Shown: positions 1 through 37,301 of the stretch, in pieces | How positions within the stretch are numbered: the stretch's first letter is position 1 | Layout of the letters: each line of letters begins with the position of its first letter | IMG/VR virus record: IMGVR_UViG_3300028610_001217 | Direction: 5' to 3' (one strand) | DNA from: a virus | Taxonomy: Duplodnaviria > Heunggongvirae > Uroviricota > Caudoviricetes | Length of the DNA stretch: 37,301 bases | Notes under the pieces: model-generated | Seen by the model: only the letters and a program-made list of their open reading frames with translations | Databases searched by the model: none | Told to the model about the DNA's origin: nothing | Made by a program: the position numbers and the translations under genes

Positions 1-482
1 ATTTTTTTCTCTTGCGGTATCTCATAAAATTCTTCCCATTGAGCAACTATGTAATCTAATTTCCAGGTTGGGAAATTTAACATAACTAATGGATCTTTGT
101 CCCATTGAGGTGTATAAATATGTAGTGCTGTTTCACAGCTAAACATTTCTTTTACTTTCCCACACTTATTCAATATATCGGCAGGAATCGGTTCGTTGAA
201 ATCTTCTATTGCTATCTTGTTAAAATATCTAGTGTGGTTCCCCCCAGAAGTACATGTTACCGACTCACCTCCAACATTAAGCCGAAAATCACCGTCACTA
301 TCAACTGTAACCTGACATTTAACCAATCCCAGTTTATCTTTAATAATGGCCTCTCTTATTTCATAAGGTTCTAAAGATAGCCCTAGTTTTCCTGCTTGTT
401 CTTTCGCAAGCCCTAGTTGTAATAATTCTGTATCTAAATCTTCTGTTGTAAACTCTTGTTCTTCTTTTGGAATTACAAACAT
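1..482 (-). CDS. hypothetical protein, truncated by window edge
   Basis: Hand translation: ATG at 482 (MFVIPKEEQEFTTEDL...) just after the RtcB stop, with GGGGT upstream. Open to position 1 with no stop. Absent from the supplied track. Confidence 0.8.
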   Translation of the reverse strand, partial: MFVIPKEEQEFTTEDLDTELLQLGLAKEQAGKLGLSLEPYEIREAIIKDKLGLVKCQVTVDSDGDFRLNVGGESVTCTSGGNHTRYFNKIAIEDFNEPIPADILNKCGKVKEMFSCETALHIYTPQWDKDPLVMLNFPTWKLDYIVAQWEEFYEIPQEKK

Positions 483-484
483 TT

Positions 485-1642
485 CTACCCCTTAATCACC
501 GCCAGCGGCGTTAGCTCAACTTCAATATCAACTAGGTCGCTTTGGTTAGCCATAACCTCAGCTATGTCCTTATAAGCACCTGGTGCTTCGTCAAGGTTGC
601 CTTTGTTCCGCACCGAATGAATAACCCCTTTAGCGTCAAGGATATCTATTTGTTCAGCCATATCAAGGCTGCGAATAGCGTCTTTGCGCCCCATCTTTCT
701 ACCTGCACCGTGGGAGCAAGACTTGAACGCCATTTCGTGACCCTTACCTTTAACAATGTAACTAAAGGCTCCTTGGGAACCCGGTATAATTCCGCGCTCT
801 CCTTCATAAGCTCTCGTTGCTCCCTTCCTATGAACAATAACATTTTGACCAAAATGGTTTTCCCAAGCGGCATAGTTATGCGCCACGTCAAGATATGTTT
901 CTTCTGGCCCAGATATTCCCTCGCTGACGAAAATCTTGATTACCTCATTCATCATGAACGCCCGGTTTTTACGGGCAAACTTAAGGCAGTATTCCATCTC
1001 AGCCATATAAGCTCTGCCCTCGTCGGTATCCGTCGGTAAAAATGCCAACTGCCATTCCTTCGGCACCTTTGAAAACCATCTTTCATTCAGCTCAACCGCC
1101 ACCTTATTATAATGACCGGCCACCTGGTGCCCAAGGTTCCGGCTACCGCTGTGAATCATTATATGGATATAGCCGCCTGAACCTTTTTGAATTTCAATAA
1201 AGTGGTTGCCCCCGCCTAAGGTTCCAACCTGCTTACGAGCCTTAGCATATTCCCGCTCAACGATAGGTGTATTGTCGGGCAAATCAGGCAAAAAGCCCGT
1301 CGCCTTCATTTCCTTATGCCAATTTTTGCCGACTGGAATCCGTTTACGGATAAGCCCCATAACCTTTTTCAAATCTTCTTTGCTGATATCCTTAATACCA
1401 AGGCTACACACGCACATACCACAACCAATATCGTACCCAACCGCATAAGGCACAACAACGCCCTTAGTAGCCATAATACCCCCGATTGGCATTCCGTACC
1501 CGACATGAGCGTCCGGCATAAGCGCAATATGCTTATAGACGAACGGTAATTCGGCCAAGTTATATGCCTGCTTCAACGCACCATCTTCTATATCGTCAAG
1601 CCACGCTTTTATTGGAAGTCCATTTTCTCTATAAACCTTCAA
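485..1642 (-). CDS. rtcB: RtcB family RNA ligase (3'-phosphate/2',3'-cyclic phosphate to 5'-OH)
   Basis: Motifs MPDAHVGYG, VGYDIGCG, GTLGGGNHFIE, HSGSR, HNYA, HRKGAT, IPGSQG, SHGAGR, DEAPGAYK. Confidence 0.97.
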   Translation of the reverse strand: MKVYRENGLPIKAWLDDIEDGALKQAYNLAELPFVYKHIALMPDAHVGYGMPIGGIMATKGVVVPYAVGYDIGCGMCVCSLGIKDISKEDLKKVMGLIRKRIPVGKNWHKEMKATGFLPDLPDNTPIVEREYAKARKQVGTLGGGNHFIEIQKGSGGYIHIMIHSGSRNLGHQVAGHYNKVAVELNERWFSKVPKEWQLAFLPTDTDEGRAYMAEMEYCLKFARKNRAFMMNEVIKIFVSEGISGPEETYLDVAHNYAAWENHFGQNVIVHRKGATRAYEGERGIIPGSQGAFSYIVKGKGHEMAFKSCSHGAGRKMGRKDAIRSLDMAEQIDILDAKGVIHSVRNKGNLDEAPGAYKDIAEVMANQSDLVDIEVELTPLAVIKG

Positions 1643-1904
1643 GTTTATCCTTCCACTCCTTCATCCTAGGCGTTGGCATTATTTCTGGCTTAATAATCTT
1701 ATCACCTTCGTGCTTATGCCCTTCTAGCCCCTCAAGCCTGGTTGTGTGTATATCCATCCTTAGTTCCAACATATCAATTTGCCCCATGCTGCTCGCAAGT
1801 CGCCTTGCTAGTAGAACGTTCGCAAGAACAACTACACACAAAAGCGCCAATGCAGATGATTGTAATATCTCAAGTATTGCGTGCACACCTATGCTCATTC
1901 CCAA
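1629..1904 (-). CDS. small membrane-anchored hypothetical protein
   Basis: One hydrophobic stretch (LALLCVVVLANVLLA); overlaps both neighbours in the operon. Confidence 0.6.
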   Translation of the reverse strand: MGMSIGVHAILEILQSSALALLCVVVLANVLLARRLASSMGQIDMLELRMDIHTTRLEGLEGHKHEGDKIIKPEIMPTPRMKEWKDKLEGL

Positions 1905-2266
1905 TCCACCTTTTCCCCTTCTTCGTTATAGACCGTTATAGGTAACTTCGCCCTTTTAGCTTTCCTTAGGGTGTCAAACGTCCCGGTGCTATGCCCATCC
2001 CAAAATGCAACAACTTCGTCAGACGCCTTAACTATTTCTGTATTTCTCATAAATAGAGCTAATGGTATCCCATATTTAAGCACATTCGGTGGTTTGATGG
2101 CTACTTCGTACCCATTCTTTATAGCTTCAACCTCAGCCGTTCTATCAACACCCCGAGCTGCCCCGGAAACAACTATTGCCCCTGCCGGTAAGTTGCGTAC
2201 GAACTTCCGCACCAAGCCTAAGTTATTATAATCGCGAGAACCTACGATTGCGATCCTATGACTCAT
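1895..2266 (-). CDS. SLOG-superfamily protein (DUF2493/YspA-like)
   Basis: IAIVGSR, VVSGAARGVD, RN..IV, VVAFWDG.S.GT motifs. Confidence 0.85.
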   Translation of the reverse strand: MSHRIAIVGSRDYNNLGLVRKFVRNLPAGAIVVSGAARGVDRTAEVEAIKNGYEVAIKPPNVLKYGIPLALFMRNTEIVKASDEVVAFWDGHSTGTFDTLRKAKRAKLPITVYNEEGEKVDWE

Positions 2267-2558
2267 TTTCGCAACACGCCTTTAGGTCATGATACTTAGT
2301 ACCGTTCGGGACGATTTCTTCATATAGCATAAAGCAGTCATCGTTTAAATAGAAAATAGTGAAATCGCCTATTACTTCAACGTCTGTGGCATTATTAGGG
2401 ATCAAAGACTTTTCCGGTTCATCCGGAACGCCCTCAGCCCTCTCTCGTGCCTTATCAGCGGCACTACCGAAAACCGGAATGCCGACTGCGACCAAAATAC
2501 CGATGATCAGAACTATAACCATTAGCTCTACGAGTGTGAAGCCTTTTTGGTTTGCCAT
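2256..2558 (-). CDS. type IV prepilin-like protein (class III signal peptide) with a non-pilin C-terminal domain
   Basis: QKG|FTLVELMVIVLIIGILVAVGIPVF. ATG at 2558 overlaps the upstream TGA (TGATG coupling). Confidence 0.85.
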   Translation of the reverse strand: MANQKGFTLVELMVIVLIIGILVAVGIPVFGSAADKARERAEGVPDEPEKSLIPNNATDVEVIGDFTIFYLNDDCFMLYEEIVPNGTKYHDLKACCENES

Positions 2559-2836
2559 CAATTACACCCTCTTAATTCTGGGTAATGGTTTGGTCTGTCA
2601 CGATAAATAAAGCACTCATTGTCTATGTAAAATATCGTATTGTATTCATCTATCTTAACCGTTTTATCAGCTCGACTTAATACCTTCTGTGCAACCACTG
2701 CTCGCTGTTTAACTCGCTGCATAGGGCCATACTTGACCACAACAAAAGCAAGCCCTGCGGCAATAATAATTGTTAGGCCAAGAAAAACTATGTTAACTCT
2801 ATTTCTCAATAGTCTCCCTCTGCGCAAGCAAGACAT
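2558..2836 (-). CDS. single-TM protein, C-terminal domain paralogous to the adjacent prepilin-like protein
   Basis: TM segment IVFLGLTIIIAAGLAFVVV; TIFYIDNECF aligns with TIFYLNDDCF of the neighbour. True start may be a later TTG. Confidence 0.7.
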   Translation of the reverse strand: MSCLRRGRLLRNRVNIVFLGLTIIIAAGLAFVVVKYGPMQRVKQRAVVAQKVLSRADKTVKIDEYNTIFYIDNECFIYRDRPNHYPELRGCN

Positions 2837-3249
2837 GTAAGGCCGTTACGTCTCCACATCGAGACAACTCTGGCGCGGTCTTCCACTACAAACTCAATTG
2901 AGTATTTACCCGAAAGCACAGAAATATAAACTTCTTGCTTTAATTCACAATCAGAAATAAAATTCCCAACAGGTCGAAGATGCAATTCGTCGTATGGTAT
3001 ATTATGAAGCTTCAGCCAACGCTCTGTTTCGCCCCGAACACTTTCTGTCCTTCCGCTAACCAGCAAAATCTTATACCCAGCACCCTTATACATCCGCACT
3101 AAATTTGCTGCCCATTCGTAAACGCCATCATCAACACAACCAGATTCGAAATTGCACCAGTCCTTGCTATCGCGCCCAACTAAAAGATGAATTCTATGAG
3201 AAATATCAGCTAATGTACCATCAATATCCACAATGATGGCTTTATCCAT
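2806..3249 (-). CDS. HAD phosphatase, T4 polynucleotide kinase 3'-phosphatase-like (stand-alone)
   Basis: VDIDGTLA, VSGR, LHLRP, D..LK, VEDR..VV.MWR..GL.C motifs; no kinase domain. Confidence 0.88.
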   Translation of the reverse strand: MDKAIIVDIDGTLADISHRIHLLVGRDSKDWCNFESGCVDDGVYEWAANLVRMYKGAGYKILLVSGRTESVRGETERWLKLHNIPYDELHLRPVGNFISDCELKQEVYISVLSGKYSIEFVVEDRARVVSMWRRNGLTCLACAEGDY

Positions 3250-3943
3250 TACCTATCCTTTCTATTAACGCTGCTTCAAGTGCCACCTCAGGGTTTTCCC
3301 TAATATCTTTCTCCCAAATTCTTACTACCTCATAGCCTAACGCTCTCATAAATATATCTCGTTCCCTATCGCTTTCCCTTACCCCCGGCCTACCGTGCCA
3401 ATAGTCTCCGTCACATTCTATATTCAAGTTACAACAAGGGATGAATATATCGCATTCCCTTCCTGCATAATATTTATTATCAATATGAGTGACGCCCCAT
3501 TCATCTAAGACCGCCCTTATGGCAAGCTCTATGGTTGTGCCAGCATATGTTCTTCCTTCTCGCATCTTCCTTAACTGTTCTTGCTTTGCCTCGGGATCGC
3601 CCCATCGCCTAGCAGATGCTTCGCGCATTTTGTCCTTAGTTTCTTCTGAAGGTGAACCGCGCAATACCCCTTGTTTAGCCTTACTTATTTTAAGCTTAGT
3701 TTCTTCAGAATGTTTCTTGCCTTTCGGCCAACAAACTCCAACCCTCTTTTTCTGAGATTCGCTCATTTTCTGTTTGGTTTCCTCAGAATGCTTTCTACCT
3801 TTCATCCAAGACGGCTTACCCTTGAGGGCATTACTTATTTTAAGCTTAGTTTCTTCAGAAGTCTCTTTGCGTTTTCTGCCTTTGAGTGCGTCACCTCTCT
3901 TCTTTCGGTGTTCAACTGTTTGCTTATATCCCTTTCGGGGCAT
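3242..3943 (-). CDS. NUMOD3-repeat plus DUF559/Vsr-like endonuclease (homing-endonuclease-like)
   Basis: Repeated (H/T/P)SEETK.K(I/M) motifs; C-terminal DIFIP...IECDGDYWH...D.ERD...GY.VVRIWE. Confidence 0.8.
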   Translation of the reverse strand: MPRKGYKQTVEHRKKRGDALKGRKRKETSEETKLKISNALKGKPSWMKGRKHSEETKQKMSESQKKRVGVCWPKGKKHSEETKLKISKAKQGVLRGSPSEETKDKMREASARRWGDPEAKQEQLRKMREGRTYAGTTIELAIRAVLDEWGVTHIDNKYYAGRECDIFIPCCNLNIECDGDYWHGRPGVRESDRERDIFMRALGYEVVRIWEKDIRENPEVALEAALIERIGNG

Positions 3944-4361
3944 GACCTGCTGCTTCCTTTTTCTTGTAAACCAAATAATGCTTCAGGCACGACCTATAAT
4001 GTCGATTCTTTACCCACAACCCCTTGAGCCGCAAATAATCGTCACCAAACAACTTCATTTCCCCAGCTTTTTGGAGAACATACGGAATCTGTTCACGGTC
4101 ACAAATATATTTAGCCACACCCAAATTCTCCGCAGTTAAAAGCGGTTTATACAACTTAGCGTTGCCCGGATAGCTGATGTAATCTTCAATGACGACAACC
4201 ATCCCAGCCTTAGTCACATAATGTTGATTCGCCTCAAGAAGTGCTTCCTCAAATTCAATCATATTGCCTTCGCCGTACCTTTGAATATTCCCATCCGACC
4301 CCGCAACGAGCCAATTCATAATTTCATCCCCGGGATCTACGGCAAATACAGCTTGCTTCAT
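3924..4361 (-). CDS. RuvC-like (RNase H fold) Holliday junction resolvase
   Basis: FAVDPG and VVIED motifs. The C-terminal acidic motif looks degenerate (RHYRSC). Confidence 0.6.
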   Translation of the reverse strand: MKQAVFAVDPGDEIMNWLVAGSDGNIQRYGEGNMIEFEEALLEANQHYVTKAGMVVVIEDYISYPGNAKLYKPLLTAENLGVAKYICDREQIPYVLQKAGEMKLFGDDYLRLKGLWVKNRHYRSCLKHYLVYKKKEAAGHAPKGI

Positions 4362-4765
4362 ATATCTTCCACCCCCACTACTTCCATTCCCGGTATTTCT
4401 GATTTCAATAAATGAACCGCCCTTAAGAGTTCTTTATCGGCCCCAATTAACAATTTCATTTCGTCTCGAGAATATATCTTCTTCTTACCCGGCCAATTCT
4501 CTTGGCCATATTGACTCAGAACAATTTCGTCATCTAGTGTGGGCGAATACACCCTGACATATTTAACTTCCTCGTCAATAATTTGACGCCAAGCTTCCAT
4601 TAGCTGTTTATTCCCTAATTGGCTAATATCAAAACCTTCATCAGCATATCGCTTCTCAAGTCTATCTAACATGCCTTGCGCTATCACCTCAAGGTCAGTT
4701 CCTCGGTTTTGTTTAACGCCCCGGCGCGAATGGAGGATCTGGTTTTCTAGAGTTGTATACCCCAT
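4358..4765 (-). CDS. hypothetical protein; C-terminus resembles TubC N-terminal docking-like domains
   Basis: VYSPTLDDEIVL...YSRDEMKLL...LRAVHLLK pattern; coupled to neighbours. Confidence 0.5.
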   Translation of the reverse strand: MGYTTLENQILHSRRGVKQNRGTDLEVIAQGMLDRLEKRYADEGFDISQLGNKQLMEAWRQIIDEEVKYVRVYSPTLDDEIVLSQYGQENWPGKKKIYSRDEMKLLIGADKELLRAVHLLKSEIPGMEVVGVEDI

Positions 4766-5205
4766 TGCTCCAATTCCTTAACCACTCCGTCGAATTCTTC
4801 TGGTTTATTTTTAGCAAGCCACTCCAACCAGAGCAGCCCATACAGCGTTAAATCCATTATTGTAGTAGCTTTCGATTCATCGCCTAAGTTTCCAATAACC
4901 GGATTACCATCGATACCGCTGGTCATAATAGCTTCAATTCGATCGTATTTTCTTGTTAAATTGCTGAAAAGCCCAAGTAATTCACCATGTTTTGCATAAC
5001 TATCGCGATATACCGTGTTCTTCTTAGCACACAACTTAATCATCGCTTCAGACAACCGACTAAGATTCGCGGTCAATTCCCCTGGCCGCGTTTGATCACC
5101 TTCCGGCCTGAATTGTAAATATGTTTTTGGTTGTTTAGGTGGCTCCCCTCCCTCACTTTCCTCGATCAAGTGGTCCAAATATTCATCCGTCATTCCCCCG
5201 CTCAT
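4747..5205 (-). CDS. Nmad1/DUF1599-like all-alpha nucleotide-modification-associated protein (MazG/dNTP pyrophosphatase-like)
   Basis: KKN.VY.DSY, RKYDRI, DES...T..DL.LY pattern; directly downstream of the TS homologue. Confidence 0.65.
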   Translation of the reverse strand: MSGGMTDEYLDHLIEESEGGEPPKQPKTYLQFRPEGDQTRPGELTANLSRLSEAMIKLCAKKNTVYRDSYAKHGELLGLFSNLTRKYDRIEAIMTSGIDGNPVIGNLGDESKATTIMDLTLYGLLWLEWLAKNKPEEFDGVVKELEQWGIQL

Positions 5206-6404
5206 ATTAGCGCCTCCCCGTCATCATGCATCACATACGTGGCTGCCACTATTGGCAATTGTTCAATCCCTAGCTCATCTACGATGTTACCTTGCTCCCA
5301 GCCTTGCCTCATTAGGTGCGTGTACATATACCTGATTATTTCAACCTTCCAATCGCAAAGCACCATATCCCGAATGTTTTCGGTAGCTTCTAGAAAATAG
5401 CCGTCCTGAATTAACATCCAAGTTGACAATGCCTCTTTAGTAAGCTTCAAATATTCATTCTTAACAGAATATATCTCAACGTCTTTCCCTGTAATCAGCC
5501 TATCGATAATATCATATGTCTTTTGAACATCTGCCTCAAACTCTTCCGGGCTCTCCGACTTAATTGGCAACGGTTTAACTGACTTATAGATATCGTATTT
5601 ATTCCAAACGTGGTGATAATGAGCCGCAGCTTTAACCTTACTATTCGGTTGATGATAGGCTTTATAGTATGGATTGCTTTCGTAGACATGCATGCTATCA
5701 CTGTATTGAATGTACCGTCCAATCTCAACGCCTAAATAACCGGCAAGCACTTCCTGAATCACACTAAACTGGACAATGTTGGTCGAACAATAACCCCAAA
5801 CAAAATCATTAGAACGATTGAAGACCGACATATTCAACTTGCCGTCCCGAACCTTAAAGCTGATAGCGATATTGCAAGGCGTATCTTTGGTTTCAATCTC
5901 CGTATTATCCCTAGATGGATTCCAAATAGTCATAACTGCTTGACGGCTGTTGAGATCTGCCTTCAATCGCTTATAGCATTGTTCTAACTGGTTGATATAT
6001 TTGCTCCTTCTCCCTGGTGATTCCATCAACCTTTGACCGTAAGCTCCATGAAAATTATTTCCAATACTCCCGTCCCTCCTGACAAATTCTCCTTCATCAA
6101 GATACTCATTTAAACGTGGGTTAAAATATGTAATAAACCCAGCATCACTTTTACCGGCCAATAACCACAATGATTCAGCTAAAAGGAAGAACGGGTTTAA
6201 GCGCCGGTATGGTATTGTCAGCACCCTTTTTTGAGGCTGCTCTAAGACACTTATCATCGGTTGTAATTCAAACGTCTTTTCCCCCTTTACTGTTATTTCT
6301 GTTCCCTGGCAAATACTCTCAAATGCCCTCACGAATAACTCGTTTGGGTAAGCTGCAACCATTTGATTGATGGCCAGCTCCTTGTGAAAACCTTCCCTAC
6401 TCAT
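5202..6404 (-). CDS. thymidylate-synthase-superfamily enzyme, dUMP hydroxymethylase-like
   Basis: NPFF...E.LW.LAG, GAYG.RL, SRQAV..IW, KDTPCN (catalytic Cys), NRSNDFVWG....N, DSMHVY, plus a C-terminal extension of about 150 aa. Confidence 0.85.
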   Translation of the reverse strand: MSREGFHKELAINQMVAAYPNELFVRAFESICQGTEITVKGEKTFELQPMISVLEQPQKRVLTIPYRRLNPFFLLAESLWLLAGKSDAGFITYFNPRLNEYLDEGEFVRRDGSIGNNFHGAYGQRLMESPGRRSKYINQLEQCYKRLKADLNSRQAVMTIWNPSRDNTEIETKDTPCNIAISFKVRDGKLNMSVFNRSNDFVWGYCSTNIVQFSVIQEVLAGYLGVEIGRYIQYSDSMHVYESNPYYKAYHQPNSKVKAAAHYHHVWNKYDIYKSVKPLPIKSESPEEFEADVQKTYDIIDRLITGKDVEIYSVKNEYLKLTKEALSTWMLIQDGYFLEATENIRDMVLCDWKVEIIRYMYTHLMRQGWEQGNIVDELGIEQLPIVAATYVMHDDGEALI

Positions 6405-6406
6405 AA

Positions 6407-7063
6407 CTATTCCTTTCCTCCATATAACGACCTCACTGTCTCCTCAATAGCTTCGTTGCATTCTTCTATTGTCATATTGGTCAATATTCCTGCCACCCTA
6501 GTCATGTGGTCGGGGAGCACGCCCGTCCCGCGCTCATACCATAGGAGCTTAATATCAAGTTGTTTCTTAACTGTTTTTACTACGTTTATGCCAGTAGCTT
6601 CTAGGCTATAACGTCGCCGAGTTGGGTGAACGCATTTTTCGCCGTCAGCAACCACGCAACCTTTTGACCGACAACTCCGGCAGTTTCCTTGAGAAATTAG
6701 GTAGGATTTTTCTGTTACGCTTTCAATATATTTCGCCGCCAACTTATTCATAATATTCGCCGTCAACCGCTCCAAGTTAGACAGCCTATGAAAGATAGCC
6801 ATCTTCTCAAACTTGAGGATAGTATCATAAGTTGATTGCAAAGATATGATGTGAAAGAGTGGATAATTTTTAGCCAGCTTATTGAAGTCGGGAGCACACC
6901 AAGCACAACCGCCATTCTTCTCATGATTACTGCACCCTACACAATAATCCGCCTTATTGCCTTCGAGCAAAATTATCTCTTCAGGCTTAATAACCTTGTG
7001 ATAAACTTTCATTGGATACTCGCTGCCGCTCCCGGTTACATGAGTAATCCCAATAGTGCTCAC
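6407..7063 (-). CDS. DUF2284-like Cys-rich metal-binding protein
   Basis: CVGC...GGC.WCAP, GNCRSC...C.......C.HP...RYSLEATGINV pattern. Confidence 0.75.
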   Translation of the reverse strand: MSTIGITHVTGSGSEYPMKVYHKVIKPEEIILLEGNKADYCVGCSNHEKNGGCAWCAPDFNKLAKNYPLFHIISLQSTYDTILKFEKMAIFHRLSNLERLTANIMNKLAAKYIESVTEKSYLISQGNCRSCRSKGCVVADGEKCVHPTRRRYSLEATGINVVKTVKKQLDIKLLWYERGTGVLPDHMTRVAGILTNMTIEECNEAIEETVRSLYGGKE

Positions 7064-9879
7064 ATTACACCTCTCAATATCTTGATGAACTCCGCCGTCT
7101 TTTCGTAGCCGTTTGTATTTTGTTTAAGCAAGCCGTTAAGCAACATAAATCTCGTCCAACCTTCGCAAGTCTGTTTATCTTCATCCAACCAAATAATCAT
7201 ATCCTTCACCCTAACATACCGGGTGTTGTAAAACAGCTCCCGCAACGTTTCTTTATCGGCCAAAAACTCCTTAATTTTCGTTAAGCGTTCTTCAACCTTA
7301 CGCTTGTTTGCCAGTTTAGTGTCACTGTAGTGGGAATAGCCTAAGCTGCCTTTGTTGTAAATCTCATATAAAAACTCTACCACCTTGGTCACGTGGGCAG
7401 GCTCAACTATGATCTTTTCGCCGGTTTCGTCCGTACTGAAAAGCCTCGCCGCCATGGATACTGATAATCGGGCTATCTTGATTCGCTGATCAGCACCCTC
7501 AACTAAGGGGATAGTCGAACTAAAATTCTTGCCCATTAGTTTGGCATGCCCCAAGATAGCCTTAACTGCTTTCGGCTTAAACTCAATTTGCTCCGACCTT
7601 CGGCTCCAGGCCCAAAGAACTAGCTTATTGCAAAGATCAGCTGTATATATATGCTCCTTCTTATCTTTTTCGCCTTGGTTAATGATATCCGGGTCAACTT
7701 CTTCAGTGGCACAACTGATAGCGAAGTCAAAGCGGCTGATATCTTCGGGCTTACCGATAATATCCTTGATAGCTTCAATGCCGAAAGGGTACTCGCTAAG
7801 CGGCCTATTATCCCTGGGGTTACTGATCCAAATAAGCCTAGTTCTGGCGTGAGTTTTAGATGTTTGAACCATCGTAATTTCGGCAATACCGCTACTCCTG
7901 ATTCCCGACATTTCGCCTATCTTTGCTTGGCTTAAGCCAGTGACTTCATCAATAGCTACAAGCCTGCGATCATTTAGCGGTATTTTTCCCCAAGCAATAA
8001 GCCAACCATTTGCGGTTGGTATCATACCCCCAGTTAATCCGGCCTTACTTGAGCTTTCCCCCGTAACCATTTCGCCCACTCGGTAATGACTCATCAATGA
8101 TTGAACAGCTTCCGTTTTGCCCGTCCTGGTGTCGCCTAAGAGCATGCACTCACACCAACCACGTTTGAGCCGCTTGCCTTGAAAGTTGAATGATAATCCT
8201 GAATGTATTACTAGATCTATCGCCATCAATAAATCATTACGGCCATATATTTGGGTTACATTATCTGTTAAATCTTCATGTATTTTCTTTAGCTTATGCT
8301 CAATAGCATCATCGTTAGGCGCACATTGAAAAACCTCAAGTTCTTTCTTTATCTCCGGTGTTAATTCAAATGCCATAACGCTATCTTGAGCCAACTCCGC
8401 TATTTCTATTAATAAGGTAGTGTGCTGAGTTTTGGGCTCAACGGTCGATAGCGCTACAAGCGTATATGATTGATTAGCTACAAGCCCGTGCCCCACATAA
8501 AAACCCATTGCTCGAACATAATTTTGTTCTGTTTCCCCGGCATCTACTTCAGGTATGAGGTGAACCATCTCAATATTCATATATCCTTTGGTTTCCCGGC
8601 TAACATTGCCGCAGCCTTTGAAGACTGCTGCTTTTTTTCGTATAACTTCCCATAATCTATCTTTGTTGACATTAATCATTTCTAAAACAACTGGATCTTG
8701 AGCGTTAAACTCTTGAATCTTTTCCCCACTATATTGCAGGCTGCACAAGGTACACTTTTTGTCACCAGGTCGATCGCATTTATATTTAACTTTGGAGGGA
8801 ATTGTAAATGAGGATTCCCCCTTCCCGGCTACAATTGCATTTATTCTACACCTCTTGCCTGTGAGCGCAGCCCTATCGGAAGTGCTTAAGTGCGTATCAA
8901 TTGGGAAGTCCTTACCTTTTTCTTTTTCAGTTTGTTCATAATCAGGCGATCGTGCCATCAAGCCCTGGAAGTCTTTCTTACCTTGGCCATTACCGTGGAA
9001 ATAATCAGTAATGTCTGAACCCTTTTCCTCCAAAGGTAGCAATACAATCTTGGTAACACTGGCTACCCTAAATAAGTTTTGAGCTACCTTTCTGGCTCCG
9101 GAAGTGCCCGGTGCATCAACGTCATAACAAATATAAACTTCTTTGCCCTTAAATAAGGCGTTCCATTCTTCCTTCCAAGTACCCGCTCCGCCCGTGACAG
9201 TAACTGCGTTGAACCCTAACTGATTGGCAATAATGGCATCCATCTCGCCCTCGCATATCAAAATAGTATCATCATCTAAAGAAGTAACCGGGAATAGCCT
9301 TGCTGCGCCATGCCCCCGCTTGTAAGACGTCATCTTAGGTTCTTTGCCCTTAGCTCCCGGTTTGTATTTACGAACGTTTACAATGCGTCCTTGCGCGTCC
9401 TTGATGGGGATAGTGAGCCGCTCGAAGTCCCAACCTAACTGGTATTTCTTTATGGTTTTTTCCGATATTCCTCGTTTAGTTTCAAGCCACTTTTTCTTCT
9501 TAGAAGATTTCATTAAGGTTTCGTGCCAAGCCTTAACTTCTTTTTCTAGAGTTTGATATTCTTTCTCAGTTCTAATATTGACCTTGATAGGCTGTTTGGG
9601 TTGCTTCTTCTGAGGTTCATCATCGTCAACCCATTCGCCGGTAGCTTTTTCAACTGCCTTCTTAGCGGTGGGAAAATTACTATTATGCTGTTTACGATGA
9701 AAGTTATAAGCATCACCGGCCTCACCGCAGGCAAAGCACATATATTTGCCGGTTGTCAAATTGATTGACATTGAGGGGTTTTCGTCTTTGTCGTGAAAGC
9801 AGCACGATACCTGATTTTCACCTTCTTTGTTTCTTAGTTTTTCGAAATATTGTTTATAGAATGAGTAATATTTTGCCAT
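7060..9879 (-). CDS. DNA primase (CHC2 Zn finger plus Toprim) fused to an MCM-like AAA+ helicase
   Basis: CCFHDKDENPS...CFACG; ICEGEMD and YDVD Toprim; CDRP...CTLC Zn site; GDTRTGKT, IDEV, arginine-finger SRFD. Confidence 0.9.
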   Translation of the reverse strand: MAKYYSFYKQYFEKLRNKEGENQVSCCFHDKDENPSMSINLTTGKYMCFACGEAGDAYNFHRKQHNSNFPTAKKAVEKATGEWVDDDEPQKKQPKQPIKVNIRTEKEYQTLEKEVKAWHETLMKSSKKKKWLETKRGISEKTIKKYQLGWDFERLTIPIKDAQGRIVNVRKYKPGAKGKEPKMTSYKRGHGAARLFPVTSLDDDTILICEGEMDAIIANQLGFNAVTVTGGAGTWKEEWNALFKGKEVYICYDVDAPGTSGARKVAQNLFRVASVTKIVLLPLEEKGSDITDYFHGNGQGKKDFQGLMARSPDYEQTEKEKGKDFPIDTHLSTSDRAALTGKRCRINAIVAGKGESSFTIPSKVKYKCDRPGDKKCTLCSLQYSGEKIQEFNAQDPVVLEMINVNKDRLWEVIRKKAAVFKGCGNVSRETKGYMNIEMVHLIPEVDAGETEQNYVRAMGFYVGHGLVANQSYTLVALSTVEPKTQHTTLLIEIAELAQDSVMAFELTPEIKKELEVFQCAPNDDAIEHKLKKIHEDLTDNVTQIYGRNDLLMAIDLVIHSGLSFNFQGKRLKRGWCECMLLGDTRTGKTEAVQSLMSHYRVGEMVTGESSSKAGLTGGMIPTANGWLIAWGKIPLNDRRLVAIDEVTGLSQAKIGEMSGIRSSGIAEITMVQTSKTHARTRLIWISNPRDNRPLSEYPFGIEAIKDIIGKPEDISRFDFAISCATEEVDPDIINQGEKDKKEHIYTADLCNKLVLWAWSRRSEQIEFKPKAVKAILGHAKLMGKNFSSTIPLVEGADQRIKIARLSVSMAARLFSTDETGEKIIVEPAHVTKVVEFLYEIYNKGSLGYSHYSDTKLANKRKVEERLTKIKEFLADKETLRELFYNTRYVRVKDMIIWLDEDKQTCEGWTRFMLLNGLLKQNTNGYEKTAEFIKILRGVM

Positions 9880-9908
9880 ATAGGCACACTTTCTACTTTA
9901 TTGGTCAC

Positions 9909-9937
9909 TTTAACCCTCTCCTTTTGAGAGAGTTAAA
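9909..9937. repeat. inverted repeat upstream of the primase gene
   Basis: TTTAACCCTCTC-CTTTT-GAGAGAGTTAAA, 11 of 12 positions pair. Confidence 0.6.
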
Positions 9938-9985
9938 TAGATAACTAAATAATAAATACTAAATAATAGATAAATAGAAAAAAGA

Positions 9986-10006
9986 AATATCTATGATATA
10001 GATATT
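9986..10006. promoter_or_regulatory. perfect 9-bp inverted repeat, operator-like
   Basis: AATATCTAT-GAT-ATAGATATT within an AT-rich tract. Confidence 0.45.
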
Positions 10007-10019
10007 CCTAATAAAATGA

Positions 10020-10140
10020 CAAGCCCTAAGGGTGAACCCCAGTAAGTCCGAAAGGAGGAGATTGTTTGAACAGTAACAATCTCAAAAAAGGAGAGCCCGG
10101 TCACAGGCAGAAACTTACTGAGGTTCACTCTTGGGGCTTG
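10020..10140 (+). ncRNA. putative structured RNA: 28-bp closing helix capped by a multibranch junction
   Basis: 10020-10047 pairs with 10113-10140 (25 Watson-Crick, 2 G.U, 1 mismatch on +); inner 9-bp hairpin 10058-10083. Strand inferred from G.U versus A.C asymmetry. Confidence 0.6.
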
Positions 10141-10249
10141 AAGGTTTATTGTATACGCTCCTTTCTTTTTCTTTCCGTGACCACCTTACAATAACTATCA
10201 TAATACATAATGTTGTGCCATAACCAACTATTTTCAGAAAGTTTTAAAA

Positions 10250-10705
10250 CACCGCTCGCTACCTACAAAAACGCATTAGACATATCACTTTTACATATTT
10301 TACACATATGCCTATTTGTGTAATTAGGGAATTACTATTAACGTAATAATAAGAACCCGCAGGTTACGGAATCACGAAAAAAATTATTGACCCCCGGTGA
10401 GGCAGATTTATTTTTCAAAAATAAATTTTCACTAAAAGTTTATTACCCTTTAGGGGTCACATAATTTTTTTTTCACGTAACCCCCGGTAGAGCGCTTGTC
10501 AACTTTTTTCGCCGCTCGCTAGCGTTTTAAGAACCCCCTGGTAGCAGCGTCGGGCTAGACATACCGCCTTTTTTCGCAATGTTTAAACCGTATTCGCAAT
10601 GCTTACGGACTTCACAAAAGCGCTCGTATAAGGATCACTATTTCAAAAACCTGTTTCATGATGCTTATTGACTATGTCTCCGCCTTTTTAACTACGCTCG
10701 CTTAC
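10250..10705. repeat. non-coding region with short dispersed repeats; candidate replication origin
   Basis: CGCTCG(C/T)T x4, ACCCCC(T)GGT x3, TTCGCAATG x2 spaced 20 bp, A/T tracts; no ORF of 60 aa or more; next to the primase-helicase. Confidence 0.45.
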
Positions 10706-10716
10706 TTATTTTAACG

Positions 10717-10750
10717 AGAAAAAGACCGGGCAGTTTGAAGCCACCCGGTC
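10717..10750 (-). terminator. intrinsic terminator after the SSB gene
   Basis: On the minus strand GACCGGG-loop-CCCGGTC followed by TTTTT. Confidence 0.8.
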
Positions 10751-10778
10751 AATTTTGTGCTCAATATTGCGCCACTAG

Positions 10779-11192
10779 CTAGAACGGAATGTCGTCGCTA
10801 ATCGCTTTTCCTCCGAACTTTTTGTCGCTCGCATTAGTTGCCGAAATGATGTTCCTAGTATTGCCCCCGTAAGTGTGTTGCGTAAATGTAGCCACGAAAT
10901 TCAAGCCACTCAAAGACGCGGGATCAAAGTTCCAATCATCCCTAGCTTCAGGGACGTCGATTCCCATCCCCCTAATAATCGGGAGCGTCCGCCAAAGAGC
11001 ATTTTCGGAGAACGGAAGCCAGTCACGAATCATTTGCCCCTCGTAGTTTCCTTCCATAACCTTTACGTCAATTTGAACACTAACGTTGCCGGTTTCTTCT
11101 TTTTCTTTTTCGATAGCCTTTTCCACCTTCACCTCATAATCACCGTCAGGCAGAAGTGCGCCGCGCTCGCTGTTTGTGTTAACCCTTACCAT
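10779..11192 (-). CDS. single-stranded DNA-binding protein, DUF669-like
   Basis: LLPDGDYEVKV start, OB-fold-like pattern, C-terminal DDIPF tip. Likely ATG at 11192 (track ORF extends to 11222). Confidence 0.8.
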   Translation of the reverse strand: MVRVNTNSERGALLPDGDYEVKVEKAIEKEKEETGNVSVQIDVKVMEGNYEGQMIRDWLPFSENALWRTLPIIRGMGIDVPEARDDWNFDPASLSGLNFVATFTQHTYGGNTRNIISATNASDKKFGGKAISDDIPF

Positions 11193-11919
11193 CTTTTTTC
11201 TTGTCCCCTTCCAGGTATCCAAATATCTTAGACATTGTTGGGTCTTCCATTACATCAGGAAGTTTCCCCGTTCTATCCCCAGCCGCAATATGCGGTATGC
11301 TGGTGAACAGAAGTTTAGTCTTTACTCCATCGTCAGTTTGTTGCTTGTACATCCGAGCACATATATCTATGTAGCCTATAACCTCTTCAGGCAATGACTT
11401 CCCGACGATAGCTGGCACTAGCTTGCTGCCAACGTCTTCATCCTTTTGAAGCTTTTCCCAAGTCACGAAAATAACATGCATCGGTAAGTCACGAAAACCC
11501 TTAATCGTTCTCACCAACAAATCCATAGTGCGACCATAATCACTTTGACCCGGCGAATCTCCATACGGTCGTTTAACGCTGGCAAACTCATGGATCGTAT
11601 GCCGCATAATCCTATCCTCTAGATCCCTAAGGTTATCAATTATGACGGCCTCATAACCGCTATCCCCCTTTGCCAAATATTCGTACAACTTCAACATTTG
11701 AGGATATCCACCCTCAAGCCGAACACCATCTAGGTGAGGTATGTCCCGGTCGATTGATTTTGTGCCACTTTCGGTATCAATCAAGAGCGTCCGGTATTTT
11801 TCCCCCATGGTTGAAGCAAGTCGAGTTTTCCCAACTTTTGGTTCACCGTAGATAATAATGCTGTAAGTTTCTTCTTCTTGAATATCGGCTATCGGCTTAA
11901 TTAGTTCTTCAATTCCCAT
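11179..11919 (-). CDS. AAA_24/Sak4-type P-loop ATPase (phage recombinase)
   Basis: IYGEPKVGKT, LIDTESG, VIIDN, DYG; sits between SSB and nuclease. Confidence 0.88.
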   Translation of the reverse strand: MGIEELIKPIADIQEEETYSIIIYGEPKVGKTRLASTMGEKYRTLLIDTESGTKSIDRDIPHLDGVRLEGGYPQMLKLYEYLAKGDSGYEAVIIDNLRDLEDRIMRHTIHEFASVKRPYGDSPGQSDYGRTMDLLVRTIKGFRDLPMHVIFVTWEKLQKDEDVGSKLVPAIVGKSLPEEVIGYIDICARMYKQQTDDGVKTKLLFTSIPHIAAGDRTGKLPDVMEDPTMSKIFGYLEGDKKKDGKG

Positions 11920-11929
11920 CTTTCACCCC

Positions 11930-12994
11930 CTAAGGTAAATAATCTGCTTCTTTAAACAAGGCATTAACTACGTCTTCAACACCGCCCCCAGCGATCTTAA
12001 CCTTACAAAGAGAATTGTAAGAACAACTTCTACACCAATGAGACGGCGTCATAATAGGCTCTCTTTGTCCTACCTGCCGCATTAATTTAGCAACAGACTT
12101 CAGCGATTGAACGTCATGATTAATCTCGTACTCATTCCGGGTAACGCGCTCAATGTGGTTGGTCTTTATCGGGTTAGTTTCAAGGTAATCAAGATACTCC
12201 TCATAATCAACCTCTTGGAGCCCTTCTCTCTCAATGGCTGCCCGATAAAGCCTCGGTGTTGTCAATTGGTTTTTTGCCACACTTAACTTTTTGTTCTTCA
12301 AGACTTTAGGCTCAGACAACGCAACTTTCTTCAAAAAATTGTACTCAATCCTAGGGCGCACCCAACCATAATGTTCTTTCATCATTAAGGAATAAACAGT
12401 AGGCTGTGTGTCTAGTTGTAAATCAATGTAGTTGTCGTAAAGGCTGCTTGCCGTTTTGTGTTCACGGATAAGCGGCGTTCCGTCAGGGAGCTTGCCCAGT
12501 AAATCAATGTGTGCCTTAAGCACAATATTCGTTCCGGGCAACCGAAGTTCAAATTCGCACTCCACATCAATCACGGCAAAGTCATCTTGTTCTAGCGCAA
12601 ACCGATGATACTGATTCAGCATTGAAACGCCTAAATGGAAGTCTTCCTGAGCACGCTCTTGGGCCTCAAGATCAAACTGATTGTCCGGCAACGTAAGCAG
12701 ATATTGCATTTCTTCATCGTACTTATCTGCGAATTTTGCTAGGGCTCGTGCTCTGGCTTCACGGTAAGCTTCTGGCTTAGTTACAACACCCCGTATTCGA
12801 CCATCGTTCATCAAATTTTTAATCGTCAAATAGAACTCAGCCAATGCTTCATGGATTAAGCTGCCCAACCATAGGGAGCGCGGTGTTACTTTCGGCCTTA
12901 ACCGACGAACGAACTCCCAATAATATTTAGCTTCGCAACCCAAGTAAGAATTCCGCTTGCTGTTGCTAAGAACTTGTAGTTTCGGCACCTTCAC
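11930..12994 (-). CDS. PD-(D/E)XK exonuclease (Cas4/AddB-like)
   Basis: SNS...Y.GC, G..IHE.L, E.EF, HIDL, EHKT, Q..VY, C-terminal C..C.Y...C. Confidence 0.88.
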   Translation of the reverse strand: MKVPKLQVLSNSKRNSYLGCEAKYYWEFVRRLRPKVTPRSLWLGSLIHEALAEFYLTIKNLMNDGRIRGVVTKPEAYREARARALAKFADKYDEEMQYLLTLPDNQFDLEAQERAQEDFHLGVSMLNQYHRFALEQDDFAVIDVECEFELRLPGTNIVLKAHIDLLGKLPDGTPLIREHKTASSLYDNYIDLQLDTQPTVYSLMMKEHYGWVRPRIEYNFLKKVALSEPKVLKNKKLSVAKNQLTTPRLYRAAIEREGLQEVDYEEYLDYLETNPIKTNHIERVTRNEYEINHDVQSLKSVAKLMRQVGQREPIMTPSHWCRSCSYNSLCKVKIAGGGVEDVVNALFKEADYLP

Positions 12995-13157
12995 CCCCTA
13001 GTTCTTCAATCTCCGCTTTAAGCCCTTCCAGTCTTTCGATGAGGCTATCAAATCTAGCCTTATCAATATCGCCATTGCCGTAGGCTCTCGCTATCCTTCT
13101 TCGAAGGAACGCAATTTCTTCGTTCGCACCTTTAGACAATGTTTTTGCCACTTGCAA
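12966..13157 (-). CDS. small helical hypothetical protein
   Basis: Fills the gap between SNF2 and nuclease genes with overlaps; start uncertain. Confidence 0.6.
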   Translation of the reverse strand: MQVAKTLSKGANEEIAFLRRRIARAYGNGDIDKARFDSLIERLEGLKAEIEELGGEGAETTSS

Positions 13158-14805
13158 TCACCCTTTCTAAAACCTTCTTGTTGTCAAAAATCGACTTAAA
13201 CAGTTTTGATTTCCCGCTTACAGTTTCCTCAACTATTTCATCCACACTCCCCCTTACCACTATGTCATATATAGTCACATTTTCCTTCTGGCCTATGCGG
13301 TGCAATCTATCTTCTGCTTGCCCATTTTCGCGCGGCGTCCATTCTCTATCCAACCGAATACACCGACTCGCTCGGTATAGGTTGTACCCCTCCGCTTTCT
13401 TAATTGTGCCCAAGAATAACCGTCGCTTACCGGCTTGGAACTCTTCAATCAATTCCGGCTCGCCATCATACAAGGCAATGTCATTAGCCTTCAACACTTT
13501 GGCATCAATCAAATATTGTGCCAGGTAGCGTAGCGGCTTGCGGAACGCACTAAAGACAACCAGGCCATCTTCAGGTGCAGTGCTTTCCAATACATACTTC
13601 ACAAACTCAAACTTGTTGTTTTTCTTTTCAATGATATTCTCGTCAAGAGTCCTAGCTGACACCGTTATCTGCCTGAACCTTAGAAGCTGAGTGAGCACGC
13701 TTGATATATCGATAACTTCATCGTTGGATACCTTGACAAATAGATCCTCAAGAGCTTGCCGGTACATTTCTTTTTGCTGGGTTGTTAGCTCAACATAAAT
13801 CGTTTGGTGAGTCTTATCAGGCAAGTCCTTTAGGACGCCGGTAGAGCCCTTCTTAAGCCTCCTAATGGTCATGTGCCTTAGGTCGTAAGCAAGCTTATCA
13901 CTATGGGTCTTAACAACCTCGAGGCCAAAGCCATTGTGTCTCAGGTCACAATACTTTTCCATGAAGCGCCAATAGCTCCCGTACAAAGTAGGCTCTAATA
14001 TATTGAGCAATGACCAAAAATCCTCAGCCTTGTTCGTTATGGGCGTGCCGGTTAAGAAGAAGGCATAATCGCTTTTCACCTTTTTGACCGCCTTAGTCCT
14101 TTGGGATTTACGGTTGCCTAGATAGTGGGCCTCATCAACTATCAATACGTCAATGTCCTTGCGCTTTTGAAGTTCAGGTAGATCCCGCAAGCCTTCATAA
14201 TTTACGATAATGAAACCGCTCTCGTCAGCGCCAACTTCATCTAGCTGCTTTTGCTTAACCTTAGTTGATCCATCCAATACCCAAACTTTAGCCTTGGGCA
14301 ACCACATAGCTATTTCAGCCACCCAATTAGGCTTCAAATTATTCTTCACGACTGTTAACACCTTGCAGGGATTGCCCACCTCAATAGCAACAGCCTTGGC
14401 AGCCAATAAGGACTGAACCGTTTTCCCGAGGCCCATTTCATCCGCTAACACGCAACGCTTGGCAGTTATTAGGTACTGGATCCCCTGATTTTGATAACTA
14501 TAAAGCCCTTCTCTATATAGAGGGGCATTCTCGTAACCGTTTTTAATTATGCTATCAAGGGTTTCTATCTTATATAGTGCTGTTTGAATGTATCGCTCAA
14601 CTTGAGCTGTTGTGTCAACATTAATGCCTATGTCGTTATAGGCGTTAACAAGAGCTTGATAATTCTCTAAACCTAGCGGTATTTGCCAAAGCTGTTTCGC
14701 CTTAGACCAATTGCTACCCGGTATTTGTTTGGGGATTACCCTGAATTGATACTCCGTTTGGAGCCTGAAACGATTACCGCTAATAGACAGCTTTGCTAAG
14801 GTCAT
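13132..14805 (-). CDS. SNF2/SWI2-family helicase
   Basis: LADEMGLGKT, DEAH, LTGTP, R.HRIGQ motifs. Likely ATG at 14805 (track ORF extends to 14862). Confidence 0.92.
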   Translation of the reverse strand: MTLAKLSISGNRFRLQTEYQFRVIPKQIPGSNWSKAKQLWQIPLGLENYQALVNAYNDIGINVDTTAQVERYIQTALYKIETLDSIIKNGYENAPLYREGLYSYQNQGIQYLITAKRCVLADEMGLGKTVQSLLAAKAVAIEVGNPCKVLTVVKNNLKPNWVAEIAMWLPKAKVWVLDGSTKVKQKQLDEVGADESGFIIVNYEGLRDLPELQKRKDIDVLIVDEAHYLGNRKSQRTKAVKKVKSDYAFFLTGTPITNKAEDFWSLLNILEPTLYGSYWRFMEKYCDLRHNGFGLEVVKTHSDKLAYDLRHMTIRRLKKGSTGVLKDLPDKTHQTIYVELTTQQKEMYRQALEDLFVKVSNDEVIDISSVLTQLLRFRQITVSARTLDENIIEKKNNKFEFVKYVLESTAPEDGLVVFSAFRKPLRYLAQYLIDAKVLKANDIALYDGEPELIEEFQAGKRRLFLGTIKKAEGYNLYRASRCIRLDREWTPRENGQAEDRLHRIGQKENVTIYDIVVRGSVDEIVEETVSGKSKLFKSIFDNKKVLERVIASGKNIV

Positions 14806-14901
14806 ACCTCTATTATCGCCTACAGTGCTGCACCAAAGTACCCTTTTTAGAAGAAAATACAATAAATATTAGAAAAAACCTGAATAAACTTGTAAAAAGT
14901 A

Positions 14902-14930
14902 TTTACTTCCCTTATAAAATACTTTATAAT
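14902..14930 (+). promoter_or_regulatory. strong sigma70-type promoter (early operon)
   Basis: TTTACT-17 nt-TATAAT with an A/T-rich upstream tract; TSS expected near 14937. Confidence 0.85.
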
Positions 14931-14937
14931 AGAGTTT

Positions 14938-15326
14938 GTAAGCGAACCTTGACATAGTGAATCCGCCAGAACCGAGTGGTCAGAGCGGTGAAACAACTAA
15001 ATAAGAGCTCAGCCGAATGAACTCCGAAAACGTAGGGAAAGCCGAAAGGCGCGGAAGTAGGGCATAGGGAGAGCCAAGCAATAACAAGTTGCTAAGAGTA
15101 GCTGATTGAATAAAAATCCTTAGTTTGGTTCTTCAATCAAGCGACACGTTTAACGGCGTACCGTGGCGAGGCATGGCAACCAGCTGCTCCTTGGAACTTG
15201 TTAACAAACCGCTTACTTTGAATTGTCTCGGGAAACTAAAAGATTCCTAATCCCTTCTCACTAGGGGTGCGTAGACAATGGTGCAGTTACTCAGCACAAG
15301 AACCCAGGTGATTCAAAGTAGGCGGA
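14938..15326 (+). ncRNA. large structured non-coding RNA or leader, family not recognised
   Basis: About 400 nt without a coding ORF between promoter and first RBS. Helices: 15083-15104/15181-15202 (21 bp, two bulges), 15209-15224/15310-15325 (16 bp), several inner hairpins, GAAA tetraloop, repeated G.U pairs. Confidence 0.75.
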
Positions 15327-15351
15327 AAGAAGCGACCACAAGGAGGCACTT

Positions 15352-15552
15352 ATGTTGAAAAACGTGCAAATGAAAATCAGGCCGACCGAGGGCAGCCAAA
15401 ACTACACATTGTTCGAAGCCGGTACAAGGATCGAGCTCAGCTACACAAACCCAATCGACGGGAAGACGGCGGAAACACGCTACGTGACACCGGAGCTCAT
15501 CATCCAATTACTTGAGAATGCAGCCATCGACGCTTACACAGCAGAAAGCTAA
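15352..15552 (+). CDS. hypothetical protein, first gene of the early operon
   Basis: AAGGAGG RBS 5 nt before the ATG. Confidence 0.8.
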   Translation: MLKNVQMKIRPTEGSQNYTLFEAGTRIELSYTNPIDGKTAETRYVTPELIIQLLENAAIDAYTAES

Positions 15553-15564
15553 CGGAGGTCTTTC

Positions 15565-15747
15565 ATGAAATGCTCTAAATGCGGTGGTGAATATGAAGTT
15601 CAGCCCGACGGTTCGCTTAAGTGTAAGGATTGCGATAATTGGGTGATAGACTTTAGAACAAGCCACTTAGATACAACTCCGCAGTTACCGTTTGACGAAC
15701 GACGGTGCCGGATTTGCGGGGTGCCGAGGAAACGCTGTTGTTGTTAA
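15565..15747 (+). CDS. small Cys-rich zinc-ribbon protein
   Basis: CSKC, CKDC, CRIC, CCC; CGGAGGT RBS. Confidence 0.75.
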   Translation: MKCSKCGGEYEVQPDGSLKCKDCDNWVIDFRTSHLDTTPQLPFDERRCRICGVPRKRCCC

Positions 15748-15756
15748 GGGGGTATC

Positions 15757-15978
15757 ATGAAAAAATATTTCGTAGTTGAGAGATACAACGGTAAAAGTAT
15801 GCGGATTCCGAAATTCGAAAACGCTGTGAATTTAGCGAGAATTCATGCTGAAGTAATAGCCGAAACTAAAGGCTTGCTGAGCCACGAGTACCACGTGGAT
15901 GTTGTCGATCAAGACGAATCCATAATTGTTAGGATTGATGCCCTGCGTTTAAGGGTATGGAATCAAAGGGAACTGTAG
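15757..15978 (+). CDS. hypothetical protein
   Basis: AGGGGGT RBS; last 10 nt overlap the tRNA 5' end. Confidence 0.7.
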   Translation: MKKYFVVERYNGKSMRIPKFENAVNLARIHAEVIAETKGLLSHEYHVDVVDQDESIIVRIDALRLRVWNQREL

Positions 15979-16043
15979 CTTAAATGGCATAAAGCGCCGG
16001 GCTCATAATCCGCGACTTGGGGGTTCGAATCCCTCCAGTTCCA
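15969..16043 (+). tRNA. tRNA with CAT anticodon (Met or Ile2)
   Basis: GGAACTG/CAGTTCC acceptor stem, GCTT/AAGC D stem, CTCATAA loop, GGGGG-TTCGAAT-CCCTC T arm. CCA not encoded (CTA). Confidence 0.88.
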
Positions 16044-16047
16044 CTAT

Positions 16048-16197
16048 TCGACGAGGTAATCCTGTGGCTGAGATGTGAACTTGGGTAGTCACGGGGGTGG
16101 ACGCTGGATAAGGCATGTCATGGAAGGTCGTGAGTAGCCTAGAAGGTGAAACAGAGAATGGGGGGCGGGTGTCCCAAGCCGATGCTCCGGTAGTCGA
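16048..16197 (+). ncRNA. putative structured RNA between the two tRNAs
   Basis: Nested pairings TCGAC/GTCGA, CTTGGG/CCCAAG, TCACGG/TCGTGA, GAC-GC/GC-GTC; no ORF. Confidence 0.45.
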
Positions 16198-16210
16198 TGA
16201 AGGCGTATCG

Positions 16211-16283
16211 CGTGATGTAGCTCAGCGGGAGAGCGCTTCCTGAGAAAGGGAGAGGACGGGGTGTTCGAATCCCCCCATCACAG
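16211..16283 (+). tRNA. atypical tRNA or tRNA-like element (nominal AGA or shifted GAG anticodon)
   Basis: GTGATG/CATCAC acceptor with C1:A72, GCTC/GAGC D stem, CTTCC-TGAGAAA-GGGAG anticodon arm with G33, TTCGAAT loop with a T.C mismatch in the stem. Confidence 0.7.
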
Positions 16284-16313
16284 CTAAATAGAAACAAAAG
16301 GAGGCACGGTCAC

Positions 16314-16619
16314 ATGCCAGAAAAAACGTGGGAGAAAGAGGAAATTCGCACAATGCTCGAAACACGAGATGTAGCGGTCAGGAAGGGATTGGTTTCGATC
16401 CTCAAATTTCAAACCAGGCAAGAAACTGATACCGAGGAAACTATCGAGGATAACGGTGTCGGGTTTAACGGTGCTGATGCTCCTTTCCTAACGTCACTAG
16501 CCAAACAAGTTGCGGCTGGTCGGCCTTTATCAACTAAACAAATGACATTTGGCCGCAGAAGCATGCTGAAGTATGCAGGGCAACTTGCTCGGATCGCAAA
16601 TGGCAAACAAGCCAGTTGA
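16314..16619 (+). CDS. conserved phage early hypothetical protein
   Basis: AAAGGAGG RBS; QT..E.....T...NGVGFN..DA..L.S.A...LS.KQ...KY..QL pattern seen in phage proteins. Confidence 0.8.
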   Translation: MPEKTWEKEEIRTMLETRDVAVRKGLVSILKFQTRQETDTEETIEDNGVGFNGADAPFLTSLAKQVAAGRPLSTKQMTFGRRSMLKYAGQLARIANGKQAS

Positions 16620-16682
16620 GAAGAATAAAACGGAAGGTCAACAGTTCAAATAGCGCATGAGCGCTAAGAAAGGAGAACGCCT

Positions 16683-17468
16683 ATGTTTTCATATGTTGAA
16701 TTGGAGGATCACCCTACATGCTTTGTTCCTGGGTGTTCAAATCCTCGGAAGTTAGTCAAAGGGGGGAGATATAAAGGAGGCTATGCCCAAACTTGTGAGC
16801 TGTGCGCTGGGGATACCAACTTGCGAACGGCAGCAAGCAGAGCTAGGCGTGAGTGGTTAGAGGATAATGGCCAGCCTTCACCGCCTGAACCTACTAAGTA
16901 CAACAGGGGCAAGATCAGAGTTGAGCAAGCCAGGGAAATCTATAATTCAGCGGAATATTTGCTGAAGAATGGGTTGGGCATCCACGACGATTTGGTTGGT
17001 GAAGCTCACGGTGTTTCGGGAAATACTGTTATGCGGTTGCGGCTCACCCCATCAAGGTGGAAGATCCCGCTACCGCCCCTGAAAGCAGGGAGGGGTAGAC
17101 CTAGGAGGGTGCCTGGTCAAATCGCTAAGGTTAAACAATACCTTCAGGGTCAAGTAAATACTGAACCAACAGCGCCAACAGCGCCAGTTTTGCCGCCAAC
17201 TGAATCAACCAACGGCGAAGACGATATCGACGCCGCGCTGGCAGTTATTGGCCGGGCAATCAGCTCAAGAGATACCCGGATTGAAAGCCTTGAGTTTGAG
17301 AACAACGTACTTCGGCAAGGTCAGACCAAGCAGGTCTACAACCGTATAGCCGAGATGATGCTGAGGAGATTTGGCAATCAGCTACTAGGTAAGGAAGGTG
17401 ACGAGCTTGAGCAAACGCTTGAGCAACTCATGAAACAAACCCCGGCACAAGGTCGGACTAAACAATAG
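16683..17468 (+). CDS. hypothetical, probably DNA-binding (Cys motif, AT-hook-like GRGRPRR, coiled coil)
   Basis: CFVPGC...CELC, GRGRPRR, Pro/Thr linker; AAAGGAG RBS. Confidence 0.7.
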   Translation: MFSYVELEDHPTCFVPGCSNPRKLVKGGRYKGGYAQTCELCAGDTNLRTAASRARREWLEDNGQPSPPEPTKYNRGKIRVEQAREIYNSAEYLLKNGLGIHDDLVGEAHGVSGNTVMRLRLTPSRWKIPLPPLKAGRGRPRRVPGQIAKVKQYLQGQVNTEPTAPTAPVLPPTESTNGEDDIDAALAVIGRAISSRDTRIESLEFENNVLRQGQTKQVYNRIAEMMLRRFGNQLLGKEGDELEQTLEQLMKQTPAQGRTKQ

Positions 17469-17508
17469 AAGCGGTAGAACGCCGCTTCTCACGGAGAAAG
17501 GCAAGTAT

Positions 17509-18501
17509 ATGCACAATTTATTTGGAGAAAGGTTCTTGAGTAAGAGAGTGCCGCCATGGCACCGCCTCGGGCAAATAACCGAGAGCGATATGGGCGCAGC
17601 TGCGGCTTTTGAAAAGGTCGGTTCTTACACGGTGGGCCTCAGGAATTTGAGGCTAACGGACGGAACGGCCATCGACCAAAAGGCCATCGTGCGCGGTAAG
17701 ACCAAAGATGATCCGCACCGCCGAGTCTTCAACGTGGTCAGCAGCAAGTATCACCTGCTCGCCCCGCAAGACTTTTGCGACATCTGGGACAACAAGGTCG
17801 GTCGCCCGGTTGAAACCTTAGGCGTTCTCGGCCAAGGTGAAAACATCTTTATTACTACTAAGATGCCGGGCATGGACATTCACGGGGACGAGATCGAAAA
17901 CTACCTTGTTGCGGTCTCACCCATGAACGGTACTCAATCGGCCAAGGTTATGGTCGCCCCCATCAGGGTTGTATGCCAAAACACCTTGAGTGCAGCTGAA
18001 GGGTCTTGCACCGAGGTCTACCGGATCATCCATGACCGGCACATCAAGGCGAACATTGCCGCCTGGATGACCGACGTTTATGGTCGGTCGGAGCAAAAGC
18101 TTGAAACACTCAAAGAGGCTTTTGATGCCTTGGCCAACTTCAATGTGACCAAGAGGCAGGTTACGCAAGTTCTTCAGGCCTGCTACCCGATGCCGGATGC
18201 ACCGCAGCGCAGCGTTTCTACGGAAATGACGGAGAAGCGGCAAAGGTATCACACCTTCGAAATGGAGCGCGTGAACAAGCGACGTAATGCCGTGCACGAG
18301 CTTCTTGAAGGTGACGGTACTGCCCTTGACAACAAAGCGTGTAAGGGTACTGGCTGGGGCTTGTACAACGGTATTGTCGAAGTTGAAGACTACCGGAACA
18401 GTCGCGGCGAAGATGGTGCCGCCGATCGAAGCGTTCTGTTCGGCACCCGCGCCAAGGTCAAGGCGACCGCTTACAACTCACTGCTTAAGCTGGCCAGTTA
18501 A
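17509..18501 (+). CDS. DUF932/DUF945 family protein (TIGR03299-like)
   Basis: PWHRLG, V..KY...., ET.G.L..G...F, YL......G, PIRVVCQNTL, H, T.WGLYN..VE..D motifs. Confidence 0.9.
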   Translation: MHNLFGERFLSKRVPPWHRLGQITESDMGAAAAFEKVGSYTVGLRNLRLTDGTAIDQKAIVRGKTKDDPHRRVFNVVSSKYHLLAPQDFCDIWDNKVGRPVETLGVLGQGENIFITTKMPGMDIHGDEIENYLVAVSPMNGTQSAKVMVAPIRVVCQNTLSAAEGSCTEVYRIIHDRHIKANIAAWMTDVYGRSEQKLETLKEAFDALANFNVTKRQVTQVLQACYPMPDAPQRSVSTEMTEKRQRYHTFEMERVNKRRNAVHELLEGDGTALDNKACKGTGWGLYNGIVEVEDYRNSRGEDGAADRSVLFGTRAKVKATAYNSLLKLAS

Positions 18502-18516
18502 GCCAAGTTGACCAGG

Positions 18517-18551
18517 AAAGGTGGGTCTCTGTGCTTCAGGGACCTACCCTT
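18517..18551 (+). terminator. terminator-like hairpin after DUF932
   Basis: GGTGGGTCTCT/AGGGACCTACC, 11 bp with two G.U; short T tail. Confidence 0.45.
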
Positions 18552-18597
18552 AATGGCCAAGTTAATTATCTATAAAGGGTGTAAGGGTGTGATAAAA

Positions 18598-18852
18598 ATG
18601 GCGAGAGGAAGACCGATACCGGGACTGGAACAAGCGATTGAAGCATTTCTATATGAGCAACCCGGAACAACAGCAAGAATAATCCATAGAGGCTGCGAAG
18701 GTTCTTTGGGAACCAGGCTGCTACTATCTACCGTTAATTCAGCTTTAAGAAGATTGACAAGAGAAGGAGTTTTAAGGAAGAGGTCGCCAGAAGGCAGGAA
18801 AGTTCCGTTCATATATTTCCCGGAGGAGAAGGAGCAAGAGAATGAAGAGTAA
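18598..18852 (+). CDS. small winged-helix-like DNA-binding protein
   Basis: TARII...LSTVNSALRRLTREGVL.K...GR...FIY pattern; start at MARGRP inferred. Confidence 0.6.
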   Translation: MARGRPIPGLEQAIEAFLYEQPGTTARIIHRGCEGSLGTRLLLSTVNSALRRLTREGVLRKRSPEGRKVPFIYFPEEKEQENEE

Positions 18853-19168
18853 AACATACGTCGGTAAACGATATGAAGAAAGCAATGTTGTCGTGGTTAT
18901 TGCGGAAGGGCAAAGCCCGGTACGCTTAACACACCACGTTCAGCATAGCCTCGACGGATTCAATTGGGGATACGAGGGTAGTGGCCCAGCGGAGTTAGCC
19001 CGGTGTATCCTATGGGATCTTATAGGAGAAGAACCTAAAGATGCCGTATACCAAAGCTTCAAGCGGGAAGTCATTGCCGCGCAAACCAAAGACGCTTTTC
19101 ACCTTACGTCCGAAGATATAGACCATTGGCTCAAAGATTGGATGGAGAGGAGCGCCGAAGATGCCTAG
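18842..19168 (+). CDS. DUF6166-like protein
   Basis: HS.DGFNWGY.GSGPAELA..IL motif. Confidence 0.75.
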   Translation: MKSKTYVGKRYEESNVVVVIAEGQSPVRLTHHVQHSLDGFNWGYEGSGPAELARCILWDLIGEEPKDAVYQSFKREVIAAQTKDAFHLTSEDIDHWLKDWMERSAEDA

Positions 19169-19682
19169 ATGGTATAAGGTAGCGCTTTCTGTATTTGCGG
19201 TTTTCTTTTTTATTGGGATCTACCAAAGCATAAGGGTTGAACCGAAACTAACTAAAAATGAAAAGCAGATCATAAATTGGCTTGATGAAGCAAAGGCCGA
19301 AAGAGACACCGTTAAAGCTTATGGTGTTAAGGTTGAGCAATATGTAAACCTTTCCGATGATGCTTATTTCTCCATTCAAGCTGCAGTTGATGACGGCGAC
19401 GATGCAATTCTAGCCGCCGAAACTTCAGTAGAAACGCACGAAAACTTACTTCAAGCGCTTTACAAACTCGATGCTCCCGAGAGCTTTAATGAATCACGTG
19501 GAGATATATCTACCGGCTTGCGCCTACGGAAAGAAGCTTCCGTTCATTTTGTGAACACTACAACTAAGCCGTCACTAAAGGAACAATCACTACTTACTGA
19601 AAAGTCAGAGCGTGCTATATTGTGGCTTCTTTCCGGGCTAGCCGGAACAAAGGACGAATTGAGAAAGTTTTCTGTTCAATAA
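19161..19682 (+). CDS. N-terminally membrane-anchored helical protein
   Basis: VALSVFAVFFFIGIY TM segment; last gene before the terminator. Confidence 0.7.
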   Translation: MPRWYKVALSVFAVFFFIGIYQSIRVEPKLTKNEKQIINWLDEAKAERDTVKAYGVKVEQYVNLSDDAYFSIQAAVDDGDDAILAAETSVETHENLLQALYKLDAPESFNESRGDISTGLRLRKEASVHFVNTTTKPSLKEQSLLTEKSERAILWLLSGLAGTKDELRKFSVQ

Positions 19683-19684
19683 AA

Positions 19685-19728
19685 AGAAAAGACCCCCACC
19701 CGGTTTCCTCGGGATGGGGGTCTTTTCT
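19685..19728. terminator. bidirectional intrinsic terminator between convergent operons
   Basis: AGAAAAGACCCCCA...TGGGGGTCTTTTCT, 14-bp inverted repeat with A and T tails. Confidence 0.9.
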
Positions 19729-19732
19729 GCGT

Positions 19733-19984
19733 TTAGTTTCCTTTGAGTTTGTCTCTCACACTGTTAGCGTAATTTGCGCCACCAGAAAGGATAAGCCCTG
19801 AAATAGCGATGTTAACGATTTCATTGTTAATGATGTCAACCGGCACTAGCTGTAGGCTGGTCGCAAAAGCAACACCAAAACCAACAACGAGTGATAGCCA
19901 ACCACTGACACCAGTTAGGCCAAGCTCTTTAGCCTTTTCAGTAATGGTCTCAACTAAAACAGAGGCCAAAATGACTTCTACCAT
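19733..19984 (-). CDS. holin-like membrane protein
   Basis: Two to three hydrophobic segments and a basic C-terminus; follows the endolysin; GGAGGT RBS before ATG 19984. Confidence 0.7.
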   Translation of the reverse strand: MVEVILASVLVETITEKAKELGLTGVSGWLSLVVGFGVAFATSLQLVPVDIINNEIVNIAISGLILSGGANYANSVRDKLKGN

Positions 19985-20016
19985 ATTATCACCTCCCAAC
20001 TAAAAGGGGGAAATTG

Positions 20017-20766
20017 CTAAGCGAGTCTCGTTGAAAACCAAGCTCTTGAAGACAAGGTTATCTGACCAACGAAATCGCCTAAAGGCATCCCGTGGACTTC
20101 CCTGGCTTTGAGCGATTTTAGCTCAGCCGCTCCAGTTTGTCCCGCCTCGTTTGTCTTCGTCACCCATACTTTAATGCTCGACTTATGTGGATTCGCAATA
20201 TACAAAGCCGTATCTTCATCTAAGATGACATGGCCGTGCCGTTTTCCTATTTGTTCCATTTCCCTTCCCTCCTGAGCCGGTTGACTGCGCTGCACCGGCA
20301 ACCATTCATCCCACATCATATCTTGATCATCAAAGCGATTGCCGGTATTTCCGATATAATCTTGCTGGCCGCCCCAACCTTCATAAAAAGTAATATGCAG
20401 GTGCGGAGAATTATTGGCCGTTCCCGACCAAGCTAATAATTGCCCTTGCTTTACCGGGATTGAACTTTTCCCCTTGAGGCTGAAGTGGATTTCTTTTAGG
20501 TGAGTGTTGTAAACCTCATAATACAATTTACCATTCCGAGCAATAGGTTCGTCAAGAATGTAGCGAACACTAAATGGGTCGTTAGGCGGAAGCAACCATT
20601 TTGCTTTTACGTGACCATATTCCGCGTACCTAAGAACTCCGTCACCGACGGCAACAATTGGTGTGCCCCTCGGAACATTGATATCGCACCCGGCATCAAC
20701 CCAGTAATCGCCCCTTGAAGCCTTATTGATATGGTTGATATCTACTGGAAAGATATATTTAGGCAT
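20017..20766 (-). CDS. M23-family metallopeptidase, probable endolysin
   Basis: GCDI...GTPIVAV.DG, Y.THL, V.QGQ...SG, PHLHI. Likely ATG at 20766 after AAAGGAG (track ORF extends to 20907). Confidence 0.85.
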   Translation of the reverse strand: MPKYIFPVDINHINKASRGDYWVDAGCDINVPRGTPIVAVGDGVLRYAEYGHVKAKWLLPPNDPFSVRYILDEPIARNGKLYYEVYNTHLKEIHFSLKGKSSIPVKQGQLLAWSGTANNSPHLHITFYEGWGGQQDYIGNTGNRFDDQDMMWDEWLPVQRSQPAQEGREMEQIGKRHGHVILDEDTALYIANPHKSSIKVWVTKTNEAGQTGAAELKSLKAREVHGMPLGDFVGQITLSSRAWFSTRLA

Positions 20767-20895
20767 ATTAGCTCCTTTCTGTTGGGGTTTAGGGGGTACT
20801 AGCATAAGGGTCACGCCCTGTTCGTGGCTTAGAGTGGCTCTCCGGGACTTGACTTCTTTGTAGTCATATCCCCGCAGGTCAGCTATACTAAAAAT

Positions 20896-21156
20896 ATGGA
20901 CATTCATTCAGACCTACCCCCTGGCATCATTGAAAACCTTTTTGGAGGTAATTTAAACACTTTACACTACGCAAGACGTCGCGACAGAGGAAAACGGCTT
21001 AAAGTCCTGGAGCGAGATAACCATACTTGTGTTAAATGCGGTTCCACGAAAAGTTTACACGTCCATCATAAATTACGAAATGGGCTTGGCGTCGTTGATG
21101 AAGTTGAACATATGGAAACTCTTTGCTATTTTTGTCATAATGACATCCATTCTTAG
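20896..21156 (+). CDS. HNH endonuclease, antisense to the late operon
   Basis: VLERD...CVKCG....L.VHH......ETLC..CH; TATACT -10 box 6 nt before the ATG. Confidence 0.85.
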   Translation: MDIHSDLPPGIIENLFGGNLNTLHYARRRDRGKRLKVLERDNHTCVKCGSTKSLHVHHKLRNGLGVVDEVEHMETLCYFCHNDIHS

Positions 21157-21506
21157 AATTCTGAGTCAACTACAAATAATTGCCTATCTGGAGCTGTTTC
21201 AGTTTTTCCGGCTGCGCTCTCAAAAGATATTTCACCTATGGAGGTTCCTGATGAAGAAAAGTTACTTGTTGAAAAATCAAACCTTATTACCGCTCCCGTT
21301 GGGTTGGTGATTTGACCGTTAGCCGTGGAACCTGACGTTATGGAGATAGTAAAAGAATTAGCCGTAGTTCCAACTTCTCTTACTTTTAGGTTGGCCGTAA
21401 AACCGGAAAGATTAGGCGTCGTGCTTCCACTGCCAGTTCTTGATATTGTGTACTCAATACTAGGCAGCGAATCATTTACCGTTATTCGAACTTCATCAAG
21501 GCTCAT
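21153..21506 (-). CDS. BppU N-terminal-like baseplate/virion protein
   Basis: ND.LP.I.YTI, NLSG.TA.L.VR, GEISF pattern. Confidence 0.6.
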   Translation of the reverse strand: MSLDEVRITVNDSLPSIEYTISRTGSGSTTPNLSGFTANLKVREVGTTANSFTISITSGSTANGQITNPTGAVIRFDFSTSNFSSSGTSIGEISFESAAGKTETAPDRQLFVVDSEF

Positions 21507-21712
21507 ATCAACACCAAATTTCTTTCTTTATCTATTAATGTAATCCCTCTAGTTTTGTCAATTAGCTGCAACGTTCTTTCAATAAACAAGTCACCAAAAA
21601 CTGGCGCAGCAGCAGTAGATGGTTGTATGTCAAATCCAACATTGATAAATCTGGTTATTTCGGTTGACGATAATGTCCCGTTAAACGAAAACCCGAATTC
21701 ATCTATTTTCAT
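21503..21712 (-). CDS. small hypothetical virion-module protein
   Basis: 4-nt overlaps with both neighbours. Confidence 0.6.
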   Translation of the reverse strand: MKIDEFGFSFNGTLSSTEITRFINVGFDIQPSTAAAPVFGDLFIERTLQLIDKTRGITLIDKERNLVLI

Positions 21713-23307
21713 ACTGTTGTCGCCTGTTGTTTGGTTTGCAGGGCAGTTGTTTCCGTAACCGTCATAACTGCCTTAACATTAACCGTGCTACCAAGTTTCA
21801 TAACCACTTGACTTGAGGCATCTTGTTGTACGTGATGGTAGAAACGTTCGTAAGTCAACGATACTTTGTTAGCTATTGAACCGGCTAGCCCGGTAGATTC
21901 GCTTGTGGCATCTGTGAACAATGCATCATTAATTTCGTCAGTAATGTAATTTTGAGCAGTTGTTCCAAATTGAACCCCGACCGTTGTTCCAAGCCTAGAT
22001 GTAATTGTCCCATCAAGCTGAGTTACTATCAAGCCGCCCATTTGAGAAGTACCTGAGTGAGCAAGTAGGGGCTCGTCCCAAACTTTATCAACGATGTCAT
22101 TTTGGGCTGTAGTTGCTAGAGCATAACCTGTTTTGTCGTTGTTGGCTGTAAGCGCTGAGGCAGTACCAATAACACTATTAACTTTAGTGTAACCAGTTCC
22201 ATCGTAATCATCCTCAAGGTTATCGAAGGTAACAGTGGAGCCACCTATTTTCTTAAGGTCGGCCAAAGCTACTGCCGTAGATCCTAGGACTGACTTGGTT
22301 GAAGACATTCTAGATGTAATTTGATCATCCATTCGATTCAAAATGAATCCTCCGAATTGACTAGAAGACGCATGGCCAACAGTGGGCTCATCCCAAATAC
22401 TATCAATAGCAGTTGTAGCTAATTGAGCGCCAACGGTTGTCCCCAATCTGGAGCTGATCAATTCATCTAAATTATCTAAATTATCTATGCGCCCAGTAGT
22501 AAGGGCAGTTAATGCGTCTGCCGCACTTGTTCCGCCAACAACTTGAATTACATTTGCCCTAGCAGTTTCTGTTGAACCCAATACTGACTTGGTGCTAGAC
22601 ATCCTTGAAGTAATTGAATCGTCAAGCAGTAAGGTAAACATTCCGCCAAATTGACTTGAAGACGCATGGCCGAGTACTGCTTCATTCCATATCTGACTAA
22701 TAGCGCATGAACTTAGCTGTACTTCTTCTGTAGTTGCTAAACGAGAAGTGATTATATCGTCTAGCGTTATTCCTATCAATCCACCAAATTGACTTGTAGT
22801 GGCATGTAGGGCAACTGTTTCGTCCCAAACTTTATCCGTAATATCATCAGCATATGTGCTTGAAACAGTCACATCTGCGGTTACTGAGGCAACTGCACCC
22901 ACCACTTTACCTCTAACATCTGAACTAACAAATACAACGGCTGCAATAGTTGAATTTTCAATTGCTTGATCTAGGTCAAATTCATGAGCAGCGCTAGAGG
23001 CACCGTAAGTATCAATAATAAGCATTTGATCTTGAACTAATGCTCCAGTTTCGTCTTTAATTTGAATAGCTATCTTTTTAGCCCCCATTTCGGAAGCACT
23101 TGTAACTATTTCAAAAACTGCGGCTGAGCCCATCGCTACGCCCGTGGGAGTGTTGGAAAGGTTTCGATAAGTTGAACCGTCTTTAACTATAGTTACATCT
23201 GAAGATGCAAACGTAATTATTGAAGTTGAGGCAAAGTTTTGTGTGCTCGCTAAAAGCAAAGGAACATAAAACTTGCCTGATGTACCATATTTATGTAATT
23301 CTGCCAT
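21709..23307 (-). CDS. fibre-like structural protein with four internal repeats
   Basis: Repeat (V/I)W(D/N)E....H...SQ(F/M)GG......D..ITSR x4. Confidence 0.7.
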   Translation of the reverse strand: MAELHKYGTSGKFYVPLLLASTQNFASTSIITFASSDVTIVKDGSTYRNLSNTPTGVAMGSAAVFEIVTSASEMGAKKIAIQIKDETGALVQDQMLIIDTYGASSAAHEFDLDQAIENSTIAAVVFVSSDVRGKVVGAVASVTADVTVSSTYADDITDKVWDETVALHATTSQFGGLIGITLDDIITSRLATTEEVQLSSCAISQIWNEAVLGHASSSQFGGMFTLLLDDSITSRMSSTKSVLGSTETARANVIQVVGGTSAADALTALTTGRIDNLDNLDELISSRLGTTVGAQLATTAIDSIWDEPTVGHASSSQFGGFILNRMDDQITSRMSSTKSVLGSTAVALADLKKIGGSTVTFDNLEDDYDGTGYTKVNSVIGTASALTANNDKTGYALATTAQNDIVDKVWDEPLLAHSGTSQMGGLIVTQLDGTITSRLGTTVGVQFGTTAQNYITDEINDALFTDATSESTGLAGSIANKVSLTYERFYHHVQQDASSQVVMKLGSTVNVKAVMTVTETTALQTKQQATTV

Positions 23308-24132
23308 CTATGCTACTCCTCTTTGTATTCCTCTGTTGATGCCCCTAAATGGACCTCGTATTGCTATTAGTTCTACTGGTGCTGCTGCTGCTGCAATTGA
23401 TTGCGGTGTCATTATATATGTTGGGTAACTTAAAACTTCTTCCGCTTGCCACGTAAGAACATTCCCAGCACCATCATCACCAGTTCCGTTATTGGTATTG
23501 CTGCTAATATCAAGAACCGTGTCACCGTTAGCATTTGTTCCATGCGGCTTATCGTCCATTGGCCAGTAGGCCACAAGATTTGCGGGAGCAACCTGTAAGG
23601 GTATTCTCTTAACCCTTGAATCGCACAATAAGGCAGCCTGAATAGCAGATAAATCTGTATTCCAAAAAGCTATCTCACCAATAGTTCCGTCCCAATATGA
23701 TGCAACATCCCTAAGGCTACCAATGAATAAAGAAACAGCATTATTTATATTCCCCATGACCCCGGAAGAAACTGTAGCGCCATTAGATAAGGCACCGTCA
23801 ATATATATATCAGGCAAATCTCCAGAATATACAAAGGTTGCGTGGTGCCAAGCTCCATCATCTAGGCCAGTAGCCGCTGATGTTCTAACTCGTCTATTGG
23901 CTGACCCATTTGTCCAAACCTGCCAAGAAATAGCTCCGCCCGAACTTTGCCTTAATTCTGTGAAAAATCCACGTGTAATATCATATTTAGTAACAAATGT
24001 TCCAATTTGGGCAGCACCCAAGGTATTATGTTTAAACCAAACAGCACAAGAAAAATTCCCTGACCCAAAATCCAGTGTCGCATTATCATCAACACTAACT
24101 ATTTCGTCTGTCCCGCCAAATAGAATAGGCAT
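23308..24132 (-). CDS. LamG/concanavalin-A-like domain protein (carbohydrate-binding virion protein)
   Basis: FS...WFK, DGAWHH..FVY, IYIDG, FIG, WDG.I.E.AFWN..LS, LVAYW.MD. Confidence 0.85.
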   Translation of the reverse strand: MPILFGGTDEIVSVDDNATLDFGSGNFSCAVWFKHNTLGAAQIGTFVTKYDITRGFFTELRQSSGGAISWQVWTNGSANRRVRTSAATGLDDGAWHHATFVYSGDLPDIYIDGALSNGATVSSGVMGNINNAVSLFIGSLRDVASYWDGTIGEIAFWNTDLSAIQAALLCDSRVKRIPLQVAPANLVAYWPMDDKPHGTNANGDTVLDISSNTNNGTGDDGAGNVLTWQAEEVLSYPTYIMTPQSIAAAAAPVELIAIRGPFRGINRGIQRGVA

Positions 24133-24404
24133 TACTTTAAAACTCCCGAACTATGACTAGGTACGTCTTTACTTTTAGCTCCGCTTGCTACTGGGCTATC
24201 AACAAGTGCTTGAGCGTCGTTAGCATATTGAATTAAAGCTGTTACTTCTGCCGCTGTAAGTTTTGTATCCGTGAGGTCAATTCCTAAAGCCTGAAAATTA
24301 GCCTTAGCCGTTTGCAAAAGATTATTACCTTGCTGAAACTTTTCGTCAGCTTCGATAACTGCTTGAACTAACGCCTGAACTATCTTTTGTTTCGCTATCA
24401 TCAT
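24132..24404 (-). CDS. hypothetical helical protein
   Basis: Tightly packed in the operon. Confidence 0.65.
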   Translation of the reverse strand: MMIAKQKIVQALVQAVIEADEKFQQGNNLLQTAKANFQALGIDLTDTKLTAAEVTALIQYANDAQALVDSPVASGAKSKDVPSHSSGVLK

Positions 24405-24410
24405 TATCTC

Positions 24411-24911
24411 CTATGTTGAATATTCAAAAGTTAGCGCTCTGACCTCAGCATCACCTGAAGCAGTATCGCTAGAACTAGCAACAGCTCTGGATAACCTTAA
24501 AACGATAAACCTATCTGCCGCTAAAGTTCCAGTAGTAAGCGAAGCTGTTATTTCTTGAATAAAGCCTACGCTAGAAGAAACTGCGACAGCAAAACTTGTG
24601 GCGGTCGCAAACCCAGGCACCGTAGAATTAGGGTTCCCGCTCGACAACCCTTTAGTGTCAATATTAAAATCTACTGAGCCTGAGCTTGATGTCATAGTAA
24701 ATTGAATATTGGCGGAAGGACTGTCTGTATAATTACTAGGCATTTGAAATGTCCACGTAGCTTGTTCTGCTGTTGAAGCATCAAATAGGAGCGCCCATGT
24801 ATTTTGGCCTCCATCTATTCCTGCAGGATTGGTAATATAGTTAGCACCATCGACAGTTGAGCCTACTATCTTGGCTGATTGAACTGGAAATATTAGTCTT
24901 TGTATTGCCAT
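24411..24911 (-). CDS. beta-rich hypothetical virion protein
   Basis: LFDAS..EQA..TFQMP.NY pattern common in phage tail accessory proteins; AGGGT RBS. Confidence 0.65.
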   Translation of the reverse strand: MAIQRLIFPVQSAKIVGSTVDGANYITNPAGIDGGQNTWALLFDASTAEQATWTFQMPSNYTDSPSANIQFTMTSSSGSVDFNIDTKGLSSGNPNSTVPGFATATSFAVAVSSSVGFIQEITASLTTGTLAADRFIVLRLSRAVASSSDTASGDAEVRALTFEYST

Positions 24912-24914
24912 TTA

Positions 24915-25169
24915 TTACCCTTCTTTCTTTTTTGTTTTTGGCGTTGAGTTAATTTTACAGTTTTGTATTACTTCGGCAAGTTTTTCGAAAGCTCTTCCCA
25001 TTTTGTAAGTAGCTTGTTCCATATGGCTTAAGTGGTTAGCTACAATTTTTTGTAAGTCACTTTCATGCTTAGCGTTAATCTGATCTAATTTTGTTTGCCT
25101 TACGTGCTGAAAATACAATGCTGCCGCAAGAACTCCTAGTGCCCCATATTCTAAAAATGATGCATCCAT
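24915..25169 (-). CDS. small membrane protein (second holin/BhlA-like?)
   Basis: N-terminal YGALGVLAAALYF followed by a coiled coil; AGGAG RBS. Confidence 0.55.
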   Translation of the reverse strand: MDASFLEYGALGVLAAALYFQHVRQTKLDQINAKHESDLQKIVANHLSHMEQATYKMGRAFEKLAEVIQNCKINSTPKTKKKEG

Positions 25170-25178
25170 GCCTTCTCC

Positions 25179-25526
25179 TTAATTTGATGCCGATACCCAA
25201 ACGCTGGTTGCAGCGCCGGTTGTAGCTTGATTAATTAGATTGGCTCTCACATACGTCACCGGCTGATCAATATTGAAAAGAATATCACCACTAACGTCCC
25301 CAGAACTAGTTGCCCAAGTATCAACAACTCGCCATTCCGAAGAGCCTCCGCCAGTTAAACTAACTTGCAATTGCACCGCAGCACTAGACGCCGAAGTTAC
25401 AACTTGCATCCCTAACTTAGAAAAGGCTGCACCCAAGGCAACCCCTGAGCTAGTTGTGGTTGATCCAGCTGAGGAAAGCAGCCTAATGCTTCCAAGTATT
25501 CCGTAATTTCTTCTACCATACGCCAT
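25179..25526 (-). CDS. small Ser/Thr-rich beta-sandwich virion protein
   Basis: AGGAGT RBS; VQLQVSL....W pattern. Confidence 0.65.
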   Translation of the reverse strand: MAYGRRNYGILGSIRLLSSAGSTTTSSGVALGAAFSKLGMQVVTSASSAAVQLQVSLTGGGSSEWRVVDTWATSSGDVSGDILFNIDQPVTYVRANLINQATTGAATSVWVSASN

Positions 25527-25538
25527 TTAATTCACTCC

Positions 25539-26339
25539 TTATCTTAATTTCATTGTTCGTAAATTGAATTTTGCATTCTCATCTACAAGCATAATATCAA
25601 ATTGACCGCCTGCATCGCCAGCTGCAGCTGCAGAAATCGCCGACATCTTAATTTCTGCCCCACTAGGCATTTTTAATGGAACAGTAAACGGGATCCAACC
25701 ACTGGCCATATCTTTCAAAACTACAATATCTTGGAATAAGAAGACACCTGCTGTTAATGATCTATCAAAACGTTCAACTGTGGCCCTCAGTCGACAATCA
25801 ATTCTTTGAGAAATACCAGTTACTTGCCAGCCCATAACATAACCAATTTTATCAGAAGGCACTTTATACCTACCGCTTAGTGATTGATTGCCACCAGCCG
25901 CGATATATTCCCAAGTTGTTGCCCCATCTGTACTTCTTATAGAAATATTACCTACAGCAGTTTCATTGCTTGTTCCCCCAATTGTTTTAACGTGTGCCCA
26001 TTGAATAAAATCTATGTTAGTAGACGCAGTTTGAACAGGAGTTGTTCCATTCATAATTAGGGTTTCTTGTTGCTCTATGCCGTCACCATCTAAAAAGTGT
26101 AGATCCATAGTGCGAGCGCCGGAACTAGCTGCTTCATCTGCACTGCTATCTGATAGAATTTCTGCACTGACAGCACCCCCAGGAGCATCATAAATTAATG
26201 CACTAGGAATTTGCGTTAAATCATCCAAAATGACTTGAGACAATGAATTTTTACGACCCGGTATTGAATACATTCTATAGCCATCAATATGACCTGAAGC
26301 TATATGGAAAAAGAAATCCTCGTTTCCCCAAAAAGACAC
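25539..26339 (-). CDS. hypothetical virion-associated protein
   Basis: 266 aa ORF in the tail cluster; GART..L..LD motif seen in environmental phage proteins. Confidence 0.7.
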   Translation of the reverse strand: MSFWGNEDFFFHIASGHIDGYRMYSIPGRKNSLSQVILDDLTQIPSALIYDAPGGAVSAEILSDSSADEAASSGARTMDLHFLDGDGIEQQETLIMNGTTPVQTASTNIDFIQWAHVKTIGGTSNETAVGNISIRSTDGATTWEYIAAGGNQSLSGRYKVPSDKIGYVMGWQVTGISQRIDCRLRATVERFDRSLTAGVFLFQDIVVLKDMASGWIPFTVPLKMPSGAEIKMSAISAAAAGDAGGQFDIMLVDENAKFNLRTMKLR

Positions 26340-26386
26340 TTAAATCACCACTTTCAATTTAATCTTTGAATTGACATATAAGGGGG

Positions 26387-27922
26387 TCATCGGCTCACCA
26401 GCTCAAAATCTAAACGTGAAGCAGGTGTTTCTAGCTGAATAGTAACCGACTCTTCTGATCCTGATATATTTACACTTACTGCTGTAACTTCAAATATATT
26501 TATGCCATTTGTTACTGTTGAAGCAGACATATCCCCTAAGGTCGCAGGCGAAGCATCTAAATCATGTATTTGAATAATATCATTAGGGCGGATAAACCAT
26601 GCAGGCTTATTGCCGAATTTAGAAAGAATCGGCCCCTTTAATATCATTTGCCCTTTTGCGCGAGGTCTCCCAAATTCTGTTAAAAATTGGTCACCTGCTT
26701 CTTCGGCAGCAGTTGTTGATGTTGTGTTAACTTTAATATGAGCTTCTTTGGTAATTCCAAAGTTATCAAATAAATCTATAATTGCAGTGCGGGTAACAGT
26801 AGTAGTTCTTCCGTCAGAAGTTAAAAACTCCACCACGACAGAATTAAACATTTCTTGAATTGATTTCCCAGCTAAATCTAATAACCCGTCGTCTACGGAT
26901 ATAAACCAATCAATTGTATCTCTTAATATTGCAGTTGCCCGATAGCGAGGTTTATCGTCTGAACCGACTTCGTAAATACCAGTCTTCCAATCTTCCCCAA
27001 CAACAGCTCTCTTTATCAGCTCTAAAGGAGTGGTAGGGTTTTCCGCAAAGAAGTCTGTAATTGTTGCTGTGCCAGTATCTATGTCGGAAAAGTCCGTAGA
27101 TAACGCAGTTGCGAAATCGGGAATAATATCCTTAATAAAATCATCTGCTGTATTGGTGCCGGTAAAATTTGAAGAACCGTTTACCCGAAGACTCGTACCC
27201 TTAAAATGCGTTGAACTATTCCCCGTAATAACAGCAGAATTAGCGAGGTGAAAAGCTACACCCTTTTTCCCCGCAGTTAATACAATATCTGTTGATCCTG
27301 ATTGATTTGTAAGGTCACCTTCTAGGCTAAATTCTGTAACAGGGTTTGTAATGTCGTCGTCATAAGAAGTTAGGCGGCCAAATCTACTAGTGCCAATTCC
27401 CCCTCCAAGTTCAAAATCAAACACAACACTGTAAATATCTTGATTGATTGCGTCACTATTAGAGAGTCGATAATAAAGACCCGTAAAAGAAGGAGCGGGT
27501 AAAGTCCCATCCCTTACTTTGATAAATACACGGTTGTTGTTGTCTCTATCCGTCCCATCCCAGTTGTTGCCGTTAGGGTACGGCACAGGAGGAGTTACAT
27601 CCCAATTAGCCGATCCAGTATCTACCCACAATTTTTGTACGAGTTCATCCTTGAGGTGGGATGTGTACCCCACCGCCGTAATAAGAACTTCTCCGCTTTC
27701 TGTTACAAGAGGTTCATCCTCTATTCTCCCCAACCAAAGTAATTCGGTATTGTCGTAAATTCTAAGGTCATCTAGTTGTTCAGGTAAATCCATTTCGTTA
27801 GGTAATAGAATTTCTGCTTTCTCGCAACCTGCACCAATTAGGTATGAAAAGTTAAGAGTATAAATAGTCGCCGGGTGAAATTGGTTTCCGCCGCCATCTT
27901 TTGTGACAATGTTTATACTCAT
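26387..27922 (-). CDS. baseplate hub/Tal-like tail protein
   Basis: Second gene after the TMP; LWLGRIE, ITAVGY, N.VVV.F patterns. Confidence 0.65.
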   Translation of the reverse strand: MSINIVTKDGGGNQFHPATIYTLNFSYLIGAGCEKAEILLPNEMDLPEQLDDLRIYDNTELLWLGRIEDEPLVTESGEVLITAVGYTSHLKDELVQKLWVDTGSANWDVTPPVPYPNGNNWDGTDRDNNNRVFIKVRDGTLPAPSFTGLYYRLSNSDAINQDIYSVVFDFELGGGIGTSRFGRLTSYDDDITNPVTEFSLEGDLTNQSGSTDIVLTAGKKGVAFHLANSAVITGNSSTHFKGTSLRVNGSSNFTGTNTADDFIKDIIPDFATALSTDFSDIDTGTATITDFFAENPTTPLELIKRAVVGEDWKTGIYEVGSDDKPRYRATAILRDTIDWFISVDDGLLDLAGKSIQEMFNSVVVEFLTSDGRTTTVTRTAIIDLFDNFGITKEAHIKVNTTSTTAAEEAGDQFLTEFGRPRAKGQMILKGPILSKFGNKPAWFIRPNDIIQIHDLDASPATLGDMSASTVTNGINIFEVTAVSVNISGSEESVTIQLETPASRLDFELVSR

Positions 27923-30135
27923 CCGCTTGACTCCGGCGAGAGGAACCTAGCAAAATATTTCATCGTCACCAATGCGTCATTTATACCTTTTTGTTTATTA
28001 GTTGCCGAACCTGTAGAAGTTTCAAGAATAACAATATTATTCCTTAGGCCCGGTCGCAAAAGAGGTGGGGAACCGTTCCAAGTTACTCTTTGAAATCCCT
28101 TATTGACAGCATTCATATCTGAATCCAACGTAATAGCTTGTCCTTGAGTAGCACCGTCGTTTGCTGTGCTCCCACCGATAAAAACTGCTTCGCCGTCTAT
28201 CGGTAATAAAACTCCAATGTCTGCATCAAAGTTCTTGTCGGGATTTCCTTCTGTTGTTCCCCTGGCTTCTAATTTAATAATAGGTGTCGGGTTGATTTCG
28301 TCTGAAACCCTTGTAATGGGAACATTTATTTCGCCTAAGTTCAGTATTTGAAACGTTGTACTGTTCAACATTGTTACCGTGTCATTTGTGACTACAGTTC
28401 CGCCCGCAAAGCCCGCTGATGCCCTTACTTCCGTGTTTGAAGGGGTTTCTGAACGACACCGTAGAAAGACTATATAACGTCCTCGATAATCCTGAACCGA
28501 AGATAAAGACCACCCCGCAGCGGGTTGAGTCCATGTTGTGCCTCCGTCTACGGTTTTAATTACTAAGAATCCAAACCCGACTATATAAATAGTATTAGCG
28601 TCAACTATATAAATTGCGATTAGAGTAGAACCCGTACCAGAAGCTTGGGCCGTCCACGTTGACCCGTCAGCGGTAACCCGCAAAACTCCGTTGTTACCGG
28701 CAAACCACCCCACACTAGAGGAGTTCATTCTAATTTTATTTAGCTCACCAGTTTCATTTGAGGTTTGAGCTGTCCACCCCGTAGAACCGCCCCCCCCAGT
28801 AGTTCTAACAAGTGTTCCTGACGATCCACAAGAAAAGACTACATTAGAAGTTGGGGCATTAATGCTTCGTAATGAATCAAAAGCATTTCCGGAATCATTT
28901 ACCCACGTTGACCCCGCCTCACCGCTGCCAGTAGTTTTAAAGATTGCCCCAAAATCTTCATCATTCCCGCAAGCATATAAAACATTAGAAGTTGGAGCAG
29001 TAATGTCTACAATATTAAGGGTTCCAGGTACTCCTTCTAGTTGAGTTGTAATCGCCCCTGTAGAAGTAAATCCGTCTGTAGTACGCATGATAAATGACGC
29101 TACCCCGCTCCCAGTAACCCACCCTACATTTGAGGAGCTAAATACTAATGCGTTAAAGTCTACTAAAGTCCCAGTGGCCTTAAGGCTCCACGTCGCTCCT
29201 CCATCAGTAGTCCTAATAACTACTCCACTTTTCCCGCAAGCAAATACAGTGTTATCACCTAGAGCTTGAACACCAGTTAATCTAATCCCCACATTTGAGG
29301 TTTGTTCCGACCATGTATTAGCCCCGTTCGTGGTTTTAAACACGACTCCGGCGTCACCAACCGCCCAACCTATCGCTGGCGTAGCAGTTGAAAACGAAAC
29401 TGCGTACAAATCGTCGTTGTCACCCGTAACAGAAGTAAACGCCGAAGTAACAGCAACAGTGGAAAATTCTCCGTTATGCGTAAACCCAGTAGAGTTACTT
29501 GAGTTACCTTGAAAGTCTTTCAACGGGTCGAACAAGGTTTCGGAAATAGGAGCCTTACGAGTTCCTACATATAAGTCATTACCAAACCCATTAGAAGACG
29601 CAGCTATTTCAACAAATACAGGAGTTTCTATGTCTCCCGATACTGTAGAGGCAGCTAAGATGGCAGGGGTTGGACTAAATGTTTGTTGAGCAATTGTTAT
29701 TTGCTCTCCCCGCCAAAACGGCTCACATTCTAAGTGTAAGATAGCCTCAATAGCAGTATTCTTCTCTGTATAAAACCATTCTAATCTTGTTTGCCTTGAC
29801 CCCGAAATAACATCAGAAAAGTTATCTACTGAGCCGCCATTGGGTGTATATTGAAGAACTAAAGAATCGCCAACATCTAATTTACGTAGTTCGGTTTCAA
29901 TAGCCCTTAGGTTTCCATTAAGCGAATCTTTAGTGCCATCTGAGCTTGAGACAATTAATTGTATTGTCCGTATGACATTAGGATATCTTTTTTTAACAAG
30001 TACGTCTCCGTCCCTAAAAGCCCTTGCCCTCATAGTAAGTTCAGGCTGAGGTTCTAAGAAGTCATGACCATTTACTTTAACCCCATATGGCGAAGAGGTT
30101 AAAGTCAAATTCCCCAATATAATTACATCAGCCAT
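27919..30135 (-). CDS. distal tail (Dit)-like protein with an inserted YCF48/BNR beta-propeller
   Basis: First gene after the TMP; CEPFWRG Dit-like motif; about seven (K/R)TTDGG.TW Asp-box repeats. Confidence 0.75.
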   Translation of the reverse strand: MADVIILGNLTLTSSPYGVKVNGHDFLEPQPELTMRARAFRDGDVLVKKRYPNVIRTIQLIVSSSDGTKDSLNGNLRAIETELRKLDVGDSLVLQYTPNGGSVDNFSDVISGSRQTRLEWFYTEKNTAIEAILHLECEPFWRGEQITIAQQTFSPTPAILAASTVSGDIETPVFVEIAASSNGFGNDLYVGTRKAPISETLFDPLKDFQGNSSNSTGFTHNGEFSTVAVTSAFTSVTGDNDDLYAVSFSTATPAIGWAVGDAGVVFKTTNGANTWSEQTSNVGIRLTGVQALGDNTVFACGKSGVVIRTTDGGATWSLKATGTLVDFNALVFSSSNVGWVTGSGVASFIMRTTDGFTSTGAITTQLEGVPGTLNIVDITAPTSNVLYACGNDEDFGAIFKTTGSGEAGSTWVNDSGNAFDSLRSINAPTSNVVFSCGSSGTLVRTTGGGGSTGWTAQTSNETGELNKIRMNSSSVGWFAGNNGVLRVTADGSTWTAQASGTGSTLIAIYIVDANTIYIVGFGFLVIKTVDGGTTWTQPAAGWSLSSVQDYRGRYIVFLRCRSETPSNTEVRASAGFAGGTVVTNDTVTMLNSTTFQILNLGEINVPITRVSDEINPTPIIKLEARGTTEGNPDKNFDADIGVLLPIDGEAVFIGGSTANDGATQGQAITLDSDMNAVNKGFQRVTWNGSPPLLRPGLRNNIVILETSTGSATNKQKGINDALVTMKYFARFLSPESSG

Positions 30136-33100
30136 TAGTTGTTACTCGCTTCCTTAGATTAGCAGAGCGTGTCATGCGCCTCACTTCGTCCATAAAATCG
30201 CCAGCCAACCCCCTACCATCAACATTACCGCTTGCATTAATGGTTATATTGAACGTATTAGTTGTTCCGCTGCCACCTTCACCCGCTAATTGTGCCCCGG
30301 ATAACGATAAGGTGTTGAAATTATCTTTTAATAACGACCTTACGGATTCCCTAGGGTTATTGGCGGTGTTATTAATCCCTGAAGCCAACCCTTCCGTCAT
30401 AAATGCACCAATCTTAGCAAATTCTTTGGAAGGTGAAGCGATACCTAGGACTGACTTCAGCTGCCTTATCATTTTCTCCCCAAAGCCACCGATTTTGTTC
30501 CCCAACCAATTAGATAATTCTTGTATTCCTTCGTTTATTCCTTTAACCAAGTTCTTGCCTATTTGTACGCCCTTAGTGCCAGATAGTTTCCTTAAGCCGT
30601 CCATAAATGCTACAACATTTTCTGGGGGTTTCTTGAAGAAGTTATGATTCTCAAATTCTTCGCCAAAATCACCAGCTGCAGCAGCCCCGGCAAAACCAAC
30701 TTGATTACTCAATACTTGATTTTTGCTCCATTGATTAATAAACTCAGTTAATTTTTCAGGCGCAGCTTTAGCTAAAGCATCTAAATCTGAGAGTGCACCT
30801 GGGCCTAAAGCATATAATTCGTTGAATAAATCTTCCGGAACTTTGGTTTTTAGTTTACCCATAGTATTTTGAAAAGCCCTTAATGCGTCATTTTGCCCAG
30901 CTAAGTTATTGATTAAATCCTCTACTGGTCTCCTGCCTTGTTGTGCAGTAGCTAACTCTTCCTCAGCTGCCTTGGTTGACATTATAGATTCCTCTAAGGC
31001 TATTTGAGCTTTTAAGATTTCATTAGTCGTAGCCTCGCCAACATCTAATAATAAGTTAAGTTCTTCTTGCGCTTCCACTTGGCTCAATATAGCCTTAGTG
31101 ACACCAAGTTCTAATTTACGCATTTCATCAGCACTTATTGCTTGAGGCTTATCAACTGAATCCAATATTCCTTTCCAGTTTTTAATAGCGTTAGCCGCAG
31201 AATCAAATGCTGATATCATATCTGTTGCTCTTTGTTGCATTGTGGATAGGCTTTCATTGATAGCATCCAACACTCCCGGCCCCGGTATTTTGGACAACGT
31301 ATCATTTAGAGCTTTTTGAGCATCAGTTACCCCAAAGGCTGCTTGCTGAACAGCAATTAATGCTTTCCTGCGGTCACTCTCATTCTTTTCGGCATCTATG
31401 TTAGTTTCATTCAACGCTGCAACAGCATCACCGTGAGCAAGAATGGCACTTTGTAGGGAAAGTTCTGCCCTGGCTACTTCTTCCGCAGTTCCCTTTTGTA
31501 CCATTAAGGAGTCTGAAAGTTGAACAACCTTATCAATAACGCCATTGAGCCCACCTAGCAGCTTACTTGTTATTCCTCCCAGAGCTTTTGTAACTTCGGC
31601 CCCCTTGCTGGCTATGCCTTCAGCTAAACCTATGGTAATAAACTCACCAATTTCCTCCATGACCTTAGAAGGTGAAGAAATCCTGAATAAACGCTTGATG
31701 AAATCTATCTTATCGCCTATCCATTTTCTGATCTTTCTCTTCAGGAAACCGCCTGTTTGCAAGATGCCCTTCCAGATACCCTTAACTATATCGATACCTA
31801 TCCGAACAACACCAACAACAAGTTTAGCTATGATCCTAAAAATACCCTTAATAGCTTCCCAAAGAGCCTTGCGGATAGTAGCCCAACCTTCTTCCCAATC
31901 CCCTGTAATTAACTGCATAACACCTTTAATCAAGCCTAAAATAACTCGGGTTCCAGTCTGAACAACCTCTTTAATAATTTCCCAAACAACCATAATAGTA
32001 GTTTTAATGACAGGCCAAACTGCATCCCAAACTGCCTTGACCCGATTCATCACAACAGTAATTGTTCTTTGGATGAGCGGCCAATTTTCGTCAACCCAAT
32101 CAGTGACAAATCTTAAGTTCTTAACGATAAACTTAGAAATATCTCTTATAAGTGGTTTGGCAAATGTAACAACGTCTCCAATAATGGCGCTGATAGTCTT
32201 GAACGCAGTTTTAAAACCGCTTATATCGTCAGAAGCTTCCGAAACAAATACGTTTATGAATTTTGTAATTTCATCTATGATTGGGCCAACAACGCTTACG
32301 ACTTCCTCAAAAATTTCAATCAATGCCGGGACAACATCATTTACTATTAGGTTGAAACCATCACTAGCAGCTGCAACAAATTGCTCAATAGAAGGCATAA
32401 TTTTAGGCCCAATAGTGTCCCAATTATCAATTATGTGCTTAGCTAACAGCGCAAGAGCTGCACCCGCAATCATGAAGGGGATAAGCGGAGCCATCATAGC
32501 CCATAACGCGCTAGCCATGGCTAGAAATGCAGGAACAAGGGCTCCGCCAATAGCCCCCGCTACTGCTGTGCTATTATCAGCAGCAAATGCTAAGAATGCC
32601 ATAAATGGTCCAAATATCGTTGCGCTATTTTTTTGTAGGAAATCGATTGCGCCAACTATGGCGTCACCTATTCCCTTAAATGCTCCCTTCAGTTTGTCAC
32701 TGCTTAAAAACTTGGTTAATGCTTCAAATCCGTCAATTAGCTTATCTAAGAGTTTTCCCGGAGTAACCAAAGGTCTTCCATCAATTTGCGTAAAGTCAAC
32801 GCCTAAGATATCAAATGCTAACCCTCTAAATCTGGCGCTTAAAGAAGACAATCGTTGGTCAATAGTGTTGCCAGCTTTTTCGACAATTTTAGGATCTAGT
32901 GACTTATCGAGAACTCTAGTGAAAGTTTCAGCCGATATTTCGCCATCAGCTAAAGCTTCTCGAACTTTCTCCATATCTCCACCGAATTCTTCGGCCATGG
33001 CCTTAGCAAAACTAGGAACTCTTGCGCTCATCATATTGAATTCGTTGGTCATTGCTCGACCTTGAGATTGAACGACATTTAAAACTGCGCCAACATCTTG

Positions 33101-33535
33101 CAAACTAGTACCGCCTAAAACAGCACCCCTGGCCAATAAGTCCATTTGAGCATCAAGGTCTTCAACCGCGCCACCCATGGCCAAAAAGTCTTTCGCAGCG
33201 CCAATAGCATCAAGTCTATCAAATGGTTTACCTTGAACAAACTCAACCATGTCATTAAGAACCTTACCGGCTTCTTTAGAGTTTTTAGTCAAAGCCTGAA
33301 TTCCGGCAACTTGATTTTGAATTGTTCTAGCTTGTTGGAAGCCAAATGTGGTCAAGCCAACGAAAGCTGCTCCCAAAGCAGCCATACCGCCAGCAAGAGC
33401 AAAAGAACCTGTTCTGGCGGCCTGAAGCCTTCTGGAGAACCCTTTGGTTGTAGTTGCAGCACTATTTAAGCCCTTAGAAAATTGGGCTGAATCTAAGCCT
33501 AAAGTTGCCTCTAACGCACCTACATTAATGGCCAC
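30128..33535 (-). CDS. tape measure protein
   Basis: 1135 aa helical Ala/Gly/Ile-rich protein; N-terminal tape-measure domain; 11-aa periodic W repeats; ISSPSK/IASPSK motifs. Confidence 0.95.
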   Translation of the reverse strand: MAINVGALEATLGLDSAQFSKGLNSAATTTKGFSRRLQAARTGSFALAGGMAALGAAFVGLTTFGFQQARTIQNQVAGIQALTKNSKEAGKVLNDMVEFVQGKPFDRLDAIGAAKDFLAMGGAVEDLDAQMDLLARGAVLGGTSLQDVGAVLNVVQSQGRAMTNEFNMMSARVPSFAKAMAEEFGGDMEKVREALADGEISAETFTRVLDKSLDPKIVEKAGNTIDQRLSSLSARFRGLAFDILGVDFTQIDGRPLVTPGKLLDKLIDGFEALTKFLSSDKLKGAFKGIGDAIVGAIDFLQKNSATIFGPFMAFLAFAADNSTAVAGAIGGALVPAFLAMASALWAMMAPLIPFMIAGAALALLAKHIIDNWDTIGPKIMPSIEQFVAAASDGFNLIVNDVVPALIEIFEEVVSVVGPIIDEITKFINVFVSEASDDISGFKTAFKTISAIIGDVVTFAKPLIRDISKFIVKNLRFVTDWVDENWPLIQRTITVVMNRVKAVWDAVWPVIKTTIMVVWEIIKEVVQTGTRVILGLIKGVMQLITGDWEEGWATIRKALWEAIKGIFRIIAKLVVGVVRIGIDIVKGIWKGILQTGGFLKRKIRKWIGDKIDFIKRLFRISSPSKVMEEIGEFITIGLAEGIASKGAEVTKALGGITSKLLGGLNGVIDKVVQLSDSLMVQKGTAEEVARAELSLQSAILAHGDAVAALNETNIDAEKNESDRRKALIAVQQAAFGVTDAQKALNDTLSKIPGPGVLDAINESLSTMQQRATDMISAFDSAANAIKNWKGILDSVDKPQAISADEMRKLELGVTKAILSQVEAQEELNLLLDVGEATTNEILKAQIALEESIMSTKAAEEELATAQQGRRPVEDLINNLAGQNDALRAFQNTMGKLKTKVPEDLFNELYALGPGALSDLDALAKAAPEKLTEFINQWSKNQVLSNQVGFAGAAAAGDFGEEFENHNFFKKPPENVVAFMDGLRKLSGTKGVQIGKNLVKGINEGIQELSNWLGNKIGGFGEKMIRQLKSVLGIASPSKEFAKIGAFMTEGLASGINNTANNPRESVRSLLKDNFNTLSLSGAQLAGEGGSGTTNTFNITINASGNVDGRGLAGDFMDEVRRMTRSANLRKRVTTNG

Positions 33536-33538
33536 TGG

Positions 33539-33724
33539 TTAACTTTTCTTTCTAGCTTTCTTCATAGCTTCTTCTTCTTTCTTCGCCCTAACTTCATCAT
33601 AAATTATCCACAATTGATATTCCATTTGACTCATACCTTCCTTCAGCTGAGATACAGTCCCCCCTAAGCGCTCAGCTAGACCAAAAACATACATTAGCTC
33701 AGGGTTTAGGTAAAAAGCTTTTTA
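33539..33724 (-). CDS. tail assembly chaperone frameshift extension (gpT-like)
   Basis: The -1 frame is open from AAAAAG/CTTTTT at 33712-33724 to TAA at 33539 (…YLNPELMYVFGLAERLGGTVSQL…EYQLW…). Confidence 0.7.
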
Positions 33725-34062
33725 GCTTCCTTTACTTCGTCCCCGCCAAGGCCACAAAGTTCTTGCAACCTAGTAATTACTCGCCCATAAGCCATCAAGT
33801 TTTTAGTCTTAAGTTTTTCGATATGAGACTCATCAAACTTAGGCTCAGAAACTCCTTCAATAAATAGGAGCATGCCAAACCTTTCTTCGTCAATTTCTCC
33901 ATCTTCCACTAAAGAAGCATTCTTTCTAATGCGTTGCATCTGTTCGATATTTAACGAACGAATTTTCACGCTGCCCCCCCATTCCTTGATCTCAATTACT
34001 TCTTCTTTGAAATCAACAGAATCAAGGATCTGGTCCACCGTGAGCATATCTTTTTTCCCCAT
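33706..34062 (-). CDS. tail assembly chaperone (gpG-like)
   Basis: E.IEIKEWGGSVKIRSL, GVSEPKF; lies between tail tube and TMP. Confidence 0.85.
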   Translation of the reverse strand: MGKKDMLTVDQILDSVDFKEEVIEIKEWGGSVKIRSLNIEQMQRIRKNASLVEDGEIDEERFGMLLFIEGVSEPKFDESHIEKLKTKNLMAYGRVITRLQELCGLGGDEVKEAKKLFT

Positions 34063-34092
34063 TTTACTTTTACCCTCCTAAGGTAATCTAGT

Positions 34093-34521
34093 TTACGTTG
34101 AGCCTGCTGTTCTTACTTGCGATCCGCTAAGTTGAAAGTCTGCAGTAAATGTAACTGCGTCATCAACGCTAGCTGCCGGGCCACTGTAAGCCGTCATAAT
34201 GCAAGTGCCCGTGTATTGAACGAAATCTGCTGCTGAAGCATCTGTAGATGGGACTTGGAGGTAGTAAGTCTTCGCTAGACCTACGATCCCATCCAAGTAG
34301 CCATCAACTGTTGCGTCCCATTTTCCCTCAAGAGAAAGGGTCGCATCCTTTAGTCCGCCTAAATACGCCTTAGTCGCATTAGTCGTATTGAAAGTTGTGA
34401 CCTCCGCAGTATCACCAGTTTTTGAGATTTCTACCGAGTTTAAAAACTGAGTAATGTTCCTCAAAGTTGTTGAGGAATCAGTAACATGAAATCCCGTTTT
34501 CTTACCATGTTGAAAAGCCAT
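34093..34521 (-). CDS. tail tube protein (short paralogue)
   Basis: D.AEVTTF....K.YLGGLKDATLSLEG, YTG.C..T.Y, V.FTA.FQ.SG. Confidence 0.8.
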   Translation of the reverse strand: MAFQHGKKTGFHVTDSSTTLRNITQFLNSVEISKTGDTAEVTTFNTTNATKAYLGGLKDATLSLEGKWDATVDGYLDGIVGLAKTYYLQVPSTDASAADFVQYTGTCIMTAYSGPAASVDDAVTFTADFQLSGSQVRTAGST

Positions 34522-34531
34522 TTCTTACCTC

Positions 34532-35260
34532 CTACTTTCTGTTGAAGCCCATATTGAATGAGCCGTTCAATGTGCTTGCTGCTTGTTGAAAAATTGCTCT
34601 TGTATACCTTTTAACTGCACCAGTAACCGCAATCCGCTCTGCTGTTACCGCCGTTGTAGCCGTAAAGCTGATTAAGGCATCCCAAGATGAGTTGTTGTTA
34701 GAATGTTGAATCGTAGCAGAGGTTAAGCTCCTCAGGTTTTCTAATTTTTGCAAATATCCAACCCCGCCGCTAGCGTCAGAACTGCTCCCGACCCCAGCAT
34801 CAAACCCAGTCCCAACACCAGTATTAGCTGTTTCTGACGCAATAGATTTGAGTGAGGCAATTCGCTCTCTACCGGAAACTGATTGCCCGCTTACAGTCAT
34901 AGAAACCACATCATCTACAGGAGCTGTAACCGAATATTCAGTATGAACAGTTGCTATTCCATTACCGAAAGATCCGAGCGTTGTCCCATTTGGGTAAATT
35001 GACCAAAGAACGTCTGAAGAACTGGGAACTATGCTTATGAATGCATCTACATTTGGGGCAGCCGTACTGCCTTCAAATAATCCTTCAGCACTCAAGGTAG
35101 CATCCTTGTTGCCACCAATATAACTCTTTACGGTAGAGCTATTGAAAACAGTGATTTCGCTAACATCTGCCGTTAAATCCGTTTCAACAGAGTTGAGATA
35201 GTTGGACATATTGAAGCCTTGCATCAACACAATCGTATTTTTACCATGTACAAAAGCCAT
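34532..35260 (-). CDS. tail tube-like protein with extra C-terminal domain (long paralogue)
   Basis: Same N-terminal motifs (MAF.HGK.T, D..E.T.F, K.Y.GG.KDATLS.EG) plus a C-terminal domain of about 90 aa. Confidence 0.75.
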   Translation of the reverse strand: MAFVHGKNTIVLMQGFNMSNYLNSVETDLTADVSEITVFNSSTVKSYIGGNKDATLSAEGLFEGSTAAPNVDAFISIVPSSSDVLWSIYPNGTTLGSFGNGIATVHTEYSVTAPVDDVVSMTVSGQSVSGRERIASLKSIASETANTGVGTGFDAGVGSSSDASGGVGYLQKLENLRSLTSATIQHSNNNSSWDALISFTATTAVTAERIAVTGAVKRYTRAIFQQAASTLNGSFNMGFNRK

Positions 35261-35270
35261 TTAACACCTC

Positions 35271-35687
35271 CTATGTTGATAAGCTTTTAAATATTTGATA
35301 ATTACAAGCAAATGTGTGCCTGTCGCTGTCATCTAAGCCTAAATAAAATGGGGACTGAACTGGGTCAATCGTTAAGTATGTTGTCCCTGATGCACTTGAC
35401 GATGGCTTTAATGTAACATTTACTTGTCCTTGCAATATTTTATAATTCAGTTCTGACGCATCCCTGCCCGTTTGATAATCGCTTGAACGGTCTACAATTT
35501 GAATCCTAGGATTCTCCCAAGCCGGGGTTGATGAAGCGAATATTCTTGTAGGCGCAGCACCTTGAGTTTCATGAACAAAGGTAGCAGTATCCTGCGCCCT
35601 GTTATTTTCAAAACCCTTAAATATGTTTGTGCCAAGAGCCATTGTTGTACTATCTACTATCAATTTCGCAATCTCATCCAATATCAT
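35271..35687 (-). CDS. tail terminator/minor tail-completion protein
   Basis: E.P..Q...R..DY..G, Q.PF.LG.D..DRH.F..N pattern; position in the gene order. Confidence 0.75.
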   Translation of the reverse strand: MILDEIAKLIVDSTTMALGTNIFKGFENNRAQDTATFVHETQGAAPTRIFASSTPAWENPRIQIVDRSSDYQTGRDASELNYKILQGQVNVTLKPSSSASGTTYLTIDPVQSPFYLGLDDSDRHTFACNYQIFKSLST

Positions 35688-36145
35688 TGTATGGCCTGCC
35701 TGCGTAGAAATTCGTTTACCGTCTTAACCATGTTTTGCCGATAATCAAGAGTGGCTTCCATCACCGGAGTTTCTAGGTACTTCCACTCCCCAACTTTCGC
35801 CCAAGTTTTATATTTCTTACCTGACGGACTTTCTCCGCGAGTCTTACCGGCCCTCGGGTTTTCATGAATCGCCAAAGCGTAAGGAGCTGCCGACCCACCG
35901 TAACCTATCTTAATCGTAACCCTTCCACTTGTTCTTTCAGGTGGGTCAACGTGCCCTGAAGCCTCCAGGATCCCTTCACGCCTAGGGACAAAGTTTTCTT
36001 TTGAGTCATTCATTATGTCTTGAGCAACCTTAAGTAAAGATGCCTCCGTAACCTTAGGGTGCCGCCTATCAATATCCTTTAGTTTCCGAATAAGTTCGTC
36101 ATCCCCGGTAATTGTTAACATTTTCCCTAAAACATTTCTAGCCAT
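35684..36145 (-). CDS. HK97 gp10-like neck/tail-completion protein
   Basis: VP...G.L..SG, IGYG...YA..IHE, KYLE.P. Confidence 0.8.
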   Translation of the reverse strand: MARNVLGKMLTITGDDELIRKLKDIDRRHPKVTEASLLKVAQDIMNDSKENFVPRREGILEASGHVDPPERTSGRVTIKIGYGGSAAPYALAIHENPRAGKTRGESPSGKKYKTWAKVGEWKYLETPVMEATLDYRQNMVKTVNEFLRRQAIQ

Positions 36146-36148
36146 AAT

Positions 36149-36475
36149 TCACCCAAACATTATTTCTGTATGATGCTGACCTTCTTCGTCATAAAGGGTA
36201 GCAATTGCTATGATCTTCCGAACAGTCCCATCTGGAAGGGTAATCTTATCATCAGGGTTTATGGTCGCCCCGCTACTGCTGATTATTGCGCTAGCATGAG
36301 AAACCTTCTCTTCACCATCTAACGCCCTAACCAGTTTTTGATCTTGTTGAAACAACCCCGAATAAGTTGTACCTGCTGTTGAGTGCGCCGTCTTACCGTA
36401 AGCATCTATTGAACTAAATGCATTAACCACAATTGAATGCGGCATGCAGTCGAGGTATTCGCTTTCAAAAGTCAT
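36149..36475 (-). CDS. head closure (stopper) protein
   Basis: DAYG, LVR..DG.E.VS, D.ITLPDG pattern. Confidence 0.75.
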   Translation of the reverse strand: MTFESEYLDCMPHSIVVNAFSSIDAYGKTAHSTAGTTYSGLFQQDQKLVRALDGEEKVSHASAIISSSGATINPDDKITLPDGTVRKIIAIATLYDEEGQHHTEIMFG

Positions 36476-36488
36476 TTAAGTCAATCAC

Positions 36489-36917
36489 CTAATCCTGTGA
36501 GGACGAAACCCTTCCAACAAAGTCAAACATATCACGATAGAAAGCTGGCTCGACTCTATCGGTATTAGATTCCAAAGTATTCTTTTGGGTCTTAGTCAAA
36601 GCCCCGGCAAATACTTGCGGAGCGCCCTTAGATGTTGCCAGCGAAGCATATTGAGTCGATAGCGCATCATAATGATCAAACTTTTGTTCTAAGCTAATGC
36701 TGAGTTTGCCCACAGATTTACTTACACCGCTAGCGAACCTCGTAGCTAAAGCCCTACAAGCAATTGAAGCTGCACCAAAAATATTAGAATCCTGATCAAT
36801 AAAGAAGCCAACTTCTTCGTCAGTGAAGAAGGGTGAGCTAGAATTCACATCATTGATTAACCGCCTAACCTTATTCAGGTCAGTGGAAAGATCAGCATCA
36901 TTATATGAGAAGGTCAT
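36489..36917 (-). CDS. head-tail adaptor protein
   Basis: VR.LI.D, FTDEE..FF, AA...C..LA..FA, S.G.LS.S pattern. Confidence 0.75.
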   Translation of the reverse strand: MTFSYNDADLSTDLNKVRRLINDVNSSSPFFTDEEVGFFIDQDSNIFGAASIACRALATRFASGVSKSVGKLSISLEQKFDHYDALSTQYASLATSKGAPQVFAGALTKTQKNTLESNTDRVEPAFYRDMFDFVGRVSSSQD

Positions 36918-37186
36918 TAGCTTTCCTTAGCCTTACTCTTCTTGTAGGCAACTTTAATTTCAGCCCCAGTTTGAGCTCTAGGTTCAAGCTTAATTTCGGA
37001 AATGACACTCACTTCTGGCTCAGAAGCTAAGACCTCAATCTCAATAAGCCTGCGAGTGGCCAGCATAGACTTCATGCGCTTTTTGCCGACCTTCTTCACA
37101 TCATCTTTAGTTAGCTCATCACCAACATTTCTAACAATATTAGGGGCAACATCAACCGCCATTCTTTGCACTATATACATACTCAA
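36917..37186 (-). CDS. hypothetical protein (head module)
   Basis: Coupled to neighbours; TTG or ATG start. Confidence 0.65.
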   Translation of the reverse strand: MSMYIVQRMAVDVAPNIVRNVGDELTKDDVKKVGKKRMKSMLATRRLIEIEVLASEPEVSVISEIKLEPRAQTGAEIKVAYKKSKAKES

Positions 37187-37301
37187 TTACCTCCATTCAA
37201 GGATACCAAAGCTTCAAGCGCTGCTTTCTTGCCTTTAACCTTTTCCCCATTTGGCAGATAATACCATGGACCTTTATGTTCTAAATCCCCTAAAGTTAGC
37301 C
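37183..37301 (-). CDS. 3' end of a hypothetical protein truncated by the window edge
   Basis: Hand translation: …LGDLEHKGPWYYLPNGEKVKGKKAALEALVSLNGGN-stop. Confidence 0.6.
   Translation of the reverse strand, partial: LTLGDLEHKGPWYYLPNGEKVKGKKAALEALVSLNGGN

What the first reader, a model, noticed from the sequence alone, without database searches (positions are those of the whole stretch)
2256..2836. Phage-encoded type IV pilin mimic paired with a paralogue that shares its C-terminal domain
Seen: a complete class III signal peptide (KG|FTLVE, Glu+5, hydrophobic helix, IP.F, then KARERA) on a domain of about 55 aa. The translationally coupled upstream gene carries the same domain (TIFYLNDDCF vs TIFYIDNECF) on an ordinary TM anchor. 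Inference: after duplication, one copy acquired a host pilin N-terminus, so the host prepilin peptidase could process it and build it into, cap or jam the pilus. This would be superinfection exclusion or pilus hijacking by a pseudo-pilin rather than by a cytoplasmic ATPase inhibitor.
Basis: partly seen in the sequence, partly recalled or inferred. Interest (0 to 1): 0.7.

Follow-up and report, generated by a model that had tools for sequence, protein, structure and literature searches.

The report
Pilin signal grafted on phage domain
An uncultured, probably lytic phage has attached the front end of a bacterial pilus subunit to one copy of its own small surface-protein family, whose other copies use ordinary export signals; this probably lets it interfere with the host's pili, a trick already known from other phages, but nobody has tested it here.

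Summary
Observation confirmed. Window 2256-2558 (-) encodes a 100-aa protein (P1) with an intact class III signal. Its first ~35 mature residues match bacterial major pilins, Coriobacteriia among the named hits (up to 28/34 identical); the match stops there. The remainder is a ~45-aa, two-cysteine beta-meander domain shared with the coupled upstream gene (P2, real start probably 2809) and a third, lipoprotein-type copy elsewhere in this 101-kb phage (external HMM: E 5e-7, 1e-8, 4e-17). Related phage contigs add four homologues carrying lipoprotein, Sec-type or pilin-type N-termini. The domain matches no library family and no pilin head by sequence. Two corrections. The pilin helix is not this lineage's post-duplication gain, because a single-copy syntenic orthologue already has it. 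That orthologue keeps Glu+5 but has Lys, not Gly, at -1, so cleavage may be dispensable. Best reading (0.55): a pilus-directed decoy for superinfection exclusion; main rival (0.3): a borrowed membrane anchor. Phage pilin mimics are published (PMC12952977), and this scan noted similar hybrids on other DNA (e1-3418761, e1-1600764). New variant of a known kind; function untested.

The parts
2256..2558 (-). P1: 100-aa chimeric protein, prepilin N-terminus plus phage beta-meander domain
   Evidence: identical gene called in 4 contigs
2541..2558 (-). 6-residue hydrophilic leader ending in Gly-1; predicted prepilin-peptidase cut between 2541 and 2540
   Evidence: sequence; PF07963 and TIGR02532 above cut-off; cleavage itself is inferred
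2436..2540 (-). Pilin alpha-1 helix, mature residues +1 to +35 (Phe+1, Glu+5, Gly+14, Pro+22); similarity to host pilins ends just before their near-invariant Cys+36/Asn+39
   Evidence: helix 9-41 in AlphaFold model
2259..2414 (-). C-terminal domain of P1: predicted antiparallel beta-meander, invariant Cys75 and Cys95 (probable disulfide)
2558..2809 (-). P2: 83-aa paralogue, TTG start, ordinary hydrophobic anchor, same domain; coupled to PNKP upstream and to P1 downstream
2735..2791 (-). Transmembrane anchor of P2 (residues 7-25); 2 basic residues before it and 4 after it, so topology is not certain
2561..2692 (-). C-terminal domain of P2, both cysteines kept
2806..3249 (-). Upstream neighbour: PNKP-type HAD phosphatase (synteny marker, also precedes the orthologue in L016)
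1895..2266 (-). Downstream neighbour: SLOG/YspA-like protein (synteny marker, also follows the homologue in L101)

Best explanation
P1 is a pilus-directed decoy made during infection by an apparently lytic phage. An ancestor of this phage group captured the first ~35 residues of a host major pilin (PilA-type, probably from a deep-branching actinobacterium) and fused them to a member of its own family of small exported two-cysteine beta-meander proteins. The helix inserts the protein in the membrane with the domain outside (inferred from established prepilin biology). In this phage the intact Gly-1/Phe+1/Glu+5 lets the host prepilin peptidase process it (inferred). It then joins the pilin pool and either enters the fibre, showing a foreign head in place of the pilin head, or stalls assembly because it lacks most of alpha-1C and the native head contacts (inferred). 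The uncleavable orthologue could do only the membrane-level stalling or sequestering. The likely payoff is fewer usable pilus receptors for competing phages. Shown: anatomy, homology, breakpoint, conservation. Not shown: expression, processing, binding, effect on pili, or use of pili by this phage.
For: Complete class III signal above curated cut-offs. The best matches are pilins that sit in pilB-pilC-pilA-pilD operons. Similarity ends at +35, before the Cys+36 (97/101) and Asn+39 (99/101) of those pilins. The helix is under purifying selection: P1 vs L016 dN 0.23 with saturated synonymous sites. It is more conserved between these two (23/34, 68%) than the domain is (39%), which a generic anchor would not need. 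P1 keeps 27-28/34 identity to pilins although third codon positions are only 38-56% identical. Precedent: P-FimU is built into pili and blocks adsorption, and truncated PilA-like proteins occur in virulent phages (PMC12952977). No tyrosine integrase or serine recombinase was found in the complete genome, and the genes lie in the replication and nucleotide-metabolism block, which fits expression in infected cells.
Against: The syntenic orthologue (L016) has Lys-1/Ile+1 and fails PF07963 (10.5 bits), whereas Gly-1 is described as absolutely critical for processing (PMC4471445). Four of seven family members have ordinary anchors or signals, so the domain has a job that needs no pilus. Between L016 and L101 the domain is more constrained (dN 0.03) than the helix end (dN 0.15). 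Nothing here shows that this phage or its competitors bind pili. The host is not identified: the best pilin matches lie on 61-63% GC contigs, apart from one at 49%, against 43.7% for the phage.
Confidence: 0.55

Rival explanations
1. The pilin helix is a borrowed membrane anchor. The family's function lies in the exported domain (for example masking a non-pilus receptor or an envelope protein), and class III, lipoprotein, Sec-type and plain transmembrane N-termini are interchangeable ways to get it to the surface.
For: Four kinds of N-terminus on one domain among seven homologues; the L016 orthologue lost Gly-1 yet is retained under selection; the prepilin motif alone suffices for membrane insertion, and processed pilins stay membrane proteins until extruded (PMC4471445).
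Against: P1 has kept the exact cleavage motif despite synonymous saturation; helix identity between P1 and L016 (68%) exceeds domain identity (39%), including the polar residues after the transmembrane part.
Confidence: 0.3
2. The whole protein is a captured, highly diverged pilin: the beta-meander is a remnant pilin head, and the lipoprotein and Sec-type copies derive from it.
For: Pilin heads are four-stranded antiparallel beta-meanders with a C-terminal D-region usually stapled to the last strand (PMC4471445); the model has the same strand pattern and a cysteine pair.
Against: An HMM of 101 nearest pilin heads gives negative scores on all seven domains, and the domain HMM does not hit those pilins (best E 1.4). 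Alpha-1 stops at +35 and a Pro/acidic low-confidence linker follows. Lipoprotein members carry the domain with no helix to pack on.
Confidence: 0.07
3. P1 is a modular minor pilin that remodels rather than blocks the pilus, giving infected cells a new adhesive surface (as the SNJ2 provirus pilins do for their host), possibly together with the phage's pseudaminic-acid-like pathway.
Against: No integrase found, so a lasting benefit to the host is unlikely; the uncleavable orthologue could not do this; no link to the sugar pathway was shown.
Confidence: 0.05
4. A recent, non-functional capture of host DNA, or an assembly artefact.
For: All homologues come from a small set of metagenome assemblies that share one set of phages.
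Against: Identical gene in JGI and ENA assemblies; three phage lineages share the helix with saturated synonymous sites and low dN; ribosome-binding site and stop/start coupling are intact.
Confidence: 0.03

Closest known systems
P-FimU of F10-like Pseudomonas prophages, plus the P-PilA and ~60-residue truncated PilA-like proteins listed in the same study (Sztanko et al., PMC12952977)
   Same: Phage-encoded protein with a host-type class III signal; proposed or shown to enter the pilus and block phage adsorption; the truncated forms occur in virulent phages.
   Different: P-FimU and P-PilA are full pilin homologues with a pilin head, and P-FimU complements the host gene. P1 has only ~35 residues of pilin, followed by a phage-specific domain that also exists on lipoprotein, Sec-type and plain anchors. 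The probable host is not a proteobacterium. Nothing was tested for P1.
SNJ2 provirus pilins PilA1/PilA2 of Natrinema (PMC12426801)
   Same: Virus-encoded pilins, two tandem genes, that rely on the host machinery.
   Different: Archaeal and temperate; both genes are pilins that form filaments; here only one of the tandem genes has a class III signal.
Major pilin PilA (type IVa, PF07963/TIGR02532) of Coriobacteriia-like Actinomycetota, e.g. P0008 and P0019 in pilB-pilC-pilA-pilD operons
   Same: Mature residues -1 to +33 are 27-28/34 identical; short leader.
   Different: No Cys+36/Asn+39, no alpha-1C continuation and no detectable head homology; no assembly genes nearby.
Hybrid phage pilins noted earlier in this scan (e1-3418761, e1-1600764; AI notes, not checked here)
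   Same: Pilin front end joined to a phage-only domain.
   Different: Other genomes; I did not compare their domains with this one. Here the domain's non-pilin relatives and a naturally uncleavable orthologue are in hand.

Membership tests
Type IV prepilin-like proteins (class III signal peptide) | Short hydrophilic leader ending in Gly-1 | tested here: met
   6-residue leader ending in Gly; not met in the L016 orthologue (Lys-1)
Type IV prepilin-like proteins (class III signal peptide) | ~21 hydrophobic residues interrupted by Glu+5 | tested here: met
Type IV prepilin-like proteins (class III signal peptide) | Cleavage by prepilin peptidase | not testable with these tools
   needs an experiment
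Type IVa major pilins | Sequence homology over alpha-1C and the globular head | tested here: not met
   similarity ends at +35; pilin-head HMM scores are negative on the domain; full-length pilin models are far below cut-off and match only residues 1-40
Type IVa major pilins | Pilin fold: ~50-residue alpha-1 with its C-terminal half packed on a beta-meander | tested here: inconclusive
   model pLDDT 70, pTM 0.38; helix 9-41, low-confidence linker, then strands; fold searches gave no significant match
Type IVa major pilins | Polymerises into or is incorporated in a filament | not testable with these tools
   needs an experiment
P-FimU-type phage pilus-replacement proteins | Full-length homology to a host pilin, including the head | tested here: not met
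P-FimU-type phage pilus-replacement proteins | Expressed from a prophage | tested here: inconclusive
   no PF00589 or PF07508 match in the complete genome; expression data not obtained
P-FimU-type phage pilus-replacement proteins | Blocks adsorption of pilus-binding phages | not testable with these tools
   host and phage are uncultured

The most novel reading that the evidence does not exclude
The family is a natural address-swapping series: one small phage surface domain is sent to the pilus (cleavable class III signal), held in the membrane (uncleavable pilin helix or plain anchor), lipid-anchored or secreted, and the pilin-tagged copy displays that phage domain on the host pilus as a modular pseudo-pilin that excludes competing phages in a monoderm actinobacterial host.
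Probability: 0.25. Interest if true: 0.65.

Novelty: new variant of a known kind. Interest (0 to 1): 0.4.

Why it matters
Phage-encoded pilin mimics were shown to work only recently, and only as full-length pilins in Pseudomonas. Their authors left open whether truncated forms enter the pilus or jam its assembly. This locus supplies a ready-made comparison: a cleavable chimera, a naturally uncleavable orthologue, and same-domain paralogues with ordinary anchors. Together they could separate 'incorporate', 'jam' and 'anchor only'. It also shows how such mimics can arise (graft of ~35 pilin residues onto an existing exported domain) and hints at an actinobacterial host with type IVa pili. The limits are a narrow distribution, an uncultured host and no functional data.

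Tried and rejected
Searches for distant domain homologues found nothing outside this phage group: 1.84-billion representatives with the P2 domain (self only; a single sequence was used, before the alignment existed), word-index search with the four-domain profile, IMG/VR scans, GenBank phages, Pfam, PHROGs, NCBIfam and PDB sequences and ESM Atlas. These are sensitivity-limited blanks. A weak phrog_884 hit of the lipoprotein copy (E 0.039) did not recur in other members or in the genome search: rejected. Fold searches: best Z 5.1 (rmsd 3.2, 45 aligned) to beta-propeller blades, among many ties. Foldseek's top row was Neisseria pilin 1ay2 at E 0.22, rmsd 13.7, not significant; BFVD gave nothing below E 0.001. 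The one complex job (P1 domain with P2 domain) returned 'no answer', score 0.19 against a mark of 0.32; it is evidence neither way. The domain tree cannot order events (AU p 0.31 and 0.18). The 5' end of the L101 homologue could not be recovered, so its cleavage site is unknown. A distant relative (L120, primase 42%) has neither the domain nor a pilin motif. WhiB was not found, so it adds nothing on the host. The promoter scan was at chance level.

Full report
Setting. The window is part of a complete 101,279-bp virus record with direct terminal repeats and 43.7% GC. It has tail genes, an M23 endolysin, a primase-helicase, a thymidylate-synthase-like gene, a PNKP phosphatase and RtcB. Neither a tyrosine integrase nor a serine recombinase was found, so it looks lytic (inference). 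The two genes lie on the minus strand in a tightly packed block of replication and nucleotide genes, between PNKP and a SLOG protein.

Observation. P1 (2558->2256, 100 aa) has a 6-residue leader ending in Gly, followed by Phe+1, Thr+2, Glu+5, Gly+14 and Pro+22. It passes the curated cut-offs of PF07963 and TIGR02532. P2 ends in a TGATG overlap with P1's start. P2 most likely starts at TTG 2809, with its own ribosome site and overlapping the PNKP stop, giving 83 aa. It has a plain hydrophobic anchor.

Origin of the N-terminus. The 101 homologues returned are prepilin-type proteins, most matching only the first ~37 residues, the best at 75-81% identity. Named ones include Coriobacteriia, and two examined lie in pilB-pilC-pilA-pilD operons, the position of a major pilin. 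Position by position, P1 follows the pilin consensus to +35 and then departs, lacking Cys+36 (97/101) and Asn+39 (99/101). The nearest pilin gene at DNA level among the four compared (L113, 77%, on a 49% GC contig) is the only one of the 101 with Gly+25, which the P1 and L016 proteins share. An actinobacterial host of lower GC is therefore a lead, not a result.

The C-terminal domain. A third copy lies outside the window at G000:C1:10365-10613 with a lipoprotein-like signal. Related phage contigs add four more: L016 (single gene between PNKP and RtcB), L101 (5'-cut, before SLOG), and a tandem pair in L102 with a lipobox and a Sec-type signal. An HMM built only from these four outside sequences finds exactly the three copies among 681 ORFs (E 4e-17, 9.8e-9, 5.2e-7; next 0.14). 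An HMM without any pilin-type member still finds P1 and P2 (E 2e-4, 2e-3), and no shuffle of 2000 reaches the real scores. Two cysteines are invariant. AlphaFold gives helix 9-41, a low-confidence linker and a short antiparallel beta-meander (pLDDT 70, pTM 0.38). Pilin heads are also beta-meanders (PMC4471445), so I tested this. Profiles of 101 pilin heads and of the domain do not recognise each other, and lipoprotein members have no helix to pack on. P1 is best read as a chimera; the fold question stays formally open.

Order of events. The domain tree splits the PNKP-locus proteins (P1, P2, L016, L101) from the lipoprotein and Sec-type ones (96/97) but is unresolved inside. Three of the four PNKP-locus proteins have the pilin helix. 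L016 has it as a single gene, with saturated synonymous sites against P1 (pS 0.81, dN 0.23), and its domain is closer to P2 (50%) than to P1 (39%). So the capture is older than the split of these phages. P2 may have lost the helix after a tandem duplication, or may be an older sister; the data reject neither (AU p 0.31).

The uncleavable orthologue. L016's protein begins Met-Gly-Lys-Ile, right behind a ribosome site and a stop/start overlap, identically in five assemblies. In register it has Lys at -1 and Ile at +1, while keeping Glu+5, Gly+14, Pro+22 and 23/34 identity to P1. Gly-1 is described as absolutely critical for processing (PMC4471445). The gene is nevertheless strongly conserved against L101 (domain dN 0.03, synonymous sites saturated). 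In at least one lineage, then, function probably does not need processing. This argues against obligatory pilus incorporation. It fits either a membrane-level decoy or a mere anchor.

Mechanism. I put 0.55 on a pilus-directed decoy. The reasons are the intact motif in P1 despite only 38-56% third-position identity to pilin genes, the helix being more conserved than the domain between P1 and L016, and precedent. P-FimU enters pili and blocks adsorption; truncated PilA-like proteins of virulent phages were proposed to enter or jam the pilus (PMC12952977). The anchor-only reading gets 0.3 because one domain rides on four kinds of N-terminus. Every step after membrane insertion is inference.

Novelty and score. 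Phage-encoded pilins are published (PMC12952977, PMC12426801), and this scan has noted pilin-front/phage-domain hybrids in other genomes (unchecked AI notes). I found no paper on a pilin helix grafted onto a domain whose paralogues carry lipoprotein, Sec-type and plain anchors (open-access library only). It is a new variant of a known kind, with a useful built-in comparison series but a narrow distribution and no functional data. Interest 0.4.

Noticed in passing
G000:C1:10365-10613 (+), outside the window (L006:2366-2614): Third paralogue of the domain with a lipoprotein-like signal (Gln at -2 of the lipobox is atypical); its orthologue in L102 (4518-4772) has a canonical lipobox and sits in tandem with a Sec-signal copy (4769-5029).
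   Followed up: yes
L016:9672-9944 (+): Orthologue with the pilin helix but Gly-Lys instead of Lys-Gly before +1: a natural, probably uncleavable prepilin.
   Followed up: yes
Such sugars decorate pili and flagella in some bacteria; a link to the pilin mimic is speculation.
   Followed up: no
window 485-1642 and 2806-3249 (-): RtcB ligase and a stand-alone PNKP phosphatase domain flank the locus, a possible RNA-repair pair; also adjacent in L016/L103.
   Followed up: partly
window 3242-3943 (-): NUMOD3 plus Vsr-like/DUF559 homing endonuclease with DNA-level relatives at G000 28608 and 30429; in L016 a related gene sits at a different position.
   Followed up: no
window 27919-30135 (-): 738-aa tail-region protein with a YCF48/BNR propeller insert, and a LamG protein at 23308-24132: candidate receptor-binding parts, receptor unknown.
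   Followed up: no
G000:C1:7156-7878 and L102:3489-4208: Membrane-anchored protein whose L102/L109 counterpart hits glucosaminidase PF01832, 0.3 kb upstream of the lipoprotein/Sec pair in L102: another envelope-directed gene near the domain family.
   Followed up: no
G000:C1:100324-101253 (+): 309-aa membrane protein whose start resembles SPFH/band-7 proteins by eye; earlier notes report SPFH next to mini-pilins in other phages, but here it is about 14 kb from P1.
   Followed up: no

Follow-up and report, generated by a model that had tools for sequence, protein, structure and literature searches.

The window, a 37,301-nt stretch of phage DNA, lies within a complete circular phage genome of 101 kb (G000). 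A 218-residue DUF2284 protein is encoded there between a primase-helicase fusion and a thymidylate-synthase (TS) homologue (Table 1). The DUF2284 start shares four nucleotides (GTGA) with the primase-helicase stop, the reading frame ends 2 nt before the TS homologue begins, and Shine-Dalgarno-like sequences precede both the DUF2284 and TS starts. Judged by sequence, the TS homologue is of the dUMP hydroxymethylase type: its closest relatives, SPO1 gp29 and SP10 gp188, are both annotated as dUMP hydroxymethylases, and the catalytic residues are intact (E77, C177, R197-S198-N-D200, the dUMP-type N210, H239, and Y241). The Nmad1-like gene comes right after it, as gp189 comes right after the hydroxymethylase gene in SP10. 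Its product is probably a dTTPase/dUTPase, an enzyme whose role in such a pathway was demonstrated in another phage (PMC13458397).

The same gene run holds a HAD/PNKP-type phosphatase, which is possibly a nucleotide-pool enzyme or a partner of RtcB, and an RtcB RNA ligase; a second RNA ligase is encoded elsewhere in the genome. A homing endonuclease gene (NUMOD3 plus Vsr/DUF559-like) is inserted in the operon, and its position varies in relatives (L010/L011). A small phage protein in the window has a type IV pilin-like N-terminal methylation motif. The ~900 bp between an SSB-like gene and the primase contain no long ORF; this stretch is gene-free in L010/L011 too and is possibly a replication origin.

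Table 1. Positions of the features discussed (window numbering unless a genome position is given).
Feature	Position	Strand	Basis or remark
RtcB RNA ligase	485-1642	-	
Small pilin-like phage protein	2256-2561	-	PF07963
HAD/PNKP-type phosphatase	2806..3249	-	domain match
Homing endonuclease	3242-3943	-	
Nmad1-like all-alpha NTP pyrophosphatase	4747..5205	-	32% identical to SP10 gp189
TS homologue, SPO1 gp29/SP10 gp188 dUMP hydroxymethylase type	5202..6404	-	sequence comparison
DUF2284 (PF10050) protein, nucleotide-linked subfamily, 218 aa	6407..7063	-	GTG start; Pfam, alignment, model
S153-x-E155-x2-G158 motif, with W175	6590..6607	-	94-100% conserved
Four-Cys motif C128-x2-C131-x4-C136-x7-C144	6632..6682	-	invariant, 129 homologues
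N-terminal three-Cys motif C41-x2-C44-x8-C53	6905..6943	-	invariant, 129 homologues
Primase (CHC2/Toprim)-MCM helicase fusion	7060..9879	-	Pfam; 4-nt overlap with DUF2284 start
Stretch without long ORF	9880-10778		
Hypermodification cluster	G000:C1:90001-93617 (L005:9002-12618)	same coding strand as DUF2284	
5-hmdU DNA kinase (P-loop)	genome 90001-90618		PF18748, 35.1 bits vs 27
Amino acid:DNA transferase (clade 2)	genome 91242-92300		PF18724, 69.6 bits vs 26.2
Second RNA ligase	G000:99237-99956		

The protein matches the Pfam DUF2284 model (PF10050) over positions 2-160 of 161 (69.6 bits; cut-off, 25; E=3.5e-19). A word-index protein search returned three close homologues and a profile library 429. 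Seven Cys residues (41, 44, 53, 128, 131, 136, and 144) are invariant in an alignment of 129 homologues, in which C56 and C202 are not conserved. The preliminary description of this DNA had noted two Cys clusters and tight coupling to the primase-helicase and TS genes; both are confirmed, except that C56, the Cys of its 'WC' pair, drops out and the spacing is corrected. The sequence makes the three-Cys motif a candidate site-differentiated Fe-S or Zn site and the four-Cys motif a candidate [4Fe-4S] or Zn site. Together they could accommodate an open-site and a closed Fe-S cluster, or else Zn, which fits the Cys pattern just as well; metal binding is predicted for the DUF2284 family. S153, E155, G158, and W175 are candidate catalytic or ligand-binding residues. 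The charge balance (29 K/R against 24 D/E) is not strongly basic and thus gives no evident sign of DNA binding.

Searches of PHROG, NCBIfam, and PADLOC yielded no family, a single-protein scan of viral contigs yielded no matches, and the annotated cultured phages in the collection contain no DUF2284 match; a PF10050 hit of 13.3 bits in SP10, interrupted by two stops, was dismissed as noise. The protein has no PF18723 match, and radical SAM (rSAM) membership is ruled out by the absence of both a CxxxCxxC motif and a PF04055 match. The literature searched mentions DUF2284 in passing, in tables, and never in connection with phages or DNA; one selenoprotein has been recorded in which DUF2284 is fused to arsenite methyltransferase (PMC13188914).

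The AlphaFold model of the protein has a pLDDT of 94.7. Foldseek found no match in the PDB at E<=0.001, its best hit being CblC at E 0.06. In a wide structural search most top matches belonged to the nitroreductase-like/B12 superfamily: the MetH reactivation domain scored best (Z 7.3, rmsd 3.7, 138 aligned), and nitroreductases (up to 6.5), CblD (6.0), QueG (Z 5.5, rmsd 4.2, 142 aligned), and RdhA (4.4) were also recovered, all with Z-scores below 8, the tool's reliable level. On this model a nitroreductase/CblC/QueG-like alpha-beta fold is likely; fold class by itself indicates no function. QueG is a metal-dependent nucleic-acid deoxygenase, and the search against QueG-like folds suggested at the outset did recover that fold, if weakly. 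The protein is not a QueG: the ferredoxin-type CxxCxxCxxxC motifs of that enzyme are absent among its Cys residues (41, 44, 53, 56, 128, 131, 136, 144, and 202).

The preliminary description also held that DUF2284 sits where a hypermodification enzyme would be, the known hypermodification genes being missing. They are indeed absent from the window, but the kinase and the transferase are encoded just past its left edge. A cluster for a 5-hmdU DNA kinase, a class-II GATase, an amino acid:DNA transferase (ADDT), an LMW phosphatase, and an amidoligase lies 1.6-5.2 kb beyond that edge, ~8 kb downstream of DUF2284; we therefore dropped the idea that DUF2284 replaces the kinase or transferase. By its gene content the genome is of the kinase/ADDT hypermodification kind, and the phage seems to replace T in its DNA. 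Amidoligase/amidotransferase clusters of such type are listed as uncharacterised (PMC8989533). MazG-like and Fic genes precede the cluster. Across the whole genome we found no rSAM (PF04055), ThyX, Tet/JBP, or PF18723 match, and no match to a PolA-type polymerase or dCMP/dCTP deaminase. A pseudaminic-acid-like sugar biosynthesis cluster, read from ORF starts only, stands just before the terminase genes (G000:C1:26009-38481; L007, L008).

A survey of DUF2284 loci in viral, metagenome, and assembly collections revealed three settings: the primase-DUF2284-hydroxymethylase-Nmad order of the present lineage; a phage clade with UDG-PolA and the order kinase-DUF2284-Nmad-polymerase; and cellular islands where one rSAM/SPASM family is joined by a Dcd-fold protein bearing a C-terminal membrane helix. 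Co-occurrence with TS homologues in other phages, on which the original proposal had staked itself, was found: DUF2284 and a dUMP-hydroxymethylase-type TS stand together in three distantly related lineages. Besides that of G000, these are L016, with a DUF2284 protein 34% identical to the window's, and G064/L208, where the DUF2284 gene is three genes upstream of the hydroxymethylase and its product escapes detection by BLAST from the window's protein. Other lineages carry DUF2284 beside 5-hmU kinases, ADDT, Nmad1-like genes, and deaminases; in the UDG-PolA clade (support 98), a 5-hmU kinase, ADDT, or Nmad-like gene lies within 3 kb of DUF2284 in 19 of the 26 dereplicated members.

Among 72 clusters dereplicated at 85%, a nucleotide-related gene neighbours DUF2284 in 49 (42 without counting rSAM) and the specific rSAM/SPASM family lies within 3 kb in 22, counts that are partly circular because the neighbour profiles derive from these loci themselves; Pfam was used to check representatives. 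The TS-neighbour count of seven includes three divergent cellular TS-like genes, which were not used as support. Two canonical DUF2284 genes taken as controls have no nucleotide-modification neighbours. Because the neighbours recur across settings and the controls lack them, we regard the link of DUF2284 to pyrimidine-nucleotide, that is uracil/thymine, modification as real and recurrent.

The relation to the kinase is close. DUF2284 is fused to the C-terminus of the 5-hmU kinase in G001 and directly follows the kinase gene in L014, L034, L054, L070, and L095. This fusion to a DNA-acting enzyme parallels fusions of kinases with other tailoring enzymes (PMC8989533) and could mean that DUF2284 is itself a tailoring redox enzyme that elaborates hmU or the ADDT product into a hypermodified base not yet described; the chemically uncharacterised GATase/amidoligase-type cluster of G000 would leave room for one. 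We consider this rather unlikely. In G000 the gene is coupled to pre-replicative genes and stands 8 kb away from the tailoring genes, and across genomes it persists alongside unrelated sets: ADDT with PLP enzyme and rSAM, ADDT with aldo-keto reductase, GT-B with epimerase, or GATase with amidoligase. Such persistence is unexpected of a base-specific enzyme, as DUF2284 had first been pictured, and points instead to a step common to different hypermodification chemistries, either in the slot of aGPT-Pplase1 (PF18723) or in precursor supply.

One phage contig carries two DUF2284 paralogues on either side of an Nmad-like gene (L101:469-3340). At L090:2783-5319 an undescribed tailoring set of ADDT, dual-specificity phosphatase, and aldo-keto reductase precedes the kinase and DUF2284. 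Two fragments, L127 and L128, have rSAM and Nmad-like genes (L127 also a kinase) and no DUF2284 in the usual slot.

The cellular cassette consists of the rSAM/SPASM gene, a small protein, the Dcd-fold protein, DUF2284, and sometimes a PF05014 nucleotide hydrolase. It was found at L018:6004-8940, on the edge of a Sporomusa prophage, and at about 30 other loci, and it shows no sign of hmU-DNA machinery. A housekeeping thymidylate role is less likely for it, as the Dcd-fold protein is membrane-anchored. Since the cassettes look like nucleotide-signalling defence modules, recur near TIR, transposase, and peptidase genes, and have Dcd-fold partners of effector-like build (18 of 20 with a C-terminal hydrophobic helix of mean hydropathy 2.1 or more), the phage copy might derive from them and serve counter-defence or nucleotide clearing. 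DUF2284 would then bind or destroy a modified pyrimidine nucleotide and be dispensable for making DNA. This origin appears unlikely: PADLOC has no match for either DUF2284 or the Dcd-fold protein, and the kinase fusion and the fixed position in replication operons suit biosynthesis better. In cellular islands at four loci (L028:2497-3351, L032, L041, and L049) a divergent TS-like protein keeps PC and has RNH replacing RSxD; its gene accompanies papain-like peptidase and IrrE-like genes on the strand opposite to DUF2284.

The distribution of aGPT-Pplase1 was compared with that of DUF2284 in 49 IMG/VR viral records with a hydroxymethylase-type TS (behind L145-L224). PF18723 is present in 38 records, none of which has DUF2284; DUF2284 is present in two, one of them a 16% fragment, and both lack PF18723. 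PF18723 is likewise absent from all four DUF2284-positive genomes that are complete (G000, G001, and G002) or nearly so (G064, 89%), whereas the positive controls SP10 and LKO4 matched. A rough Fisher test of this exclusion gives P = 0.04, or 0.002 with G001/G002, ignoring kinship and resting on four near-complete DUF2284 genomes, two of them kin. The exclusion, the hydroxymethylase association in three lineages, and the kinase fusion speak against a generic Zn-binding passenger that sits in the replication operon and takes no part in base modification. We hold such a passenger to be improbable, even though canonical DUF2284 genes stand alone in gut bacteria and phage replication and nucleotide genes cluster anyway.

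ADDT occurs in only six of the 49 records, against 38 with PF18723, which suggests that Pplase1 is a general companion of the hydroxymethylase, with a role, for example, in converting hmU to T. Three complete records have neither PF18723 nor DUF2284; they are SPO1-like, with TS proteins 56-57% identical to gp29 and no kinase match. The DNA of ViI and M6 contains ordinary T beside the modified base. Among known phages it is the SPO1-type ones that keep their hmU unconverted, as is stated for SP8 (PMC5889632). In PhiW-14 and SP10 hmU in DNA becomes either the hypermodified base or T, by a route to T that was stated to be unknown in 2018 (PMC5889632) and for which the literature searched offers no later answer. 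As SPO1-type phages keep hmU and SPO1-like records lack Pplase1, Pplase1 may be the hmU-to-T handler and DUF2284 its non-homologous substitute. In SP10 gp186 (PMC5889632 Table 3) kinase and Pplase1 are fused in the order seen for kinase and DUF2284 in G001. SP10 makes glutamyl-T although its genome gives a match to Pplase1 and none to ADDT; the glutamyl transfer may thus fall to Pplase1 in that phage, which would alter what DUF2284 replaces.

G001 (L105-L108) and G002 (L109-L112) are complete 77-kb phages with ADDT, PLP enzyme, 5-hmU kinase, and Nmad-like genes. Searches with Pfam, PHROG, the window's TS protein, and a broad six-frame profile detected no TS-family gene in either, and neither has Tet/JBP or ThyX; they therefore need another source of hmU. 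Both carry the rSAM/SPASM family of the cellular islands, which, with or without DUF2284, is a candidate for that source. The 19 viral records found with the rSAM query, most of them fragments, also have no TS match. Set against the SP10 order, kinase-x-hydroxymethylase-Nmad-polymerase, DUF2284 of G001/G002 stands equally well where the hydroxymethylase would be expected.

These genomes raise the prospect that DUF2284 acts upstream, as a redox or accessory partner of a C5-functionalising enzyme in the oxygen-free making of hmU; its partner would be the rSAM/SPASM protein in G001/G002 and in cells and the TS-type enzyme in G000. In a variant, DUF2284 would oxidise the thymine methyl group and so recycle host dTMP into hmdUMP. 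Apart from the missing hmU source and the recurrent rSAM neighbour, this role is favoured by the position of DUF2284 in the hydroxymethylase slot of G001/G002 and next to the hydroxymethylase in G000, and by dCMP-deaminase, Dcd-fold, or PF05014 genes beside it elsewhere. However, the hydroxymethylase of G000 is intact and its genome contains no rSAM gene, which makes an rSAM partner unnecessary there; TS-type hydroxymethylases do without DUF2284 in cultured phages and in 47 of the 49 viral records; and the exclusion of Pplase1 is left unexplained. Both variants taken together, the upstream role remains a minority possibility, though one to be reckoned with. A more speculative scheme, to which we give little credence, joins both directions: rSAM would make hmU and DUF2284 would reduce it to T, an oxygen-independent two-step route to uracil-C5 modification without thymidylate synthase, of which the TS-less G001/G002 would use both steps and G000 only the reductase half, beside its classical hydroxymethylase.

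The reading we prefer starts from gene identity, the conserved Cys residues, a weakly matched fold class, co-occurrence, slot equivalence, and mutual exclusion; from these we infer the metal, the substrate, the direction of reaction, and the function of Pplase1 itself, as well as every chemical step that follows. The TS homologue would convert dUMP to hmdUMP, the Nmad1-like enzyme would probably clear dTTP/dUTP and let hmU into DNA, and the kinase/amidotransferase/ADDT/amidoligase cluster would decorate part of the hmU. DUF2284 would belong to the 5-hydroxymethyluracil pathway as a redox enzyme dependent on a metal, probably in Fe-S form, and take on the job of the unrelated aGPT-Pplase1 of other hydroxymethylase phages. 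Most likely it would reduce undecorated hmU, or its phosphate ester, back to thymine in a QueG-like deoxygenation. That DUF2284 acts in the hmU/T pathway is quite probable, and that it replaces Pplase1 comes a little short of an even chance; to the full statement, an Fe-S redox enzyme in the Pplase1 slot that reduces hmU to T, we assign a probability of roughly 0.35.

The hmU-to-T reading is weakened by observations of several kinds: SP10 has Pplase1 without ADDT and G064 has no kinase match; DUF2284 can be placed in the hydroxymethylase slot of G001/G002, and the cellular cassettes lack hmU-DNA machinery; the fold Z-scores stay below 8, Zn is as compatible as Fe-S, and the protein is not strongly basic; and the slot is without DUF2284 in L127/L128, which are fragments, the exclusion itself coming from four genomes of which two are kin.

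The exclusion pattern singles out aGPT-Pplase1 and DUF2284, both small and expressible, as candidates for the hmU-to-T step and gives DUF2284 its first functional handle. Complete phages with downstream hmU machinery and no known hmU source point to an rSAM route. Either that route or the hmU-to-T step would be new nucleic-acid redox chemistry; if true, the two-step scheme would yield thymine outside ThyA and ThyX and name an enzyme for the hmU-to-T step.

A core fold in common with QueG, RdhA, CblC-CblD, and the MetH reactivation domain is suggested for DUF2284 at Z 4.4-7.3, but QueG has about 370 residues against 218, and identity across the nitroreductase-like B12 superfamily is 6-11%. Canonical DUF2284 proteins of anaerobic bacteria and methanogens share the seven Cys residues, S-x-E-x-x-G, and the W (Atlas TM 0.85); the nucleotide-linked subfamily differs in an N-terminal Y/H-x-T-x-x-G extension, GGC replacing WSC, and R150, and, unlike canonical DUF2284, is set in nucleotide-modification contexts. 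Like DUF2284, aGPT-Pplase1 (SP10 gp186 C-terminus, PhiW-14 gp72, ViI gp160) is found with dUMP hydroxymethylase, and its fusion to the kinase in SP10 mirrors that of DUF2284 in G001; it is missing from SPO1-like records. Its fold is helical and glycosylase-like, whereas that of DUF2284 appears alpha-beta and nitroreductase-like, with seven Cys residues, and the sequences are unrelated, so that a substitution of one for the other would be a functional analogy only.

Thymidine hypermodification in SP10, PhiW-14, ViI, M6/YuA, and PaMx11 employs dUMP hydroxymethylase, 5-HMUDK, and AADT/aGPT-Pplase2 (PMC5889632, PMC8989533, PMC13458397). G000 resembles the SP10-type systems in its hydroxymethylase, Nmad1-like gene, P-loop 5-hmU kinase, and ADDT, and in the hydroxymethylase-Nmad order. 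It differs from them in lacking matches to PF18723, rSAM, PolA-type polymerase, and dCMP deaminase, and in possessing a GATase/amidoligase/LMW-PTP tailoring set and DUF2284.

Follow-up and report, generated by a model that had tools for sequence, protein, structure and literature searches.

A conserved structured region as a candidate modular leader RNA of a tRNA-containing operon in a subsurface phage

Locus, promoter and downstream operon

The genome of an uncultured phage recovered from a subsurface metagenome has an RNA candidate in a 546-nt intergenic region beside its replication genes, which raises the question of whether this RNA is a molecule in its own right or the leader of the operon that follows it. 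The whole stretch of DNA analysed (37,301 nt, hereafter the window, to which coordinates refer) corresponds to bases 51149-88449, read on the reverse strand, of an IMG/VR record of 101,279 bp with direct terminal repeats. The intergenic region is flanked by divergent transcription units. To its left, the minus strand encodes an SNF2-family helicase, the 557-aa form of which starts at 14805; genes for a PD-(D/E)XK nuclease and for a helicase of the primase/MCM type come next. To its right lies a plus-strand operon of 4.8 kb with small ORFs at its head (66, 60 and 73 aa), two tRNA genes, and then genes for a 101-aa PHROG-21015 protein, a 261-aa protein, DUF932 and DUF6166 proteins, and others. 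An earlier note on this sequence had described the RNA as a single ornate unit of about 390 nt and as the first transcript from the strongest promoter. The locus lies at 73 kb of the 101-kb genome, in its middle and away from the termini, so that "first transcript" has no positional support. The features on which the following analysis is based are listed below.

14890-14930, plus strand: two overlapping sigma-70-like promoter sites (TTGTAA-17-TATAAA and TTTACT-17-TATAAT), 10/12 match
14963-14988, plus strand: hairpin i (CCGC-CAGA-ACC-GAGU-GGU-CAGA-GCGG), putative accessory module
15005-15076, plus strand: domain ii, purine-rich conserved core, 91% identical to the relative L002
15082-15203, plus strand: domain iii, 22-bp helix capped by three small hairpins, putative accessory module
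15209-15326, plus strand: domain iv, second conserved core, 20+3-bp helix closing a multi-branch interior, 89% identical to L002
15342-15552, plus strand: RBS (AAGGAGG) and first operon ORF (66 aa), cargo that is not conserved in the relatives
15969-16044, plus strand: tRNA-Met, first tRNA of the operon
16211-16284, plus strand: second tRNA, Ser-like, after a 150-nt spacer
19685-19728, plus strand: strongest terminator-like hairpin after the leader on this strand (inverted-repeat and terminator scans)

Among 5.8 billion proteins, the SNF2 helicase had one cluster at 100% and another at 82%, with no further match exceeding 36%. The 82% phage (L002, L004-L007 and L014) was syntenic with the window phage, and the two co-occurred in samples 3300024265 and ERZ27251120. 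L002 was the only relative read as DNA. A third variant, X2, from a different study (2025), was about 95-98% like the window and was known from a list of its differences. The 36% helicase relative had a different synteny and no such leader.

The promoter sites occupy an AT-rich stretch (GC 0.35), and transcription likely starts at about 14925-14938. Both hexamer pairs were kept in L002 (TTGAAA..TATAAA and TTTACT..TATACT), and the leader promoter is plausible and conserved as judged from its sequence. The rank of "strongest promoter" was not borne out, as 26 sites in the genome scored at least 10/12, the site of the leader matching 25 others in this, and two sites reached 11. In the gap between the RNA and the RBS, which lies 16 nt past the last pair of domain iv, the terminator scan found no plus-strand terminator-like site. 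A scan confined to intrinsic terminators predicted none on the plus strand between 15300 and 19500; the only two plus-strand terminator-like sites in the operon (19526-19543 and 19702-19722) were located at its end, and the hairpin at 19685-19728 is probably the end of the operon. Since no terminator or other 3' signal precedes the first ORF, a 5' leader is a simpler description of this RNA than a discrete ncRNA.

The DUF932 (330 aa) and DUF6166 (108 aa) proteins were encoded together with unknowns at 16683-19682. DUF932 is frequent in plasmid leading regions and in phage accessory regions, and the composition of the operon may hint at a role in anti-defence or takeover.

Predicted fold and compensatory changes

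The folding energy of each segment was compared with 200 shuffles and computed for each strand. The whole 403 nt gave z -1.93 on the plus and -0.38 on the minus strand. Domains iii and iv were well separated from their shuffles, none of the 200 folding as well as either of them on the plus strand. In domain iii, the arms 15082-15108 and 15177-15203 form 22 pairs (9+5+8), two of which are G.U, interrupted by two bulges (-42.4 kcal/mol; z -4.05 on plus, -3.44 on minus); the 21-bp helix previously placed at 15083-15104/15181-15202 was therefore confirmed, with one more pair. The closing helix of domain iv, for which 16 bp had been claimed, proved longer: 15209-15228 pairs with 15306-15325 and GGG 15230-32 with CCC 15303-05, enclosing an interior that contains two small hairpins (-40.9 kcal/mol; z -3.75 on plus, -1.46 on minus). 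Among the inverted repeats within 200 nt in the 37-kb window, the arms of domain iii ranked second and 15209-15223/15311-15325 of domain iv ranked eighth. The asymmetry between the strands arises because the G.U pairs of the helices become A.C mismatches on the minus strand, and domain iv is strand-specific because it has four wobble pairs. The frequency of G.U pairs had been pointed out before as expected for RNA, and it favours the plus strand.

The two smaller domains were less stable. In the predicted fold of domain ii, the pair 15005:15075 closes an outer GCUC/GAGC helix, a CGU/GCG helix lies further in, and the apex is a GNRA hairpin, the length of which varies between variants; the stability of the domain was unremarkable (-18.5 kcal/mol; z -0.84 on plus, -0.05 on minus). 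All the sequence strings quoted in the earlier note were present where it had placed them. Its hairpin i does exist, yet it was weak on the plus strand and better on the minus strand (folded as 14960-14992: -8.4 kcal/mol; z -1.33 and -3.60, respectively), and it was absent from L002.

The fold was scored in L002 using the 55 pairs of the minimum free energy (MFE) structure of domains ii and iv, calculated from the window alone. Forty-three pairs were unchanged, and three switched between wobble and Watson-Crick, two of these from U.G to U-A (15224:15310 and 15226:15308). Double compensations were found at 15005:15075 (G-C to A-U) and 15032:15052 (G-C to C-G), and a third, 15253:15266 (C-G to U-A), holds in one of two possible registers. 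Two further MFE pairs fell on alignment gaps. Five pairs were scored as broken, three of which resulted from a hairpin insertion (15042:15049 and 15043:15048) or from CCC/GGGG slippage (15252:15266), leaving two true breaks at 15017:15065 and 15217:15317. When 17 random substitutions were simulated, at least two double compensations occurred in 1.2% of the trials and at least three in 0.05%. The covariation statistics are weak, because one relative was read as DNA and X2 was available only as a difference list; the compensatory pattern supports the RNA fold, from one fully read relative.

The apical hairpin of domain ii gained a pair in L002, where GCC/GGC around GAAA became GGCC/GGCC, and the GCC-GAAA-GGC part of the arm proposed before was thereby supported. 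The same did not apply to the loop-E-like TCCG/CGGA part, since C15052 covaries with G15032, in agreement with the CGU/GCG pairing of the MFE structure. The long-range contacts that had been suggested (TAGTGA/TCACTA and GAGTGG/TTACTC) had no partner in L002, and the loop at 15287-15291 varied at four of its five positions. A contact between domains ii and iv was also considered and rejected, the best duplexes being at non-homologous positions in the two phages.

The rates of change in L002 were alike for paired (14/110) and unpaired (11/80) positions, so the conservation may reflect sequence rather than structure. In domain iv, positions 15218-15252 (35 nt) had no recorded difference across the three variants, and the sequence must therefore be constrained in addition to its pairing. 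Domain ii contained a 22-nt stretch of the same kind. Taken together, the long untranslated stretch very likely folds into a conserved plus-strand RNA.

Fixed and exchangeable domains in the relatives

Domains ii and iv were 89-91% identical between the window and L002, compared with 71-77% for the flanking genes. In 80-nt windows they reached 0.875-0.88, equal to the best coding segments, while another intergenic region reached 0.4-0.65. The remainder of the proposed RNA was not shared: L002 lacked about 38 nt including hairpin i, and it lacked domain iii, which was replaced by a linker of 19-21 nt. The idea of a single ornate unit of about 390 nt was consequently abandoned, given that only domains ii and iv are conserved. 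Right after domain iv, L002 carried an extra domain of 105 nt (L002:3455-3585, minus strand) with an 8+15-bp (23-bp) helix. It had a folding energy of -49.1 kcal/mol (z -5.16), and the first called gene of the relative was preceded by about 160 nt of further untranslated RNA. The architecture of this domain resembles that of domain iii; homology with domain iii was rejected, as the two share only an 8-mer and could not be aligned.

X2 retained hairpin i unchanged as well as the flanks of domain iii, carried 11 inserted nt at the apex of domain ii, where a larger loop replaces the GNRA loop, and diverged completely after 15327. It serves as supporting evidence only, because two of the nine differences in its 3' piece were not localised. 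A 523-nt low-depth contig (X1 record 2; window 14833-15046) from the probable source sample had an L002-like promoter region, followed by 89 unrelated letters in place of 14933-15020 and then by sequence identical to the window; it may be a fourth variant, with the region of domain i swapped at equal length. The indels observed remove or add entire hairpin domains and leave their neighbours intact. From these comparisons, domains i and iii would be dispensable and exchangeable, and domains ii and iv (about 200 nt) would form a fixed core.

The similarity to both L002 and X2 ended at 15326/7, and beyond this boundary the downstream genes differed in the relatives. No similarity was found between window 15341-16018 and L004. 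The tRNA cargo differed as well (Met and Ser-like in the window phage; Lys in the relative), with tRNA genes following within 650-700 nt in both phages. Conservation of the operon genes between the two phages began with the gene for the 101-aa PHROG-21015 protein, and the operon head (window 15352-16300; L004 10900-12800) behaves, in this alignment, as a hypervariable cargo slot. Recombination between the phages is possible because both types share samples; it could inflate the identity and shape the mosaic boundaries at 15326/7.

The region matched none of the known RNA families. In the whole window, cmscan at gathering score returned the two tRNAs only, and between 14700 and 15500 at E <= 10 it gave only chance hits to TtnuCD4 (E 0.72) and Ocean-V (E 9.4). 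No membership of GOLLD or ROOL was therefore detectable, nor was the region recognised as a riboswitch or as RNase P, tmRNA, SRP or 6S RNA; introns and Y-like RNAs also had no Rfam match at or near gathering score, and ARAGORN found no tmRNA. These results agree with the earlier failure to recognise a riboswitch, intron, RNase P, tmRNA or SRP core, and they speak against the suggestion of a divergent GOLLD or ROOL member, as neither model matched at E <= 10.

Further homologues were not found in four public sequence collections. A blastn search against 50,697 phage records returned nothing. A scan of viral contigs anchored on the SNF2 helicase protein, and searches for exact matches to 18- to 25-mers taken from domains ii, iii and iv in viral, metagenome and genome contigs, gave L002-type or chance matches only. 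L012, L013 and L015 were read and turned out to be chance or coding matches. A gapped junction pattern had 22 matches, all of them unrelated, ten being one conserved 98-nt sequence that is coding-like. A search with the helicase N-terminus for the short contig with the possible fourth variant gave nothing. The cultured phages RcZahn and DLP_3 share the 101-aa protein and are not syntenic. A covariance model of domain iv detected no paralogue in the genome or in the loci of the relatives. The family thus consists of three or four environmental variants, and a claim to a "new class" rests on thin comparative evidence.

Several other explanations of the sequence were considered and rejected. ORFs of 35-54 aa overlap the region, and every one of them is broken or deleted by the +2-nt, 133-nt and ~38-nt indels of L002; because these indels break the frames, no conserved peptide is present and the region is non-coding, as had been proposed. 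A CsrA-sponge-like enrichment of GGA was discarded, the GGA count (our own, on the sequence) being about the number expected by chance. Sequestration by CUCCUU in domain iii acting as an anti-SD was discarded because L002 has no domain iii.

Readings of the conserved RNA

We favour, with moderate confidence, a modular cis-acting 5' leader made of a conserved core of about 200 nt and exchangeable long helices of the RNase III-substrate type. This reading is preferred because the RNA is promoter-proximal, lacks a 3' signal of its own and ends shortly before the RBS, and because the cargo varies behind a fixed head and the helix lengths suit RNase III. The predicted helices of domain iii (22 bp), domain iv (20+3 bp) and the extra L002 domain (23 bp) all attain the roughly 20 bp of near-continuous double-stranded RNA that RNase III requires. 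Positions ~14930-15351 would be transcribed rightward as the untranslated 5' leader of the 4.8-kb operon. Its core would be formed by domain ii and by domain iv, in which a helix of about 22 bp closes off a multi-branch structure. Modules would have been inserted around this core: hairpin i and the 22-bp domain iii in the window phage and, in the relative, a different domain of 23 bp that follows domain iv. We infer that such a leader acts in cis on whichever cargo follows it. The two-turn helices, being of a size cut by RNase III, could give rise to defined, hairpin-protected ends, and they might keep 400 nt of untranslated RNA folded and hence shielded from nucleases and Rho, while the core, with its constrained sequence, would serve as the binding site of a host or phage factor.

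The closest known parallels to this leader are the RNase III processing hairpins of phage early transcripts (the T7/T3 R sites and the lambda N-leader site), which are imperfect helices of about two turns in untranslated parts of operon RNAs that the host RNA polymerase makes from sigma-70 promoters, and one of which lies in a long leader before the first gene. The helices described here are likewise of about two turns and situated in predicted untranslated operon RNA. They differ in closing conserved multi-branch interiors and in having no sequence relation to those sites, and in domain iv the strongest constraint falls on the unpaired interior. In Gram-positive phages and genes, 5' mRNA stabilisers include the SP82 polypurine stabiliser, which follows a Bs-RNase III cut, and STAB-SD. 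Domain ii resembles these in its purine-rich, SD-like tract (GGAAG, AGGGC and AGGGAG) near long helices of the RNase III type, but its SD-like complementarity is weak.

The alternative of a structured ncRNA of a new class that stands alone and acts in trans, after its release by cleavage within or beside the long helices, is somewhat unlikely in our estimation. Such an RNA would act on a host or phage factor, as may be imagined by analogy with GOLLD, ROOL and the stable tRNA-adjacent RNAs of T4. It would account for the constraint in excess of pairing in the two difference-free stretches (35 nt at 15218-15252 and 22 nt in domain ii), and for a promoter-plus-RNA module that is kept while its cargo changes, with a boundary at 15326/7 that was sharp in two comparisons. 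The tRNA genes within 650-700 nt in both phages and the lack of a matching Rfam family are also in keeping with it. On the other hand, neither a terminator nor a recognisable processing signal comes after domain iv, half of the RNA as first proposed can be dispensed with, and the lineage is tiny. GOLLD and ROOL are large ornate RNAs that frequently occur near tRNAs in phages or prophages (10.1101/2024.12.08.627333; PMC5737381). The present RNA is similarly phage-borne, structured and non-coding, with tRNA genes close by, but it is smaller, its core having about 200 nt where they have roughly 600-800 nt; it also lacks a 3' end of its own and is represented by only three or four variants.

A related proposal, which we hold to be unlikely, is that domains ii and iv are the core of an undescribed class of phage ncRNA with a tertiary fold or a protein or ribosome partner, around which long-helix modules are swapped and which heads hypervariable, tRNA-containing accessory operons.

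If the core (domains ii and iv) is a functional RNA, it would add a phage-borne structured RNA without Rfam relatives, a fixed "head" before variable accessory genes and tRNAs, and a clear natural case in which whole helical domains come, go and change position about a core that stays constant. In practical terms it would be a candidate portable leader for stabilising or insulating transcripts, the value of which is limited by its very narrow distribution and by a host that is uncultured.

It is quite improbable that the RNA is a processive antitermination element, whether of the HK022 put type (RNA alone) or of the nut/rrn type (factor-dependent). The put RNA of HK022 is made up of two simple stem-loops, about 70 nt in size, which directly follow an early promoter and work in cis on terminators downstream. 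The structured RNA studied here is also placed promoter-proximally, ahead of an operon with untranslated tRNA genes, and it includes a small GNRA-capped hairpin. However, it is several times larger than put and different in architecture, X2 has a larger loop instead of the GNRA loop, and no internal intrinsic terminators are predicted on the plus strand before the operon end (15300-19500). With respect to boxA/boxB signals, the sole boxA-like string, GTTAACAA, matched 5/8 core positions here and 3/8 in L002 (by eye).

A function at the level of DNA, as an origin of replication, a set of operator sites or a hot spot of recombination, is likewise quite improbable. The region adjoins the SNF2 helicase, nuclease and primase-helicase genes, contains inverted repeats and has mosaic junctions at its edges. 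Nevertheless, it has no iterons or direct-repeat arrays, its GC content is 0.44-0.48 across the RNA with AT-rich sequence only in the promoter stretch, the compensatory changes preserve pairing, and the imperfections of the helices are of the G.T type, good only as plus-strand RNA.

Lastly, it is very improbable that the region has no specific function, its helices being remnants of inserted palindromes (MITE-like) and its conservation the product of recent recombination: domains i and iii do behave as insertions or deletions and both phage types occur in the same samples, but the identity is 89-91% and not near 100%, the differences include compensatory pairs, and no second copy of a domain was found in the genome or in the viral, metagenome and genome collections. 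Each domain was single-copy in the 101-kb genome, and a 20-mer of the domain iii arm was absent from the viral and genome contigs searched; mobile palindromes of the MITE or REP type were rejected for domains i and iii, as multiple copies were lacking in the genome and the collections.

A further long helix was observed elsewhere in the window, in the leader upstream of the primase-helicase gene, where a 28-bp hairpin (10010-10150; about 5530-5690 in L004) was the best inverted repeat of the window. It was kept by several compensatory changes in its arms, with CCCTAAGGG/CTCTTGGGG becoming CCGCAAAAG/CTTTTGCGG in the relative, and its apical part differed in length and sequence between the phages. 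Together with the helices of the leader and of the L002 domain after domain iv, it indicates that long helices recur in the untranslated regions of this lineage.
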